Assembly: GCA_977020255.1 (NCBI GenBank)
Contig: CDROCS010001101.1
Coordinates: 558,001-622,000 of the forward strand
Direction of reading: 5' to 3'
DNA from: Obrimoposthia wandeli
Lineage: Eukaryota
Length of the DNA stretch: 64,000 nt
Below, piece by piece: positions 1-64,000 of the stretch (within the stretch, counting starts at the first letter, position 1; every line of letters starts with the position of its first letter). The translations under genes were made by a program, and so were the position numbers. The notes under the pieces are model-generated. The model did no database searches, was not told the DNA's origin, and saw nothing but the letters and a program-made list of their open reading frames with translations.

Positions 1-623
1 TGCTTTGGATTTGTCTCGACTAGCTTTAAGCCTTTATGGAAATAATCTTGCGCTTTGCCATACTCGCTGGCAAGAATACTAATCACACCCAATGAATTAT
101 AAGATTTAATTAAGAGTTTTTCGTAATTAATCTCTTTTGCAATTTTTACTGATTCATTTAAATAGTCGACTGCAGTATCAAGATCACCACGTTTAGTTCG
201 CTCTATTGCCAATTCAGATAAGGCGCTCGCTTTTACCCATGGCAAATTCTCTTGTTCAGCTAAGACAAGTAAATTTTTGGTATAAGTAGACGCATCATCA
301 ATACGACCTAAACGTAGCATGATGTTGTTCATCGTCATTAAATAATAACTTTGATACAAAGGATTATCTTCAAATACGTCCTTTTTCTCAAAAGGGCCAA
401 TTTTCAATAATGCTTGCTCGCTATCAAAACGAGAGAGGTCAAGTGCCGCCAGTAAATCATGGCCATAAGGTAGATCGGCGAGTAAATCATCAGGGGAAAA
501 TATTACCTTGGCATTAATTGAAATTGGCGCATCCCGATCAAGTAACCCAAATGGACGTAGCATAAATAGCAGCAGGGTAATTCCGACGAAGAAAATAAGA
601 CTAACAGATTTAATGATCTTCAT
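1..623 (-). CDS. Partial (runs off left edge) membrane-anchored TPR protein, paralogue of the TPR-GGDEF at 741-2732
   Basis: Not in ORF track. Manual translation from ATG 623 gives MKIIKSVSLIFFVGITLLLFMLRPFG...MNNIMLRLGRIDDA...ASALSELAIERTKRG...LLIKSYN, collinear with the 741-2732 protein; no stop before window edge. Confidence 0.9.
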   Translation of the reverse strand, partial: MKIIKSVSLIFFVGITLLLFMLRPFGLLDRDAPISINAKVIFSPDDLLADLPYGHDLLAALDLSRFDSEQALLKIGPFEKKDVFEDNPLYQSYYLMTMNNIMLRLGRIDDASTYTKNLLVLAEQENLPWVKASALSELAIERTKRGDLDTAVDYLNESVKIAKEINYEKLLIKSYNSLGVISILASEYGKAQDYFHKGLKLVETNPK

Positions 624-740
624 AATGTTCATTATCGATGCCAAGCAATACAAGGCCCTTCATTCTATTGAATAAATAATACCCTGCCAACCCAATTGAA
701 TAAAATACTATAAAAACAAACGCTAAACCTTAGTGTTACA

Positions 741-2732
741 TTAATCCATTGCAATAATTTGATTACGGCCACTTAGCTTGGCTTTATACAATCGTTCATC
801 AGCTCGTTTGATTAATTTAACGTGTTTGGTCATAAGCTGCGTAACCGATATGTGGATCACGGCACCAATAGACAAAGTGATCTCGATATCACCTGCACTC
901 GTGGTAAAAGGTACCTCTTTTATTGCCAGCCATACCTTTTCGAGTTGTTTTAGACTCGCGATATCATCTTGATGTTCAATCAGGCAAACAAACTCTTCCC
1001 CACCCCAACGCACAATTAGATCCGATGATGGCAAATGCTTAAGAAAACGTTTTGCGACTTCAACAAGCACTTCATCACCTACATCATGGCCGTAGGTATC
1101 GTTAATAATTTTGAAATGATCAAGATCCATAATTGCCAACGTGAAGTTTGAATCTCGATAAAAAGAACTATCCTGCTTTAAGCCCTGTATATAATGATCA
1201 AAGTGGCGGCGGTTATATAAGCCAGTCAATGCATCCCGTGTTGATAACTCAACTAAGTCAGTATTTGAACACCGTAATAATTCATTTTTTTTGGCAATCG
1301 TCGCATTTTTTCTGACGACATAACCTAGGCTAAGTAAGACACAAAATATCATCCCAAAAACAACACGAACACCCAATTTCTGCCTTTCTAATTCAAGGTC
1401 TTGTAAATCATTTTGGGTTTTTAATAATGCCAATGTATTACGTGATGTTTGCGCGTTGAAGGACTCTTCAAGCATATACAATTCGCTCTGGCGTTGGTCA
1501 AACAATGCTTTCTTATTCTCTTGGTAATACAGCTTAAAAAATGCCAACGCTTCAATATCATTACCCAGTTGCTCATGGACTTCAGATAATAATTTATGAT
1601 TAACAGATAGATATACAGTGTTTGATATTTTAATATTTTCTTCGATCGCGTCATTCAAGTTATCAAGCGCGGTAAAATAATGATCCAATTTCATTTCACT
1701 ACGGGCTTTACTGGTATAACACTGGCCACGCTGCAGCGGTAACGCTTTAATACCCGCTAAATCAAGGCAACGATTCGACTCCGCAATAGCAGATTGATAT
1801 TGCTGTTCTAGATAAAGTACATTAGATAGCTCATTTGATACGATGGCTTGTAGGCGTACACTCGAATCTTTAACCAGTGTTTTATGTGCTTCAGCATAAG
1901 CACGACGAGCCTGAACTGCATCGCCTAAACGGAAATAAACATGAGACTCGTTAGACAACAATATAGTCATGATTGATGGCTCTAACCATTTACCATTTTT
2001 GTATATCTGTTTCGATTTTTCAATATACTCAAGCGCCTTATTCCATTCTTCTAAATAAATATAAATAAGTGCTAAATTAGCGATAATCTTGCTGTAATAC
2101 AGGTGTTCAGGATTGCTCTCAACCAGCTTTAAGCCATTATGAAGGTAAGTTTGTGCTTTAGCATAATCGCCCGAAATATTACTGATAACGCCTAATGTAT
2201 TGTAAGACTTAATAAGCAGACCTTGGTAATTAATTTCTTTACTGATACGCACAGACTCATGCAAGTAAACCAATGCAATATCTAACTCACCACGCTTGGT
2301 GCGTTCAATCGCCAATTCAGATAAGGCACTCGCTTCGACCCATTGCATATTTTTTTCTTTTGCAAAATCAAGCAATTGACTGGCATAGATAACAGCATCA
2401 TCAATCCGACCTAAACGCAGCATGATATTATTCATGACCATAAAATAATAAGCTTGGTATAAAGGATGAGCTTGAAATGTGCCGCGTTGATCTAGTAAAT
2501 CGATTCTTAGTAAGGCTTCTTCGCCATCAAAACGGGATATATCACGGGCGGTAAGCACGGCATTACCATAAGGTAATTCAGCGAGCGCAGCATCAGGAGA
2601 GAAAATATTTTCGGTCGCAGTACCGATCCCAATAGGCACATTTTTATCAATAAAACCAAATGGTCGCAGTATAAATAATAGTAAGCTAACGCCAACGACT
2701 AAAACAATACTAACGGGTTTAATTACTTTCAT
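741..2732 (-). CDS. TPR-repeat diguanylate cyclase (N-terminal TM/signal, TPR region, TM, GGDEF)
   Basis: 663 aa; DALTGLYNRR, DLDHFKIINDTYGHDVGD, RWGGEEF; TPR-like helices; second hydrophobic segment before GGDEF; I-site reads PSSD rather than RxxD. Confidence 0.9.
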   Translation of the reverse strand: MKVIKPVSIVLVVGVSLLLFILRPFGFIDKNVPIGIGTATENIFSPDAALAELPYGNAVLTARDISRFDGEEALLRIDLLDQRGTFQAHPLYQAYYFMVMNNIMLRLGRIDDAVIYASQLLDFAKEKNMQWVEASALSELAIERTKRGELDIALVYLHESVRISKEINYQGLLIKSYNTLGVISNISGDYAKAQTYLHNGLKLVESNPEHLYYSKIIANLALIYIYLEEWNKALEYIEKSKQIYKNGKWLEPSIMTILLSNESHVYFRLGDAVQARRAYAEAHKTLVKDSSVRLQAIVSNELSNVLYLEQQYQSAIAESNRCLDLAGIKALPLQRGQCYTSKARSEMKLDHYFTALDNLNDAIEENIKISNTVYLSVNHKLLSEVHEQLGNDIEALAFFKLYYQENKKALFDQRQSELYMLEESFNAQTSRNTLALLKTQNDLQDLELERQKLGVRVVFGMIFCVLLSLGYVVRKNATIAKKNELLRCSNTDLVELSTRDALTGLYNRRHFDHYIQGLKQDSSFYRDSNFTLAIMDLDHFKIINDTYGHDVGDEVLVEVAKRFLKHLPSSDLIVRWGGEEFVCLIEHQDDIASLKQLEKVWLAIKEVPFTTSAGDIEITLSIGAVIHISVTQLMTKHVKLIKRADERLYKAKLSGRNQIIAMD

Positions 2733-3125
2733 TACCTGTGCCTAATAATACCAAGACCCTATATGATATTAAATTAATAATACTATGACTACTTGTCCGA
2801 TATTCTGACTCTAAGTGTTTCTAATTATGAATAAATAAAAGTAGATATCGATTAAGAAAACAGCATTACGCCATTATTTTTTATTGTAAAAAATGGTTTA
2901 TAAACATAATTATAATGTTAGAGATAATCTAAATAGGAGGTAACGCTAAAGTTGATAAAATGGGGGGTATTATGATCGAATGGGGTTGTATCTAACACTA
3001 ACGTGATATAAATGGTTTAAATAAGGATATGCTCGTAAATAAAACTAAAAATAAATTACAAATAAATCCGCATAAACTATCCATACATTATTTATAGGCT
3101 AAAAATGGCTACTTATTCAACAATA

Positions 3126-3177
3126 AGCCAGTAACGCTGGATCCAAATAATACATTATCCTTAAGTCGTTACTGGCT
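3126..3177 (-). terminator. Stem-loop downstream of yceI
   Basis: AGCCAGTAACG (3126-3136) / CGTTACTGGCT (3167-3177) with inner GGAT/ATCC pairing. Confidence 0.45.
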
Positions 3178-3203
3178 AAACTTAGCTACATCTATACATC
3201 GAA

Positions 3204-3791
3204 TTACTGACGTACACCTTCAATATTCAAAGTCATGTCTACATGAGTAGATGCTGGACCAAGGTTAGTCGTAATACCATAATCAGTTAATTTAAGGCTT
3301 GTTTCGCCAGTAAAGCCTACACGGTAACCGCCCCAAGGATCTGAACCTTCACCAATTTTAGTCACTGGGAAAGTAATGGTTTTAGTCACACCTTTAAGGG
3401 TAAAGTCACCCGTTACAGTACCATTATCAGCGTCCGTGAATGTCATGCTTTGGCTTTGGAATGTTGCTTTAGGGAATTTTTTCACATCCAGAAAATCATC
3501 ACTTTTTAAATGCTTATCACGTTCAGCATGGTTTGAATCTAAACTTGCAGTATCAATAACCATGTTGATTTGTGATGCGTTTGGTGATTTAGCATCATAA
3601 GAGAAACCACCATCAAAGGTATTAAAGCGACCAAGTAACCAGCTGTAACCTAAATGCTTAATTTTAAATTGCACTGAAGCATGTGCACCTGCAACATCAA
3701 CTTTATAATCTGCCGCTTGCGCTACGTTTGGAGCCACTGCTGCGAATAGTGAACTTGCTGCAATGGCAGCCGCTAAAATTTGTTTTTTCAT
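3204..3791 (-). CDS. yceI: YceI-family periplasmic lipid/isoprenoid-binding protein
   Basis: Signal peptide MKKQILAAAIAA...AQA then ADYKVD..HASVQFKIKHLGYSWLLGRFNTFDG, RDKHLKSDDF, DPWGGYRVGF; start moved to ATG 3791. Confidence 0.92.
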   Translation of the reverse strand: MKKQILAAAIAASSLFAAVAPNVAQAADYKVDVAGAHASVQFKIKHLGYSWLLGRFNTFDGGFSYDAKSPNASQINMVIDTASLDSNHAERDKHLKSDDFLDVKKFPKATFQSQSMTFTDADNGTVTGDFTLKGVTKTITFPVTKIGEGSDPWGGYRVGFTGETSLKLTDYGITTNLGPASTHVDMTLNIEGVRQ

Positions 3792-3867
3792 CTGATAATC
3801 CTTCATTATTTTTATTTATTATGTTTAATTGCTGCTTTACGGTGCGTAAAGTGACAGGTATTTACTA

Positions 3868-4416
3868 CTATTTAACTTTTAACATACGCATTAACGTATT
3901 ATTTTTATTAATAAAATGGTGCTTAATTGCGGCTAACCCATGGACACCAGCTAAGACAATTAACGCCCACGCTAAAATTTCATGAATTTGACCTGCGATG
4001 TCTTCTTGATTATCAACAGCGAATGGGATTGCGGGTACGGTAAACACCTCAAACACACTGATACCACGGCCATCCGCAGTGGAAATTAAATATCCCGATA
4101 TCATTAATGTAAACATCAGTAGGTATAAACCGAGATGCACTAAGTGCGCACTTTTCAATTCAAATTTGCTAGCATGTTCATCTGCACTGTCTGGGTTGAT
4201 ATTGGTACAACGCCACAGTGTGCGGATAAATAACAGGCCAAGTAATAGAATGCCGATGCTTTTATGCAAATCGAGTGAGCCTTTGTACCAAGCATCGTAA
4301 TAAGTCAGCTCGACCATGTACAAGCCCAGCCCAAACATACCAAAAATGGTTAGCGCCATAAGCCAGTGTAATAAAATGGCCACCCAACCATAAGCCGTTG
4401 TCGTATTTCTTAACAT
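3868..4416 (-). CDS. yceJ: Cytochrome b561 (YceJ-like)
   Basis: 182 aa, four TM helices with heme His (LLHWLMA, LHKSIG, LVHLGLY, IHEILAW); upstream of yceI as in known yceJI pairs. Confidence 0.88.
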   Translation of the reverse strand: MLRNTTTAYGWVAILLHWLMALTIFGMFGLGLYMVELTYYDAWYKGSLDLHKSIGILLLGLLFIRTLWRCTNINPDSADEHASKFELKSAHLVHLGLYLLMFTLMISGYLISTADGRGISVFEVFTVPAIPFAVDNQEDIAGQIHEILAWALIVLAGVHGLAAIKHHFINKNNTLMRMLKVK

Positions 4417-4615
4417 TCGAATATGTCCCCTACATCAGTTAATTCATAGTACTGTGATTGTGACTATTAAAAAATAGTGATTAATGCGAAACTATTGTGC
4501 ATAAATGCACAGAACTTTTACATTAATTTAGATAACCTAATTCGCAATAACATGCATAAGCGATTGTTTCATCTAAACCTCCCTTCAATTTAAAGCGACT
4601 TAAGAGAATTTTGAT

Positions 4616-5512
4616 ATGAAAAATATTTCTTGGGATGATTATAAAATAGCGTATCAAGTTGCCATTGACGGTAGCTTAAGCCAAGCAGGTAAATCGCTAC
4701 ATATCAACCATGCGACAGTTCTACGACGTATTAATCAGCTCGAAAAAGCCTTGGAAATTAAATTATTCTTTCGACACCAGCGTGGTTATAAGCTGACAGA
4801 TGCGGGTGCAATCTTACTCGCGGAATTGCCGGGTCTAATAACCAGTTTTAGTAAACTAGAGCATCAGTTACAGAATGTAGAAAGTAATATTAGTGGTGAG
4901 CTGCGTATTTCAACCATCAGTTCGTATTCTTCACAGCTAGCGCCTGCATTAAAGGCTTTCAGAGACATCTATCCAGCAATACGCATTATGTTATTGTCGA
5001 CAGATGACATAGTGCCATTAGAATCTGGCGCAGCGCACGTCTCTTTACGCGTTGGCCCCAAACCAAACGGCACTGATTTAATAGTCAAACAGCTAACCCG
5101 TTTTAAAACAAACTACTATGCCTCTGCTGAGTACGTAAAAGAATTTGGCTTACCGACAACAGATAAAACACTCAATGATCATCACTGGATCTTGCCAACA
5201 CCAGACAAGTATCGGATCCCTTTTGTGCGCTATATCGTCGATAATATTGATAAAGATAGAATTGTATTTCAAAGTAACCATTTCCCAGATGTAAGCCAAG
5301 CGGTTATAGAAGGTATGGGCATTGGACCTATCGGAGAACACCAAGCCAAGCGATACCCGTCATTGGTACAAGTGACTTTAAACTCACCAGAGTCTGAAGA
5401 GGCTATGTGGTTTGTTTATCATAAAGATTCAAAGCACAGCGCCCGTGTGAAGTGTTTTTATGAGTTCTTACTTAAACGCTTAGAAAACTTAACGGCTTTA
5501 GAAACTAGATAG
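4616..5512 (+). CDS. LysR-family regulator divergent from yceJI
   Basis: 298 aa; HTH GSLSQAGKSLHINHATVLRRINQLE..LFFR; substrate-binding C-terminus. Confidence 0.9.
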   Translation: MKNISWDDYKIAYQVAIDGSLSQAGKSLHINHATVLRRINQLEKALEIKLFFRHQRGYKLTDAGAILLAELPGLITSFSKLEHQLQNVESNISGELRISTISSYSSQLAPALKAFRDIYPAIRIMLLSTDDIVPLESGAAHVSLRVGPKPNGTDLIVKQLTRFKTNYYASAEYVKEFGLPTTDKTLNDHHWILPTPDKYRIPFVRYIVDNIDKDRIVFQSNHFPDVSQAVIEGMGIGPIGEHQAKRYPSLVQVTLNSPESEEAMWFVYHKDSKHSARVKCFYEFLLKRLENLTALETR

Positions 5513-5538
5513 AAGATAGAAGATAGAAGATAGAAGAT
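5511..5538. repeat. Tandem heptamer (AGAAGAT)x4
   Basis: Four exact copies starting inside the LysR stop codon. Confidence 0.95.
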
Positions 5539-5579
5539 AGAGGAAGTCTAGCCAGAAACACTGTTTCTCGCGAATGAAA

Positions 5580-5614
5580 AAACGCTTGCTTATTAATGTT
5601 ATAAGCAAGCGTTT
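5580..5614. terminator. Bidirectional terminator-like hairpin between convergent genes
   Basis: AAACGCTTGCTTAT / ATAAGCAAGCGTTT, 14-bp stem. Confidence 0.7.
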
Positions 5615-5630
5615 GAATGTCGAATACAGA

Positions 5631-6170
5631 TTATTTCAATGTAGCAAGCGCATCTTCTAGCTGTTGCTGTATTTCTTCGTTACGTAATTGACCTGTTTCC
5701 ATATCAAAATTATCGTAAAAACTGCCCACTGAAAGTGAGGCTTTTACTTCACCAGCAAAATAAGGGGCAGAACCAGTTGCTGCTGCTAATACACTCCCTG
5801 CACCACCTGGACCTGGTGAAGTAGCTAACATGAGCATTTTTTTACCTTGATAGACCTTAGGATCAATACGTGAAGTCCAATCGAATAGGTTTTTAAATGC
5901 GGCTGTATACGAGCCGTTATGCTCAGCATACGAAATGATAATGGCATCTACACTACCAATTTTGTCATGAAACGCTTGTGCTTGCTGTGGAATACCGCTT
6001 TCTGTTTCACGATCAATACTATACAACGCCATTTCAAAGTCATTAATATCAATCACTTCGACTTCAGCATTAGTGATCACTTTTGACGTTAAGACTTCAC
6101 CTGCATAACTCACGAGTTGTTTGTTAATTGATTGGCGACTGTTACTTGCTGCTAATGCTAAAACTTTCAT
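5631..6170 (-). CDS. NAD(P)H-dependent FMN reductase (flavodoxin-like)
   Basis: 179 aa; ALAASNSRQSIN, AEHNGSYTAAFKNLFDW, ATSPGPGGA. Confidence 0.9.
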   Translation of the reverse strand: MKVLALAASNSRQSINKQLVSYAGEVLTSKVITNAEVEVIDINDFEMALYSIDRETESGIPQQAQAFHDKIGSVDAIIISYAEHNGSYTAAFKNLFDWTSRIDPKVYQGKKMLMLATSPGPGGAGSVLAAATGSAPYFAGEVKASLSVGSFYDNFDMETGQLRNEEIQQQLEDALATLK

Positions 6171-6374
6171 GGTGATTCCTTTTAAAATTCGATTTGTAAA
6201 TGCGGTTTATACGTTTGCTATTCCTAACTGCGGTCTCGCATGCAAACTTGATGAGTTTATAATAGAGTAAGCATAGCAAAAGATTAATAGCATGAATGGC
6301 AAATGATTATTTCCATATGACTCTTAATTGACTAAGATGGAGGTTATTCACATACTAATAGAAAAGGATTTAAT

Positions 6375-7289
6375 TTGGCTTATAACGCGCAACTGCTCAA
6401 CGGCATGGTTATATTTGTGGAAGTCGTCAATACAGGCAGCTTTACCCTAGCCGCTCAAAGTAGCGGCCATTCTACTTCCTATATTAGTAAAGAAATTAAC
6501 AAACTAGAATCGAGACTTGGCGTGCGCCTCATGCACAGAACCACGCGTTCATTGCGCCTGACGCCCGAAGGCGAGATCTACTTTCTACAATGCCAACAGA
6601 TAATGAGTGATGCAGAGCAAGCAGAAGAAACCCTAAACGGCCGTCAATTAGAGCCTAAAGGCACATTACGCGTCAGCTGCCCGACCAGTTTTGGTAATTC
6701 GCGGATGCAAACCATATTCTCACAGTTTCTAGACCTCTACCCACAAGTTAACCTCGAGTTAGAGTTAGATAATCGTAAAGTCGATATGGTCACAGAAGGC
6801 TTTGACGTGCTCATCCGCGGCTCTGCGCAGCTAGACGACTCAACATTCATCAGCAAGAGAATATTCAGCTCACAAGGGGTCACAATAGCATCGCCGGATT
6901 ATCTGCAGCAACATGGCACGCCACAAGTACTCGCTGACCTAGCGCAACATAAAGTCATCAGTTATAGCAATTTGAAACAACCTAATACTTGGTCTTTAAA
7001 GCATAACTCTGGCCAGCAACACCAGATCCAAGTTCAAAGCAGAGTACTCACCAACAGCTCTGAAATGGAGCTGTCTTTATGCCTTGCTGGTCACGGTATT
7101 ACCCGCATGCCACGCTTCAATCTTGGTGACGAAATAGAGACGGGTAAATTAATCGAGTTGTTTAATGATTATCAACATCAAGAAATCAATGTGTATTTGA
7201 TTTACCCAAGCCGTAAATACGTTTCTTCAAAGGTAAGGCACTTCATTGATTTTGTTACTGCAGAATTGTCAGAAGACAACATGGTTTAA
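6375..7289 (+). CDS. LysR-family regulator divergent from FMN reductase
   Basis: 304 aa (TTG start); GSFTLAA..LESRLGVRLMHRTTRSLRLTPEG. Confidence 0.92.
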   Translation: MAYNAQLLNGMVIFVEVVNTGSFTLAAQSSGHSTSYISKEINKLESRLGVRLMHRTTRSLRLTPEGEIYFLQCQQIMSDAEQAEETLNGRQLEPKGTLRVSCPTSFGNSRMQTIFSQFLDLYPQVNLELELDNRKVDMVTEGFDVLIRGSAQLDDSTFISKRIFSSQGVTIASPDYLQQHGTPQVLADLAQHKVISYSNLKQPNTWSLKHNSGQQHQIQVQSRVLTNSSEMELSLCLAGHGITRMPRFNLGDEIETGKLIELFNDYQHQEINVYLIYPSRKYVSSKVRHFIDFVTAELSEDNMV

Positions 7290-7300
7290 GCGTTCGTTCT

Positions 7301-7363
7301 AAGCCATTTGTGGGCCGAAATGGCTTAGCGATTGAGCTTTAAACTGGACTGTTCGCATTACTG
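7301..7363 (+). repeat. Dispersed repeat copy A (putative recombination site), includes 11-bp hairpin 7299-7328
   Basis: AAGCCA-N11-AAATGGCTTAGCGATTGAGCTTTAAACTGGACTGTTCGCATTACTG; 35/46 identical to copy C over 7318-7363 vs 10305-10350, ungapped. Confidence 0.8.
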
Positions 7364-7474
7364 AAAGTATGGTGATATAGAGATTAGCGCTCCACTAAGG
7401 AGATATTTATAGCTGGCTAAATATTGGATGCAGTGAAAGTAGCCAACTGTTAATGTTCCTGCCTTAGTGCCTTA

Positions 7475-7894
7475 TTATATGCTTAACTGCTTTTGTAAAA
7501 AATAACTAGTATGACCTTTAGGCATATCAGCTAATTCGCCAAAAACGGAATAACCAGCTTTGATGTAAAAGTCGAGTGCTTGGAATGTAGTTGTTTCCAA
7601 CCGAATGTTAGGAGTATTTTGAGATAAAGCATATTCCTCCATACGAGATAATAGTTTTTTCCCCCATCCACTTCCACGAATACTTTCATCAATCCATAAA
7701 CCTTGAATATGCATCCAGTTCCAATTTATTTCACCTAAAATCCCACCAACAATGTCGCCGGATTCATCTTTAACAAATGATGAAATTTTCTCTCTAAACA
7801 CTAACCCTGTGTATGATTCATTATATTCCGTCAAACCTGATTTTAAGGCTTCAAAGTCTTTTTCTTGAGGTGGAAGAGGATTAGTTAATTCCAT
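7475..7894 (-). CDS. GNAT-family N-acetyltransferase
   Basis: 139 aa; LWIDESIRGSGWGKKLL acetyl-CoA motif A, FYIKAGY. Confidence 0.9.
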   Translation of the reverse strand: MELTNPLPPQEKDFEALKSGLTEYNESYTGLVFREKISSFVKDESGDIVGGILGEINWNWMHIQGLWIDESIRGSGWGKKLLSRMEEYALSQNTPNIRLETTTFQALDFYIKAGYSVFGELADMPKGHTSYFLQKQLSI

Positions 7895-7922
7895 AATTAT
7901 GAATACCCTTGCTAGTATCTAG

Positions 7923-8555
7923 TTACTTGCTAGTCGCTAAGCGAGTTGCCAAGCCTATAAAAATAAAGCCCAATAGACCATCTATATGACGACCCAAATT
8001 CAATTTATTACCGACTAATTTACCAAACTTACTAAATGTTATAGAAAAAATACTATTAATTAATAAAGCAAAGCAACTTAACATAAACCCTAATATTAAA
8101 ATTTGAACTGAGAGCAAACCTGTGCCAGTAGTAAATTGCGGCAAAAACAAACTAAAGAACAATAAAGCCTTGGGATTAAGTAAATTATTCAAAAAACCTT
8201 TATTCATAAGACTTATATTAGTTAAGTTTTCAATTGGTTTAGTTTGGCCACTTTTAAAGTTGTTGCAGTACCAGCTAAGTAACATTTTCACACCTAAATA
8301 ACTTAAATATAACGCTCCAACTATTTTTATAGCATATGCAAACACAGGGATTGATTGCATCAATTGTCCTAAACCAAATGCAACGAGCAATGTTTGCAAA
8401 ATACCTGCACAAAACACACCTATAGAAATCATGAAGCCTGCTTTAAAACCCTTAGTAGAAGAATAGGTTGAAATCAAAACCAAATCAGGACCAGGCGAAA
8501 TGGCTAAAAAGAAAATAGCAGTAAAAAACAAAGGTAACATTGTAAAATCTATCAT
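7923..8555 (-). CDS. LysE/RhtB-family exporter
   Basis: 210 aa; AISPGPD, GFLNNLLNPKALLFF, hydrophobic. Confidence 0.9.
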   Translation of the reverse strand: MIDFTMLPLFFTAIFFLAISPGPDLVLISTYSSTKGFKAGFMISIGVFCAGILQTLLVAFGLGQLMQSIPVFAYAIKIVGALYLSYLGVKMLLSWYCNNFKSGQTKPIENLTNISLMNKGFLNNLLNPKALLFFSLFLPQFTTGTGLLSVQILILGFMLSCFALLINSIFSITFSKFGKLVGNKLNLGRHIDGLLGFIFIGLATRLATSK

Positions 8556-8798
8556 GTAGATACTCGATAATATTTAAGAGTGCTAGACAGGCCATCGAAC
8601 AAATTTTTGATGGCGATTTTTTACGTATTTTTGCATAAAAAGTGACCACGTAAATTTATTACTCGCAGCCATTTTATTGAGTATATTGATATTAATCAAT
8701 AGGTGAAAAGATAAACCTGATTGCCTTTTGACAAATTGAGACTGCGTTCATCGAACTACCAATAATACTGTATAAAATCAGCCTATTTTGCCGTTTTA

Positions 8799-8924
8799 TT
8801 AATGCATAAAATGTATGGCACATCGACATGAACATATTGCGACTGAGTAAATGTTCCAAATATCTTCTAGCCTAAATGGCTTCTTAGCACCATGTACGTG
8901 ATTTGAGTTATTTACAATCATCAT
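8799..8924 (-). pseudogene. Short ORF (41 aa), probable N-terminal remnant of a tyrosine recombinase
   Basis: Not in ORF track. MMIVNNSNHVHGAKKPFRLEDIWNIYSVAICSCRCAIHFMH*, preceded by perfect SD AGGAGGT. KKPFRLEDIW matches, from recall, the N-terminal GQKKPF(K/R)LEDIW of a widespread proteobacterial tyrosine recombinase family; no catalytic domain follows. Confidence 0.55.
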
Positions 8925-8960
8925 GACCTCCTATTGCAGATAATGGTCATGATGATTGTA
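8913..8960 (-). promoter_or_regulatory. Perfect 16-bp hairpin sequestering SD and start codon
   Basis: TACAATCATCATGACC (8913-8928) / GGTCATGATGATTGTA (8945-8960), 16-nt loop; minus strand reads AATAGGAGGTCATGATG. Confidence 0.8.
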
Positions 8961-8961
8961 G

Positions 8962-9005
8962 AATGGAACAGATACAGAGCTTGGAAATGGACAATTCCGC
9001 GTTAG
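8962..9005 (+). repeat. Dispersed repeat copy B
   Basis: AATGG-AACAGATACA-GAGCTT-GGAAA-TGGAC-AATTCC-GCGTTAG; same spacing as copy A, 29/43 matches with one gap; directly abuts the hairpin. Confidence 0.6.
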
Positions 9006-9112
9006 AACATTAGCCCAATGTTTTCCTTACAGATAAGTTCTAGTATTTAAAATCACCAGAACTCATTACTGAGGAACAAAGCTTTTTTATCGCGATAGGA
9101 AAGACTCGAACA

Positions 9113-10141
9113 TCAATTTAGGGATTGATGCAGTACTCCGGTCTCATTTAATTCAACCTTTGCGATTGCACCATTGATTAACGTGAGGTTTGGTGGGACA
9201 TGCCCGATGTCCAGATCTATCATGACTGGAATCCCAATATCTATCAGGTATTTTTCCAGTACCTCATAGTAACTAAGGCTGTGTTCACTTTCAGGCTTAG
9301 TCGCTGCACTTCGTCCAAGCAGCAAGCCGCAGATACATGAAAATACTCCCCTAAACTTCATGTTTAAAATTGTTCTTGCTAGCTCTGTGGGTGACATTTC
9401 AGCATTTTCTAGATAGAGGACGATTCCCTCAGAGTAACTCTTAGATAGACTTTTTAGATCTAAATATTCGGTTTGAAATAAATGAGATAGAGTATCCCAA
9501 CACCCGCCGATTAGCCTTCCCTCTATTGATGAGCCAGACTCGGGTTTTACCAGCCATTTCCAGTTAGTTGGTGTATCTGGCATTATTCCAGAGCTTGGAT
9601 CCCTTACGATATCTGGCCACCGACTAGCATATAGCTTCGATGCAGTTTGTGAAAAAGTTTCACCTGTGGAAGTACTTAGATGTGTAAGGGTGTTAGCTGT
9701 TAATGGATCATTAGCTTCACAAGTTAAATCCATCAAGTTCGAACAGTGTGCGGTTGCCCACCTCAATTTACTAGCAAACACGGCAGCTATCGTACTAACG
9801 TCGGAAAACCCTAAGATCCACTTTGGTCTTGCTGTTTGAAGTTTGGTAAAGTCTATAAGCGGAAGGAGTTCAATCGCTAACTCTCCTCCCCAAGGTGGGT
9901 AGATAGCGTCAATTTCGTCATCCATGAGAAATGACATAAGCTCATCCGCACGTTGCTGTGCGGGAGCGCTTACGTGTTTCTCTTGCCCGTATAGACACTT
10001 GCCTACAATGACATTAAAGCCCCTAAATTCAAGATTTTCCCGAACGACTCTAAACCTAGCATCATGTTTTTTTGCAATTCCTGATGAAAACGCAGTGATA
10101 GCTACAGTGCTACCCTGTTGTAATGGTTTGGGATATTTCAT
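9113..10141 (-). CDS. S66-family LD-carboxypeptidase / MccF-like peptidase
   Basis: 342 aa; GFSDVS (Ser), YLENAE (Glu), IGHVPP (His) triad motifs; RADELM, WGGE. Confidence 0.9.
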   Translation of the reverse strand: MKYPKPLQQGSTVAITAFSSGIAKKHDARFRVVRENLEFRGFNVIVGKCLYGQEKHVSAPAQQRADELMSFLMDDEIDAIYPPWGGELAIELLPLIDFTKLQTARPKWILGFSDVSTIAAVFASKLRWATAHCSNLMDLTCEANDPLTANTLTHLSTSTGETFSQTASKLYASRWPDIVRDPSSGIMPDTPTNWKWLVKPESGSSIEGRLIGGCWDTLSHLFQTEYLDLKSLSKSYSEGIVLYLENAEMSPTELARTILNMKFRGVFSCICGLLLGRSAATKPESEHSLSYYEVLEKYLIDIGIPVMIDLDIGHVPPNLTLINGAIAKVELNETGVLHQSLN

Positions 10142-10287
10142 TGCTACTCTCTGTCAATTTAGCTTGTAACAAAAATAAACATTAACACTCAAGAATACAA
10201 CAAAATACAATAACTTATCACAAAATAGTTTCGGATTGTTACTCTATCTGAATAAGTCCCTATTACGTAACGCTCGGAATTGGGAGA

Positions 10288-10350
10288 AAGCCAAAAATGG
10301 ACATAAATGGCTTAGAGCTCGAGCTTTAAAGGATGTAGTTCGCATTACAG
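10288..10350 (+). repeat. Dispersed repeat copy C
   Basis: AAGCCA-N11-AAATGGCTTAGAGCTCGAGCTTTAAAGGATGTAGTTCGCATTACAG; see copy A. Confidence 0.8.
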
Positions 10351-10483
10351 GTTTAATATCTAAAATAACCAAAGCTTATTTTAGTGTTTGTCGCTAATGG
10401 AAATACCTGATGTCATAAAGCTCACTCGCCAGCCAATACTTACAGCACTATCATACTCATACTAATTAATTTGTGAGGCTTTT

Positions 10484-11683
10484 ATGTTCCGATATCTTCT
10501 TTGTAGTTTTACGCTTGTATTACTTTATCCCACTGCCATCGATCTTTATCTTGTTGGTCTGCCACAAATTGCAGCAGACCTTCAGGCAACAGAATCCCAG
10601 CTTCATTTTGCTTTTTCTATCTATTTGATAGGTATGGCTACTACAATGCTTATTGCTGGGAAAGTGGCCGACTCAATTGGTCGTAAACCTGTTGCTATTA
10701 CGGGGGCTATCATCTTTACAGTATCATCAATATTTGCTGGAATGGCTGAACATAGTTCGCAGTTTCTTATTGCTAGATTCATCCAAGGGATTGGCGCGGG
10801 TAGCTGTTACGTGGTTGCCTTTGCAATTATTCGGGATACTTTAGATGACATACAACGTGCTAAAGTACTTTCTATGCTCAACGGGATCACCTGTGTTATT
10901 CCTGTTATTGCGCCCGTGATTGGCTACCTTATAATGCTCAAATTCCCATGGTCAAGTCTGTTTATTACGATGGCAGCGATGGGGGGCGTGGTCAGTCTAT
11001 TATCTTCACTGGTACTCAGAGAGACGAAACCAAGCAAGTTAGTGGAAGTTAATGACATTAATTCAGACCGTAACGTTAGGCAAGAATCATTCTTCGAGCG
11101 TTTTTTTATCAGCCGCGTGGTTATAACGTCGTTCGGTGTGATGACCATTTTAACTTATGTCAACGTGTCGCCTTTATTGATAATGGGAGTAATGGGTTTT
11201 GACAGAAGCGAGTATTCTACTATTGTGGCAGGCACAGCTTTAGTCAGTATGCTTACCTCGTTCTCTGCACCTTTTGCATTATCTATATTTAAAGAACGCA
11301 GCTTACTACTTGCATCGCAAATATTGTTTGCGCTAGCTGCTGCGATGATAACACTCACACTCTTTTTGAATTTAAATAATCATTTATATTTATTCGGTTT
11401 TGGACTGTTATGTGCGGGTTTTGCCATTGGTTTTGGTGTATCCATGAGTCAAGCTCTTAGCCCATATTCTGTGCGCGCAGGAATGGCGAGTTCATTGCTG
11501 GGTATTACTCAAGTATCTTGCTCGGCTTTGTACATTTGGTTAATGGGTGCTTTTGGCATAAATGCACTGAATATGCTGCTTACAACCCTGATTATAGGTA
11601 GCGTAATTAGCCTTGCTCTAATATTATGGATACCTAAACCTTCTCACGGCCATCAATATGAAAAAATCACTTGCCCAGCTTGA
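10484..11683 (+). CDS. mdtL: MFS multidrug transporter MdtL
   Basis: 399 aa; [38 protein letters not shown]; followed by yidZ as in enterobacteria/vibrios. Confidence 0.85.
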
Positions 11684-12647
11684 TTTTAACTTGCTGTATA
11701 CACTACAACTATTATCTAAAGAACATAGCGTATCAAGAACAGCAAAAAAGTTGAATGTCACGCCATCTACGGTGAGTAAGTCGTTGAGAAAATTGCGAGA
11801 TTGGTTTGGTGACCCTTTGTTTGTTAAAACACCTAAGGGACTAGCACCAACGCCGTTTACACAGAGCATGGAACAAGATCTTGCAGATTGGTTACAGATA
11901 AGCAGTCAACTTTTGGAAAAACATAGCGGTGATTCGCCAAAAGGTATTCAATTTGATTTAGCGATTGAATCTCCGCTTTTGCTTACAATGTTAAATGAAC
12001 TAGTCCAGGAAATTCAACAACATTATACCGATGCAAAAATAAAAACGTATAACTGGGATTACGATTCTTTAGAATCAATTATCCGTGGTGAAATCGATAT
12101 TGGGCTCACTGGAAGAGAGAGCCATCCACGCTCCAAAGAGTCACTACATCTTCTTCCTTACTTTATTGATTTTGAAGTTATGTTTTCTGATCTTCCAGTT
12201 GTATATTTGCGTAAAGATCATCCAGCCTTAGAAGAGGAGTGGAACCTCGATACTTTCCTCAAATACCCACATATCAACATCGTTTGGGAGAAATGCGAAA
12301 CTTGGGCATTAGATGAAGTACTGAATGAACAGGGGTTGAAGCGAAATATTACGCTTACTATGGCTAGCTTTGAGCAATCATTATTTATGTCGGCTCAACC
12401 AAACCAAAATATGATCACGACGGCACCTGCATATTGTCAAAATTATACAAAACAGCAACATCCAGATTTGTTGTGTTTACCCATCCCAATAGACAAGGTT
12501 TATCATGATAAACTGTTAATTCCCTTCACGTTGATTTGGCATAAACGTAACGCTCATAATCCGAAGTTACTGTGGCTGAAGGAAACTATTAAATCACTAT
12601 ATTACGTTCATACACCACATGAGAAGATCTATGACGAACTGTCATGA
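11658..12647 (+). CDS. yidZ: LysR-family regulator YidZ
   Basis: 329 aa; [37 protein letters not shown]; overlaps mdtL stop. Confidence 0.85.
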
Positions 12648-12728
12648 ACAAAATATGAGTGAGCAACAGCTCTAACGCGAAAAGGGGCAATTCCAAGTTT
12701 GCGGTGAAAAATAAGAAACCCACATACA

Positions 12729-12755
12729 AAACAAGCGCCATATAGGCGCTTGTTT
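12729..12755. terminator. Bidirectional terminator
   Basis: AAACAAGCGCC-ATATA-GGCGCTTGTTT between convergent genes. Confidence 0.75.
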
Positions 12756-12783
12756 GATTATCATTAAATAAAGAGAGTCGGTA

Positions 12784-15700
12784 TTACTTACCCACTACCT
12801 CAGGTACTTTTAAGCGATGTAACATGCGATAAAGTACAGGTACTACAAGTAAAGTCAGTACAGTCGCAAACCCTAAACCAAACATAATGGTCACGGCCAT
12901 TGGCTTAAAGAATACATCCGGTAGTAACGGCACCATGCCTAATACCGTGGTGATCGCCGCCATACAAACTGGACGAACACGACTCACAGCAGCATCAACA
13001 ACCGCTTCATATCTTTCTTTACCACTGTGGATCTCAATTTCAATCTGATCAAGTAATACGATACCATTTTTAACCAGCATCCCTGACAGACTTAAGAAAC
13101 CGAGTAACGCCATGAAACCAAAGGGTGTATTAAGGGCGAGTAGCCCCATCGTCACACCAATAATGGCCAGTGGCACTGTCGCCCAAACAATCACCGCATT
13201 TTTCACGTTGTTAAACAAGAAAATAGTGATTAAGAACATAAACAGATAACCCATAGGCATCGTCTGGAATAACGATGCTTGTGCATCAGCTGATGATTCA
13301 TATTCACCACCCCATTCAAGCGAGTAGCCCGGTGGGAAATCCATTGCTTCTACTAACGGCTGAATACGCTTTTGTAAGGTAGCAGCTGTTTCTTCACCTA
13401 ATGGATCGGGATCAGCAAATATAGTCAGCATACGTTTACGGTTTTTACGCACAACAATTGGGTCTTCCCAACGCACGTTAACCGCTAATATCACTTGCTG
13501 TAACGGCACATAACCTTTCAGTACTGGGCTCCAAATCTTCATGCCCTCAATCGTACTGATATCCACACGCTCATTTTCAGGTAAGCGAGCAACAATCGGC
13601 AATAGACTTGTACCATCACGGTAAATACCAACCGTCAAGCCACTGAATGCCATTTGCAGTAAATCATCAACGTCAGACTTAGTAATACCATAACGACGTG
13701 CCTGACTTTCATTAAAGACAGGTTCAATCACCTTAGTACGTTCGCGCCAATCGTGACGTACATAGAATGCACCTGGATCAGCACGCATAATATCGACAGT
13801 TTGCTGTGCTAAACCACGTAATACCGTAGGGTCAGAACCAACTAAACGCGCTTCAATTTTAGCTCCCGAAGAAGGCCCTAATGCGATACGCTTCAGTTTG
13901 TATTCAATATCAGGATGCAGAGCGTCAAGTTTCTTACTCACTTCAGCCATCATTGGCATAACGTCATCGTAGCTATCTACACGAATAATTAATTCACCGT
14001 AAGACGCGTAACTTTTTTCTGGCGAGTAAGTCAGCATAAAGCGCTGAGAGCCTTTACCTGCACTTGAAGATACATGCTCGACTTTTTCATTGTCGCGTAC
14101 CATGATTTCAAGTTCACGCAGTTTTTCGCTGGTTGCGCGAATATCAGTGCCTTCAGGTAACCAAACATCAACCATAAACATAGGCGTTGTTGATGATGGA
14201 AAGAATGATTGTTTTAACTGAGTAAAACCATACAAGCTAGCCACTAACATCAAGATCAAGGAGAACACAGTTGTCCACGCGTATTTCATGCACGTTTCTA
14301 ACACACGCTTGTAGGTAACAAATACGATACCCTTATACGGGTCAACATCTGCACCATCAGCGTCAACTTTCATGCCTTTAAAGAACATGTCAGCAAAGAA
14401 AGGCGTAATTGAAATCGCAGTAAACCAACTTAACATTAACGAGATAAGTAAAACGGTAAAGAGTGTCCCTGTATATTCACCGGTAGAATCTTGCGACAAA
14501 CCAATTGGCGCGAATGCGGTAACAGCAATAACCGTCGCACCGAGTAAAGGCCATTTAGTTTGGGTCACAATATCCGTTGCAGCCTGCAAGCGAGTTCGGC
14601 CTTTCTGGACCCCAATTAAGATACCCTCGACCACCACAATGGCATTATCCACCAGCATACCCAGTGCAATCACCAGTCCACCAAGTGAGATACGCTGTAA
14701 ATCAATCGACATCAAGTTCATGAATACGAATGTACCCAATACAGTGAGTAATAAAATCAGACCAATTAAGACACCTGAACGCACGCCCATAAATAACAGC
14801 AGTACAATGATAACAATACCAATCGCTTGGCCAAGGCTCACTAGGAAGCCTTTCACTGATTTATCAACTTCATCAGGCTGGCTGTAAACAGCGTCAATAT
14901 CAATACCAACGGGTTGTTGTTCTTTTAACTCAGCTAAACGCGCATAAACGCCTTTACCCATTTCAACAACATTCACACCAGAAATGAACGACACACCAAC
15001 ATTCAACGCGACTTTGCCATTGAAGGTAACAAGATTATCAGGTACTTCTTTAAAGCCACGGCTAATCGTCGCAACATCACGTAAGTAAATAAGCCCTTTA
15101 GCACCTGTTTCGGTAATGATCAAATCACCGAGCGCATCAACATCAGTAAATTCACCTGTTGGATGAATACGGATATATTCAGACCCAACTCGCATTGCAC
15201 CAGCACTTGATACGAGGTTTTGCGTTGCTAACGTGTTGTAAATAGTCGATGGTGAAATACCTAAACTACTTAAACGTTGCATCGACATTTCAATAAAGAC
15301 TTGTTCTTGCTGTACACCTGTTACTGAAACTTTACCAACACCATCAACAAGTTCTATTTCTCGGCGTAAGTAATCAACGTAATCGTTTAGCTCTTTATAA
15401 GAGTAACCATCACCCGTTATCGCCAGTAAAATACCGTAAACATCACCAAAGTCATCAATCACAGAGGGTTCAGCGACGCCTGGAGGTAAATGAGGTTTGA
15501 TATCATTCACTTTACGACGTAATTCATCCCATATTTGCGGTAAATCATCAGGGCCATAGTTGTTTTTCATCGTCACGGTGATCTGTGAGAGTCCACGGCT
15601 AGAAATAGAGTTTACTTCATCAACATACGTTAATTGCTGTATGGCTTTCTCTAACGGATAAGTAACTTCTTCTTCGACTTGTAATGGCGTTGCACCAGGA

Positions 15701-15858
15701 TAGGAAGTAACAACCATTGCATCTTTAATTGTGAATTCAGGATCTTCTAATTGCCCTAAGCCAAAAAAGGCCATCGAACCACCAATTAAGAAGATAAGTG
15801 TGAGCATCCAGCTGATCACTTTATTTTTAATAAAATAGGCTGCGATATCTTGTTTCAT
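12784..15858 (-). CDS. RND efflux transporter (AcrB/AcrD/AcrF family)
   Basis: 1024 aa; LGMLVDNAIVVVE, KNGIVLLD, RVRPVCM motifs. Confidence 0.95.
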   Translation of the reverse strand: MKQDIAAYFIKNKVISWMLTLIFLIGGSMAFFGLGQLEDPEFTIKDAMVVTSYPGATPLQVEEEVTYPLEKAIQQLTYVDEVNSISSRGLSQITVTMKNNYGPDDLPQIWDELRRKVNDIKPHLPPGVAEPSVIDDFGDVYGILLAITGDGYSYKELNDYVDYLRREIELVDGVGKVSVTGVQQEQVFIEMSMQRLSSLGISPSTIYNTLATQNLVSSAGAMRVGSEYIRIHPTGEFTDVDALGDLIITETGAKGLIYLRDVATISRGFKEVPDNLVTFNGKVALNVGVSFISGVNVVEMGKGVYARLAELKEQQPVGIDIDAVYSQPDEVDKSVKGFLVSLGQAIGIVIIVLLLFMGVRSGVLIGLILLLTVLGTFVFMNLMSIDLQRISLGGLVIALGMLVDNAIVVVEGILIGVQKGRTRLQAATDIVTQTKWPLLGATVIAVTAFAPIGLSQDSTGEYTGTLFTVLLISLMLSWFTAISITPFFADMFFKGMKVDADGADVDPYKGIVFVTYKRVLETCMKYAWTTVFSLILMLVASLYGFTQLKQSFFPSSTTPMFMVDVWLPEGTDIRATSEKLRELEIMVRDNEKVEHVSSSAGKGSQRFMLTYSPEKSYASYGELIIRVDSYDDVMPMMAEVSKKLDALHPDIEYKLKRIALGPSSGAKIEARLVGSDPTVLRGLAQQTVDIMRADPGAFYVRHDWRERTKVIEPVFNESQARRYGITKSDVDDLLQMAFSGLTVGIYRDGTSLLPIVARLPENERVDISTIEGMKIWSPVLKGYVPLQQVILAVNVRWEDPIVVRKNRKRMLTIFADPDPLGEETAATLQKRIQPLVEAMDFPPGYSLEWGGEYESSADAQASLFQTMPMGYLFMFLITIFLFNNVKNAVIVWATVPLAIIGVTMGLLALNTPFGFMALLGFLSLSGMLVKNGIVLLDQIEIEIHSGKERYEAVVDAAVSRVRPVCMAAITTVLGMVPLLPDVFFKPMAVTIMFGLGFATVLTLLVVPVLYRMLHRLKVPEVVGK

Positions 15859-16973
15859 TATTGTCCAGCCTCTGTTGTATTAGTTGAACGAGTCATCGAT
15901 TTATCGAGTATTTTCACTGATTGACCTTCACGTAAACGATTACCACCGGCAACCACGACCTTTTCACCAACAGCTAAACCAGCGCTTAAACGCACACCAT
16001 TGTTAACCACTTTCTCGGTCACAATTAAGCGTTTACTCACTGTGTTATCACTATTTACAATCCAAACAAACTTCTGAGTTAAATTTAAATCGTCACCATC
16101 TTCATTGATAATCGCTTCAAATGGTATAAAAGGTTCATCTTGCTTATAGATCTTTAACTTCTGAGCATCAGCACGTACTTCAACTGCCATACCATCAAGA
16201 ATAAATCTGTCTGTAGGCATTGGCATCGTTAGTGTGATCACGAACGAACCGACTTCAGGATCAGGTTCTGTGGTGAATTCTTTCAGGTGGGCATCATATT
16301 CATGACCATCAGCGGTGATAATCTTAGCACCCGGTCGCGAATCTTCAATTTCAGTCGCTGAGCTTTTTGAATAAATAATATCTGGTGCTTGTAATTGAAT
16401 ATCAACAGTCGTTGAGCTATGGATATTCATTACCTGCTGGCCAACTTGTACATTTTCAAATTGCTGAACAGGCACGTGTGAAATGATGCCAGAGAAAGGC
16501 GCTTTAAGTTCGGTAAAACTCAAGTTCAGTTTAGCTATATCTAACCTAGCTTTAGCTATTCGACGTTGTGCTTTAAGTTCATCAAATTGCGATGGTGCAA
16601 TATAACCTTGATCAACCAATTTAGCCGAACGACGATATTGACTGTCTGCAATCGCATACTCCGCTTTCGCATCATCAACTTCTAAACGGTAATAAGTCGG
16701 ATCAAGTTGCGCAAGAACCTGCCCTGCCGCGACTTTATCACCAGGGCGAACAGTAACCGTTGTCACCTCGCCTTGTAAGCGAAAAGATAAGCTAGACTTA
16801 TCCGCAGCCACAGCGACTGCAGGAAACGATAATCTCGCCGAATCTTCTGCCAGCTGAACTGTCGTCACCTCGACTAACTGTACTTTTTGACTTGGCTCTA
16901 TAATCGGTTTATCACAGCCTTGTAGCACTGTTATCACACCAAGCGCCATCACGATTGAGGGAAATTTATTCAT
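15858..16973 (-). CDS. RND membrane fusion protein (lipoprotein)
   Basis: 371 aa; lipobox LQGC; LSFRLQGEV, ELKAPFSGII. Confidence 0.92.
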   Translation of the reverse strand: MNKFPSIVMALGVITVLQGCDKPIIEPSQKVQLVEVTTVQLAEDSARLSFPAVAVAADKSSLSFRLQGEVTTVTVRPGDKVAAGQVLAQLDPTYYRLEVDDAKAEYAIADSQYRRSAKLVDQGYIAPSQFDELKAQRRIAKARLDIAKLNLSFTELKAPFSGIISHVPVQQFENVQVGQQVMNIHSSTTVDIQLQAPDIIYSKSSATEIEDSRPGAKIITADGHEYDAHLKEFTTEPDPEVGSFVITLTMPMPTDRFILDGMAVEVRADAQKLKIYKQDEPFIPFEAIINEDGDDLNLTQKFVWIVNSDNTVSKRLIVTEKVVNNGVRLSAGLAVGEKVVVAGGNRLREGQSVKILDKSMTRSTNTTEAGQ

Positions 16974-16974
16974 G

Positions 16975-18009
16975 TTACAGTCCTCGTTCCTTGATCCAAG
17001 ATCTTACTTTCTGACCTTCGCGTAATTCGTTAACGCCAGAGATTGCAACATTGTCACCATCATTCAGCCCTTTAGACACACGTCCATTTTCATCTAATTC
17101 GATTTCTCGTTTATGAGCAATACCTTGATCGTCGATCTGCCATACATAATAGCTATCACCTTTTTTCATCAATGCTTGTGGAGATAGCGATCCTGAATTA
17201 CCTTTTGGCAATGCGATACGCACAGCACCAGCCATACCCGGCAGGATATTTTTACCTTCAGGGCGGTCCATAAATAGCGTGACTTTATAACTGGAATTAG
17301 TCGAATTTGCTTCAGTATCAATTTCTTTAAATTCCGCAGGAAACTCTTCACCAGGAATTGTATCGAAAATAACGGTTGGGCTACGACTGTAGTCATTATT
17401 AAAACGGGTGAGTAGCTGTTCAGGTAACTGGAAAGTGACGTTAATAATACCAGCGCGTTGAATATGAACGACAGCTTCTTTTGCCATGACATATTCATGA
17501 TTTTCTTTCAATGATAACGATAAAGTACCGTCATAGGGTGCCACTAAGGTCGCATAGCTTAAGTTAGACTCTTGCTTGCTTAATGTCGCTTGAGCTTGAT
17601 TACGCTTAGCTTTAGATGTATCAAATGCGAGTTCTGAAACAACATTGGTTTTACGTAATTTCTCATCTCGTTTAAACTGCACTGAAGCAAGTTCATAATT
17701 AGCCTGAGCTTGTTCTACTTGAAGCGAAAATTCGTCTTGATTCAAGCTAGCGAGCTTTTGTCCTTTAACCACGTTTTCACCTGGGTTCACATCCATCGAC
17801 GATAAAACACCAGAAACACGAAATGCCAGAACCGCTTTATCTCCAGCTTCAACTACACCTGGGAATGTTCTGAAGGTATCTTTAATACCAACATCCACCG
17901 TTTGTAACTTAACTGGTCGAGAGTCCGGTTCTGGAATGACGACTTGTTCTTCACTGCAGCCAGAAAGTAGCAGGCCAGCAACAACCGTGGTCGCTATAAT
18001 TCCCTTCAT
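16975..18009 (-). CDS. Second RND membrane fusion protein (lipoprotein)
   Basis: 344 aa; lipobox LSGC; LAFRVSGVL, LVAPYDG. Confidence 0.92.
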   Translation of the reverse strand: MKGIIATTVVAGLLLSGCSEEQVVIPEPDSRPVKLQTVDVGIKDTFRTFPGVVEAGDKAVLAFRVSGVLSSMDVNPGENVVKGQKLASLNQDEFSLQVEQAQANYELASVQFKRDEKLRKTNVVSELAFDTSKAKRNQAQATLSKQESNLSYATLVAPYDGTLSLSLKENHEYVMAKEAVVHIQRAGIINVTFQLPEQLLTRFNNDYSRSPTVIFDTIPGEEFPAEFKEIDTEANSTNSSYKVTLFMDRPEGKNILPGMAGAVRIALPKGNSGSLSPQALMKKGDSYYVWQIDDQGIAHKREIELDENGRVSKGLNDGDNVAISGVNELREGQKVRSWIKERGL

Positions 18010-18337
18010 ATAATCACCCTAATAATGTGCTATTTATCTACCGATTCATATTTATGTATAAACAAGTCAAGTTGTCTGAATAGACGTTTACTCAACTATA
18101 GCCTTTAAAATAGTATTTACAATGACTTATATCTTATATGCTATATCGTATATAATAAAGCCTATCTAAAAGTCATCCTCATTTCAAAGACAGACAATGA
18201 CCAGAGTCAATAGTTCTATTATGACGGGGCGTTTAAAGGGAGGTGGGATAAATGATTAACAATGAGCTAAATAGATAGCGAATAGCTTATTAAATAGACG
18301 GCAACCTAAATTGCCTTATTTATTGATGCGCAGAGAG

Positions 18338-18865
18338 TTAACAACCAGAATCTTCAAAACCAATGACAGGTGAGACACCATCAATTTCCAAATTGGCATA
18401 ATAAGCAAAACAACTGCCGAGTACATAACCATTAGGCCAAAAGAACACCACATTTCCAGAAGTAACCTCATCAATTCGCGGTTCGTTGGTATAAGCTCGA
18501 TTTCCAAGAATACAGAATGCAGAATCTTCACAAGGCACAGTTAACCAATCTGGCGTCCATGTAGTACTTGGTAAGTCCATATCCAATAAATAACGCATTT
18601 CGGGCGCTGACGGCTTAGGGTAGCCATTAACAAGCGTGATTTTATTACCGTTATAATCAACTTCGCTATCAGCATTATCAATTTCTTTTCTCGCATTGAC
18701 AAAATCCATCGCGCTTTTCAATGTGCCACTGATATTTTGAACAACCGCACGACTAGCATCATGCTGAAGATTAATAAATTTAGGGATAGCTGTCGCCGCC
18801 AGAACACCTAATACGATGATGACGATGACTAACTCAATTAATGTAAAACCGTTATTATGTCTCAT
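18338..18865 (-). CDS. Type IV/MSHA-like prepilin
   Basis: MRHNNG|FTLIELVIVIIVLGVLAATAIPKF prepilin cleavage/methylation motif; C-terminal Cys residues; start moved to ATG 18865. Confidence 0.85.
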   Translation of the reverse strand: MRHNNGFTLIELVIVIIVLGVLAATAIPKFINLQHDASRAVVQNISGTLKSAMDFVNARKEIDNADSEVDYNGNKITLVNGYPKPSAPEMRYLLDMDLPSTTWTPDWLTVPCEDSAFCILGNRAYTNEPRIDEVTSGNVVFFWPNGYVLGSCFAYYANLEIDGVSPVIGFEDSGC

Positions 18866-19030
18866 ATAGAACAACTTATTCTTACTTCATCAAAAATGAA
18901 TTATAAATTTTAAGAGGCTACTAGTATTTACTTAACGCATCTTTAATTTGTTACATACTTTAACTTGTTAATAAAATAATTCAATACTCTAAAAGCGTAA
19001 TATAATTAACGGTTCTTCATCGTGCATCAA

Positions 19031-19492
19031 TTAACGAGTAACATGCAATTCCATCGGTATATCTTTAACACCGGATTTTTCACGAACTCCACACGTAGGT
19101 TCAAAACCAAATTTTAAATACACCCCTGCCGCATTTAAAGCCGAGTTAACCGTGAAATAGCCGGTATTACCATTCGCTAAACACACATCTCGAGCCAGCT
19201 CCCACAGTGTTCTTGATAGTCCTTTACCCTGCTGGGAGTCAGCAATAAACAAGTGATACAGATGGCTGTTATTTTTAATGCCAACGACACCGACGAGTTC
19301 AGCGTTTATCTCCGCAACATGATACTCATAACCAGCGTTAAGGTAAGCCAATATATTATTTGGTGTCATCGAATTTAAAATTAACTGACCGCCCTCTTTG
19401 CTGCAAGTCGGAAAAATATATTGTATAACCAGCGTAGAAATTAGCTGACTGATCCCATCGATGTCATTTACCGTTGCTTTTCTTAAAATCAT
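19031..19492 (-). CDS. GNAT-family N-acetyltransferase
   Basis: 153 aa; LFIADSQQGKGLS, VNSALNAAGVYLKFGF. Confidence 0.9.
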   Translation of the reverse strand: MILRKATVNDIDGISQLISTLVIQYIFPTCSKEGGQLILNSMTPNNILAYLNAGYEYHVAEINAELVGVVGIKNNSHLYHLFIADSQQGKGLSRTLWELARDVCLANGNTGYFTVNSALNAAGVYLKFGFEPTCGVREKSGVKDIPMELHVTR

Positions 19493-19521
19493 GTTACTTC
19501 CCTCTTATGATAAATAACCAT

Positions 19522-21489
19522 TTAATTATAATTACTTACACGTCCTTTAATCAATAATAAAATAAAATAACTACCACCGATAATAGAAACTAAAATGCCG
19601 GCAGCTAACTGTGCGGGATACAATACCACTTGGCCTAGCCAATCAGAGAACTGTACTAAAAAACCACCAATCAAGGCGCTTACGATAAGCTGCTGTTTGA
19701 CACTTTTAGCGCCTAACATGGCAGCCATATGCGGCGCGAGTAAGCCAATAAATGCAACGGGTCCCATGTTGGCTGTCACAAACGCGACTAATAAAGCAAC
19801 CAAACAAAGTAGTAACACAAAGGCAACAGTACCATTTAAACCACGTGAAAATGCCATATCTCTTCCCGCAGATATTAATGTGAGCCAGCGTGACAATGAA
19901 AATGCGACCAGTAATAACAGCGTCACACTGATTGCGAGTGTCACCGACTGTTCGGCGCTTACCCTATAAGTCGAGCCGGCCAACCAAACGAGGATGCCAT
20001 AAACGTCATCATTGCCTCGCGCTAATGCAAATTGCACAAAGGCTTCAATTAAGGCAGTCAACGCGATACCAGTAAGAATGAGTTTAGGTGGTGAGTAATC
20101 GTGTTTTTTGCCCAGTAGCAAGATAATCAATAACGCCCCCATCGCACCAGAAAAAGCAACTAACGGACCCGCTTCAAAAATAGTAATACCCCAAAACATA
20201 CTAGCAAATACCAACGCAAAAATAGCGCCTGCAGATATACCCAAAATATCAGGGCTAGCAAGGGGGTTATGAATCAAGCGTTGCAAAATAGTACCAGCAA
20301 CAGCAAGTCCAGCACCTGCAGCTAACGATGTTAAGATACGCGGCCATCGAATAGACCAAGAAAATGCATCAGGCCATGAAAACAACCAGCTACTGTCTTT
20401 CATAACAAATAAACTCGCAAGCAGTATCGAACTAATAAGGCCAACCAATATCGCCGTTATTACACGTTTTTTAAGATAACTAATACCTTGAGGTAAGCGA
20501 AATACCATTTGATCTTGCGCTTTTACTGCGCGGCGGCTAAACCAGATTAGTGCCGGAGCGCCAATAACGGCAGCAGCCGTGCCACTCGGTATGAAATCCA
20601 ACGTAAATTGACTCAACCAAACCGCGAATGCATCCGTTAATACTAAGAATAGAGCGCCTAATAATAAGCTGTAAAAAAGTTCATCCCGAGCCGTTCTAGC
20701 ACCTAAATACCGCGCAATGTTCGGCGTTAATAAACCAACAAAACCGATCACACCAACGGCGGTAATTGCCGAGGAAACTAACCACACACCTAAAAGTAAT
20801 AACAGCAAAAATTGAGGCATAATACTCAGACCACGAGCAGTAGCGCCTTGCTGACCAATCCGCATTAACGTTAGCACTCTTGGCGCAACCGCTAAAATGA
20901 CTAAGCCAACGCACATTCTTGGAGTTAGCCATTGCACCCAATCCCAGCCATTTTGAGCTAGATCACCAGCGCCCCATATGAACAAGTTTTTAGCATATTG
21001 ATCATTAAGTAAAATCACGGCTGTCGCGAAAGCACCAAGTAACAAATTCACCGCCATACCTGCCAGAATAACAGGCAAGCCCGATAGATTATTTATGCCC
21101 GTGATGAATAATACTAATGCCATTGCTGATAACGCACCAACCAAGGCAAACATAGTATTACTTTCAACGCCTAAATCAGGGAAAAAAACGGCGGCTAATA
21201 CTAACCCCAGCCAAGCACCAGAAGATGTACCAAATGTGAGAGGTGATAACAAAGGGTTTTGTGTCAATTGCTGCATCAAACTACCGACCAAGCCCAAACT
21301 TGCGCCGACTAACATAGCAACAACTAATCTTGGTAGTACGGCATAAACAAAGTCAACTTCAACAAATTCGAGCGGCTCGAGACCCGCTATTAATGTGTAT
21401 TGTTTCGTGATCGTCATATCAGTTTGCAACTGTAACGATAAAAACAGCGCAAGCATAAGTGCCAGCGCTGTCATTAAATACCTCAACAT
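19522..21489 (-). CDS. fhuB: Fe3+-hydroxamate ABC permease FhuB
   Basis: Two FecCD halves (LPRL..QQLTQNPLLSP; WPRI..QRLIHNPLASPDILG); start at MLRYLM. Confidence 0.92.
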   Translation of the reverse strand: MLRYLMTALALMLALFLSLQLQTDMTITKQYTLIAGLEPLEFVEVDFVYAVLPRLVVAMLVGASLGLVGSLMQQLTQNPLLSPLTFGTSSGAWLGLVLAAVFFPDLGVESNTMFALVGALSAMALVLFITGINNLSGLPVILAGMAVNLLLGAFATAVILLNDQYAKNLFIWGAGDLAQNGWDWVQWLTPRMCVGLVILAVAPRVLTLMRIGQQGATARGLSIMPQFLLLLLLGVWLVSSAITAVGVIGFVGLLTPNIARYLGARTARDELFYSLLLGALFLVLTDAFAVWLSQFTLDFIPSGTAAAVIGAPALIWFSRRAVKAQDQMVFRLPQGISYLKKRVITAILVGLISSILLASLFVMKDSSWLFSWPDAFSWSIRWPRILTSLAAGAGLAVAGTILQRLIHNPLASPDILGISAGAIFALVFASMFWGITIFEAGPLVAFSGAMGALLIILLLGKKHDYSPPKLILTGIALTALIEAFVQFALARGNDDVYGILVWLAGSTYRVSAEQSVTLAISVTLLLLVAFSLSRWLTLISAGRDMAFSRGLNGTVAFVLLLCLVALLVAFVTANMGPVAFIGLLAPHMAAMLGAKSVKQQLIVSALIGGFLVQFSDWLGQVVLYPAQLAAGILVSIIGGSYFILLLIKGRVSNYN

Positions 21490-21542
21490 CTCTCTTCCCA
21501 TATAACAAATTATTTATAAGTAAATACTAAACAAACTAAGCA

Positions 21543-22496
21543 CTACTGGTTTACGTCATCCACCTGTGTAGGTGCTAATGCTAATAAACTCTCAGTTATC
21601 GCTTCTGCCGTGTACTTAATCGACATAGCACCACCATAGCTCCAGCTTGGCGCGACACTATTAACGCGATTGGCGCGTACAAATGGCATCGAAGTCCATA
21701 ATCGAGAACGTGATAATGCCGCTTCTTGATCGAATGGTTCAAAATACAATACAGTGCCATCGGTGATGGTATGCAAGTCTGAAATACGCTTTTGGACGAT
21801 TCCCCATTGAGTCGAGGGTAAATCTAAGGCAGGCTTTATACCGAGCTGATCTAATGCATACTCAGCCATTGAATTGCCACCGTACAGGAACACTGATGTA
21901 GTACTTACAAAGCGCATTGTTGTTACTGCGGGCAAGTTTCCATCATAAGCAAGTAATAAGCGTGACTTCAACGCTTGGATCTTACTCTTCATCTCAGCAA
22001 GCTTTTGTTCAGCAATATCTTGTTTATTCACCACGCCCGCTAAATAGCGAAAGTTATCTAATGCAGCTTGCGCATTATCGTGCGAGGCACTGAATGTTTG
22101 ATAAAATAATACCGGCGCGATCTTCGCTAACTGATTTTGTAAATCAGCTTGAGGAGATGCAATAATAATAACATCAGGCTTTAACGAGGCTATTTTTTCA
22201 TAATTAGGTTCAACGCGCGTACCTATGTCTTGTACTTCATTAGGCACGGAGGGTTGAGCAACCCACTCTCTATAACCGGCAATATCAGGCATACCAACAG
22301 GGATCACTCCTAATTCTAAGATCTGCTCAGCCAGATCCCAATTAAGCACCACGACTCGTTGGGCGTAGTCCGGTAATGTCTTATTACCTTGGCTATCTGT
22401 TACCGTTACTTCGGCCTGTGAACATAACGGAAAAACGACCAATACTGTCGTCATAAATACTTTAATATATTGCATTATTCTTTGTCTTATTAACAT
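21543..22496 (-). CDS. fhuD: Fe3+-hydroxamate periplasmic binding protein FhuD
   Basis: QRVVVLNWDLAEQILELG, DIGTRVEPNYEKIASLKPD, WSYGGAMS; start may be 22475. Confidence 0.88.
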   Translation of the reverse strand: MLIRQRIMQYIKVFMTTVLVVFPLCSQAEVTVTDSQGNKTLPDYAQRVVVLNWDLAEQILELGVIPVGMPDIAGYREWVAQPSVPNEVQDIGTRVEPNYEKIASLKPDVIIIASPQADLQNQLAKIAPVLFYQTFSASHDNAQAALDNFRYLAGVVNKQDIAEQKLAEMKSKIQALKSRLLLAYDGNLPAVTTMRFVSTTSVFLYGGNSMAEYALDQLGIKPALDLPSTQWGIVQKRISDLHTITDGTVLYFEPFDQEAALSRSRLWTSMPFVRANRVNSVAPSWSYGGAMSIKYTAEAITESLLALAPTQVDDVNQ

Positions 22497-23257
22497 ACAA
22501 CAGCAACCTTTTCGTTTCGGCTAGGGTGATCGATTAATGTAATTTCAGTGCCATATAAATCAGATAGATTCTGGCAATCTAATAGCACGCTATGATCGCC
22601 AGTAAAACTCACTTTGCCTTGCTTTAACGCAACAACCTGCGTCGCAAACCTTAGCGCTAGATTAATGTCATGTAAGATGACAATTATCCCCTGTTTAGTT
22701 TCTTTGTTAAGCGATTGCAACAGCGACAACAAATCATATTGATGACTAACATCAAGTGCAGAGGTCGGTTCATCTAAAATCAACACTTGGGATTGCTGCG
22801 CCAATAACATCGCAATCCATGCTCGTTGACGTTCACCACCAGACAGAGTATCCGCGGTGTGCTTGCTGAAATGCGCAGTGTTGGTTTGCTGCATAGCCGT
22901 GGTGATAATATCTGAGTCTTGTTGGTTGTAGCGACCAAATGTGCCACGCCAAGCAAATCGGCCTAATCGCACAAGTTCTTCAACAGTCAACCCAGCCACC
23001 TCAGGTAAACGTTGAGGTAAAAATGCTATTTTTTGCGCAAGCAATCTGGTCGATAGCTCCGTCATCATTTGCGCTGAAAACTTCACTTGGCCACTATCAG
23101 GCTTAAGTTGACCAGCCAATACTTGTGCAAGTGTCGATTTACCTGAACCATTGTGTCCGAGGATCACGGTAAATTCATTGCTATCAATGCAGAGGTTATC
23201 GATCGACAAGATGTCGCGCCCTTCACGGTTAACAACAACGTTTTTTAATTCAAACAT
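22490..23257 (-). CDS. fhuC: Fe3+-hydroxamate ABC ATPase FhuC
   Basis: GHNGSGKST Walker A, LSGGERQR, ILDEPTSALD; true start MFELKN at 23257 after AGGA SD. Confidence 0.92.
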   Translation of the reverse strand: MFELKNVVVNREGRDILSIDNLCIDSNEFTVILGHNGSGKSTLAQVLAGQLKPDSGQVKFSAQMMTELSTRLLAQKIAFLPQRLPEVAGLTVEELVRLGRFAWRGTFGRYNQQDSDIITTAMQQTNTAHFSKHTADTLSGGERQRAWIAMLLAQQSQVLILDEPTSALDVSHQYDLLSLLQSLNKETKQGIIVILHDINLALRFATQVVALKQGKVSFTGDHSVLLDCQNLSDLYGTEITLIDHPSRNEKVAVVC

Positions 23258-23264
23258 TTGTATC

Positions 23265-24014
23265 CTATTTATTCTTTGGGCAATTCGCACACAGTTCACC
23301 ATCGTCACGACGGTAATGCATACAACAGCTAATTCGTTTAACTGACCATAAGTTAGACCTAGGTTCTTTATAAAGAGCACTTAAGTGTTTATCTGGTAAT
23401 TCGAGTGCTGAAAACCACAGCTTAGCCTGTTGATACACATCTAAATCGGTGCGTAATTGCTGAAATGCAATAAGGTTAATCAATACACTGTCAGCCAACA
23501 AATGCGCCACAAAACCAGGGCGTAAACGATATTGCTGTGAAAACTGTTCCCGTAAAGCGGTAAACAGTAATGTTAACTCGCTGCCTGCATAATTAATTAG
23601 CGCCTGTAATTCACCAGTAAATAAGCGCTTTTTAGTCAAACTAAACCCTGCGACTATGCCATTCACGCCCTGAAATTGACCGACTAAACTTAATTTAGGA
23701 ACTCCTTGTATGCCATAAGCACCAATGAATGCGAGGTATAATGGTTGCCATATCAGCATCGTCCAACCTCGCGTTAACCAATACGCAGAACCAGCCTCTG
23801 GGTGTCTATTTCTCCAATAATCATACAACTGCGTCATTGCCATTTGGTTGTTTAGCTGTGGATTAAACGGTGCTTTTTCTGGGCTTTCCAACACCCCTTT
23901 CAATAAAGGGGTGATAGATAAAGCTGTTTGAAAAAATTGGGTATAATTCACAGCCTGAATGTCAGCATCACTAGCTACTGGCATGAGTTCTTCAGGCATT
24001 ACATCTCGCTCCAT
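23265..24014 (-). CDS. FhuF-type ferric siderophore reductase ([2Fe-2S])
   Basis: C-terminal CCMHYRRDDGELCANCP = CC-x10-C-x2-C motif. Confidence 0.85.
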   Translation of the reverse strand: MERDVMPEELMPVASDADIQAVNYTQFFQTALSITPLLKGVLESPEKAPFNPQLNNQMAMTQLYDYWRNRHPEAGSAYWLTRGWTMLIWQPLYLAFIGAYGIQGVPKLSLVGQFQGVNGIVAGFSLTKKRLFTGELQALINYAGSELTLLFTALREQFSQQYRLRPGFVAHLLADSVLINLIAFQQLRTDLDVYQQAKLWFSALELPDKHLSALYKEPRSNLWSVKRISCCMHYRRDDGELCANCPKNK

Positions 24015-24045
24015 TCATATTGCTAGTCAAAAGTTAAGTTACGGG

Positions 24046-26193
24046 TTAAAAACTAAATTTAACATTGGCGGTAATATTACGTTCAGCACCGAACCAGCAA
24101 TTGTTCGAGTCATAACAAGAGTAATACTCCGTACCAAACAAGTTACTCGCTACAACAGACACACTTGAACCATCCAAGCTATCGCTTAAGTAAGACAGAT
24201 CATAAGAAATAGACATATCTACTAAGGTATAATCAGGTACTTGATCGGTATTAAGTGCATCAATCTGTGTTTCACCCACATAACGGATACCCGTTCCGAT
24301 AGTCGTACCTGCAGCCATTCCGTTATAAAGGTAATAATTTAACCATGCATTAGCAGCGTGCTCAGGCACCCAAATCGGGGTCTTACCCTCTAATCCAGTA
24401 CTATCTTTAGTCACTTCCATATCCATGTAGGTATAAGTCGTCGCAAGGTCAATATTGTCTGTCAGCATGATATTCGCTTCAATTTCGACACCTTTAGATT
24501 GCGTTTCACCCGTTTGAACTAGATCGTACGGTGAACCATCAGGATCCCGCGTTTTATCGTTTTTCTTAGTAATATTAAACAATGACACCACAAAACGTTT
24601 GCTCATGTCTGCTGATTCATATTTCAGACCTGCTTCCCACTGCTCGCCCGTTGACGGCACAAAAGCATTACCATGGCGATCAGCACCCACAACAGGTTCG
24701 AAACTTTGCGCATAGCTAACATAAGGTGCCAAGCCATTATCAAAGTTATATAAGCCACCTAAACGGAACGCAAAATTATCTTGTTTAATGGCTGCTGCAG
24801 TATTAGCGCCTGAAGCATGGTCTGTTGATGTCTGCTCATATTCATCATAACGGCCACCAGCAATCACAACCAAATTACCTAATACCAATTGGTCTTGTGC
24901 ATAAACGCCAACCTGAGTACTCTCGAGGTCTAAATCTTGAGAGTGAGTGAAGTTAATAGCACTACCGTCAATTTGTTGATGATTCGGGTTAAACACATCA
25001 ATTGATGGCCCCTTAGAATCTTTATAAACAACACGCGAATCAAGTTGCTGATAGTCAAAGCCTAACAGGACGTTATGCTCGAGTACGCCTGTATTGAAAC
25101 GCCCAGAAACTTGATTATCGATAACAAAGCTTGTTGATGTTTCATCGGTAAGGTAGGCATTACGACCAACAGTACGCATATCGCTCTGCAACGCAGTGTT
25201 ATAGGTATTTTCTTGGTAAGCATCGGCATCCATAAAGCGCGCATTCATCAAGAAAGCCCAGTTATTGTTAAACTCATGGTTAATTTTATAACCGAGCATC
25301 AATACTTCACGCTCATAGGTATTCCAGTTTTCATCACCAGTGAAAGTGCTTGAATCAAGCTTGCCATTCGGATTTGCTAATACACTACCCGCCCCAGGTA
25401 CTGACGTGTAAATACCAGCCGATGGATCATTTTGATAATAAACATTGAAATTAACTAACGTTTTATCAGATACCTGCCAATCTACTGAAGGTGCAAATAC
25501 ATAACGCTCTTCTTCAGAAGTATCAGCTTGTCCCTCTTTCTTTCGGGCTAAAGCAACTACCCGATAAGATAGGTTTGAATCTGCAATTTGACCTGTAGAA
25601 TCAACAGAAAGCTCTTTGTGGTCAGAACTACCACCTGTCACAGTCACATCGGTACGCTGTTCTTGTTGTGGTGATTTGGCAATAAGGTTAACCATGCCAC
25701 CAGGGGGGATGTTGCCATATAAGACCGAAGTTGGCCCCTTAAACACTTCAACTTGCTCAAGTGCAATAGAATCAATTTGCGGTTGTAAATTCCAACCGTT
25801 AAACATCAACGGTAAACCATCATAAAAGTTCTGATAATTAATGAAGCCTCGAATATTAAATAAGTCCTGTCTAGAAACGGCACCACCTCTTAATTCTGTA
25901 TTAACAGCGGGTACATATCGTAATGCCTCAGCAACAGACTTCACGCCTCGTAAATCAAGCGTTTCTCTGTCAACGTCAGTAATCGCTTGCGGTGTATCCA
26001 TCGGCGCTAATGCCGTCTTGGTCGCGGTATTGCGATATGCTTTCCCAAAAACAGTCATTTTTTCTTCAGTATTATTACTGGTACTAGAATTAGCACTATC
26101 GCTAATAGACTGCTCAGCAAATGCCGAACTAGATAAAGCACAGATAATGGCAAACGCCACAGGGGATAGTATACGAGTAGGTTGGTATAACAT
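24046..26193 (-). CDS. TonB-dependent hydroxamate siderophore receptor (FhuA/FoxA/DesA-like)
   Basis: Signal peptide, plug TPQAIT..ALRYVP, EQVEVFKGPTSVLYG, C-terminal CYDSNNCWFGAERNITANVKFSF; start ATG 26193 after GGAG. Confidence 0.93.
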   Translation of the reverse strand: MLYQPTRILSPVAFAIICALSSSAFAEQSISDSANSSTSNNTEEKMTVFGKAYRNTATKTALAPMDTPQAITDVDRETLDLRGVKSVAEALRYVPAVNTELRGGAVSRQDLFNIRGFINYQNFYDGLPLMFNGWNLQPQIDSIALEQVEVFKGPTSVLYGNIPPGGMVNLIAKSPQQEQRTDVTVTGGSSDHKELSVDSTGQIADSNLSYRVVALARKKEGQADTSEEERYVFAPSVDWQVSDKTLVNFNVYYQNDPSAGIYTSVPGAGSVLANPNGKLDSSTFTGDENWNTYEREVLMLGYKINHEFNNNWAFLMNARFMDADAYQENTYNTALQSDMRTVGRNAYLTDETSTSFVIDNQVSGRFNTGVLEHNVLLGFDYQQLDSRVVYKDSKGPSIDVFNPNHQQIDGSAINFTHSQDLDLESTQVGVYAQDQLVLGNLVVIAGGRYDEYEQTSTDHASGANTAAAIKQDNFAFRLGGLYNFDNGLAPYVSYAQSFEPVVGADRHGNAFVPSTGEQWEAGLKYESADMSKRFVVSLFNITKKNDKTRDPDGSPYDLVQTGETQSKGVEIEANIMLTDNIDLATTYTYMDMEVTKDSTGLEGKTPIWVPEHAANAWLNYYLYNGMAAGTTIGTGIRYVGETQIDALNTDQVPDYTLVDMSISYDLSYLSDSLDGSSVSVVASNLFGTEYYSCYDSNNCWFGAERNITANVKFSF

Positions 26194-26213
26194 TCGGACT
26201 CCAAATCTCAATT

Positions 26214-26244
26214 AATGCAAATGATAATAATTATCGTTTGCATT
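26214..26244. promoter_or_regulatory. Fur box upstream of receptor
   Basis: AATGCAAATGATAAT-A-ATTATCGTTTGCATT, 31-bp palindrome with one mismatch; core matches TGATAAT-N-ATTATCA. Confidence 0.9.
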
Positions 26245-26307
26245 GTATAGAGAGATTTAGAAAAAAGATTAACGATTTGGTGCAATAATTGAAAAGTTCA
26301 ATTTATT

Positions 26308-27270
26308 TTAACGTCGAGGTTCGATTGGTAGCCAATATTCCATATAAGATGTAGCGTCTTCAGGATCATAATTGGGCGGATAGATCTCCAATTCATAGCC
26401 ATCAATATTGTCATAATCTGAATCCGGTATCCAGTGTGAAAACAACCAAGCAAGTACTTGTTCTAATTGTTTAATTGGACCCGTAAAAGGTATCACAGCG
26501 TATTCTTGTGCAGGTACAGTAATCGTATCTAATAATGTCGAACCACATAAAGAATCCGCGGTACAACCGGCCCAATAAGGGATCGCATCTATATCATCTT
26601 TTGCTTGAATAACACCGATAACACCAATCAGCTCTATATTATCCGCCTTTGATGAACTTCCATCCAATACGGACAACATTTCAGCTTTAGGTAAGTTATC
26701 GACAAATTCAGACCAAATAAGCGGGACTTGTTGCTGGTAATTAGGCGTTAATGAAAATAGCCCTGAAATAACACCAGAGGTACAATGAAGCTTAAATTCC
26801 GGACGTGCTTCAATGCGGACTTGTAATAATCTGGCAGCCAAATCAAAACTATCTAACACGCGAGAACAGAGTTTGATGGGGGTGCGTAATCCAAGTCGTT
26901 TACCACGACGCCTATATGCAATAGGTGAATGTGCAAACATATTTTTAAATGTACGACTAAAGCTCACTTCAGAACTAAACCCGAGCGCTAACGCAATATC
27001 AACAACCCGATGTTTACTGCCTAATAAACGTTCCGCAGCTAAACTCAGTTTCAATTCTCGAACATATTGTGCGAGGTTCAATCCCGTTTCAAGGTGGAAT
27101 ACGCGCTGTAACTGCCAGCGCGACCAGCAGCTTTTATCCGCTAACATTTCGACTGATAACGGTTGGTCTATGTTTTCATTGATAAAATCCAACAACTTTT
27201 CGATGCGGGTAAAACGGTTCACTTGTTTTTGGTTTTCTTTTTGCATCGTACGCACAATACCTTTGGTCAA
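26308..27270 (-). CDS. AraC-family regulator with C-terminal GyrI-like effector domain
   Basis: SCWSRWQLQRVF, LGFSSEVSFSRTFK HTHs; C-terminal WLFSHWIPDSDY..ELEIY..EYWLPI; start may be 27246. Confidence 0.88.
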   Translation of the reverse strand: MTKGIVRTMQKENQKQVNRFTRIEKLLDFINENIDQPLSVEMLADKSCWSRWQLQRVFHLETGLNLAQYVRELKLSLAAERLLGSKHRVVDIALALGFSSEVSFSRTFKNMFAHSPIAYRRRGKRLGLRTPIKLCSRVLDSFDLAARLLQVRIEARPEFKLHCTSGVISGLFSLTPNYQQQVPLIWSEFVDNLPKAEMLSVLDGSSSKADNIELIGVIGVIQAKDDIDAIPYWAGCTADSLCGSTLLDTITVPAQEYAVIPFTGPIKQLEQVLAWLFSHWIPDSDYDNIDGYELEIYPPNYDPEDATSYMEYWLPIEPRR

Positions 27271-27305
27271 TAACCGAGGGAAATAAGAGAATCTATAAAA
27301 TTCAT

Positions 27306-27324
27306 TATAAGAATAATTCTCATT
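27306..27324. promoter_or_regulatory. Second Fur box upstream of AraC gene
   Basis: TAAGAAT-A-ATTCTCA 7-1-7 at 27308-27322. Confidence 0.7.
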
Positions 27325-27354
27325 TGTGCAATAAATCTAGAAAATAAATAGTGA

Positions 27355-28920
27355 CTAACCACCTTTAGGCATGTCAAAACTAATACCCTGTGCTAGAGGT
27401 AGTTCACTGCCGTAATTAATGGTATTCGTCATACGACGCATATAAGCCTTCCATGCGTCAGAGCCACTTTCTCGCCCGCCTCCCGTGTCTTTTTCACCAC
27501 CGAACGCCCCACCGATCTCGGCACCTGACGTACCTATATTGACATTAACTAGCCCACAATCAGAACCTCGAGCACTAACGAATACCTCCGCTTCCATCAT
27601 GTCTTTAGTGAAGATAGCGGAAGATAGGCCTTGGCTAACACCATTTTGAATCGCCAACGCCTGCTCAAGACTGTCATAGCTGTGCACATAAAGTAACGGC
27701 GCAAAGGTTTCTTGCTGGACAATCTCGGCACTAGGATCAATATCAATAATCGCCGGCGTAATATAAAACCCATGTTCGCTTTTACCTTTATTGCTTAAAT
27801 TCGCTATTTTTTGCCCTCCGGTAATCAGTGTTCCGCCTTGAGAGATCGCGGTATTAATACTGGCTTTCATGGTGTCGATAGCTTGCTGGTTAACCAAGGG
27901 GCCCATTAGATTACTACTATCAAAGGGGTCGCCAATACTCACGGTTTTATAAATCGCCTCTAACTTAGTAAGCACTTGATGCTTTAAGCTGCTGTGCACA
28001 ATCAATCTGCGTAATGTAGTACAACGCTGGCCGCTAGTCCCTAAAGCTGAAAAGGTGATCGCTCGAATCGCTAATTCAAGATCGGCACTCGGGCAGACAA
28101 TCATGGCATTGTTACCACCGAGTTCTAACAAGGTTCGTCCCATCCTCGCTGCAACGCGACAATTAACTGCACGTCCCATTGCACATGAACCTGTCGCAGA
28201 AACCAGTGCGATATCTTTATGATCTACCAATTGCTCTACTTGCGATTTTTCACCAAACACAATACTGCTCAGTTCAGGATTAGCGCCGAACTCTTTAATG
28301 GCTGACAACAATAATTGATGACAAGCTAAACCACACAATGGGGTTTGACTTGATGGTTTCCAGATAATCGGATTACCACAAATCAAGCTAATGGCAGCAT
28401 TCCAAGCCCATACTGCCATTGGGAAGTTAAACGCAGTGATGATGACAACCGGACCTATTGGATGCCATTGCTCCATCATCCTGTGATTAGGTCTTTCAGT
28501 CGCAATCGTTAATCCATAAAGCTGTCGCGACAAACCAACGGCAAAATCACACACATCAATAAGCTCTTGCACTTCGCCTAGGCTTTCTTGAAATGGTTTA
28601 CCGGCTTCAAGACTAATGATGGTGGCCAGTTGATGCTTTGCAGTACGCGCTTTTTCAGCAAACAATCTTACTAATTCACCACGTTGCGGTGCTGGCACAC
28701 TGCGCCAATGATAAAACTCTGCTTTTGCACTTGCTATGACCTGCTGGATAACATCGGGCTCGGCATGGCTGATTGACACAAACTTCTGACCATCATTAGG
28801 GCTAATCACATCCACTGTCGCATCGCTGTCAAAACGCTGCTCACCAAGATAAGCACTACCGTAGTGTTTATTTTGGCTATAAAAATCGCCTAGCACTGTC
28901 TTTAAAATTGCTTCATGCAT
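27355..28920 (-). CDS. ALDH7-type aldehyde dehydrogenase (aminoadipate-semialdehyde / P6C dehydrogenase-like)
   Basis: 521 aa; ITAFNFPMAVWAWN, LELGGNNA, GQRCTTLRRL, GAEIGGAFGGEKDTGGGRESGSDAWK. Confidence 0.9.
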   Translation of the reverse strand: MHEAILKTVLGDFYSQNKHYGSAYLGEQRFDSDATVDVISPNDGQKFVSISHAEPDVIQQVIASAKAEFYHWRSVPAPQRGELVRLFAEKARTAKHQLATIISLEAGKPFQESLGEVQELIDVCDFAVGLSRQLYGLTIATERPNHRMMEQWHPIGPVVIITAFNFPMAVWAWNAAISLICGNPIIWKPSSQTPLCGLACHQLLLSAIKEFGANPELSSIVFGEKSQVEQLVDHKDIALVSATGSCAMGRAVNCRVAARMGRTLLELGGNNAMIVCPSADLELAIRAITFSALGTSGQRCTTLRRLIVHSSLKHQVLTKLEAIYKTVSIGDPFDSSNLMGPLVNQQAIDTMKASINTAISQGGTLITGGQKIANLSNKGKSEHGFYITPAIIDIDPSAEIVQQETFAPLLYVHSYDSLEQALAIQNGVSQGLSSAIFTKDMMEAEVFVSARGSDCGLVNVNIGTSGAEIGGAFGGEKDTGGGRESGSDAWKAYMRRMTNTINYGSELPLAQGISFDMPKGG

Positions 28921-28939
28921 GTGATTATCCTCGTTGTTG

Positions 28940-28974
28940 AAACTACAAACTACAAACTACAAACTACAAACTAC
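28940..28974. repeat. Tandem heptamer (AAACTAC)x5
   Basis: Five exact copies in the 58-nt gap between two operon genes. Confidence 0.95.
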
Positions 28975-28978
28975 AAGT

Positions 28979-30079
28979 TTAAATACTTAATTCTGCGTCG
29001 CGATACGCTTTCGCAAAGTCGTTTGCTAAGAAATCCTCAATATTTAATGTTTCTTGCTCAACGAAACCTTGTCTTGATTCACTACCATTCAAAATCAGAT
29101 CAACAGTCGTCACAGCAGCACTCGCCGTCGATATTTGAATGGCGCTTTGCTCTGCGGTATGTCGGAGTAAAAAGGTGCGGCTACACTGTTTTAACCTATC
29201 ATCGACATAACCCGTGGCCACCACCGAAATCAACACCAGATCTTGCATCGTAGTTGCGACGGAACTTTCAAATATCTCCATCAACATATCGCGGCGCTTG
29301 CCCTCTTCGCCCAAGCGTAAGTCATGAAATAAGAACTTCATTAACTTGCAATGACCAGGATAACGGATGGTTTTATAAGTCAGCTCTCGTAGTTCCCCGT
29401 CCAAGGAGTAACATAGATTAGCCAGACCGCCAGAGGTATTAAACGCCTCATATTCGACGCCCGATATTGAAAATACTTCGCGGCCTTCTAGTGGCTCAGT
29501 TAATGTGGGGATATGGTTTTTAATTGATTCACAGGGATTGGCATACTCGTTAATTAAGCCTTCGGTAGACCACGTCAGGTTGTACATCATTTGATTGGAT
29601 GGATATTCAGGTAACGCGCCGACACGTAATTTTAGGGTATCAAGACGGTCAAATCGATGCCGAAAACTGTATCCCAAAATACCGATAAAGCCAGGGGCTA
29701 ACCCACATTGAGGCATAAACACCTGCCCCGGCGCTGCAGCAAGAGCTATTTCTTTAATGGCTTGAGTACAGCGTACATCTTCGGTTAAATCAAAATAGCT
29801 ACAACCATTATCAAGCGCGGCTTGGGCAACATAGGGGTTATCATTAAAGGTGAGCGCTGAGATAACCGCATCTTGCCCTGCAAGCAAGGCGCCATAATCT
29901 CTAGTTTCAGGGGATGCAGCATTGGGTAATAACTCAGTTTTAAATTGCGCACTAAAATGTGCAACAGCAGTGGGGTTGATATCTGCGCCAGTAACATCAT
30001 AATCCTCGTGGCTATTTAGAATTGTGGCTATTGCACCACCAATCCTACCTAGCCCTAAAACAACAATACGTTTTGTCAT
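28979..30079 (-). CDS. Saccharopine dehydrogenase family, lysine 6-dehydrogenase-like
   Basis: 366 aa monofunctional; GLGRIG Rossmann, YFDLTED, QCGLAPG, WSTEGLINEY, YKTIRYPGH. Confidence 0.82.
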   Translation of the reverse strand: MTKRIVVLGLGRIGGAIATILNSHEDYDVTGADINPTAVAHFSAQFKTELLPNAASPETRDYGALLAGQDAVISALTFNDNPYVAQAALDNGCSYFDLTEDVRCTQAIKEIALAAAPGQVFMPQCGLAPGFIGILGYSFRHRFDRLDTLKLRVGALPEYPSNQMMYNLTWSTEGLINEYANPCESIKNHIPTLTEPLEGREVFSISGVEYEAFNTSGGLANLCYSLDGELRELTYKTIRYPGHCKLMKFLFHDLRLGEEGKRRDMLMEIFESSVATTMQDLVLISVVATGYVDDRLKQCSRTFLLRHTAEQSAIQISTASAAVTTVDLILNGSESRQGFVEQETLNIEDFLANDFAKAYRDAELSI

Positions 30080-30108
30080 TTAAAACTCCTTATTACGGGT
30101 GTTAATCG

Positions 30109-30972
30109 CTAATTATCATCGTCTGATGCAACCCCACCTAATATTGATTTCATGCTGGTTGACTCAAATATTTTATCTGCACTGCTTGGCACAAACCCTT
30201 GGTATAACTGACCATCTTCTTGGTTGAAGCGTTGAGCGAATTCGTAATAACAGCTGCTAATTGGCTGTTCGCCAGCATCTTTAAAGTCGATCAAACAAGT
30301 ATCAGCCATTGTTGAGGCTTGAATTAATAAATCGCTAAGTTTGCCTTTTATCACGCCTCCAGCGCTATTTAGTTCGTAACCCTGTTGCTGTAGCAGTTCA
30401 ACCACTTGTGGTAATTCAGGCGTGCTATTTAGGTGGTTAACAAAGATAGTGAAGTGATTCGCGCGTAAGCCCCACACCGACAGCCAAGCGGCATATTCCG
30501 ATTCTGCGGCTAGCGTTTGATAATCGGCATAACTTGGTAATTGCCATAACCGTCCAGCACTTAATAAAGGCGAAATACCCGCACTGGATTGGTCAATTAA
30601 CGGCGAGCTTAATGTCTTATGCCCCTGCTCGATGATGTCTTGGATTATTGCTTGGGCTTGGTCTGACAATTCACGCCAGCGTAATTCACTGATGAATATT
30701 TTAGTCGGTGACTGATCGTGGATATAACAACGGGCATCGAGTTTTTTTACCTCAAACTGATAGGAATCTAACAGTCGATAACCTAACGCTAAGATCTCAT
30801 CTTCAACAATATCAAGGCTAATGTGAGAATCTGAAAACGTACGAAACGCGATATGGTCATTAACTAGAACCTCGCCTTTACTTGCAAATAACTGATGTAT
30901 AGCAAGTGCCTGTGGACTAATCTCACTGTATTGCTGCCAGAGTTTATCGAAAAAGTTATCCAAAATGGACAT
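30109..30972 (-). CDS. DUF1338 family (2-oxoadipate dioxygenase/decarboxylase-like)
   Basis: 287 aa; NDHIAFRT, ESEYAAW, ANHFT, YYEFAQR, IFEST with His/His/Glu metal ligands. Confidence 0.85.
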   Translation of the reverse strand: MSILDNFFDKLWQQYSEISPQALAIHQLFASKGEVLVNDHIAFRTFSDSHISLDIVEDEILALGYRLLDSYQFEVKKLDARCYIHDQSPTKIFISELRWRELSDQAQAIIQDIIEQGHKTLSSPLIDQSSAGISPLLSAGRLWQLPSYADYQTLAAESEYAAWLSVWGLRANHFTIFVNHLNSTPELPQVVELLQQQGYELNSAGGVIKGKLSDLLIQASTMADTCLIDFKDAGEQPISSCYYEFAQRFNQEDGQLYQGFVPSSADKIFESTSMKSILGGVASDDDN

Positions 30973-31138
30973 GTGACATCCTCTTATTTAGAGCGAATTA
31001 TCAGTGTTTTAATGATGCATTTTCATCATACTTAGAAAGAAAGATAGGTGATGAAAGACGGTTTCGCTAATATATGCCTGTATAAAAGAGACTTAGGAGG
31101 GGTTTTATGCCGAGAAGAGTACAGCGAAGGGAAGCGGA

Positions 31139-31168
31139 AAATAGCTTAGCTACCTTCCCTGTTCCATT
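31139..31168 (+). repeat. Possible internally deleted copy D of the 7.3-10.3 kb repeat
   Basis: AAATAGCTTAGC (11/12 to copy A left end) ... CTGTTCCATT (copy A CTGTTCGCATT), middle 11 nt shorter. Confidence 0.35.
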
Positions 31169-31179
31169 TTAGGTTACTG

Positions 31180-31812
31180 TTATATGTTATTTTCCACAGA
31201 TGCCATTTTTACGCCTGCAAAAATAAGCATCACGCCAGCAGAACGATTAATCAATTTAATAATCGCGGGTTTTATACCGACACTGATTGACTTGAATCCT
31301 AAGTATCCATAAAGAGAATAACAAACAAGATCTAAGATAAGTGTAATCAAGCATAGTAATGCTAACTGCGGCAGAATTGGATTTGATATATCAATAAACT
31401 GGGGCAGCAACGCTGAAAAATATAAAAGGGCCTTAGGATTAGATAACTCCAAAACAAAACCTTTTAAAAATACTTTATACCCACTGCCTTTTTTATTATT
31501 AGATGCATTTATACTCAGAGGTCCCGCTTGGCTGAAAATAGCGTTGAAACCAAGATATAGTAGATATGCAACACCTACCCATTTTATGATGGAAAAAAGA
31601 GTATGCGAAGCAATTAAAAGCGCTGCAATACCAGTTGCTGACAAAACGAAAAAAACAACGTTTGCAATCGCGATACCTAAAATGACTAAAAAAGACCGCT
31701 TAAACCCATTCGATGCAGACTCAGCGGTGACCGCGATTGCCGCAGGTCCAGGCGAAAGCACAACCACAAATGTGGTGACGAGAAAAAGCATAAGCGTTTC
31801 AAATGGGATCAT
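31180..31812 (-). CDS. LysE/RhtB-family exporter
   Basis: True start MIPFETL at 31812 (AAGGAAG SD); LSPGPA, LELSNPKALLYF; the track's PIPIP/TSTST extension is translated VNTR. Confidence 0.9.
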   Translation of the reverse strand: MIPFETLMLFLVTTFVVVLSPGPAAIAVTAESASNGFKRSFLVILGIAIANVVFFVLSATGIAALLIASHTLFSIIKWVGVAYLLYLGFNAIFSQAGPLSINASNNKKGSGYKVFLKGFVLELSNPKALLYFSALLPQFIDISNPILPQLALLCLITLILDLVCYSLYGYLGFKSISVGIKPAIIKLINRSAGVMLIFAGVKMASVENNI

Positions 31813-31826
31813 CAGTTCTTCCTTGA

Positions 31827-31904
31827 TAGATGTAGATGTAGATGTAGATGTAGGTATAGGTATAGGTATAGGTACAACTGTAAATGTTAGTGTAGATGTA
31901 ACTG
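31827..31904. repeat. Compound hexamer repeat (TAGATG)x4 (TAGGTA)x4 plus 5 degenerate in-register units
   Basis: 13 hexamer units in register between GNAT stop and LysE RBS. Confidence 0.92.
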
Positions 31905-31914
31905 TCACGCCCTG

Positions 31915-32391
31915 TTAAGTGGCACCTTGAGCATGATTAAAACGCTGCCTTGTCACTAAGCCCCACTTTTCATCAAGATACTTATCTTCAACAAAAGAAC
32001 CTGATGTGTAGTCATTAACGACGTTTTGCCAGAACTTAACGGCATGTTCAGCCCCTGCTACTTGCTTAATTTCCCAAGACCCTTCGAGGCGTTGAAAAAT
32101 ATTTGATATAAACAGCTTACCAATTTTGTTTTTTCGAAAACAGGGTAATACATAAAAATCACAGATCTCAAATTCCGTTGGTGATTTTTCCAAAATAGCA
32201 GTAAAAGCTGCTGGAACCCCATCTTCATACAATAAGTAACCGGAAACATTACCTTCAATTTTTGGGTATATTTCAAATAACCCATTTGCATCGGGTTTGT
32301 CTGCTATGATTTTTGAAAATTCTGCCGCATAACCTTGATACAAATTAGCATATACATGCTTATTGCTACTATCTACGTTTACTATTTGCAT
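31915..32391 (-). CDS. GNAT-family N-acetyltransferase
   Basis: 158 aa; FYVLPCFRKNKIGK, AVKFWQ. Confidence 0.85.
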   Translation of the reverse strand: MQIVNVDSSNKHVYANLYQGYAAEFSKIIADKPDANGLFEIYPKIEGNVSGYLLYEDGVPAAFTAILEKSPTEFEICDFYVLPCFRKNKIGKLFISNIFQRLEGSWEIKQVAGAEHAVKFWQNVVNDYTSGSFVEDKYLDEKWGLVTRQRFNHAQGAT

Positions 32392-32417
32392 AAGAAATTC
32401 TCTATGTAATGTTATCG

Positions 32418-33080
32418 TTAAGACTTAACACTGTGGTCTTGTCGTATTACCCATTCAACTGCTTTCTTAGCATGAATATAGGTTGTATCTACATGATGTC
32501 TCATGATCAGCATCCCAATTGAGTGCAACTGTACTTCATTCGCTAATGACTTAATAATTCTCCCACTCAGCTTTAAAGCCCAAAAAAGTTCTTTATAAAT
32601 AACATTATGAACAATATTTCTATCTGCTTCATTAGGAATTAAAACAGTTAAACCATGGCCTTCAGTTAAGCGCCCTTTATAGAAATCTTGTTCCATTGTA
32701 AAAGCGGTTCCGAGTAAACCGACCGTTTTAATTCCTTTTTCCACAAGCTCTTCAGCTGTTGCATCAGCAATATGTAGCAAGGGTATATCGATTGCCTTTT
32801 CTATTTGAGGTGCAACTTTATGCATTGTATTTGTACATATCAATAAGACATCTGCACCTGCTGCTTGAATATTCTTAGCTCCGTCGATAAGTATTTCGGC
32901 AGTCCCTTCCCAATCGCCACTATGTTGTAGTTTTTCAATAGGTGCGAAATCAACACTATACATAGCAATTTTTGCTGAATGTAAACCACCCAGTGACTCT
33001 TTGACACCTTTATTGATTGCTTGATAGTACCCAACGGTACTTTCCCAACTCATACCACCTAAAAGACCAATTGTTTTCAT
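32418..33080 (-). pseudogene. YgeA-type aspartate/glutamate racemase with damaged C-terminus
   Basis: Intact N-terminus (MKTIGLLGGMSWESTVGYY, CTNTMH, LLGTAFTMEQDFY); C-terminal GCTEI catalytic motif missing in frame, Cys-Thr codons present out of frame at 32522-32527. Confidence 0.7.
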
Positions 33081-33203
33081 AGTACGGGGCGTAATTAACT
33101 CTCAACTATACGATTCAAGTACTTCTATATATTTATTCCAAAACCCTGTAATTATTAAGACTATGAACCAAAATATTACGTACAATCATTAACTTTTCAC
33201 GAA

Positions 33204-33229
33204 AAAAGCTCAAAATAATTTGAGCTTTT
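33204..33229 (-). terminator. Intrinsic terminator
   Basis: AAAAGCTCAAA-ATAA-TTTGAGCTTTT with A-tract giving U-tract on minus strand. Confidence 0.65.
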
Positions 33230-33261
33230 AGGCATAAACATTTATTGATCCGTATAATAAA

Positions 33262-34353
33262 TTACACACCTTGCTCATTAAAAAATAAGACCGCATCATC
33301 AATTGTTTCACTCGAGAACCCAAGGCTCGCATCGACTGTAATCTTACCTTCTGGTGTTTGCTTGGTAGTAAATCCGTTAATACCTAACGCTCGTTCAAAT
33401 GCGACTGATTTTTTAGCTGTATCTAAATTAATAATCGTAATTTTTTTCAGTCCATGTTCTTGCGCTACAGCATAAGCGCCATCGGGCGTGTTAAACCAAT
33501 ATATCTTCCAAAAATAGTGGCCAATATTTTTAGACCCATTTTTTTCAAACAAAGACTCTTTCGTCTCAAGCTTCGCGCATTCATTCACGATGCTATTTTT
33601 CTTTCTACACTCAGATAGAATCTGTATATCATTCCCACTAGTTCTTATATTTAAAGGCACTACGCTACCTGTTTCAATATTAGCGAGAAGATATTCAGAC
33701 GCATCATCTTCCATAATACCTAAACTTCCAGCTAAATCACTTAAAGAGCCCATCAAGTCAGCAACTGAATCTGTTTCAGGATCTTTCTCTAATAAAATAT
33801 AGCCAGTCGAAGACACATCACCATTTTGATATTTAGCTATATGGTAACCTTCTGTTGCAGAAAAACTATTAAGCCCGACTAATGGGTCAAAGTTGAATGC
33901 AGATGATTCTCGAGCAATAATGAAACCTCTCGATGTAGGAATTATCCCATTCCCTGATAGTTTTCGCCCTGTAACAGTAACAACCTTTGTTCCATTACGG
34001 TCAATTTCTGCATTTGCTAACGTAATAGCCTTGGCTTCAGAACCCGCTTTATTATATTTAATAACATACTGATTAGTTAAGAACAATATAGTTAATCATA
34101 TTTAACTTTAATACCGTCTTTAGAAAGTTCGAAACTAACACCAGTCTCATTTGATTCTAGGTTTTCAATTTTTTTAGCTAATTCATTAGCTGTAATACTC
34201 AATTTAGCCTGGTGGTTTAGAAAGCAATCATTGCTGCATCATTTGTCGCTCTTCTTGTGTTAACTCCGGCGGCGTATTCGTTGTCATACAACCCTGAATA
34301 CTAAAACTTAAAGTTAAAATACCCGCGGTCTTTAATAATTTTCGGTTAAACAT
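33262..34353 (-). pseudogene. Frameshifted lipoprotein gene of unknown family
   Basis: GGAG SD, ATG 34353, MFNRKLLKTAGILTLSFSIQG|C lipobox, stop after 41 codons; coding-like text continues in a second frame (..SITANELAKKIENLESNETG..KVKYD*) and a third (track ORF 33262-34086). Confidence 0.75.
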
Positions 34354-34592
34354 TCCGTGTTCTCCATTAATAAATCAAACTATATGCTATTCACAATTAA
34401 ATAATACTAAACAACTAAAACTAATATTTTATTATTAAAAATACTACTTTATAACTAATTATTCAATAGTTTAAATTAAGCTAAAAATTATTAACCGACA
34501 TGACATTAGTCAATTACTTGAGTAAAACACTTGGTTATAGTGACTGGGTATTTTATTTAACACTAAATTGATTGAACAAAGAGGATATTATT

Positions 34593-34673
34593 ATGAGTTG
34601 TTGTGGTGGCTGCGGCGGACAAGATCATGAAGAAACTAAAAAAACTGAAGAAACCGAACAGGATTCTGAGTAG
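34593..34673 (+). CDS. 26-aa Cys-rich acidic small protein
   Basis: Not in track. MSCCGGCGGQDHEETKKTEETEQDSE*; AGAGGA SD upstream; imperfect terminator hairpin 34698-34743 downstream. Confidence 0.7.
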   Translation: MSCCGGCGGQDHEETKKTEETEQDSE

Positions 34674-34744
34674 TTAGTTGATTAAATTCTGCTAAATAAA
34701 AAAGATCTTACTTACCTTTCTGAGGCTAAGTTGGGTCTTTTTTG

Positions 34745-34790
34745 CTATAAGCACTTAGCATTGTCTATAAGTACTTAGTATTTTCTATAA
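34745..34790. repeat. 20-bp tandem repeat, about 2.3 copies
   Basis: CTATAAGCACTTAGCATTGT / CTATAAGTACTTAGTATTTT / CTATAA. Confidence 0.7.
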
Positions 34791-34807
34791 AATGCTCTGC
34801 TAATTTA

Positions 34808-35416
34808 CTAAAAAGGCGCAGCTAAAACTTGCGTCCAATAGATACGATAATACGATTTTTTATTAGTATAAGACGCCATGCCCATCTGCGTGTAATCGCT
34901 ATCCATTATATTCAAGCAATGCCCTTTGCTGCCTAACCAACCATTTATGACCACACTCGCTTCAAGCTGTCCTGCTGCTATATTTTCACCTGCAGCGCGC
35001 CAATTATACCCTGCGGCATAAGTACGTTCTCCGACCCGATTACCTTGTTTGTCACTATGATTAAAATAATCGCCATCAGCCATATTCTTAGAATGTGCAA
35101 ACGCCGATTGTTGTAATTGCTCATTCCAAACTACAGGGGCAACCGCAGGCATTCTGCGATTACCACAAGTATAACCGCCGACACGCGCTGCATTTACCGC
35201 TGCGAGCATCTTACGTTTAAAACCAGGTGTTGATTCTGGTCCCAGTCTTCTTGATGGTTTTGATACAGGTGGATCCGCTTGTTCAACCGCTTTGTCCGGT
35301 AATACAATCTCGCTATCCTTGTTATCATATTGGCCATTGCTAACGCAGGCAGTGAGTAACACCGCCATGATGCAAGTGATGAACCATTTCGTTTTACCTT
35401 GCCAAAATTTATTCAT
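34808..35416 (-). CDS. CAP (SCP-like) domain lipoprotein
   Basis: Lipobox LTAC; VNAAR, HSKNMA, AGENIAAG, WLGSKGHCLNIM. Confidence 0.9.
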   Translation of the reverse strand: MNKFWQGKTKWFITCIMAVLLTACVSNGQYDNKDSEIVLPDKAVEQADPPVSKPSRRLGPESTPGFKRKMLAAVNAARVGGYTCGNRRMPAVAPVVWNEQLQQSAFAHSKNMADGDYFNHSDKQGNRVGERTYAAGYNWRAAGENIAAGQLEASVVINGWLGSKGHCLNIMDSDYTQMGMASYTNKKSYYRIYWTQVLAAPF

Positions 35417-35449
35417 TCACCCTCTCGTTGTTATTTTATAATACGCCGA

Positions 35450-36226
35450 CTACTTTAACGCCAACAGCTGCTGTAAACGTACAGGTTCACGCTCAATTTG
35501 TTTTAGCGCTTGCTTGAAGTTACGTCTTAAATAACCTTTCAAATTACGGGTAGCATCACCAGTTGAAATACCTTTTAATCGGCAAAATAACGCCAAGGCG
35601 AAAATAACATTGTCTTCAGATAACGTAGCCTGTCGATTTGCTTGAGCGTTATAACAACTACCGCACCCGCCTCTAAAAGTATAAGCCGAATTAGCCATCA
35701 TCACACCAAAGCCCATAAAAATAGCCACGATTTCGGTACTGGCATTAAAATCCTCAGCACCACCTGGCGGTAATTGCTGTGATTGTGCCACCACATGCTG
35801 CGCTAAATGATGCGCATAACTTGAAGCGAGATCGCCCGGTTTAGAGGCTTGTTGGGGGTTATACGTCATAGCGAGAGGCTGTAGAGCAACCAGTGCTGGT
35901 AAAGAATGGTTCCCTGACGAATCACGCTGTACTGCCGATAAATCGAGTAATGCAGGAGGTTGTGGGCTAAACAACTGCGGCGCTTGTAACTGTAGCGGCC
36001 AATGACTTAATCCTGCATATTTAACCACATTATTAAAAATGGTTTCAGCCATACCATGACGGCTATCAATATTACCGGGAAAGAACTCATTGGTGGGTTG
36101 GATCAACTGACTACGCTGAAAAAATTCTTGATGGTCGAAATGGGTTAACGCCCACTCGAAAGTGTCAAACATCCACTCACAACTAGCGTCGTCGATAAGA
36201 GGCTTAGAACGAAAAAAATTCAGCAT
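35450..36226 (-). CDS. Conserved hypothetical protein
   Basis: 258 aa with GGCGSC motif; 33 nt from next gene, operon-like. Confidence 0.75.
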   Translation of the reverse strand: MLNFFRSKPLIDDASCEWMFDTFEWALTHFDHQEFFQRSQLIQPTNEFFPGNIDSRHGMAETIFNNVVKYAGLSHWPLQLQAPQLFSPQPPALLDLSAVQRDSSGNHSLPALVALQPLAMTYNPQQASKPGDLASSYAHHLAQHVVAQSQQLPPGGAEDFNASTEIVAIFMGFGVMMANSAYTFRGGCGSCYNAQANRQATLSEDNVIFALALFCRLKGISTGDATRNLKGYLRRNFKQALKQIEREPVRLQQLLALK

Positions 36227-36324
36227 TGGCTATCAGTCGGTAATAATTAGATAACAAACATCATATCCTAACTCTTATTACCGACCAATAAACCAATGCT
36301 ATTTTTTTTATAACTGCTTACTCT

Positions 36325-37224
36325 TTACAATTGCGTTACTTTATATCCAGCTGCTTCCAGTTGTTGCAACAAACCATCTTTACCGACTAAATGTAGTGCG
36401 CCGACTAATACCAATTCAGTTTGTTGATTGCTAAACATAGCTTCAATCTGTGGCAACCAGTTATTGTTACGTTGGACTAATAACGATTGATAGATATCAG
36501 GAAAATCAGTAATCAAAGGCGTAATGGCAAGATCTTCTAGTGCTTGAGGATCACCATCTCGCCACGCTGTTTTCATCTCAACCATAAAGGTCGGTAATGT
36601 TTTGATATCTTCAAGACTATAACGGATCAGCTCATCTTCTTTGCCTTTACCTAACCCAGCAATGAATGCTAATTGCTCTTCAACTGTCTCTAATTTACCT
36701 AAGGGTTTTCCATCGACAACAGCTTTGTTGTTATAGAATTTATCCACACCCAGACCAGTAAAGTTAAGGCGTTGCAGCTCAACCATAGTTAACATTAACG
36801 AGATCATGCTCGGCTTAAAATTATTAATCACCTGCATGCCAATACCACGCGACTCACAAAATGCCGCCAATTGCTTATATGTTTCAGGGCTTAAATGCTG
36901 TTTGACATCTTGACCTTCAGGATAAGTAAGCTGACTGAGCATAGTCTGCTGAAATGCTGGACTTTCTAATTTCGCCATATCGGTTTCTAATACCAATACA
37001 TCCGTCAAGGCATAAGCACGGTCGAATTCAACGGGTAACGGATAATCATCTGTTGTTAGCACATGTACAGTGCCACCAAGATAGATACTGTTTTTGCCAC
37101 TATTATTGTTTTTTACATCAGTTACCTGCCAAACCGATGAGGTGGCATTCGCCGTACTCACAACGCTCAAGCCGCTCAATAATAACAACAGGGAAAAACC
37201 ATAAGATAATTTAGCTAGTTTCAT
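36325..37224 (-). CDS. TraB/GumN-family protein
   Basis: Signal peptide; YLGGTVHV, GLGVD, LETVEEQL, RNNNW, VGALHLVG. Confidence 0.9.
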   Translation of the reverse strand: MKLAKLSYGFSLLLLLSGLSVVSTANATSSVWQVTDVKNNNSGKNSIYLGGTVHVLTTDDYPLPVEFDRAYALTDVLVLETDMAKLESPAFQQTMLSQLTYPEGQDVKQHLSPETYKQLAAFCESRGIGMQVINNFKPSMISLMLTMVELQRLNFTGLGVDKFYNNKAVVDGKPLGKLETVEEQLAFIAGLGKGKEDELIRYSLEDIKTLPTFMVEMKTAWRDGDPQALEDLAITPLITDFPDIYQSLLVQRNNNWLPQIEAMFSNQQTELVLVGALHLVGKDGLLQQLEAAGYKVTQL

Positions 37225-37283
37225 TAACGCCTCTATTTTTAGTCAAGTTTAAAGCCCTACATTTAAAAGCCTACAATACACAA

Positions 37284-38000
37284 TTACTGCTTCACTGGCA
37301 TGACAGGTTTTATCAACGACAAGAAGAATGCCGCTGAAATAACCGATGAACCAAACAACATACACATGATCATAATTTGATAACGTACCGCGATAAAAGG
37401 TGAAACACCGGATAAAATTTGTCCCGTCATCATCCCCGGTAAAGACACTAAACCAACGGCAAATAAAGCATTAGTAATAGGTATCAACGAGGCTCTTAAA
37501 GCAATACGACGGGCAACAAGATAGTCTTCACCACGCGCCATTTCTGCATGTAAACGCTCTGCAGACAGACTCACGCTATTCATCGAATTGGCAAATGCCA
37601 TGCCCGCTAACGGCACCATGTATTGCGGGCTGTACCAAGGATCTAACCCCAGTACACCCGCACTCATGACAAATAAGGTAAAGCCCCCACCAAGTATTAC
37701 AGACAGTAATGCATACTTGTACATTTTCCAACGCTGTTCGGGCACGGCACCTAACGCAATCCAACTCGATGCAACCACCATCACCAGCAATACAAGAACG
37801 ACAATGCCCGCACTGTGCGATTCGAAAATGTATGATAAGAAATAACCAATCAGTAATAACTGGATCAACATTCGTGATAATGCATACAAGCCATTTTTAA
37901 TCGGCAAGCGCCATTGCATTAAGATACCTAATGCCACCAGCACAGGAATAAACGCAAAAGCTAAGTTTGTAAATGAGATCACCTGTACCGCATTACTCAT
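37284..38000 (-). CDS. UPF0014 ABC permease (FetB/YbbM-like)
   Basis: RMLIQLLLIGYFL, PLAGMAFANSM, GLVSLPGMMTGQILSG, AVRYQIMI. Confidence 0.88.
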   Translation of the reverse strand: MSNAVQVISFTNLAFAFIPVLVALGILMQWRLPIKNGLYALSRMLIQLLLIGYFLSYIFESHSAGIVVLVLLVMVVASSWIALGAVPEQRWKMYKYALLSVILGGGFTLFVMSAGVLGLDPWYSPQYMVPLAGMAFANSMNSVSLSAERLHAEMARGEDYLVARRIALRASLIPITNALFAVGLVSLPGMMTGQILSGVSPFIAVRYQIMIMCMLFGSSVISAAFFLSLIKPVMPVKQ

Positions 38001-38002
38001 TT

Positions 38003-38716
38003 TTAACCACCTGTCACTGGCTGCACTGGAATATCTGAAGCGGCATACAAGGCATCAATATTAATAATACGAATATGCCCTCTTTTCTCTTCAATTAAGC
38101 CTTCTTTAGCTAATTTTTTCAGTAAACGCGAAAACGTTTCAGGTTGAATCGATAATAATGACGCCAACGTGCGTTTCGGTATATCAAGTTCAATAACACC
38201 TTCATTTCCGTCTTTGTTTTGAATATTCTGCATCAAGAATAACAATAAACGGTTTTTAGCATTTTCGACCGACAACATTTCAATTTCATACAGATCATGA
38301 TGTAAACGAATACTCATATTCGCCATGATTGCGATGCCCGCTTCAGGGTTACTTTTTAAGATTTTTAAGTACGTTTCATTATCAAAGGTAATCAATTCAC
38401 TTTCCGATACAGCTTGCGCTGCCACGGGATAAAACGGTTTATTATTAAACATTAATGCCTCGGCAAAGGTATTACCTTCGCGCATTAATTCGACGACTTT
38501 TTCTTGCCCACTCGGGCTGGTACGGTAAAGTTTGAGGTGGCCGCGTAATACTAAATAAAATCGACTGGCTTTATCGCCTTGATGAAAGACATTTTCTAAT
38601 GGCTCGATTTTACATGTTTTAGCAGTACTAAAGAGTTGCTTATATTCAGCATCAGTAAGGGCTGAAAACAAATGATGGGCTGATACTGTATCGATGATAT
38701 GACTGTCGGTGATCAT
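38003..38716 (-). CDS. Crp/Fnr-family regulator, DNR-like
   Basis: HHLFSAL, GQEKVVE, NTFAEALMF, LSIQPETFSR resemble DNR; no FNR Cys cluster; start MITDSH at 38716. Confidence 0.85.
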   Translation of the reverse strand: MITDSHIIDTVSAHHLFSALTDAEYKQLFSTAKTCKIEPLENVFHQGDKASRFYLVLRGHLKLYRTSPSGQEKVVELMREGNTFAEALMFNNKPFYPVAAQAVSESELITFDNETYLKILKSNPEAGIAIMANMSIRLHHDLYEIEMLSVENAKNRLLLFLMQNIQNKDGNEGVIELDIPKRTLASLLSIQPETFSRLLKKLAKEGLIEEKRGHIRIINIDALYAASDIPVQPVTGG

Positions 38717-38959
38717 GAAATCCAACTTATAAATACGGTTGTTATCTGTATAGGATAGAAGATATCGTAAACAGATGATAAGAACCAACATGATGCCATG
38801 AATTTACTTGTAAAAAAACGCTCTCATCATGACAATCGACCATAGCGCACCGACTAATTTGACCTAGTACTTAAAAGCAGCGTATTTATCTATTATTAAT
38901 ACCAATAATAAATCTTCTATGCTACCGTCCAGCGGTTTGCTTAAAATGGAGATAAAAAA

Positions 38960-40213
38960 ATGCAAGTTTTACTCGGTCTACAAATGCTTTTTGTTGCGTT
39001 TGGTGCCCTCGTACTGGTTCCACTACTGACTGGTTTGGATCCCAATGTTGCGCTTTTCGGTGCTGGTCTTGGTACCTTAGTTTTTCAAGTCATTACTAAA
39101 CGTTCTGTCCCTGTGTTTCTTGCGTCCTCGTTCGCTTTTATAGCCCCTATCATGTTTGGTGTACAAACGTGGGGTATTGCGAGCACGATGGGCGGGTTAA
39201 TGGCTGCAGGTTTCACTTATGTATTGCTATCTGTCGTGATTAAATTTCGTGGCGTGAGCATTATTCATAAATTACTACCGCCTGTTGTTGTTGGTCCAGT
39301 GATCATGGTTATTGGCCTTGGCTTATCACCTGTTGCGGTCAATATGGCGATGGGTAAAACCGGTGATGGTTCAATGCAACTCATTGATAATGAAATTGCA
39401 ATTATCATTGCGGCAATTTCATTGTTCACTACGATTGCGGTCAGTGTATTTGGTAAAGGTCTGCTTAAACTTATTCCGATTATGGCTGGTATTTTAGCGG
39501 GTTATGGCGCCAGTCTTGCTTATGGCATTATTGATTTCACGCCAGTGTCTCAAGCGAGCTGGTTAGCACTGCCAAACTTTACTTTCCCTGAGTTTAACAT
39601 CAACGCTATATTGTTCATGATCCCGGTTGCGTTAGCACCTGCGATTGAACACGTTGGTGACATTTTGGCGATCTCGAATGCCACAGGTAAAGATTACCTG
39701 AAGAAACCGGGTCTACACCGTACACTTGCTGGTGACGGTGTTGCGACAATGGCAGCATCAATGTTTGGTGCGCCACCTAACACAACATACAGTGAAGTAA
39801 CTGGTGCTGTGATGCTAACGAAAGCATTCAACCCTGTCATCATGACATGGGCTGCAGTGATCGCGATTGTGTTAGCTTTTGTTGGTAAGTTAGGTGCCTT
39901 GTTACAAACATTCCCTGTACCAGTAATGGGCGGTATCATGATTTTATTATTTGGTACCATCGCAACCGTTGGTCTAAATACTTTGATCACTAACCGCGTT
40001 GATTTACATAAATCACGTAACTTAATCATTGTTGCTGTAACGCTGGTATTTGGTATTGGTGGTATGGCGTTTGGTATCGGCGATTTCAGCCTTCAAGGTG
40101 TAAGTCTTTGTGGTATCGTGGCTATTATTCTGAATTTAGTATTGCCGAATGAATTAGGTGATAACCATGTTGTTGATAAAGTAGAAGTAGATACTGAAAT
40201 CAACGCTAAATAA
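38960..40213 (+). CDS. uraA: Uracil permease
   Basis: GLQMLFVAFGALVLVPLLTG, PNTTYSEVTG NCS2 motif. Confidence 0.92.
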   Translation: MQVLLGLQMLFVAFGALVLVPLLTGLDPNVALFGAGLGTLVFQVITKRSVPVFLASSFAFIAPIMFGVQTWGIASTMGGLMAAGFTYVLLSVVIKFRGVSIIHKLLPPVVVGPVIMVIGLGLSPVAVNMAMGKTGDGSMQLIDNEIAIIIAAISLFTTIAVSVFGKGLLKLIPIMAGILAGYGASLAYGIIDFTPVSQASWLALPNFTFPEFNINAILFMIPVALAPAIEHVGDILAISNATGKDYLKKPGLHRTLAGDGVATMAASMFGAPPNTTYSEVTGAVMLTKAFNPVIMTWAAVIAIVLAFVGKLGALLQTFPVPVMGGIMILLFGTIATVGLNTLITNRVDLHKSRNLIIVAVTLVFGIGGMAFGIGDFSLQGVSLCGIVAIILNLVLPNELGDNHVVDKVEVDTEINAK

Positions 40214-40230
40214 TGACTAAAATAGGAAAC

Positions 40231-40268
40231 AGGTGAACACTGATATATATCGGTGTTCACCTTTTTTT
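40231..40268 (+). terminator. Intrinsic terminator
   Basis: AGGTGAACAC..GTGTTCACCT followed by T-tract. Confidence 0.8.
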
Positions 40269-40269
40269 A

Positions 40270-40833
40270 TCACACTCTTAATGGTTTAGCAGTGTCGTAT
40301 ACCAGTTCGAAATAATGATTATTATTATATTCAAACTCTTGAATAACAGTCAGCCCTAGTTTTTTAGTATGTGCCGCATAAGATCGTGGATTAACCTTAT
40401 TAATAAAAGTCACTAAAATAGGGAAACGCTTCGCCATATGCTCTCGAGAAAAATCAAAGATAGTTTCCAAGGCACCCGTACCACGGATAGTTTTATCGAT
40501 ACAAACTGGACCATATTGATACGAGTTATCAACCGTTAAAGTTTGACCTAAGTAACTTAAGTTATGCAGATCTTTGATCATGTGGGCAAACATTGGCCAG
40601 TTAGACCAAAATGTCCAAGAAGCAGCCATCACATAGGCAACAACTTCCCCCTCTTTACGGGCAATAAACAGGCCACTTTCTTCGGTAATTAAGCGCGTTA
40701 ACTCTTCTTTCGTAAACGGCGTTGTCACAAAGCCATCCGCTTTGTCTTCCGCTGCAATTGAATCAACTTGGTATTTATAATGAAGTGTTAAAGTATCTTC
40801 AATATCACTTAATTCAGCCACTTTTAACTGCAT
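40270..40833 (-). CDS. GNAT-like acetyltransferase
   Basis: YGPVCIDKTIRGTG, NPRSYAAH. Confidence 0.75.
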   Translation of the reverse strand: MQLKVAELSDIEDTLTLHYKYQVDSIAAEDKADGFVTTPFTKEELTRLITEESGLFIARKEGEVVAYVMAASWTFWSNWPMFAHMIKDLHNLSYLGQTLTVDNSYQYGPVCIDKTIRGTGALETIFDFSREHMAKRFPILVTFINKVNPRSYAAHTKKLGLTVIQEFEYNNNHYFELVYDTAKPLRV

Positions 40834-40998
40834 GCTTACGCTTCCTTTTATGGTTATATCAGTCCAACTAGTGGCGCAAATATAACATCATCTTGATAAA
40901 TGGATCCAGCGATAAACACGCACAGTTAATTAGCGATTAAACTACGCTCAGAGAAATAGCTCTAATAAAGAGTCCTGATAAATTGCCCTGATAAAGCG

Positions 40999-41415
40999 TT
41001 ACTTTGGAAAACCAGCAAAGGTAGGTGCGGTTAGAGCCACATCATACCAAGCAGCACGTTCATGCCAAAAGATATTATCTTGCGGTGCCACATTCAGCAC
41101 GGTATCTTCATCCAGATCTAATGAACCAGCAGGCACAATTAACGTTTTACCTTTATTAACTAAATACGGTACACCCGTACCACACTCAGTACAAAAAACA
41201 CGAGCGAAGTGACGGTCTGGATAATCAAAACGTTTAGTCTTATCCATACCTGATAGCCAATTGATATGCTCGGCCTGACAGAAAAGGTTGGATGCGTGCG
41301 CAGAGCCGGTGATCTTTTGACATTGTTGGCAATGACATAAATGAAACTGACTAAAATCATTCGTCACTTCAAACTGAACTTCGCCGCATAAGCAGCCACC
41401 AGTGATCTTACCCAT
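40999..41415 (-). CDS. GFA/CENP-V family Zn protein
   Basis: GGCLCG, CHCQQCQK, FCTECG. Confidence 0.9.
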   Translation of the reverse strand: MGKITGGCLCGEVQFEVTNDFSQFHLCHCQQCQKITGSAHASNLFCQAEHINWLSGMDKTKRFDYPDRHFARVFCTECGTGVPYLVNKGKTLIVPAGSLDLDEDTVLNVAPQDNIFWHERAAWYDVALTAPTFAGFPK

Positions 41416-41486
41416 CTTTATTTCCTTATAATGTATCTAACTCATTAGGTTGTTAATCGAACTATCTAATTTAGCAAATCATCGAG

Positions 41487-41702
41487 CTAACTATCACCAA
41501 TACGGAAGCCAATTTTGAGCGTCACTTGAAAATGCCCGACTGCGCCATCAACTATGTGACCACGGGTTTCAACAACTTCAAACCAATCCATATTCTTAAC
41601 CGTCTTATTGCATTCAGCCAAAGCATTTTGAATAGCTTCTTCAATACTGGTTTTAGATGAACCGACCATTTCAATTTTTTTGTAGGTATGATGATTTGAC
41701 AT
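41487..41702 (-). CDS. Dodecin (flavin-binding)
   Basis: MSNHHTYKKIEMVGSS..WFEVVETRGHI..FQVTLKIGF; start ATG 41702 after GGAG. Confidence 0.92.
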   Translation of the reverse strand: MSNHHTYKKIEMVGSSKTSIEEAIQNALAECNKTVKNMDWFEVVETRGHIVDGAVGHFQVTLKIGFRIGDS

Positions 41703-41783
41703 AACGTACTCCAATTAAGCATAAAATAACCTAAGTGTAAATATAGCTCGGTATTGCTATGATGGTTACAACAAGGAGGTTTC

Positions 41784-42521
41784 ATGTTTAAATCATTAAG
41801 TAAATTGTTAACCACAGCTGTTTATGCGCCCATCATCATTGCGCAAGGCCGTTATGTAAAGAAGGTAACGCCAAGGCTACCAGAGGCATCTGGCGAACGT
41901 TCAGGCACCACAGGTGAAGGACAAAGAATACGACTACTGATTGTCGGCGATTCTGCTGCTGCAGGTGTGGGTGTAGCACATCAATCACAAGCACTAACAG
42001 GACACTTAGTGTCTGCATTGTCCGACTGTTATCAAGTTGACTGGCAGTTATGGGCAAAATCCGGTTATACCACATTAGATAGCTTGAAAATGTTATCTGC
42101 ACAATCTGCACAACATGCGCAAACGTTCGATATTATCGTCACGTCATTAGGTGTGAATGATGTCACAGGCTCATTATCTGCATCAACTTGGATAACACAA
42201 CAGCAAGATCTCATCACTCAATTACGTGCGCAATTTAACTGCCAACAGATCCTTATCACCCAAGTACCACCGATGGGCCAATTTCCTGCACTGCCACAAC
42301 CACTACGCCGTTATTTAGGCGCTAGATCGTCGCAGTTTAACCGTAAACTCGCACAACTCATTACCAGCCAAGCTGATTGCCAGTTAATTGATATCGACGG
42401 TGAGTTAAATCAACAAGACATGGCAGAAGATGGTTTTCACCCTGGGGCTGTTATCTATCAACACTGGGCTGACATTGTCGCTGAGAAGATACATGTAGCC
42501 GTGAAAATAAAAGAACAATAG
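41784..42521 (+). CDS. SGNH/GDSL hydrolase
   Basis: GDSAA, GVND, DGFHP blocks. Confidence 0.9.
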   Translation: MFKSLSKLLTTAVYAPIIIAQGRYVKKVTPRLPEASGERSGTTGEGQRIRLLIVGDSAAAGVGVAHQSQALTGHLVSALSDCYQVDWQLWAKSGYTTLDSLKMLSAQSAQHAQTFDIIVTSLGVNDVTGSLSASTWITQQQDLITQLRAQFNCQQILITQVPPMGQFPALPQPLRRYLGARSSQFNRKLAQLITSQADCQLIDIDGELNQQDMAEDGFHPGAVIYQHWADIVAEKIHVAVKIKEQ

Positions 42522-42584
42522 AACAATATATCCATCGAAATATAACAACTGCGATGCAGACGGTTTAATCACATATCGTGTCAT

Positions 42585-42667
42585 CACTATATAAGCACTG
42601 TGTGATTCACTATATAAACCACTGTACATACTACTGTATAAAGTACTGTACAGACACTCTGTATCAC
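42585..42667. repeat. Degenerate 12-nt tandem array of YACTRTRYA units (LexA half-site-like)
   Basis: ACT(G/A)T at 42597, 42609, 42621, 42633, 42645; ATACTACTGTATA shared with 42849-42861. Confidence 0.65.
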
Positions 42668-42853
42668 GTTAATCAATATCCTGATTAACCTCCCTAGCAA
42701 TAACACCCAACTCTTCCGCCTAAAACAAAAACACCAAAAATAAAACATAAAACCATGATAATTAACAATTAACGTGTTTTCATACTGAATGCGTTAATAT
42801 AATATTTAATATAAAAAGTAATAAATACTTGCAAACACCTGCCTAAAATACTA

Positions 42854-42884
42854 CTGTATATAAAACCACTGGATGTAACAACAG
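42854..42884. promoter_or_regulatory. Tandem LexA (SOS) boxes
   Basis: CTGGATGTAACAACAG (42869-42884, perfect CTG-N10-CAG) plus CTGTATATAAAACCAC (42854-42869, one mismatch), directly before the RBS. Confidence 0.8.
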
Positions 42885-42894
42885 GTAAATAGCC

Positions 42895-43260
42895 ATGCAA
42901 ACTAAATCTTTTATATATAACGCGAACACGTCTGCACATAACAATAGTTTCCTTAATGCTGATGACACCGTAATTGAAGATACTCATGGTCAATGGACTG
43001 CAATCATTGCACCACCCATGACACTTACCGCTGCACTGTTGTCACAGCATGGTATTAGTGCAAATAGTGCATTAATCATTCACAAGGCTAAAATCAATAA
43101 TAAATTTCACACTTTATTGAAAGCAGCTCAAAGCGCGACCATCTCGGCAGTCGTTACCTGGGATGACGAGTTAACAGCAGACGAAATATTCCAAGTTAAA
43201 GCAACGATGAAAAGCTATAACACAGAGTGTGTGATACAGAGCAACAAAAAATTACACTAA
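42895..43260 (+). CDS. sulA: SulA-like cell division inhibitor
   Basis: W-x-x-IIAPP..L..HGI...LIIH....AAQSATISAVVTW pattern plus SOS box. Confidence 0.7.
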   Translation: MQTKSFIYNANTSAHNNSFLNADDTVIEDTHGQWTAIIAPPMTLTAALLSQHGISANSALIIHKAKINNKFHTLLKAAQSATISAVVTWDDELTADEIFQVKATMKSYNTECVIQSNKKLH

Positions 43261-43334
43261 AGAAATAGATACTTGCTATATTTAGTTATTAAAACAGCAT
43301 ATTGAATAACGACTAGATAGAGCAAGGACTGCCA

Positions 43335-44261
43335 ATGAAGATCCTCATAATCGATGATTCCAAGATTGAACGAATCATTATTCGTTCGTACTTACAACAC
43401 CTTGATCACGAAGTCTTTGATGCAGAGAACGGGGAAACGGGTATTGCGATGTTTGCAGAATGCAATCCCGATATCGTATTACTCGGTGTGGTCATGGTTG
43501 GTATTAACGGTTATCAAGTTGCCGCGCAAATTAGAGAGAAATTCACCGACTGGGTGCCGATTATCTTTTTGAGTGGCAAAACAGCACCTGAAGATATCAT
43601 GGTCGGCATTAAAGCTGGTGGTGATGACTACTTACCAAAACCAATTATAAAGCAAATACTCATTGCCAAAATGGCGGCGATGGAACGTATTGCCGCAATG
43701 CGGGCACAGCTTTTACAAACAACTAAAAAATTAGAAATAGCCAATGAAGAGTTAGAGCGCCTAGCTACGCTTGATGGTTTAACGGGCATAGCCAATCGTC
43801 GACACCTAGATATTACCGTTGCTAAAGAGCTGGCTCGAGCACAACGCTACGCACAGCCACTCACTTTCATCATTGCAGACATCGATTTCTTTAAAAAATA
43901 CAATGATCACTATGGCCATATCCAAGGTGACGAATGCTTAAAAGCTGTCGCATCCATACTCGATAATTCACTACGTCGACCTTCTGAACTGGTCGCCAGG
44001 TATGGCGGTGAAGAATTCTGTATGTTACTGCCTAATACCGGCATAGAGAGTGCTAAGTTGGTGGCTGAAAAGTTAGTTAATGCGGTACGTTCACTTGAAT
44101 TTAGGCATGAAGGTATTAACGAACATGCTATCGTCACAATGAGTTTTGGGGTGATGAGTCTGATTCCAAGTCGAGATCTCACCGTCAAAGATCTGATGTT
44201 ACAAGCCGATGAAAAACTCTACCAAGCCAAAGAAAATGGCCGAGATCAATGGATTTTATAG
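43335..44261 (+). CDS. Receiver-GGDEF diguanylate cyclase with degenerate phosphoacceptor
   Basis: REC (IIDDS..DIVLLGVVM..LSGK), DGLTGIANRR, ARYGGEEF. Confidence 0.9.
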   Translation: MKILIIDDSKIERIIIRSYLQHLDHEVFDAENGETGIAMFAECNPDIVLLGVVMVGINGYQVAAQIREKFTDWVPIIFLSGKTAPEDIMVGIKAGGDDYLPKPIIKQILIAKMAAMERIAAMRAQLLQTTKKLEIANEELERLATLDGLTGIANRRHLDITVAKELARAQRYAQPLTFIIADIDFFKKYNDHYGHIQGDECLKAVASILDNSLRRPSELVARYGGEEFCMLLPNTGIESAKLVAEKLVNAVRSLEFRHEGINEHAIVTMSFGVMSLIPSRDLTVKDLMLQADEKLYQAKENGRDQWIL

Positions 44262-44265
44262 ACAA

Positions 44266-44314
44266 AAAAAGGAAACGATCTTTTAACATGTTAGGTTAAA
44301 AGTGTTTCCTTTTT
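44266..44314. terminator. Bidirectional terminator-like hairpin
   Basis: AAAAAGGAAAC..TTTTAAC / GTTAAAA..GTTTCCTTTTT between convergent genes. Confidence 0.65.
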
Positions 44315-44404
44315 ACATTTGTCATATCATCTAATACAGTTATATAGCCTAATGCAGTTATAACAACCTAATAAGGTTTACTGCATAAGCTTTCCAATAA
44401 CGTC

Positions 44405-47400
44405 CTACAAACTCGCTTTAAAGTCTGCAAACGCCATTTTAACGCGTTTAATTGATACTGGGTAACTTGTCCCTAACTGCTGAGCAAATAGCGATACACG
44501 TAACTCTTCAAGCATCCAACGCAGTTTTAATAACTCATTTTGTTGTGCTAGCGTTAATCGAGGCATTTTCGTCAACTGAATATAACTTTCAGTTAATGGT
44601 TGAACCGCCACTGCATTACCACGATCACGCACAGGATCCGCTTTCAGTTTATGCAAACGATGTTCAATAGCGCTAATATAACGTTGTACGTCGACTAATT
44701 TTTTAGCGCCACAGTTCGTCACAAATCCGCTGTAGATAAGATTTGATAATTGCGCTTTAATATCACCATTCGCGACAATCATATCTAACGATACTTTACC
44801 TTTCAGTTGCTTATGTACTTGGTGAGCAGCGGTTAAAATCTTCTCAACCTGTTTTGCTACTTCAACAGTTTCATCCGCTAAGTTTGCACGCACTAATTCT
44901 TTTAATGCTTCAAAACTATCAGCATCGCTCGGGGCTGGTTGTGTTGCTATGATGCTATCTACGGCACAAGAAATACAATCATGGATCAAGTCTGTGACTT
45001 TACCAAACGGATTGAAATACAGTCCAAGCTTGGCTTTATTCGGTAACTTCTGCTCAAGGTATTTAATCGGTGACGGTACATTAAGTAAAATCAATCGACG
45101 TAAACCAGCTTTCGCCGCTACAGCCGCATCTTCTTGATGATCGAACAGCTTAATTTCAACCGAGTTTTTGTTATCAACTAATGCAGGATAGGCTTTAACT
45201 TCATAGCCACCATGCTTTTGTTTAAATTCAGCAGGTAATTTACCAAAGTCCCAGGTAAGAAGGTCTTTTTTCTCAATGCCTTTATCAGCAACTTTCACTA
45301 AGGTTTGTTGAATATTACCTTGTAACTTTTGCTTTAACGCACCAAGGTCATCACCAAAACTGATCTGTTTGAGATTTTCATCAACGATCTTGAAATGCAT
45401 TTTTAGATGCGTTGGCAGCGTTAATAACTCCCACACATCTTGGTCTAACCGTACACCGGTCATGCGTAACAATTGCTTATTTAGACTAGCCTCTAATTCA
45501 CCTTGGCTAGGATCCATATTTTCTAATGCCGCACCCGCATAATTAGGGGCTGGCACAAAATTACGACGCAATGTTTTTGGCAGCGCTTTGATCATGGTAA
45601 TAACCAATTCTTCACGTAACGCCGGGATCTGCCAATCAAACCCTTGCTCATTAATTTGGTTGAGAATAGCTAACGGAATAATCACCGTCACACCATCTTC
45701 AACCGTACCCGGTTCAAAGTTGTATTCTAGTTTGAACTTAAAGCTGTTTTGAGTCCAAAATTCTGGATAACTGTGTGCAGTAATAGACTCTGCATCATGT
45801 TTCATCAAACGTGCTTGGGTTAACGTCAATAGATCCGGTGTTTGCAAGATCTCTTTTTTCCACCAGCTATCAAAGTGACGGCCAGAACAAACGTGCTCAG
45901 GAATAACGTCAGAATAGAAACCAAATAGATCATCATCACTAACCAGAATGTCACGACGACGCGATTTATGCTCGAGTTCGTGAATACGTTCAACTTCAGC
46001 CATGTTGTGCTTGAAGAACGCATGTTTGGTATTAAATTCACCTTCAACTAAACCACTGCGGATAAATATTTCACGACATATCGCCGGATCAATTTGGCTG
46101 TAGTTAACCATGCGCTTAGCGACAATAACCAATCCATACAAGGTCACTTTTTCAGCAGCAACAACCGCAGCACGGCGTTTTTCCCAATGTGGTTCACTGT
46201 AAGTTGATTTATTTAAATGGGTGGACAGCGGTTCAATCCACTCTGGTTGGATCTTGGCAGCAATACGGCCAAATAGACGTGACGTTTCCACCAACTCGGC
46301 AACCATCACCCATTTAGGTTGTTTTTTAAATAACCCAGAACCAGGAAAAATATTAAATTTACTGTTACGTGCACCAGTGTAATCTTGGTCTTTATCTTTA
46401 AAACCAACATGACTTAACATACCAGCTAGCAATGCTTTGTGGATGTTATCACTGTTGCTGATCTCACCCTCTTCGTTAAGCTTGACTGGATTAACAATAA
46501 AGCCAAGTTCTCTCACCACTTGCGACAGTTGCGAGTAAATATCTTGCCACTCACGCACGCGCATATAAGCGAGGTAATCTTTCTTACACAAACGGCGGAA
46601 CTGTGATGAAGAGAGTTCATCTTGCTGCTGTTTGACATAATTCCAAAGATTCAAGAAAGTAATAAAATCAGATTCTTTATCATAAAAACGGCGGTGTTGC
46701 TCATCAGCCGCTTGCTGTTTTTCCATAGGACGTTCACGTGGGTCTTGAATCGACAAGGCCGCGGTAATAATCATTACTTCATTTAAACAACCATTGGTAT
46801 TGGCTTCCATCACCATACGCGCAAGTCGCGGATCAATCGGCAACTTAGCCAAGGCGATACCAACCGGTGTCAGGCGTTTATTATGATCAGCATTGCTGAT
46901 ATCAATCGCGCCTAACTCTTCCAGCAATTTCAGACCATCGGTAATATTCCGGCTATCTGGCGGCTGTACGAATGGGAAATTAGCAACGTCCCCCAACCCT
47001 AATGCATGCATTTGTAAAATAACGGATGCAAGGTTAGTACGCTGGATCTCTGGATCTGTGAATTCTGGACGATTATTAAAATCTTCTTCACTGTAAAGAC
47101 GAATACAAATACCCGCACTGACACGACCACAACGACCCATACGCTGGTTTGCACTGGCTTGTGATACTGCTTCAATCGGCAAGCGTTGTACTTTAGTACG
47201 GTAGCTATAACGGCTAATACGCGCAGTACCAGGGTCAATCACATATTTGATGCCCGGCACAGTTAATGATGTTTCTGCCACGTTGGTCGCTAATACCACT
47301 CGACGGCCAACATGACTTTGGAAAATTCGGTTTTGCTCGGCATTCGTCAAACGCGCATATAACGGAAGTACTTCAGTATCGCGCAGTTTTAACTTGTTTA

Positions 47401-48313
47401 ACGCATCAGCAGTATCGCGGATCTCACGTTCACCGTTAAGGAAAACCAGGATATCACCCAAGCCTTCGCTTTGCAGTTCATCAACGGCCTCAACAATGCC
47501 TTGAATTTGATCGCGTTCGTGGCCATCTTCTTGTTCTGCTAACGCGTTATAACGCACTTCAACAGGATAAGTACGACCAGACACCTCAATCATAGGCGCG
47601 TTATTAAAGTGCTTAGAAAAACGCTCTGGGTCGATCGTCGCAGAGGTAATAATCACTTTTAAATCAGGTCTACGATTAAGTAACTGCTTTAAATAACCAA
47701 GAATAAAATCAATATTTAAACTACGTTCATGGGCTTCATCGATAATGATGACGTCATATCTACTTAAAAAGCGATCTTGTTGGATCTCAGCCAGTAAAAT
47801 ACCGTCAGTCATTAACTTGATATAACTTTTCTTGCTGACGTTATCGTTAAAACGGATCTTATAACCAACATGCTCGCCAAGCTCTGAGTCGAGCTCTTCG
47901 GCAATACGATTGGCAACAGTACGCGCAGCCAGTCGTCTTGGCTGAGTATGACCAATCATGCCATCAATGCCTAACCCGAGGTCGAGGCATATTTTCGGGA
48001 TCTGAGTGGTTTTACCCGACCCTGTTTCACCGGCAATAATAACCACTTGGTTATTTAAGATGGCATCGGCAATATCGTTACGTTTCTGACTAATAGGCAG
48101 AGATTCTGGATACGAGACTACAGGTAAGTTATCAATTCGCGACTGACGCAGGCTTGCCGATGCTGCAATATCTTGCTGCAGTTTATCAACGGTTTTCTCT
48201 TGCTTTTCAGAAGGTAGTTTTTGTGCTGCTTGCAGGCGACGTTTAAAACGAAAACGATCCGCGTGCATACAGTTAGATAGCTCAGCTGTCAGGGATTTTA
48301 AGATACTCTGCAT
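44405..48313 (-). CDS. hrpA: ATP-dependent RNA helicase HrpA
   Basis: 1302 aa; GETGSGKTT, DEAH, SAT, QRMGRCGR, WMLEELRVSLFAQQLGT. Confidence 0.96.
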   Translation of the reverse strand: MQSILKSLTAELSNCMHADRFRFKRRLQAAQKLPSEKQEKTVDKLQQDIAASASLRQSRIDNLPVVSYPESLPISQKRNDIADAILNNQVVIIAGETGSGKTTQIPKICLDLGLGIDGMIGHTQPRRLAARTVANRIAEELDSELGEHVGYKIRFNDNVSKKSYIKLMTDGILLAEIQQDRFLSRYDVIIIDEAHERSLNIDFILGYLKQLLNRRPDLKVIITSATIDPERFSKHFNNAPMIEVSGRTYPVEVRYNALAEQEDGHERDQIQGIVEAVDELQSEGLGDILVFLNGEREIRDTADALNKLKLRDTEVLPLYARLTNAEQNRIFQSHVGRRVVLATNVAETSLTVPGIKYVIDPGTARISRYSYRTKVQRLPIEAVSQASANQRMGRCGRVSAGICIRLYSEEDFNNRPEFTDPEIQRTNLASVILQMHALGLGDVANFPFVQPPDSRNITDGLKLLEELGAIDISNADHNKRLTPVGIALAKLPIDPRLARMVMEANTNGCLNEVMIITAALSIQDPRERPMEKQQAADEQHRRFYDKESDFITFLNLWNYVKQQQDELSSSQFRRLCKKDYLAYMRVREWQDIYSQLSQVVRELGFIVNPVKLNEEGEISNSDNIHKALLAGMLSHVGFKDKDQDYTGARNSKFNIFPGSGLFKKQPKWVMVAELVETSRLFGRIAAKIQPEWIEPLSTHLNKSTYSEPHWEKRRAAVVAAEKVTLYGLVIVAKRMVNYSQIDPAICREIFIRSGLVEGEFNTKHAFFKHNMAEVERIHELEHKSRRRDILVSDDDLFGFYSDVIPEHVCSGRHFDSWWKKEILQTPDLLTLTQARLMKHDAESITAHSYPEFWTQNSFKFKLEYNFEPGTVEDGVTVIIPLAILNQINEQGFDWQIPALREELVITMIKALPKTLRRNFVPAPNYAGAALENMDPSQGELEASLNKQLLRMTGVRLDQDVWELLTLPTHLKMHFKIVDENLKQISFGDDLGALKQKLQGNIQQTLVKVADKGIEKKDLLTWDFGKLPAEFKQKHGGYEVKAYPALVDNKNSVEIKLFDHQEDAAVAAKAGLRRLILLNVPSPIKYLEQKLPNKAKLGLYFNPFGKVTDLIHDCISCAVDSIIATQPAPSDADSFEALKELVRANLADETVEVAKQVEKILTAAHQVHKQLKGKVSLDMIVANGDIKAQLSNLIYSGFVTNCGAKKLVDVQRYISAIEHRLHKLKADPVRDRGNAVAVQPLTESYIQLTKMPRLTLAQQNELLKLRWMLEELRVSLFAQQLGTSYPVSIKRVKMAFADFKASL

Positions 48314-48689
48314 AATAGTTAGAAAACGCCCATTAACTTTAGGATAAAAGCGAAATACTATGCCAGTATCTGTCGAATTTCAAATGATTATTGGATTTCA
48401 AATGAAAAGCCTTAGAGTTGCTCGTTTACAACCACTTTAAGACGCTGTTATGGGACACTTTTTAGTCGATTAAATCGGTATCAATGAAATATAAATTCAA
48501 TAATAAATGGCAGCAATTATTTACACATTTAATAGATAAAATACACAAACAGCCACAATCACCCCCAAATGAGTAGTTCATACTTGGCTTCACAAGCTGT
48601 CACGATTTGTTTACACACCTCGTAACCACTAGTTTCTTTATGCAAATTTATTAAAGCGAGCTATCACACTGATTTTAAACACATGTTAA

Positions 48690-48705
48690 TTCGATCTCTA
48701 TCACA
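48690..48705. promoter_or_regulatory. Candidate CRP site upstream of glpT
   Basis: TTCGA-TCTCTA-TCACA vs TGTGA-N6-TCACA; glpT is CRP-controlled in gammaproteobacteria. Confidence 0.5.
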
Positions 48706-48816
48706 TCAAAAACATTCGAAAGAAAATAGAATGATGTCGATTTTCGCTCGAACGAACATCACACCCTATAAAATGGTTATTAAAAACCATCAACACGTTG
48801 AAACTCGAGGTTATAA

Positions 48817-50178
48817 ATGTTTGGTATTTTCAAACCGAAAGAGCACATAGCTCGTTTACCCGCAGGTCAAATTGACTCTACTTATAAATTCTTACGTTGG
48901 CAGTTATTCTTTGGTATTTTCTTTGGTTATGCAGGTTATTACCTAGTTCGTAAAAATTTCAGTTTGGCCATGCCATACTTGATCGAACAAGGTTTTAGCC
49001 GTGGCGATCTTGGTGTCGCGTTATCGGCAGTATCCATCTCTTACGGCTTGTCTAAATTTCTCATGGGCAGTGTCTCCGACCGCTCTAATCCACGCTACTT
49101 CTTAACCGCTGGATTATTAATGTCCGCCGCTGTTATGTTTACTTTTGGCTATATGCCTTGGGCAACAAGCAGTATCACCGCTATGTTTGTTTTATTATTT
49201 CTAAATGGTTGGTTTCAAGGTATGGGTTGGCCAGCTTGCGGTAGAACCATGGTTCACTGGTGGTCAAAGAAAGAACGTGGTGAGTTAGTTTCTGTTTGGA
49301 ATGTCGCGCATAATGTTGGCGGCGGCTTAATCGGTCCTATGTTCTTACTCGGATTATGGGCATTCAACGATGACTGGCATGCTGCATTTTATGTTCCCGC
49401 TTTCTTTGCTGTCATCGTAGCCGTCTTTGTCTGGTTTACTGTACGTGATACGCCACAATCTTGCGGATTACCACCAATCGAAGAATATAAAGATGACTAC
49501 CCTGATGATTACAGTAAAGATCATGAACAAGAAATGACAGCAAAAGAAATCTTCTTTAAATACGTACTCAATAACAAACTGCTGTGGTCTATCGCTATTG
49601 CTAATGCTTTTGTTTATATGATCCGTTACGGTGTTTTAGATTGGGCTCCTGTTTACCTAAAAGAAGCGAAAGGTTTCACTGTAGATGGCTCTTCATGGGC
49701 TTATTTCTTATATGAATGGGCTGGTATTCCAGGCACACTACTTTGTGGTTGGATCTCGGATAAATTATTCAAAGGTCGCCGTGCACCAGCGGGGATATTA
49801 TTCATGGCATTAGTCACCATTGCAGTACTCGTTTACTGGTTCAACCCTGCAGGTAACCCAATGATCGATATGGCAGCACTGATTGCGATTGGTTTCCTAA
49901 TTTACGGTCCTGTGATGTTGATTGGTTTATACGCCCTTGAACTTGCACCTAAAAAAGCAGCGGGTACAGCGGCTGGATTAACCGGTTTATTTGGTTATCT
50001 CGGTGGTGCTGTCGCTGCAAATGCTGTGCTTGGTTATACCGTTGATCATTTCGGTTGGGATGGCGGTTTCATGGTATTAGTCGCCTCTTGCTTTGCATCA
50101 ATTATTTGCTTAGGTTACGCCTATATCGGTGAAAAGCGTTTCCACGAAAACAAAAATGCTGATGTAGCAGCTGCATAA
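48817..50178 (+). CDS. glpT: Glycerol-3-phosphate transporter
   Basis: [45 protein letters not shown]. Confidence 0.96.
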
Positions 50179-50205
50179 ATAAAGGCTATATTTCGACATA
50201 AAAAA

Positions 50206-50241
50206 GACCCCCAATAATTGGTTATCCAACTATTGGGGGTC
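50206..50241. terminator. Bidirectional terminator
   Basis: GACCCCCAATA / TATTGGGGGTC. Confidence 0.7.
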
Positions 50242-50278
50242 ATTTCACATTTGTAGTCTTTTTCGATACAGAAGTTAA

Positions 50279-50704
50279 CTAGATATTCGCCGCACTCTGA
50301 TAGCAAGCTTGTAATTGTTTATCCATCGCAATAAGTACATCTCGACGTGTAATAATACCAACCAACACGGCATGATCATTAATGACCGGATAGACCTTAG
50401 GTTTCGCCGTTAGCATTTGCTGTGCTAATTCAATAATACTGTCTTCTGCTTTTACCGTTAATACATCCGTGCGCATAACATCCTTTACAATCGCCACTTG
50501 CTCACAGTAATAGCTCGACTCTAATAACGACGCTAAGCAATCCTGCTCAGATATCCAACCAATAAGTGTATCGTTCTCATCGACGACGGGTGCACCAATG
50601 TGCGTTGATTTGAGTAATTTATCGACCGCCGTTGCTACAGGCATACCAGTAGTCAATTTAATCGGGCGCAATTGCATATAGTCAGATACTTTTAAAGAAT
50701 TCAT
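50279..50704 (-). CDS. CBS-domain pair protein
   Basis: 141 aa; GAPVVD..GWISEQD, YPVI..GIITRRD. Confidence 0.9.
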   Translation of the reverse strand: MNSLKVSDYMQLRPIKLTTGMPVATAVDKLLKSTHIGAPVVDENDTLIGWISEQDCLASLLESSYYCEQVAIVKDVMRTDVLTVKAEDSIIELAQQMLTAKPKVYPVINDHAVLVGIITRRDVLIAMDKQLQACYQSAANI

Positions 50705-51100
50705 TCCCTTACTCCTTTAATCATTGATCTATTTAAAATAATACAGGGTTATTACTTATCTTAAGCATAGGTTATATGGTTATTTCTACAATCATGACCT
50801 TAATATGGCTTAAATTGCCTTATTTACCACGTTTAAAAACTAAAAATAAAAATATTTAAACATATGGTAAAAAATAAATAACCCCGTCATCATTAATTAA
50901 AGCGATATCTAATACTGGTTTAACTGAAAAATACAGTTTTAAACACCAATCAAACATTGATCTTCAGAGTTATGGCAAACTTGATATTTATATTTCCAAC
51001 TATTTATGAAATTATGTTCTTGAAGAAGGTCACACTATTGTCATAGTATCAAGGCATAAGAAATATAAATATCTCGCTTGATGTGAAGGGAAGCAAAGCA

Positions 51101-52501
51101 ATGAAAAAAACAATGTATGAGAAAATCTGGGATTCGCACTTAGTTCATGAACCAGAGAATGGCACGCCAATTCTTTATATCGATCGTCACTTGATGCATG
51201 AAGTAACAAGTCCTCAAGCGTTTGAAGGTTTAAAAATTCAACAACGTCCAGTACGTAACAAGCACAGCATCCTAGCAACAATGGATCACTGCGTACCGAC
51301 TGTTGATCGCCATCTACCAATTAAAGATCCAATCGCAGCTAAGCAGATCCAAACAATGGCTGATAACTGCGAAGAACACGATCTACTAATTTATGACATG
51401 AACAATGCTAACAACGGCGTTATTCATATTGTTGTTCCTGAGCATGGTTTTATCCACCCAGGTATGACTGCTGTATGTGGTGATTCACACACAGCAACAC
51501 ACGGTGCATTCGGTGCGTTAGCATTCGGTATCGGTACGTCTGAAGTTGAACACGTAATGGCAACTCAAACGTTACAACAGAAAAAATCTAAAACAATGTT
51601 AGTAAGCGTAGAAGGTAAACTGTCTAAGTTCTCTACTGCTAAAGACATCGCCCTTGCTGTTATCGGTAAAATCGGTACAGCTGGCGGCACTGGTCATGTT
51701 ATTGAATTCGCTGGTTCTGCAATCCGTGAATTAACAATGGAAGGTCGTATGACCCTTTGTAACATGGCTATTGAAGGTGGCGCGCGTGCAGGTTTAATCG
51801 CACCCGATCAGACTACTTTCGATTACATTGAAGGCAAAGAATTTGCGCCTAAAGGCGATCACTGGGCTGCTGCACTAGCATACTGGAAATCTCTACCAAC
51901 AGATGACGGCGCTGTATTTGATACTATTGTTGAATTAGTCGCTGAAGATATTGCACCACAAGTAACGTGGGGCACATCACCAGAGCAAGTTTCACCAGTA
52001 ACAGCAAACGTTCCATCTCCAAGTGACTTTGATGACGTAATCAAATCATCTGCATGTAAAGGCGCTCTGTCTTACATGGGTATTACAGCTGGCGCACCAA
52101 TCACAGACATTAAAGTAGATTTAGTCTTTGTTGGTTCATGCACAAACGGTCGTATCGAAGATTTCCGTGCAATTGCAGAAATGACTAAAGGCAAAAAAGT
52201 AAGCGCTGCAGTACAAGCGATTGCGGTTCCAGGTTCTTACCTTGTGAAAGAACAAGCGGAAGAAGAAGGTCTAGATAAGATCTTAATGGATGCAGGTTGG
52301 GAATGGCGCGAACCAGGTTGTTCAATGTGCTTAGCAATGAATGGCGATCAATTGAGTGACGGTCAACGTAGTGCATCTACATCAAACCGTAACTTTGAAG
52401 GTCGACAAGGTAAAGGTGGTCGTACTCACCTAGTATCTCCAGCAATGGCTGCCGCTGCAGCAATTGAAGGCCATTTTGTTGACATCCGTAACTGGGCGTA
52501 A
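51101..52501 (+). CDS. leuC: 3-isopropylmalate/citramalate dehydratase large subunit
   Basis: [42 protein letters not shown]; start MKKT 51101. Confidence 0.95.
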
Positions 52502-52532
52502 GCTTTAGCACATTAGTGATCAAGGAATTAAA

Positions 52533-53150
52533 ATGAAAGCATATAAAAATCATACTAGTGTTGCGGCATTGATGAATCGTAGTAACGTTGATACAGATCA
52601 GATCATCCCAAAACAGTTTTTGAAAAAAGTAGAACGTACTGGTTTCGGTATTCACTTATTTCATGATTGGCGTTTTCTAGATAACGGCGATGAAAATCCA
52701 GCATTCGAATTAAACAAACCAGCTTTTAAGGGTGCTAAAATCCTAGTAGCTGGCGATAACTTTGGTTGTGGTTCATCACGTGAACATGCGCCATGGGCTA
52801 TCGAAGATTTTGGTTTCAATACTGTAATATCAACAAGCTACGCTGATATTTTTTATTCTAACTGTTTCAAGAATGGTATTTTACCAATTCGTGTAAGCAA
52901 AGATGAATTAGCTGCTCTAATGGCTGAGATCGATGCTAACGAAGGCGTTGAGTTTACTGTCGATTTACCAGCTCAAACAGTCACAACACCCGGCGGTATT
53001 GTGATTGCGATTGAAGTTGACGAATTCCGTAAGCAAAGCCTTATCGAAGGCGCGGATGATATCTCATGGACACTAAAGCATGAAGGTAAAATCACTGAAT
53101 TCGAAGCAAAGAATAAGCAACAGTTCCCATGGTTATGGACTGAAGCCTAG
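52533..53150 (+). CDS. leuD: 3-isopropylmalate/citramalate dehydratase small subunit
   Basis: NVDTDQIIPKQFL, NFGCGSSREHAPWA. Confidence 0.95.
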   Translation: MKAYKNHTSVAALMNRSNVDTDQIIPKQFLKKVERTGFGIHLFHDWRFLDNGDENPAFELNKPAFKGAKILVAGDNFGCGSSREHAPWAIEDFGFNTVISTSYADIFYSNCFKNGILPIRVSKDELAALMAEIDANEGVEFTVDLPAQTVTTPGGIVIAIEVDEFRKQSLIEGADDISWTLKHEGKITEFEAKNKQQFPWLWTEA

Positions 53151-53180
53151 TTACTGGCAGTTTAAAAGCTAATAACTAAA

Positions 53181-53205
53181 AGCGGATAGACACTGTCTAT
53201 CCGCT
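53181..53205. terminator. Strong hairpin between leuD and cimA
   Basis: AGCGGATAGAC-ACT-GTCTATCCGCT; weak U-tract on + strand. Confidence 0.55.
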
Positions 53206-53236
53206 CTTCCCTACAAATTAGAAGCAGGTAGCAAAT

Positions 53237-54775
53237 ATGGAAATGATGCGCCCTCGAGTCCAGTTAATGGACACTACTCTTCGCGATGGAGAGCAAACCC
53301 AAGGTGTCTCCTTCACACCAGACGAAAAAGTCAGTATTGCTAAAGCCCTACTCCAATCCCTAAATGTTGATCGTATTGAAGTCGCCTCTGCACGTGTATC
53401 CCTAGGCGAAAAAAATGCAGTATCTTCATTAATGCAATGGGCAGAACAAGAACAAGTTGCACACCGTATTGAAATATTAGGCTTTGTTGACCATACCAAA
53501 AGCGTTGATTGGATCAAGTCCAGCGGCGCTAAAGTCATTAACCTATTAACCAAAGGCAGTGAAAAACACTGTACTGAACAATTACGTAAAACCCCTGCTG
53601 CACATATAGCTGATGTACGAGAAACCATCTATTATGCTATGGAGCAAGGTTTAACGGTTAACATCTATCTTGAAGATTGGTCTAATGGTTACAGTGATAA
53701 CCCTGACTATGTTTATAATATGATCACGGCACTATCTGATTTACCAATTCAACACTACATGTTACCTGATACGCTCGGCGTTATGTCTCCAGATGAAGTG
53801 CATACTAGCCTGTCCGATATGATCAGCCGTTTCCCACAATTACAATTTGATTTTCACCCGCATAATGATTACGGTTTAGCGACAGCAAACGCACTCACCG
53901 CTGCAAAAGCGGGTATTAGCGCTATCCATTGCACGGTTAACTGTTTAGGTGAACGCGCAGGTAACGCTTCGCTTGCAGAAGTTGCCGTGGTATTAAAAGA
54001 CAAGCTCGGTATTGAGTCATCAATCAACGAGCAGCATATTCATCAGATCAGCCAAATGATTGAAAACTTCTCTGGTAAAATAACACCCGCTAACGCACCT
54101 ATTATTGGCGCTGACGTGTTTACCCAAACAAGTGGTATCCACGCTGATGGCGATAATAAAGGCGGCTTATATCAAACCGTGTTAGGTCCTGAACGGTTTG
54201 AACGCACGCGCAGCTATGCGCTCGGCAAGATGAGTGGGAAAGCATCGTTAGAAAAAAATCTCAAAGATTTGAGTATCGAATTAAGTGCCGAGCAAAAAAC
54301 TAAATTACTGGAACGCATTGTGACCCTGGGTGATCAGAAATCGATTATCACCCCCGAAGACCTACCCTTTATTATCGCTGACCTGTTAGAAAGTAAAGAT
54401 TACTCGCACATTGAGTTACTTAACTGCTCGATTACATCAGGTCTTAATGTCGATTCAACGGCGAGTATTCGCATTCGTATCGGCGATGAGATATACAAAT
54501 CTGCAGGTTCTGGTAATGGTGGTTTCGATGCATTTAGTATGGCGATCGAAGCCATTATGCAAAAAGTAGATTTTGATCTTCCTAATTTAGAAAACTACCA
54601 AGTGCGTATTCCACCCGGCGGTAAAACCAGTGCTTTAACTGAAAGTTTTATCACCTGGCGACAAGGCGATTCCACTTTCCGTACCCGTGGCGTCAGTTCG
54701 AATCAAGTATTTGCAGGTATACAAGCAACAATGCGAATGTTGAATAAGTTACAGCATGAAGCACTAACAGCATAA
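53237..54775 (+). CDS. cimA: Citramalate synthase, Leptospira/Bacteroides type (DRE-TIM + regulatory domain)
   Basis: DTTLRDGEQTQGVSF..LNVDRIEVASARVS..IYLEDWSNG..PDTLG..HPHNDYGL; resembles LiCMS-type CimA more than enteric LeuA (from recall). Confidence 0.75.
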   Translation: MEMMRPRVQLMDTTLRDGEQTQGVSFTPDEKVSIAKALLQSLNVDRIEVASARVSLGEKNAVSSLMQWAEQEQVAHRIEILGFVDHTKSVDWIKSSGAKVINLLTKGSEKHCTEQLRKTPAAHIADVRETIYYAMEQGLTVNIYLEDWSNGYSDNPDYVYNMITALSDLPIQHYMLPDTLGVMSPDEVHTSLSDMISRFPQLQFDFHPHNDYGLATANALTAAKAGISAIHCTVNCLGERAGNASLAEVAVVLKDKLGIESSINEQHIHQISQMIENFSGKITPANAPIIGADVFTQTSGIHADGDNKGGLYQTVLGPERFERTRSYALGKMSGKASLEKNLKDLSIELSAEQKTKLLERIVTLGDQKSIITPEDLPFIIADLLESKDYSHIELLNCSITSGLNVDSTASIRIRIGDEIYKSAGSGNGGFDAFSMAIEAIMQKVDFDLPNLENYQVRIPPGGKTSALTESFITWRQGDSTFRTRGVSSNQVFAGIQATMRMLNKLQHEALTA

Positions 54776-54785
54776 CACCTCTAAA

Positions 54786-54820
54786 TAGGCTTACGCTCAC
54801 ACTCCTTTAGCGTAAGTCTA
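54786..54820 (+). terminator. Terminator-like hairpin after cimA
   Basis: TAGGCTTACGCT / AGCGTAAGTCTA. Confidence 0.55.
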
Positions 54821-55215
54821 CATTTACACCAGCACCTATATCCAAAGTAATAACGACTCTCCGATATAGCTATTAATCTTCGCTGGTCGCAATAATTATA
54901 AACCGCTATTTTCAATCAAATTTTATCATATTCCAATTAAGCTATACTTTACTTATATATCGCCAAATCAAAAATTAACAAGATAAAGACCCTTAGAATA
55001 ACGCTTGCCATCTATCTTTCACTAACACATACACTGTTATCATTAATGCATCATATTGCTACAACAACAATTAAAATAATAAAAGGCTTATAAAACCGCA
55101 ATTTAATTGCGCAGTTTTAAAATCAAAGTCTAGATTTAGAGTAGTAATAAGAAATAATTCAGACTTGTAGATGCTAATTTTTGCGGATGCAAGTAATTAC
55201 ATTTGGGGGTTACCA

Positions 55216-57138
55216 ATGGGTATTTTTGAACATTATCAGCAACGATACGAAGAAAGTCGTGAAGAAGAATATACGATACAAGAATTTTTAAATTTATGTC
55301 GTGACGATAAAACTGTATACGCATCTGCTGCTGAAAGATTATTAAACGCAATCGGTGAACCAGAAATGGTTGATACCGCGACAGATTCTCGCCTAAGCCG
55401 ATTATTTTCCAACCGCGTTGTTGCACGCTATCCCGCTTTTAAAGATTTCTATGGCATGGAAGACGCCATTGAACAAATTGTGGCTTATCTAAAACACTCC
55501 GCACAAGGATTAGAAGAAAAGAAACAAATTTTGTATTTATTGGGACCTGTAGGTGGTGGTAAATCATCTTTAGCAGAAAAACTCAAAGATCTAATGCAAA
55601 ATGAAGCCATTTATCGTATCAAAGGCTCGCCAGTTAACGACCATCCATTTAGTCTGTTTGACGTCAATGAAGATGCCAACATTTTACGCAGTGAATACGG
55701 TATTCCCACGCGTTACCTTGGCCATGTCATGTCCCCTTGGGCAGCCAAACGTTTAAAAGAGTTTGGTGGTGATATCAGTCAGTTTAAAGTGGAAAAAGTC
55801 CGCCCATCGATTCTGCATCAAATAGCCATTGCTAAAACCGAACCTGGCGATGAAAACAACCAAGATATTTCATCACTTGTGGGGAAAGTGGATATTCGTC
55901 AGTTAGAACATTTCTCACAAGATGACCCTGATGCATACAGTTACTCTGGCGCACTGTGTAAAGCCAACCAAGGTGTGATGGAATTTGTAGAGATGTTTAA
56001 AGCACCAATTAAAGTGCTCCATCCCCTACTTACCGCAACACAGGAAGGTAATTATAACAGTACTGAAGGGCTATCTGCCTTGCCTTTCGAAGGGATCATT
56101 CTTGCTCACTCCAATGAATCCGAGTGGCAAACATTCCGTAACAACAAAAATAACGAAGCGTTTTTAGACCGGGTATACATAGTTAAAGTACCTTACTGTT
56201 TACGCATCAGTGAAGAACAAGCAATTTATCGTAAATTATTGGAAAACAGTGCACTGCATAATGCTAAGTGTGCTCCTGGTACACTCGATGCGCTTGCTCA
56301 ATTCACCGTGCTATCTCGCATTAAAGACCCCGACAATTCATCCATTTACTCTAAAATGCGTGTTTATGATGGCGAAACCTTAAAAGACACTGATCCGAAA
56401 GCAAAATCATATCAAGAGTATCGTGATTATGCAGGTGTCGATGAAGGTATGTCAGGACTATCAACCCGTTTTGCTTATAAGATTTTGTCTAAAGTATTTA
56501 ACTTTGACCATGTCGAAGTGGCAGCCAATCCAGTACATCTATTCTATGTGCTTGAACAACAGATTGAACGAGAGCAATTCCCACAGGATGTTGCCGACCG
56601 TTACTTAGAGTTCTTGAAAGGTTACCTGATCCCTAAATATGTGGAATTCATTGGCAAAGAAATTCAAACCGCGTATTTAGAATCTTATTCAGAATACGGT
56701 CAAAATATCTTCGACCGCTATGTCACTTACGCTGACTTCTGGATCCAAGACCAAGAGTTTCGCGATCCTGATACAGGTCAACTATTTGATAGAGAAGCAT
56801 TAAATAACGATTTAGAAAAAATAGAAAAGCCAGCTGGTATCAGTAACCCGAAAGATTTCCGTAACGAAATAGTCAATTTTGTATTACGTGCCAGAGCCAA
56901 TAACAGTGGTAAAAACCCTGCTTGGGTCAGTTACGAAAAATTGCGTACCGTTATCGAGAAAAAAATGTTCTCCAACACCGAAGAGTTGTTACCCGTTATT
57001 TCATTTAACGGTAAAACATCCACTGATGAACAACAAAAACATGACAACTTTGTAGCCCGTATGATGGAGAAAGGCTATACCAAGAAACAAGTTAGATTGT
57101 TGTCAGAATGGTATTTACGCGTACGTAAATCATCATAA
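55216..57138 (+). CDS. yeaG: PrkA/YeaG serine kinase (AAA+)
   Basis: [31 protein letters not shown]; start moved to ATG 55216. Confidence 0.95.
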
Positions 57139-57161
57139 TAGATTTTGTTAGGGGGTATGAG

Positions 57162-58460
57162 ATGGCACATTTTATTGATCGCAGATTAAACGGTAAAAAT
57201 AAAAGCACCGTTAATCGACAACGCTTTATGCGTCGTTATAACTCACAAATAAAAAAGGCGGTATCTGATGCTGTAAACAATCGCAGTATCCAGGATATTA
57301 CATCTGGAGAAAGTGTCAGCATTCCAGCTCGTGACATCTCAGAACCTATGTTTCATCAAGGAAAAGGCGGTGATCGCACGATTGTTCACCCAGGTAATGA
57401 TCAATTTATCACTGGCGATAAAATCAATCGCCCACCAGCAGGAGATGGTGCTGGCGCAGGTGGTGGAGAAGCGAGTGATAGTGGTGAAGGTAATGATGGT
57501 TTTAATTTCCAAATATCAAAAGACGAATACCTTGATTTGTTATTTGAAGATTTAGAGTTACCTAACTTACAAGAAAATCAACTTAACAGCATTGTAGAAA
57601 TGAAGACCCACCGCGCTGGTTATACCTCAAACGGTAACCCGGGTAATATTGCAATTGTAAAATCACTACAAAACTCGTTAGCAAGACGTACAGCACTCGC
57701 TGGCGGTAAAAAAAGAAAAGTAAAAGCGCTAGAAGAACAAATTAATGAATTAACCAAACAAGGTCATATTGGAGATAAAGAAGTTGCAGGTCAAGAAATT
57801 GAAGGTCAATTTGTTGCTGAATTGAAAAAGGAAATTGCTGAACTCAAAGCACGGATCAGTAAAGTACCTTTTATTGATACCTTTGATTTACGTTATAACA
57901 ACTTTGAGCAATACGCAGTACCTAATAGCCAAGCAGTGATGTTTTGCCTAATGGACGTCTCAGGTTCCATGGACCAACCAACCAAAGACATGGCGAAACG
58001 TTTCTACATTTTACTCTACTTGTTCTTAACCCGTACCTATAAAAAAATTGAAGTCGTTTACATTCGTCACCATACACAAGCGAAGGAAGTTGATGAACAT
58101 GAGTTTTTCTATTCACAAGAAACGGGTGGTACGATCGTATCCTCAGCGTTAAAACTCATGGATAAAATTGTCACCGACAAATTCCCAGCAAGTGAATGGA
58201 ACATCTACGCAGCGCAAGCTTCAGATGGTGATAATTGGGCTGACGATTCACCTCAATGTCGCAAGATTTTGGTCGATAAAATAATGCCGAAAGTACGCTA
58301 CTTCAGCTATATAGAAATAACTAATCGAGCGCATCAAACATTATGGCGAGAATATGAAAAGGTAGCAGAAGAGTACTCTCAATTTGCCTTACAACACATT
58401 CGTCAGCTCGAAGATATATATCCTGTATTCCGAGAACTATTTAAGAAACAGGCCGCTTAG
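57162..58460 (+). CDS. yeaH: YeaH/YhbH (UPF0229) protein
   Basis: [34 protein letters not shown]. Confidence 0.95.
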
Positions 58461-58471
58461 GGAGAATCTAT

Positions 58472-59983
58472 ATGTTAAAAGATGAAGTAAAGCAGCTTAA
58501 CGATGGTCCAGATTGGAACTTCCCATTACTTGAAGAATATCATGTCGAGATAAAACGAATTGCCGAACACTACCGACTTGATACCTACCCCAATCAAATA
58601 GAAGTGATCACTGCTGAGCAAATGATGGATGCTTATTCTTCAGTAGGGATGCCGATTGGCTATAACCACTGGAGCTTTGGTAAGAAGTTCATCCAAACCG
58701 AGCAAAGCTACAAGCGTGGTCAAATGGGACTGGCGTATGAAATTGTCATTAATTCTAGTCCTTGTATTGCCTATTTAATGGAAGAAAACACCATACCGAT
58801 GCAAGCGTTAGTGGTCGCACATGCATGTTATGGTCATAACTCTTTTTTTAAAGGCAATTATCTGTTTAAGTCATGGACTGACGCAGAGTCAATCATAGAT
58901 TACTTACTATTTTCCAAGAACTATATCGCCGAATGTGAGCAAAAGTATGGCATTGATGCTGTCGAAAACATTGTCGATTCATGCCATGCGTTAATGAGTT
59001 ATGGTGTCGACCGCTATAAGCGCCCGAGTGAGCCGTCATTAAGTGAAGAGAAACGTCGCCAACAAGAACGCACCGATTATTTACAAACCCAAGTTAATGA
59101 GCTGTGGCGCACCCTGCCCCAAAGCAATGACAAAGCCGAACCTGTTGAACCAAATTATCCAGCGGAACCACAAGAGAACATATTATATTTTGTAGAAAAA
59201 AACGCACCGTTATTGCAGTCTTGGCAGCGTGAAATAATTCGTATCGTCCGTAAGATAAGTCAGTATTTTTATCCACAAAAACAAACTCAAGTCATGAACG
59301 AAGGCTGGGCAACATTCTGGCATTATACCATTACCAATCACATGTATGACGAAGGCTTAGTATCGGATAAATTCATGTTGGAGATATTACATAATCATAC
59401 TAACGTAGTCGCACAACCCGCTTATAACAGCCCCTATTACTCAGGCATGAATCCATACGCACTTGGGTTTGCAATGTTTACTGATATTAGGCGTATATGC
59501 GAACACCCAACAGATGAAGATAAAGCCTGGTTCCCTGATATTGCCGGTAGTGATTGGTTAGATACACTGCACTTTGCCATGCAAAACTTTAAAGATGAGA
59601 GTTTTATTAGCCAATATTTATCGCCTAAAGTAATGCGTGATATGCATTTATTTTCAATCGAAGATAACGAAAATAGTAAGCACATTGAAGTATCGGCAAT
59701 TCATAATGAAGAAGGCTATCAGCAGCTGCGTAGTAAGTTATCAGCGCAATATAATTTAAGTAACAACGAACCTAACATTCAGATATTTAATGTTGATAGG
59801 AAGGGTGACCGTTCTTTAACGTTACGTTATGTGCCGCATCAAGACATACCGTTGGAAAATAAATCTGCGCAAGAAGTGATGAAACATCTCCATCGCTTAT
59901 GGGGGTTTGATGTTCGCTTAGAACAAGTTCAAGCCAATGGCAATATCGAGGTGATCAGCCAAAGTATCAATCCTAAAGTATAA
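58472..59983 (+). CDS. ycgB: SpoVR-family protein
   Basis: GLAYEIVINS, HACYGHNSFFK, TQVMNEGWATFWH. Confidence 0.95.
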   Translation: MLKDEVKQLNDGPDWNFPLLEEYHVEIKRIAEHYRLDTYPNQIEVITAEQMMDAYSSVGMPIGYNHWSFGKKFIQTEQSYKRGQMGLAYEIVINSSPCIAYLMEENTIPMQALVVAHACYGHNSFFKGNYLFKSWTDAESIIDYLLFSKNYIAECEQKYGIDAVENIVDSCHALMSYGVDRYKRPSEPSLSEEKRRQQERTDYLQTQVNELWRTLPQSNDKAEPVEPNYPAEPQENILYFVEKNAPLLQSWQREIIRIVRKISQYFYPQKQTQVMNEGWATFWHYTITNHMYDEGLVSDKFMLEILHNHTNVVAQPAYNSPYYSGMNPYALGFAMFTDIRRICEHPTDEDKAWFPDIAGSDWLDTLHFAMQNFKDESFISQYLSPKVMRDMHLFSIEDNENSKHIEVSAIHNEEGYQQLRSKLSAQYNLSNNEPNIQIFNVDRKGDRSLTLRYVPHQDIPLENKSAQEVMKHLHRLWGFDVRLEQVQANGNIEVISQSINPKV

Positions 59984-59992
59984 ATTAGTGAT

Positions 59993-60022
59993 AAAAAAAC
60001 CAGTCAGTGACTGGTTTTTTTT
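59993..60022. terminator. Bidirectional terminator
   Basis: AAAAAAACCAGTCAGTGACTGGTTTTTTTT. Confidence 0.8.
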
Positions 60023-60040
60023 ATAATTGTTAGGTGATGA

Positions 60041-60820
60041 TTACTTAATGCGTTGTTCGAACGCAACGCAAATATCATCCCAAGTCTCATCACGATATTG
60101 CTGCCAAAGCAGTCCTGAATTCATACCGTAATTACGAATTATATTCAAACAGTCATCCGCTTTATTTTGCTCTGCAACTGTTTGTAGCTGTTTATAAAAG
60201 TCTTGAGCCAAAGTACGCGCTTCAGGGTAATCAAAATAAATCTTACCAAGAATACGATACATGTTATCAAAGCCGTTTAGAATCAATGCATACACTAAAT
60301 TACCTGATAAAAAGGCCAATTTGTGTAACATACGATAATCATATTCAGTGTAAGCATCTTTGTTATCCGCTAATGTTGCCGCTTCACTCAAGATCTCGGC
60401 TACTTTTTCAGGATCACGCTTGATCGCTGCACGAATGAAGATAACACTAATATTGGTACGAGCAGATAATAAGTCACGTACTAATTCAGGTAAACGCTCA
60501 GGATCTAATCGAACTAAATCTTCTAAAATTGAAAGACTTGATGTTTCCCAAAAATTATTCACCTGTGTTGGTTTACCATGGCGAATAGTAAGCCAACCAT
60601 CACGTGCTAAACGTTGTAATACTTCACGTAGCGTCGTGCGAGTAACACCAATAAGCTCAGAAAGTTCCCTTTCCGCGGGCAGAATTGAACCTGGTGGGAA
60701 ACGGTTTTTCCAAATCGACTCGATCAGATATTCTTCAGCGAAGCCTGCTGGGCTTTTCGCTTTAATAATACCGTCATTCTGACGTTTTTTAATTGTTTTT
60801 TTACTATCAGTAATATCCAT
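60041..60820 (-). CDS. fadR: Fatty acid metabolism regulator FadR
   Basis: [37 protein letters not shown]. Confidence 0.95.
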
Positions 60821-61064
60821 TTAACTTCTCATTTGGAAATATAACAGGTTGTATCTTTTTGAATCTTAGCATTCACAGGCACATCCGACCAGATTTAAAT
60901 TAGATCCTATCATTAGAATAATTATTTTCCGACTTAAATATTAAAATAGCTTTATTTGCAAAAACAATAATCTGTATCAATAAAAAGAATGGCGCACGTC
61001 ACAAAATATGCTTAGAATGGCGAAAATTTTTATTATTCTTTAACCTTTTTATTGGACACCTCTC

Positions 61065-62651
61065 ATGGACATTAGTCTTAGCACGGCAGCAAAGCTAAAC
61101 TTCTTAGGTAACTCACCTCAGTGGTATAAAATTGCGATCGTGGCCTTTCTTATTATAAACCCTATTATCTTTGCTATTGACCCGTTTATTGCTGGTTGGG
61201 TATTAGTTACCGAGTTTATCTTTACGTTAGCAATGGCACTTAAGTGCTACCCTCTTCAACCCGGTGGTTTACTTGCAATCGAAGCTGTTGCCATAGGTAT
61301 GACTTCTGCAGAACAAGTACAACATGAGCTGGTTAGTAACATTGAAGTATTATTACTGCTGATATTCATGGTTGCAGGCATTTACTTCATGAAGTCATTA
61401 TTGCTTTATGTTTTCACAAAATTATTGATTAACATTAAATCTAAAGCATTGCTGGCTTTGTCTTTCTCTGTTGTATCTGCATTCCTGTCTGCATTCTTAG
61501 ACGCACTAACGGTAATTGCTGTAGTAATTAGTGTTGCGATTGGTTTCTATAGTATCTATCACAAAGTAGCATCAGGTCGTGACTTTAAACATGACCATGA
61601 TCATACCGATGATGCATCTGTTAATGAATTGAAACGTCAAGATCTTGATGATTACCGCGCTTTCTTACGTAGCCTTATGATGCATGCCGGTGTTGGTACA
61701 GCACTAGGTGGTGTATGTACTATGGTTGGTGAACCACAAAACTTGATCATTGCTGAACAAGCTGGCTGGGACTTTCTTGAATTTGCATTACGTATGGCAC
61801 CAATTACAATACCAGTATTTTTCTTTGGTCTACTAACCTGTTTCCTTGTAGAGAAATTTAAAGTATTTGGTTACGGTGCAGAATTACCACCTGCAGTACG
61901 TACTATTCTTGTTGATTTTGATAAGTTTGAAGATGCAAACCGCAGCCAACGCGAACGTGTAAAACTATATACGCAAGCAGCAATCGGTGTTTGGTTAATT
62001 ATCGGCCTTGCAATGCACTTAGCGGCTGTAGGCTTAATTGGTTTATCAGTCATTATTCTTGCAACTGCATTTAACGGTATCACTGAAGAACACGCATTAG
62101 GTAAAGCGTTTGAAGAGGCACTGCCTTTCACTGCTTTACTTGCGGTATTCTTTACCATTGTTGCGGTAATTATTGACCAACAGTTATTCATTCCGTTAAT
62201 CACTGCTGTACTTGCCGCTGACCCACATCAACAACTACCTTTGTTCTATCTAGCCAATGGTATTTTGTCGATGGTAAGTGATAACGTATTCGTTGGTACG
62301 GTTTACATTACTGAAGTAAAAGCAGCGCTGGTTAACGGTACAATTACGCGTGATCAGTTTGACTTACTGGCTGTAGCAATTAACACGGGTACTAACCTAC
62401 CTTCAGTTGCAACACCAAACGGTCAAGCAGCATTCTTATTCTTATTAACGTCAGCCGTTGCACCATTACTACGTTTATCATATGGCCGTATGGTTATCAT
62501 GGCATTACCGTATACTATCGTGATGACGCTAATTGGTCTGGGTTCACTCATGTACTTCTTAGAGCCTGCAACAGCGATGATGCTTGATATGGGTTGGATT
62601 ACTGCCCATGTAGATAGTGCAGCAGACGTTGTAAAATCAGTCGGTCACTAA
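61065..62651 (+). CDS. nhaB: Na+/H+ antiporter NhaB
   Basis: [41 protein letters not shown]. Confidence 0.96.
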
Positions 62652-62682
62652 CACTGAATACCGATAGTTAATCATTCGGTGC

Positions 62683-62711
62683 AAAAAACGTCGCTATATG
62701 CGGCGTTTTTT
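62683..62711 (+). terminator. Intrinsic terminator
   Basis: AAAAAACGTCGC..GCGGCGTTTTTT. Confidence 0.75.
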
Positions 62712-62837
62712 TATGCTTGATATCAATTAATACGGACATAATTTTTATTCTTACATAGTTTTACACTCTTGCGACAATATCAAAACTAACAATATGATAT
62801 AACAGCAAGCAATCATTAAATTTACTTGAGATAATAT

Positions 62838-63362
62838 ATGTACCAGTTTATTTCTAACCTGCCGAAACAACGCCTGCCTTGGGTTTTACTTGCATTGACC
62901 GGCATGGGATTAGAAGCATCAGCCCTTTTCTTCCAGTATGTAATGGAACTCAACCCCTGCGTATTATGCGTTTATGAACGTGTCACGATAATGGGGATTA
63001 TTTTAGCTGGTTTAGTGGGTGCAATCGCCCCAGCCAATCCGTTCATACGTTTTAGTGGTTTTGCATTATGGTTTATCAGTGCAATCTATAGTTTACGCAT
63101 TTCTATGGAACACGTGGATATTCAACTTAATCCATCACCGTTTTCGACATGTGACTTCTTCCCTAACTTCCCTAGTTGGGCGCCGATCCATGAGTGGGCA
63201 CCGTGGATGTTCAATCCAACGGGATTTTGTGATGAAATCAGCTGGCAGTTTTTATCGTATACAATGCCACAATGGTTAATTGTAACCTCTGTGATTTATT
63301 TAACGGTTGCAGTGATTGTCTTTAGTTGCCATATTATCGGCCTAATCAAGCCGACTAAATAA
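62838..63362 (+). CDS. dsbB: Disulfide bond formation protein DsbB
   Basis: PCVLCVYER CxxC, STCDF, GFCDE second Cys pair. Confidence 0.95.
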   Translation: MYQFISNLPKQRLPWVLLALTGMGLEASALFFQYVMELNPCVLCVYERVTIMGIILAGLVGAIAPANPFIRFSGFALWFISAIYSLRISMEHVDIQLNPSPFSTCDFFPNFPSWAPIHEWAPWMFNPTGFCDEISWQFLSYTMPQWLIVTSVIYLTVAVIVFSCHIIGLIKPTK

Positions 63363-63375
63363 CAAGGATAGAACA

Positions 63376-63684
63376 ATGAGTAAAGCAGAATTAACTCAAG
63401 CTCAGCAAGACCAATTGGACGCTAAAGTATTACAACGTTTATTAGCGCATTTGGATGATAACAAACAAGTTCAAAATATTGATTTAATGATCCTTGCTGA
63501 TTTTTGCCGTAATTGCCTAGGTAAATGGTATAAGTCTGCAGCAGATGAGTTGGAATTGGACGTGTCTGACGATCAAGCAAGAGAACGTATCTACGGTATG
63601 ACGTATGCAGAATGGAAAGCTAACCATCAACTGCCTGCAACTGAAGAACAACTTGCGGCGTTTAATGCTAAACCAAAAAAGTAA
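63376..63684 (+). CDS. DUF1244-family protein
   Basis: VQNIDLMILADFCRNCLGKWY, RERIYGM.Y.EWK. Confidence 0.88.
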   Translation: MSKAELTQAQQDQLDAKVLQRLLAHLDDNKQVQNIDLMILADFCRNCLGKWYKSAADELELDVSDDQARERIYGMTYAEWKANHQLPATEEQLAAFNAKPKK

Positions 63685-63722
63685 CCTAGTAACGATGAAT
63701 TAATCGTTAACTGCAAAGACTA

Positions 63723-63759
63723 AAAAGGGCGAGTAAACTCCACGTTTGCTCGCCCTTTT
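63723..63759. terminator. Bidirectional terminator
   Basis: AAAAGGGCGAG..CTCGCCCTTTT. Confidence 0.75.
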
Positions 63760-63785
63760 CTGTATGTTTTTATTAATCGTCGTGA

Positions 63786-64000
63786 TTAACCATATTGACA
63801 AAGATACGCAGTTTCTTGCACTACTTTAACTTGAAACTTACTGTCTGCCGGTACATTAAATTTCTCACCAGCATTAAATGTTTGCCATTCAACTTGTCCA
63901 GGGAGTAACACAGTTAACGCACCAGTGATAACAATCATCACTTCAGCTAATGCTGTACCAAATTCATACTCACCAACAGCCATCACGCCAACACTGGCTT
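63786..64000 (-). CDS. ppnP: Pyrimidine/purine nucleoside phosphorylase (YaiE), 5' end outside window
   Basis: [42 protein letters not shown]. Confidence 0.88.

What the first reader, a model, noticed from the sequence alone, without database searches (positions are those of the whole stretch)
7299..10350. Cassette-like array bounded by three direct copies of a novel site, linked to a tyrosine recombinase remnant
Seen: copies at 7318-7363 (A), 8962-9005 (B) and 10305-10350 (C) share AATGG-N10-GAGCTT and a TTC(C)GCRTTA end with the same spacing. A vs C is 35/46 ungapped, plus a shared AAGCCA 17 nt upstream. They bracket minus-strand cargo: GNAT+LysE+short ORF between A and B, S66 peptidase between B and C. 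Copy B sits against the 5' hairpin of an ORF starting KKPFRLEDIW. Established: tyrosine recombinases act on short sites with a 6-8 bp spacer, and GNAT, LysE and peptidase genes are typical cassette cargo. Inference: a decayed integron-like gene-capture system using a non-IntI recombinase. B would be the recombinase-proximal (attI-like) site, A and C cassette-junction sites, and the invariant GAGCTT a candidate crossover core. The sites do not fit attC (no RYYYAAC..GTTRRRY).
Basis: partly seen in the sequence, partly recalled or inferred. Interest (0 to 1): 0.82.

Follow-up and report, generated by a model that had tools for sequence, protein, structure and literature searches.

The report
Fossil recombinase-linked gene-cassette array in Moritella
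The repeats mark a decayed row of swappable gene units that belongs to a Moritella-wide family of about 120-base sites tied to a small, unstudied tyrosine recombinase, so it works like an integron but is not one.

Summary
The window is a Moritella contig inside a 1.35 Gb host assembly. Copies A and C are real homologues and belong to a ~120-nt repeat family (R1). R1 is found in all 13 Moritellaceae genomes searched, usually just 3' of co-oriented variable genes and often in same-orientation rows. A second ~85-nt family (T2) marks the other end of each unit.

The 41-codon ORF beside B is a true N-terminal remnant of a 199-aa, catalytic-domain-only tyrosine recombinase. An intact copy in another Moritella starts ~60 nt from an R1 site and heads a mercury-resistance unit.

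Window 7299-12708 is missing from two related genomes. One metagenome holds a form without B and the S66 gene.

No breakpoint supports GAGCTT as the crossover. The candidates are an 11-8-11 palindrome and a dif-like core, both inside R1. The sites lack the attC signature, and the true integron integrases of Moritella lie elsewhere.

This copy is a fossil: no intact recombinase of this family was found on the Moritella contigs. I found no published description. Earlier scan notes list other integron-like rows in this assembly; none overlaps this one and I did not check them.

The parts
7297..7413 (+). R1 site copy A. It is full length: palindrome, spacer, dif-like core and right arm. It forms the left end of the inserted block.
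   Evidence: Covariance model hit of 115 bits and nhmmer model positions 2-118. Homology with M. dasanensis stops at 7298.
7475..7894 (-). GNAT acetyltransferase cargo gene
   Evidence: PF00583, E 1.7e-12.
7923..8555 (-). LysE-type exporter cargo gene
   Evidence: PF01810, E 1.5e-26.
8736..8805 (+). Conserved segment upstream of the cargo, shared with two other loci that carry a different GNAT gene
   Evidence: 82-84% identity to L034 and L109.
8806..8849 (+). T2 site with its second dif-like core and arm. It is truncated where it meets the recombinase remnant.
   Evidence: nhmmer E 1.4e-16; alignment A6.
8850..8924 (-). N-terminal remnant (about 25 codons) of the 199-aa tyrosine recombinase
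   Evidence: tblastn finds 22 residues at 59-71% identity to plasmid homologues. Residues 1-26 are 85% identical to the intact Moritella gene. All 16 plasmid hits lie under annotated tyrosine recombinase genes.
8913..8960 (-). Perfect 16-bp stem that pairs the ribosome binding site and start codon of the recombinase gene
   Evidence: I18. RNA fold -25.2 kcal/mol, z -5.0, and conserved in two other genomes with one compensatory pair change.
8961..9075 (+). B: the decayed recombinase-proximal copy of R1
   Evidence: Alignments with L125, L142 and L152. Not detected by the model.
9113..10141 (-). Peptidase S66 (LD-carboxypeptidase family) cargo gene
   Evidence: PF02016 and PF17676. A metagenome contig lacks 8971-10268.
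10283..10345 (+). R1 copy C. It has the palindrome, the spacer and the left half of the core; beyond that it runs into the MFS gene's own upstream sequence.
   Evidence: 102 bits. The right part is shared only with the paralogous MFS loci on C506 and in M. dasanensis.
10484..12647 (+). MFS transporter and second LysR regulator, part of the inserted block
   Evidence: Pfam. Absent at this locus in both relatives. A 78-91% paralogue lies on contig C506.
12617..12693 (+). Terminal T2 copy, forming the right end of the inserted block. Homology with the relatives resumes at about 12709.
   Evidence: nhmmer E 1.8e-6.

Best explanation
The region is a fossil row of small integrative gene units from a family that pervades Moritella.

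Anatomy, in the orientation of the repeats: each unit is R1, then cargo genes on the opposite strand, then T2. R1 (~120 nt) holds three features:
- an 11-8-11 palindrome, CTAAGCCATT-N8-AATGGCTTAG;
- a spacer;
- a dif-like core, GCATTAC-N5-GTATGG.
T2 (~85 nt) holds a second dif-like core and a diverged copy of the palindrome.

The autonomous form carries a 199-aa tyrosine recombinase gene between T2 and the next R1. The protein has the catalytic domain only. A stem that hides its ribosome binding site keeps the gene quiet.

Inferred mechanism: the recombinase joins a circular unit to an existing R1 site, so units pile up head to tail at intergenic hotspots. The recombinase genes then decay, leaving site-flanked cargo that can move only with help in trans.

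In the window the order is: LysR | A, GNAT, LysE, T2 | recombinase stump | B, S66 | C, MFS, LysR2, T2 | RND pump gene.

Shown: the family, the unit anatomy, the link to the recombinase, and the presence/absence differences between genomes. Inferred: that this recombinase performs the reaction, and where strands are exchanged.
For: Family and spread:
- At least 19 model hits in the host assembly.
- At least 13 hits in M. dasanensis.
- Hits in 13 of 13 Moritellaceae genomes.
- Hits in 4 of about 114 other genomes of the order.
- 74 unique copies were collected, with strongly conserved blocks.

Anatomy:
- The gene next to a copy ends 40-90 nt away on the opposite strand.
- Seven rows start with R1 and end with T2, with T2-R1 composites between units.

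Link to the recombinase:
- The intact gene in G008 starts ~60 nt from an R1 copy. It is followed by T2, a mer operon and another R1.
- Broken copies in G006, G005, G007 and G004 also lie within ~110 nt of an R1 copy.
- The window's leader, stem and proximal site are near-identical to those loci.
- A T2-like site stands beside the homologue in Shewanella violacea.

Mobility:
- Window 7299-12708 is absent in M. dasanensis and in a Moritella MAG.
- Metagenome contigs lack 8971-10268, or diverge from the window at 7370, inside the core.
- The MFS-LysR2 module recurs at two other loci behind the same half site.
- L099 joins the R1 left half directly to the T2 arm, as expected after loss of a unit.

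Recombinase type: PF00589 only, and the nearest solved structures are XerD.
Against: - No recombination was observed. The 'go-back' joints in run X4 come from other family copies, not from circles.
- Only 1 of 13 Moritellaceae genomes has an intact recombinase gene, and none was found on the window's own Moritella contigs.
- The run X3 form without S66 carries a 2-nt filler, and its ends do not fall at equivalent site positions. It may be an ordinary deletion.
- Left and right halves of R1 are not freely reshuffled across 45 copies.
- The two relatives show no recognisable empty target at this locus, so how the first unit enters is unexplained.
- No matching flanking sites could be shown around the homologue on a Vibrio plasmid.
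Confidence: 0.6

Rival explanations
1. The modules are moved by the host XerC/XerD recombinases acting on the two dif-like cores, as proposed for pdif modules of Acinetobacter plasmids. On this reading the small recombinase is a passenger or only a helper.
For: The M. dasanensis dif candidate reads ACTGCGCATAA-TGTATA-TTATGGTAAAT. The T2 core matches it at 18 of 28 positions, including 9 of 11 in the XerD arm. The R1 core shares TCGCAT.A and TATGG..AAAT. Cargo lies between two cores in direct orientation. Rows persist in genomes that lack the small recombinase.
Against: The R1 right arm is one base longer than a XerD arm. The cores sit inside much longer conserved sites. The small recombinase gene is repeatedly found fixed to one end of R1. 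No Xer binding or reaction was tested.
Confidence: 0.12
2. R1 and T2 are not recombination sites. They are conserved untranslated modules (terminator, small RNA or protein-binding elements) or MITE-like repeats that ride on horizontally acquired genes. The islands themselves would be exchanged by homologous recombination through flanking core genes.
For: R1 always lies in the 3' untranslated region of the neighbouring gene. Two local stems are conserved, the small one with a compensatory change in copy A. Halves of R1 are not freely shuffled. Most genomes lack an intact recombinase.
Against: No Rfam family matches. The large stem keeps its sequence rather than covarying. Both cores have the inverted half-site layout typical of tyrosine recombinase sites. 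The recombinase gene is physically tied to the site in at least five genomes. Hybrid junctions exist.
Confidence: 0.15
3. It is an ordinary integron cassette row that has lost its integrase (a CALIN), and R1 is a Moritella-type attC.
For: The genes are co-oriented and separated by ~120-200-nt repeats. Six of 13 Moritellaceae genomes encode a true integron integrase.
Against: No RYYYAAC..GTTRRRY pair occurs in A, B, C or either T2. There is no end-to-end palindrome, only two local stems. R1 copies do not lie beside the IntI genes. The gene attached to the site is a 199-aa recombinase that scores 20 bits against the IntI model, whose cut-off is 265.
Confidence: 0.03

Closest known systems
Integrons (IntI, attI, attC cassettes)
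   Same: Rows of co-oriented, mostly single-gene or few-gene units, each followed by a ~100-nt recombination-type site. A tyrosine recombinase gene sits next to one site copy. Cargo is varied: GNAT, exporters, peptidases, defence-like genes.
   Different: The recombinase is 199 aa with the catalytic domain only, and is not IntI. The sites lack the attC inverse-core/core signature and the overall hairpin. The junctions are composite (R1 plus T2). The recombinase gene travels within a unit instead of sitting on a fixed platform.
Tandem accretion of integrative elements and cis-mobilizable elements (CIMEs), reviewed in PMC5704250
   Same: Elements integrate next to one another at att sites. They lose their recombination genes and remain as att-flanked cargo that a related element could mobilise.
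   Different: The units here are very small (0.5-4 kb) and do not target a tRNA or gene end. They have long conserved sites at both ends and use a minimal recombinase. I took the CIME concept from the review's listing; it was not tested here.
pdif modules of Acinetobacter plasmids and elements that exploit Xer (IMEX). This comparison is from my own knowledge; no paper was read.
   Same: Cargo is bracketed by short dif-like sites with two inverted arms around a 5-6-nt centre.
   Different: Here the sites are in direct orientation, are embedded in 85-120-nt conserved modules, lie on the chromosome at many loci away from dif, and are linked to a dedicated recombinase.
Additive flexible genomic islands of Alteromonas (PMC4898812)
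   Same: Hotspots where variable numbers of gene cassettes accumulate and turn over fast between close relatives.
   Different: That work describes hotspots, mostly at tRNA genes or integrons. It does not describe this site family or this recombinase.

Membership tests
Integron | attC sites with RYYYAAC ... GTTRRRY inverse core and core that are complementary to each other | tested here: not met
   No such pair occurs on either strand of A, B, C or either T2 copy. The formal attC covariance model of IntegronFinder was not available.
Integron | IntI-type integrase adjacent to the cassette row | tested here: not met
   The attached recombinase scores 20 bits against TIGR02249, whose cut-off is 265. 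The true IntI genes of six Moritellaceae genomes lie far from R1 copies.
Integron | Site folds as one long imperfect hairpin | tested here: not met
   The consensus structure has only two local stems, of 9 and 6 pairs.
Tyrosine recombinase (PF00589) | Catalytic domain with the Arg, His-x-x-Arg, His and Tyr motifs | tested here: met
   The intact G008 protein hits PF00589 at E 3.9e-15. Its sequence shows LRSCDL, HSMRRT, LGHTK and IRYLG. The nearest solved structure is XerD. The window keeps only about 25 N-terminal codons.
Xer/dif-type site | 11-nt XerC arm, 6-8-nt centre, 11-nt XerD arm, bound and cut by XerC/XerD | tested here: inconclusive
   The T2 core matches the M. dasanensis dif candidate at 18 of 28 positions, and the R1 core has a 12-nt right arm. 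Binding cannot be tested with these tools.
Site-specific integrative element | Direct repeats of the site at both ends, with presence/absence between related genomes | tested here: met
   The G008 element is flanked by two R1 copies. The window block is absent in two relatives. The S66 part is absent in one metagenome population.
Site-specific integrative element | Excision to a circle with a defined junction | not testable with these tools
   Only contigs of public runs were available, and no true circle junction was seen.

The most novel reading that the evidence does not exclude
A previously undescribed gene-capture system exists in marine Gammaproteobacteria, independent of integrons. A 199-aa, catalytic-domain-only tyrosine recombinase has at least 8000 homologues in Vibrio, Shewanella, Pseudoalteromonas, Photobacterium and Moritella. 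On this reading it inserts and excises small cargo units at composite ~200-nt junction sites, building rows of defence, resistance and transport genes at many chromosomal hotspots.
Probability: 0.35. Interest if true: 0.8.

Novelty: new variant of a known kind. Interest (0 to 1): 0.62.

Why it matters
If the small recombinase does move these units, Moritella and probably many marine relatives have a second cassette system besides integrons. It would have its own site grammar and a minimal enzyme. That would explain part of the fast-turnover 'additive' islands of marine bacteria, including units that carry mercury resistance and phage-defence-like genes. It would also offer a compact recombinase-and-site pair for study. 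The site models built here make such rows findable in genomes where integron finders see nothing.

Tried and rejected
- Rfam scan of six loci with the repeat: nothing relevant.
- BLAST-type search of the host assembly with A: finds only A itself, being too insensitive for 77% copies.
- Pfam on the two short ORFs at 8695-8924: no hit. The remnant was recognised only by tblastn against plasmids.
- Recombinase next to the rows in M. dasanensis: none of its 11 PF00589 genes is adjacent. One is XerC in the dapF operon and one belongs to an IS91-type element.
- Crossover inside the palindrome loop as the explanation for B: dropped, because four other recombinase-proximal copies continue into normal R1 sequence.
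- Test for free reshuffling of R1 halves: no dip in correlation at the core.
- Circular forms: the go-back joints in run X4 carry other spacer letters, so they are other family copies. The 8810-to-12684 joint in run X1 is cross-mapping between T2 copies.
- Flanking sites around the homologue on a Vibrio campbellii plasmid: no convincing repeat, only one palindrome with a TGTCCA centre after the cargo.
- Promoter scan of 7200-10500: not above the shuffled controls.
The S. violacea genome is not in the searchable collection.
- Literature: four searches found no description of this site family or of this recombinase as a cassette system.
Full report
**Source.** The window is G000:C1101:558001-622000, in a 1.35 Gb, 6912-contig assembly. 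The LysR gene at 6375-7289 is 97% identical to that of Moritella dasanensis ArB 0140 and 88% identical to that of a Moritella MAG. The contig is therefore Moritella DNA inside a larger host assembly. C1101 is 709 kb, and a second Moritella-like contig, C506, is 3.78 Mb.

**The observation.**
- They match 35/46 ungapped, AAGCCA lies 17 nt upstream of both, and the match extends to 45/63 over 63 nt.
- AATGGCTTAG-N5-GAGCTTTAAA occurs only at A and C, against 0.01 expected.
- The looser AATGG-N10-GAGCTT hits A, B and C only, against 0.08 expected.
- Pfam confirms GNAT, LysE and peptidase S66, plus an MFS transporter and a second LysR gene to the right.

**A repeat family.** A pattern scan of the assembly found further copies, which extend the homology to about 120 nt. 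I built a covariance model, R1, from six copies. Its results:
- at least 19 copies in the assembly;
- at least 13 in M. dasanensis and 3 in the MAG;
- copies in all 13 Moritellaceae genomes of the collection;
- copies in 4 of about 114 other genomes sampled from the order.

In the window, run without filters, R1 finds A and C and nothing at B. Rfam has no matching family. Across 45 unique full copies, the conserved blocks are CTAA, TGGACA, GGCTTAG, CTT.AAA, TTCGCATTAC, AAAGTAT and AAATTGAGATTAA.

**Context of the copies.** Next to a copy in + orientation, the gene on its right is almost always on the minus strand and ends 40-90 nt away. Copies form rows in one orientation, with one to four co-oriented genes between them. 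Examples are five copies in G004:C95, four in G012, three in M. dasanensis C1, and the aspA locus on the window's own contig. The cargo is varied: HAD hydrolase, GNAT, DUF4041/T5orf172, a SEC-C protein, DUF6988, an OmpA-like protein and a mer operon.

**A second site family.** Window 8736-8849 recurs at other loci. An HMM of its conserved part (T2, ~85 nt) finds 54 unique copies. Mapping R1 and T2 together gives a consistent picture.
- In the orientation of R1, seven rows begin with R1 at the chromosomal junction and end with T2.
- Internal junctions are T2-R1 composites. Some have two adjacent palindromes 11-13 nt apart, and some have one.
- The tail of T2 is a diverged copy of the R1 palindrome.
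- T2 starts with a core very like that of R1: GCATGAT-AAAAT-GTATGG against GCATTAC-AGAAA-GTATGG.

The window fits this pattern: A (R1) is at the left end, T2 lies at 8806-8849, C (R1) at 10283-10345, and a terminal T2 at 12617-12693.

**The recombinase.** The 41-codon ORF at 8802-8924 has no Pfam hit. By tblastn, however, it hits 16 plasmids of Vibrio, Shewanella and Photobacterium, every time under an annotated tyrosine recombinase gene of about 197 aa. Searching those proteins back against the Moritella loci gave the following:
- a full-length intact homologue in G008, 199 aa, whose first residues match the window ORF;
- frameshifted or fragmentary copies in other genomes.

In G008 the order in gene direction is: small gene, R1, recombinase, T2, merR-T-P-A, R1, chromosome. 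Across the family, 8 of 13 genomes have hits but only G008 is intact. G006 and G005 each carry one in-frame stop. In G006, G005, G007 and G004 the gene or fragment lies within about 110 nt of an R1 copy. On the window's Moritella contigs only the 26-residue stump was found.

The protein has the PF00589 domain alone, reaches no curated NCBIfam cut-off, and is nearest to XerD among solved structures. The family is very large: at least 8000 proteins at E<=1e-10, 65-76% identical across Vibrio, Shewanella, Pseudoalteromonas, Photobacterium and Xenorhabdus. All of them are named only 'tyrosine-type recombinase/integrase'. In Shewanella violacea the gene stands at the edge of an island after prmC, with a T2-like site joined to an R1-type half core just upstream.

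**What B is.** I aligned window 8880-9115 with the recombinase-proximal regions of G008, G007 and G006. The leader is near-identical: the TGTTCCATTC motif, then a perfect 16-bp stem that pairs the ribosome binding site and start codon. The stem folds at -25 kcal/mol (z -5) and shows one compensatory pair change in G008. Upstream of the leader the other genomes have an R1 copy whose outer palindrome arm differs. The window has the same skeleton, but with many substitutions and a 7-nt gap. B is therefore a decayed recombinase-proximal R1.

**Presence and absence.**
- Against M. dasanensis, window 3204-7298 and 12709-18146 are collinear, while 7299-12708 is replaced by an unrelated 838 bp. In the MAG, about 50 bp separate the LysR stop from the terminator of the RND pump gene. 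The left break is the outer edge of A's palindrome, and the right break follows the terminal T2.
- Contigs of public runs add three points. A food metagenome holds both contigs with S66 and a contig joining 8970 to 10269 with two extra letters, that is, without B and S66. A marine metagenome has 660 other letters between 7370 (inside the GTATGG half of A's core) and 7494. Several loose ends show other contents after the LysR gene.
- The MFS-LysR2 module with C's half site recurs on C506 and in M. dasanensis, behind a T2-type palindrome.
- In L099 the left half of R1 is joined at the core to the T2 arm with no cargo between them.

**Where strands might be exchanged.** Two places inside R1 are candidates.
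- The palindrome has the 11-8-11 layout of tyrosine recombinase cores. Unit and island ends coincide with its outer edge, and the recombinase-proximal copies look like hybrids there.
- The dif-like core is where C, L099, the S. violacea site and the marine metagenome contig change partner. The M. dasanensis dif candidate is ACTGCGCATAA-TGTATA-TTATGGTAAAT, and the T2 core matches it at 18 of 28 positions.

A Mantel-type test on 45 copies shows no loss of correlation across the core, so reshuffling there is not frequent. No breakpoint requires GAGCTT. The nearest case is the C506 paralogue, whose homology starts at AGCTT, which is simply the inner edge of the palindrome.

**Not an integron.** None of the sites has a complementary RYYYAAC..GTTRRRY pair, and the consensus structure has only two local stems. 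Six of 13 Moritellaceae genomes do encode a true IntI (387-400 bits), but no R1 copy lies beside it.

**Verdict.** The finding is real and richer than described. It is a decayed instance of a genus-wide family of site-flanked gene units tied to a minimal tyrosine recombinase. The register of B, the proposed crossover and the extent of the block are wrong. Four literature searches found no description of the system. The closest concepts are integrons, accretion of integrative elements into cis-mobilizable elements (PMC5704250), Xer-dependent modules, and the additive islands of Alteromonas (PMC4898812). The mechanism is inferred, not shown. This copy has no working recombinase of its own.

Noticed in passing
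window 8913-8960: A perfect 16-bp stem sequesters the AGGAGG ribosome binding site and the ATG of the recombinase gene. It is conserved in G008 and G007 with one compensatory pair change (GACC/GGTC to GACT/AGTC). It probably blocks translation from read-through transcripts.
   Followed up: partly
L145 (M. dasanensis C54, 96-2041); L015 1232-1486: An IS91-family transposase gene is preceded by a 295-aa tyrosine recombinase gene. A fragment of such a transposase lies right beside an R1 copy on assembly contig C5986. An earlier scan note describes a similar pair landing inside cassette sites.
   Followed up: partly
G010, G012, G003, G011, G013, G007 (places listed): Six of 13 Moritellaceae genomes encode a true integron integrase (387-400 bits to TIGR02249; the G010 copy has one TGA). 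Moritella therefore has classical integrons as well as the R1/T2 rows.
   Followed up: no
L037 10925-11762: M. dasanensis carries a different 838-bp insert, with a small membrane-protein-like ORF and an AT-rich ATTA repeat, at exactly the same left junction (GCGTTCGTT|) as the window's block.
   Followed up: no
L148 11234-14090 (G008): A complete merR-merT-merP-merA operon is carried as the cargo of the only intact recombinase-bearing unit.
   Followed up: partly
G006:C23:67291-67887 and G005:C19:57998-58561: Two recombinase genes, 91-92% identical to the intact one, each carry a single in-frame stop (TAG, TAA). Whether this is recent inactivation or read-through is open.
   Followed up: no
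L140 2085-2330; L142 13010-13060: GGCTTAG is repeated four to five times at 15-20-nt spacing between T2 and R1 in one junction. TGTTCCATTCTA is duplicated upstream of one recombinase gene. These may be arm-type binding sites.
   Followed up: no
window 10484-12647; L031 2541-4965; L108 8590-10923: The MFS transporter plus LysR pair exists in a second copy on contig C506, where both genes appear broken (ORFs of 162 and 136 aa), and at another locus of M. dasanensis.
   Followed up: partly
L032 4681-8100 (C1101:464.7-468.1 kb): A neighbouring row on the same contig carries a DUF4041/T5orf172 protein and a SEC-C motif protein, which are candidate phage-defence cargo.
   Followed up: no
L111 1498-1525 (M. 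dasanensis C2:37231-37258): A candidate chromosomal dif site, ACTGCGCATAATGTATATTATGGTAAAT, with a single match in that genome.
   Followed up: partly
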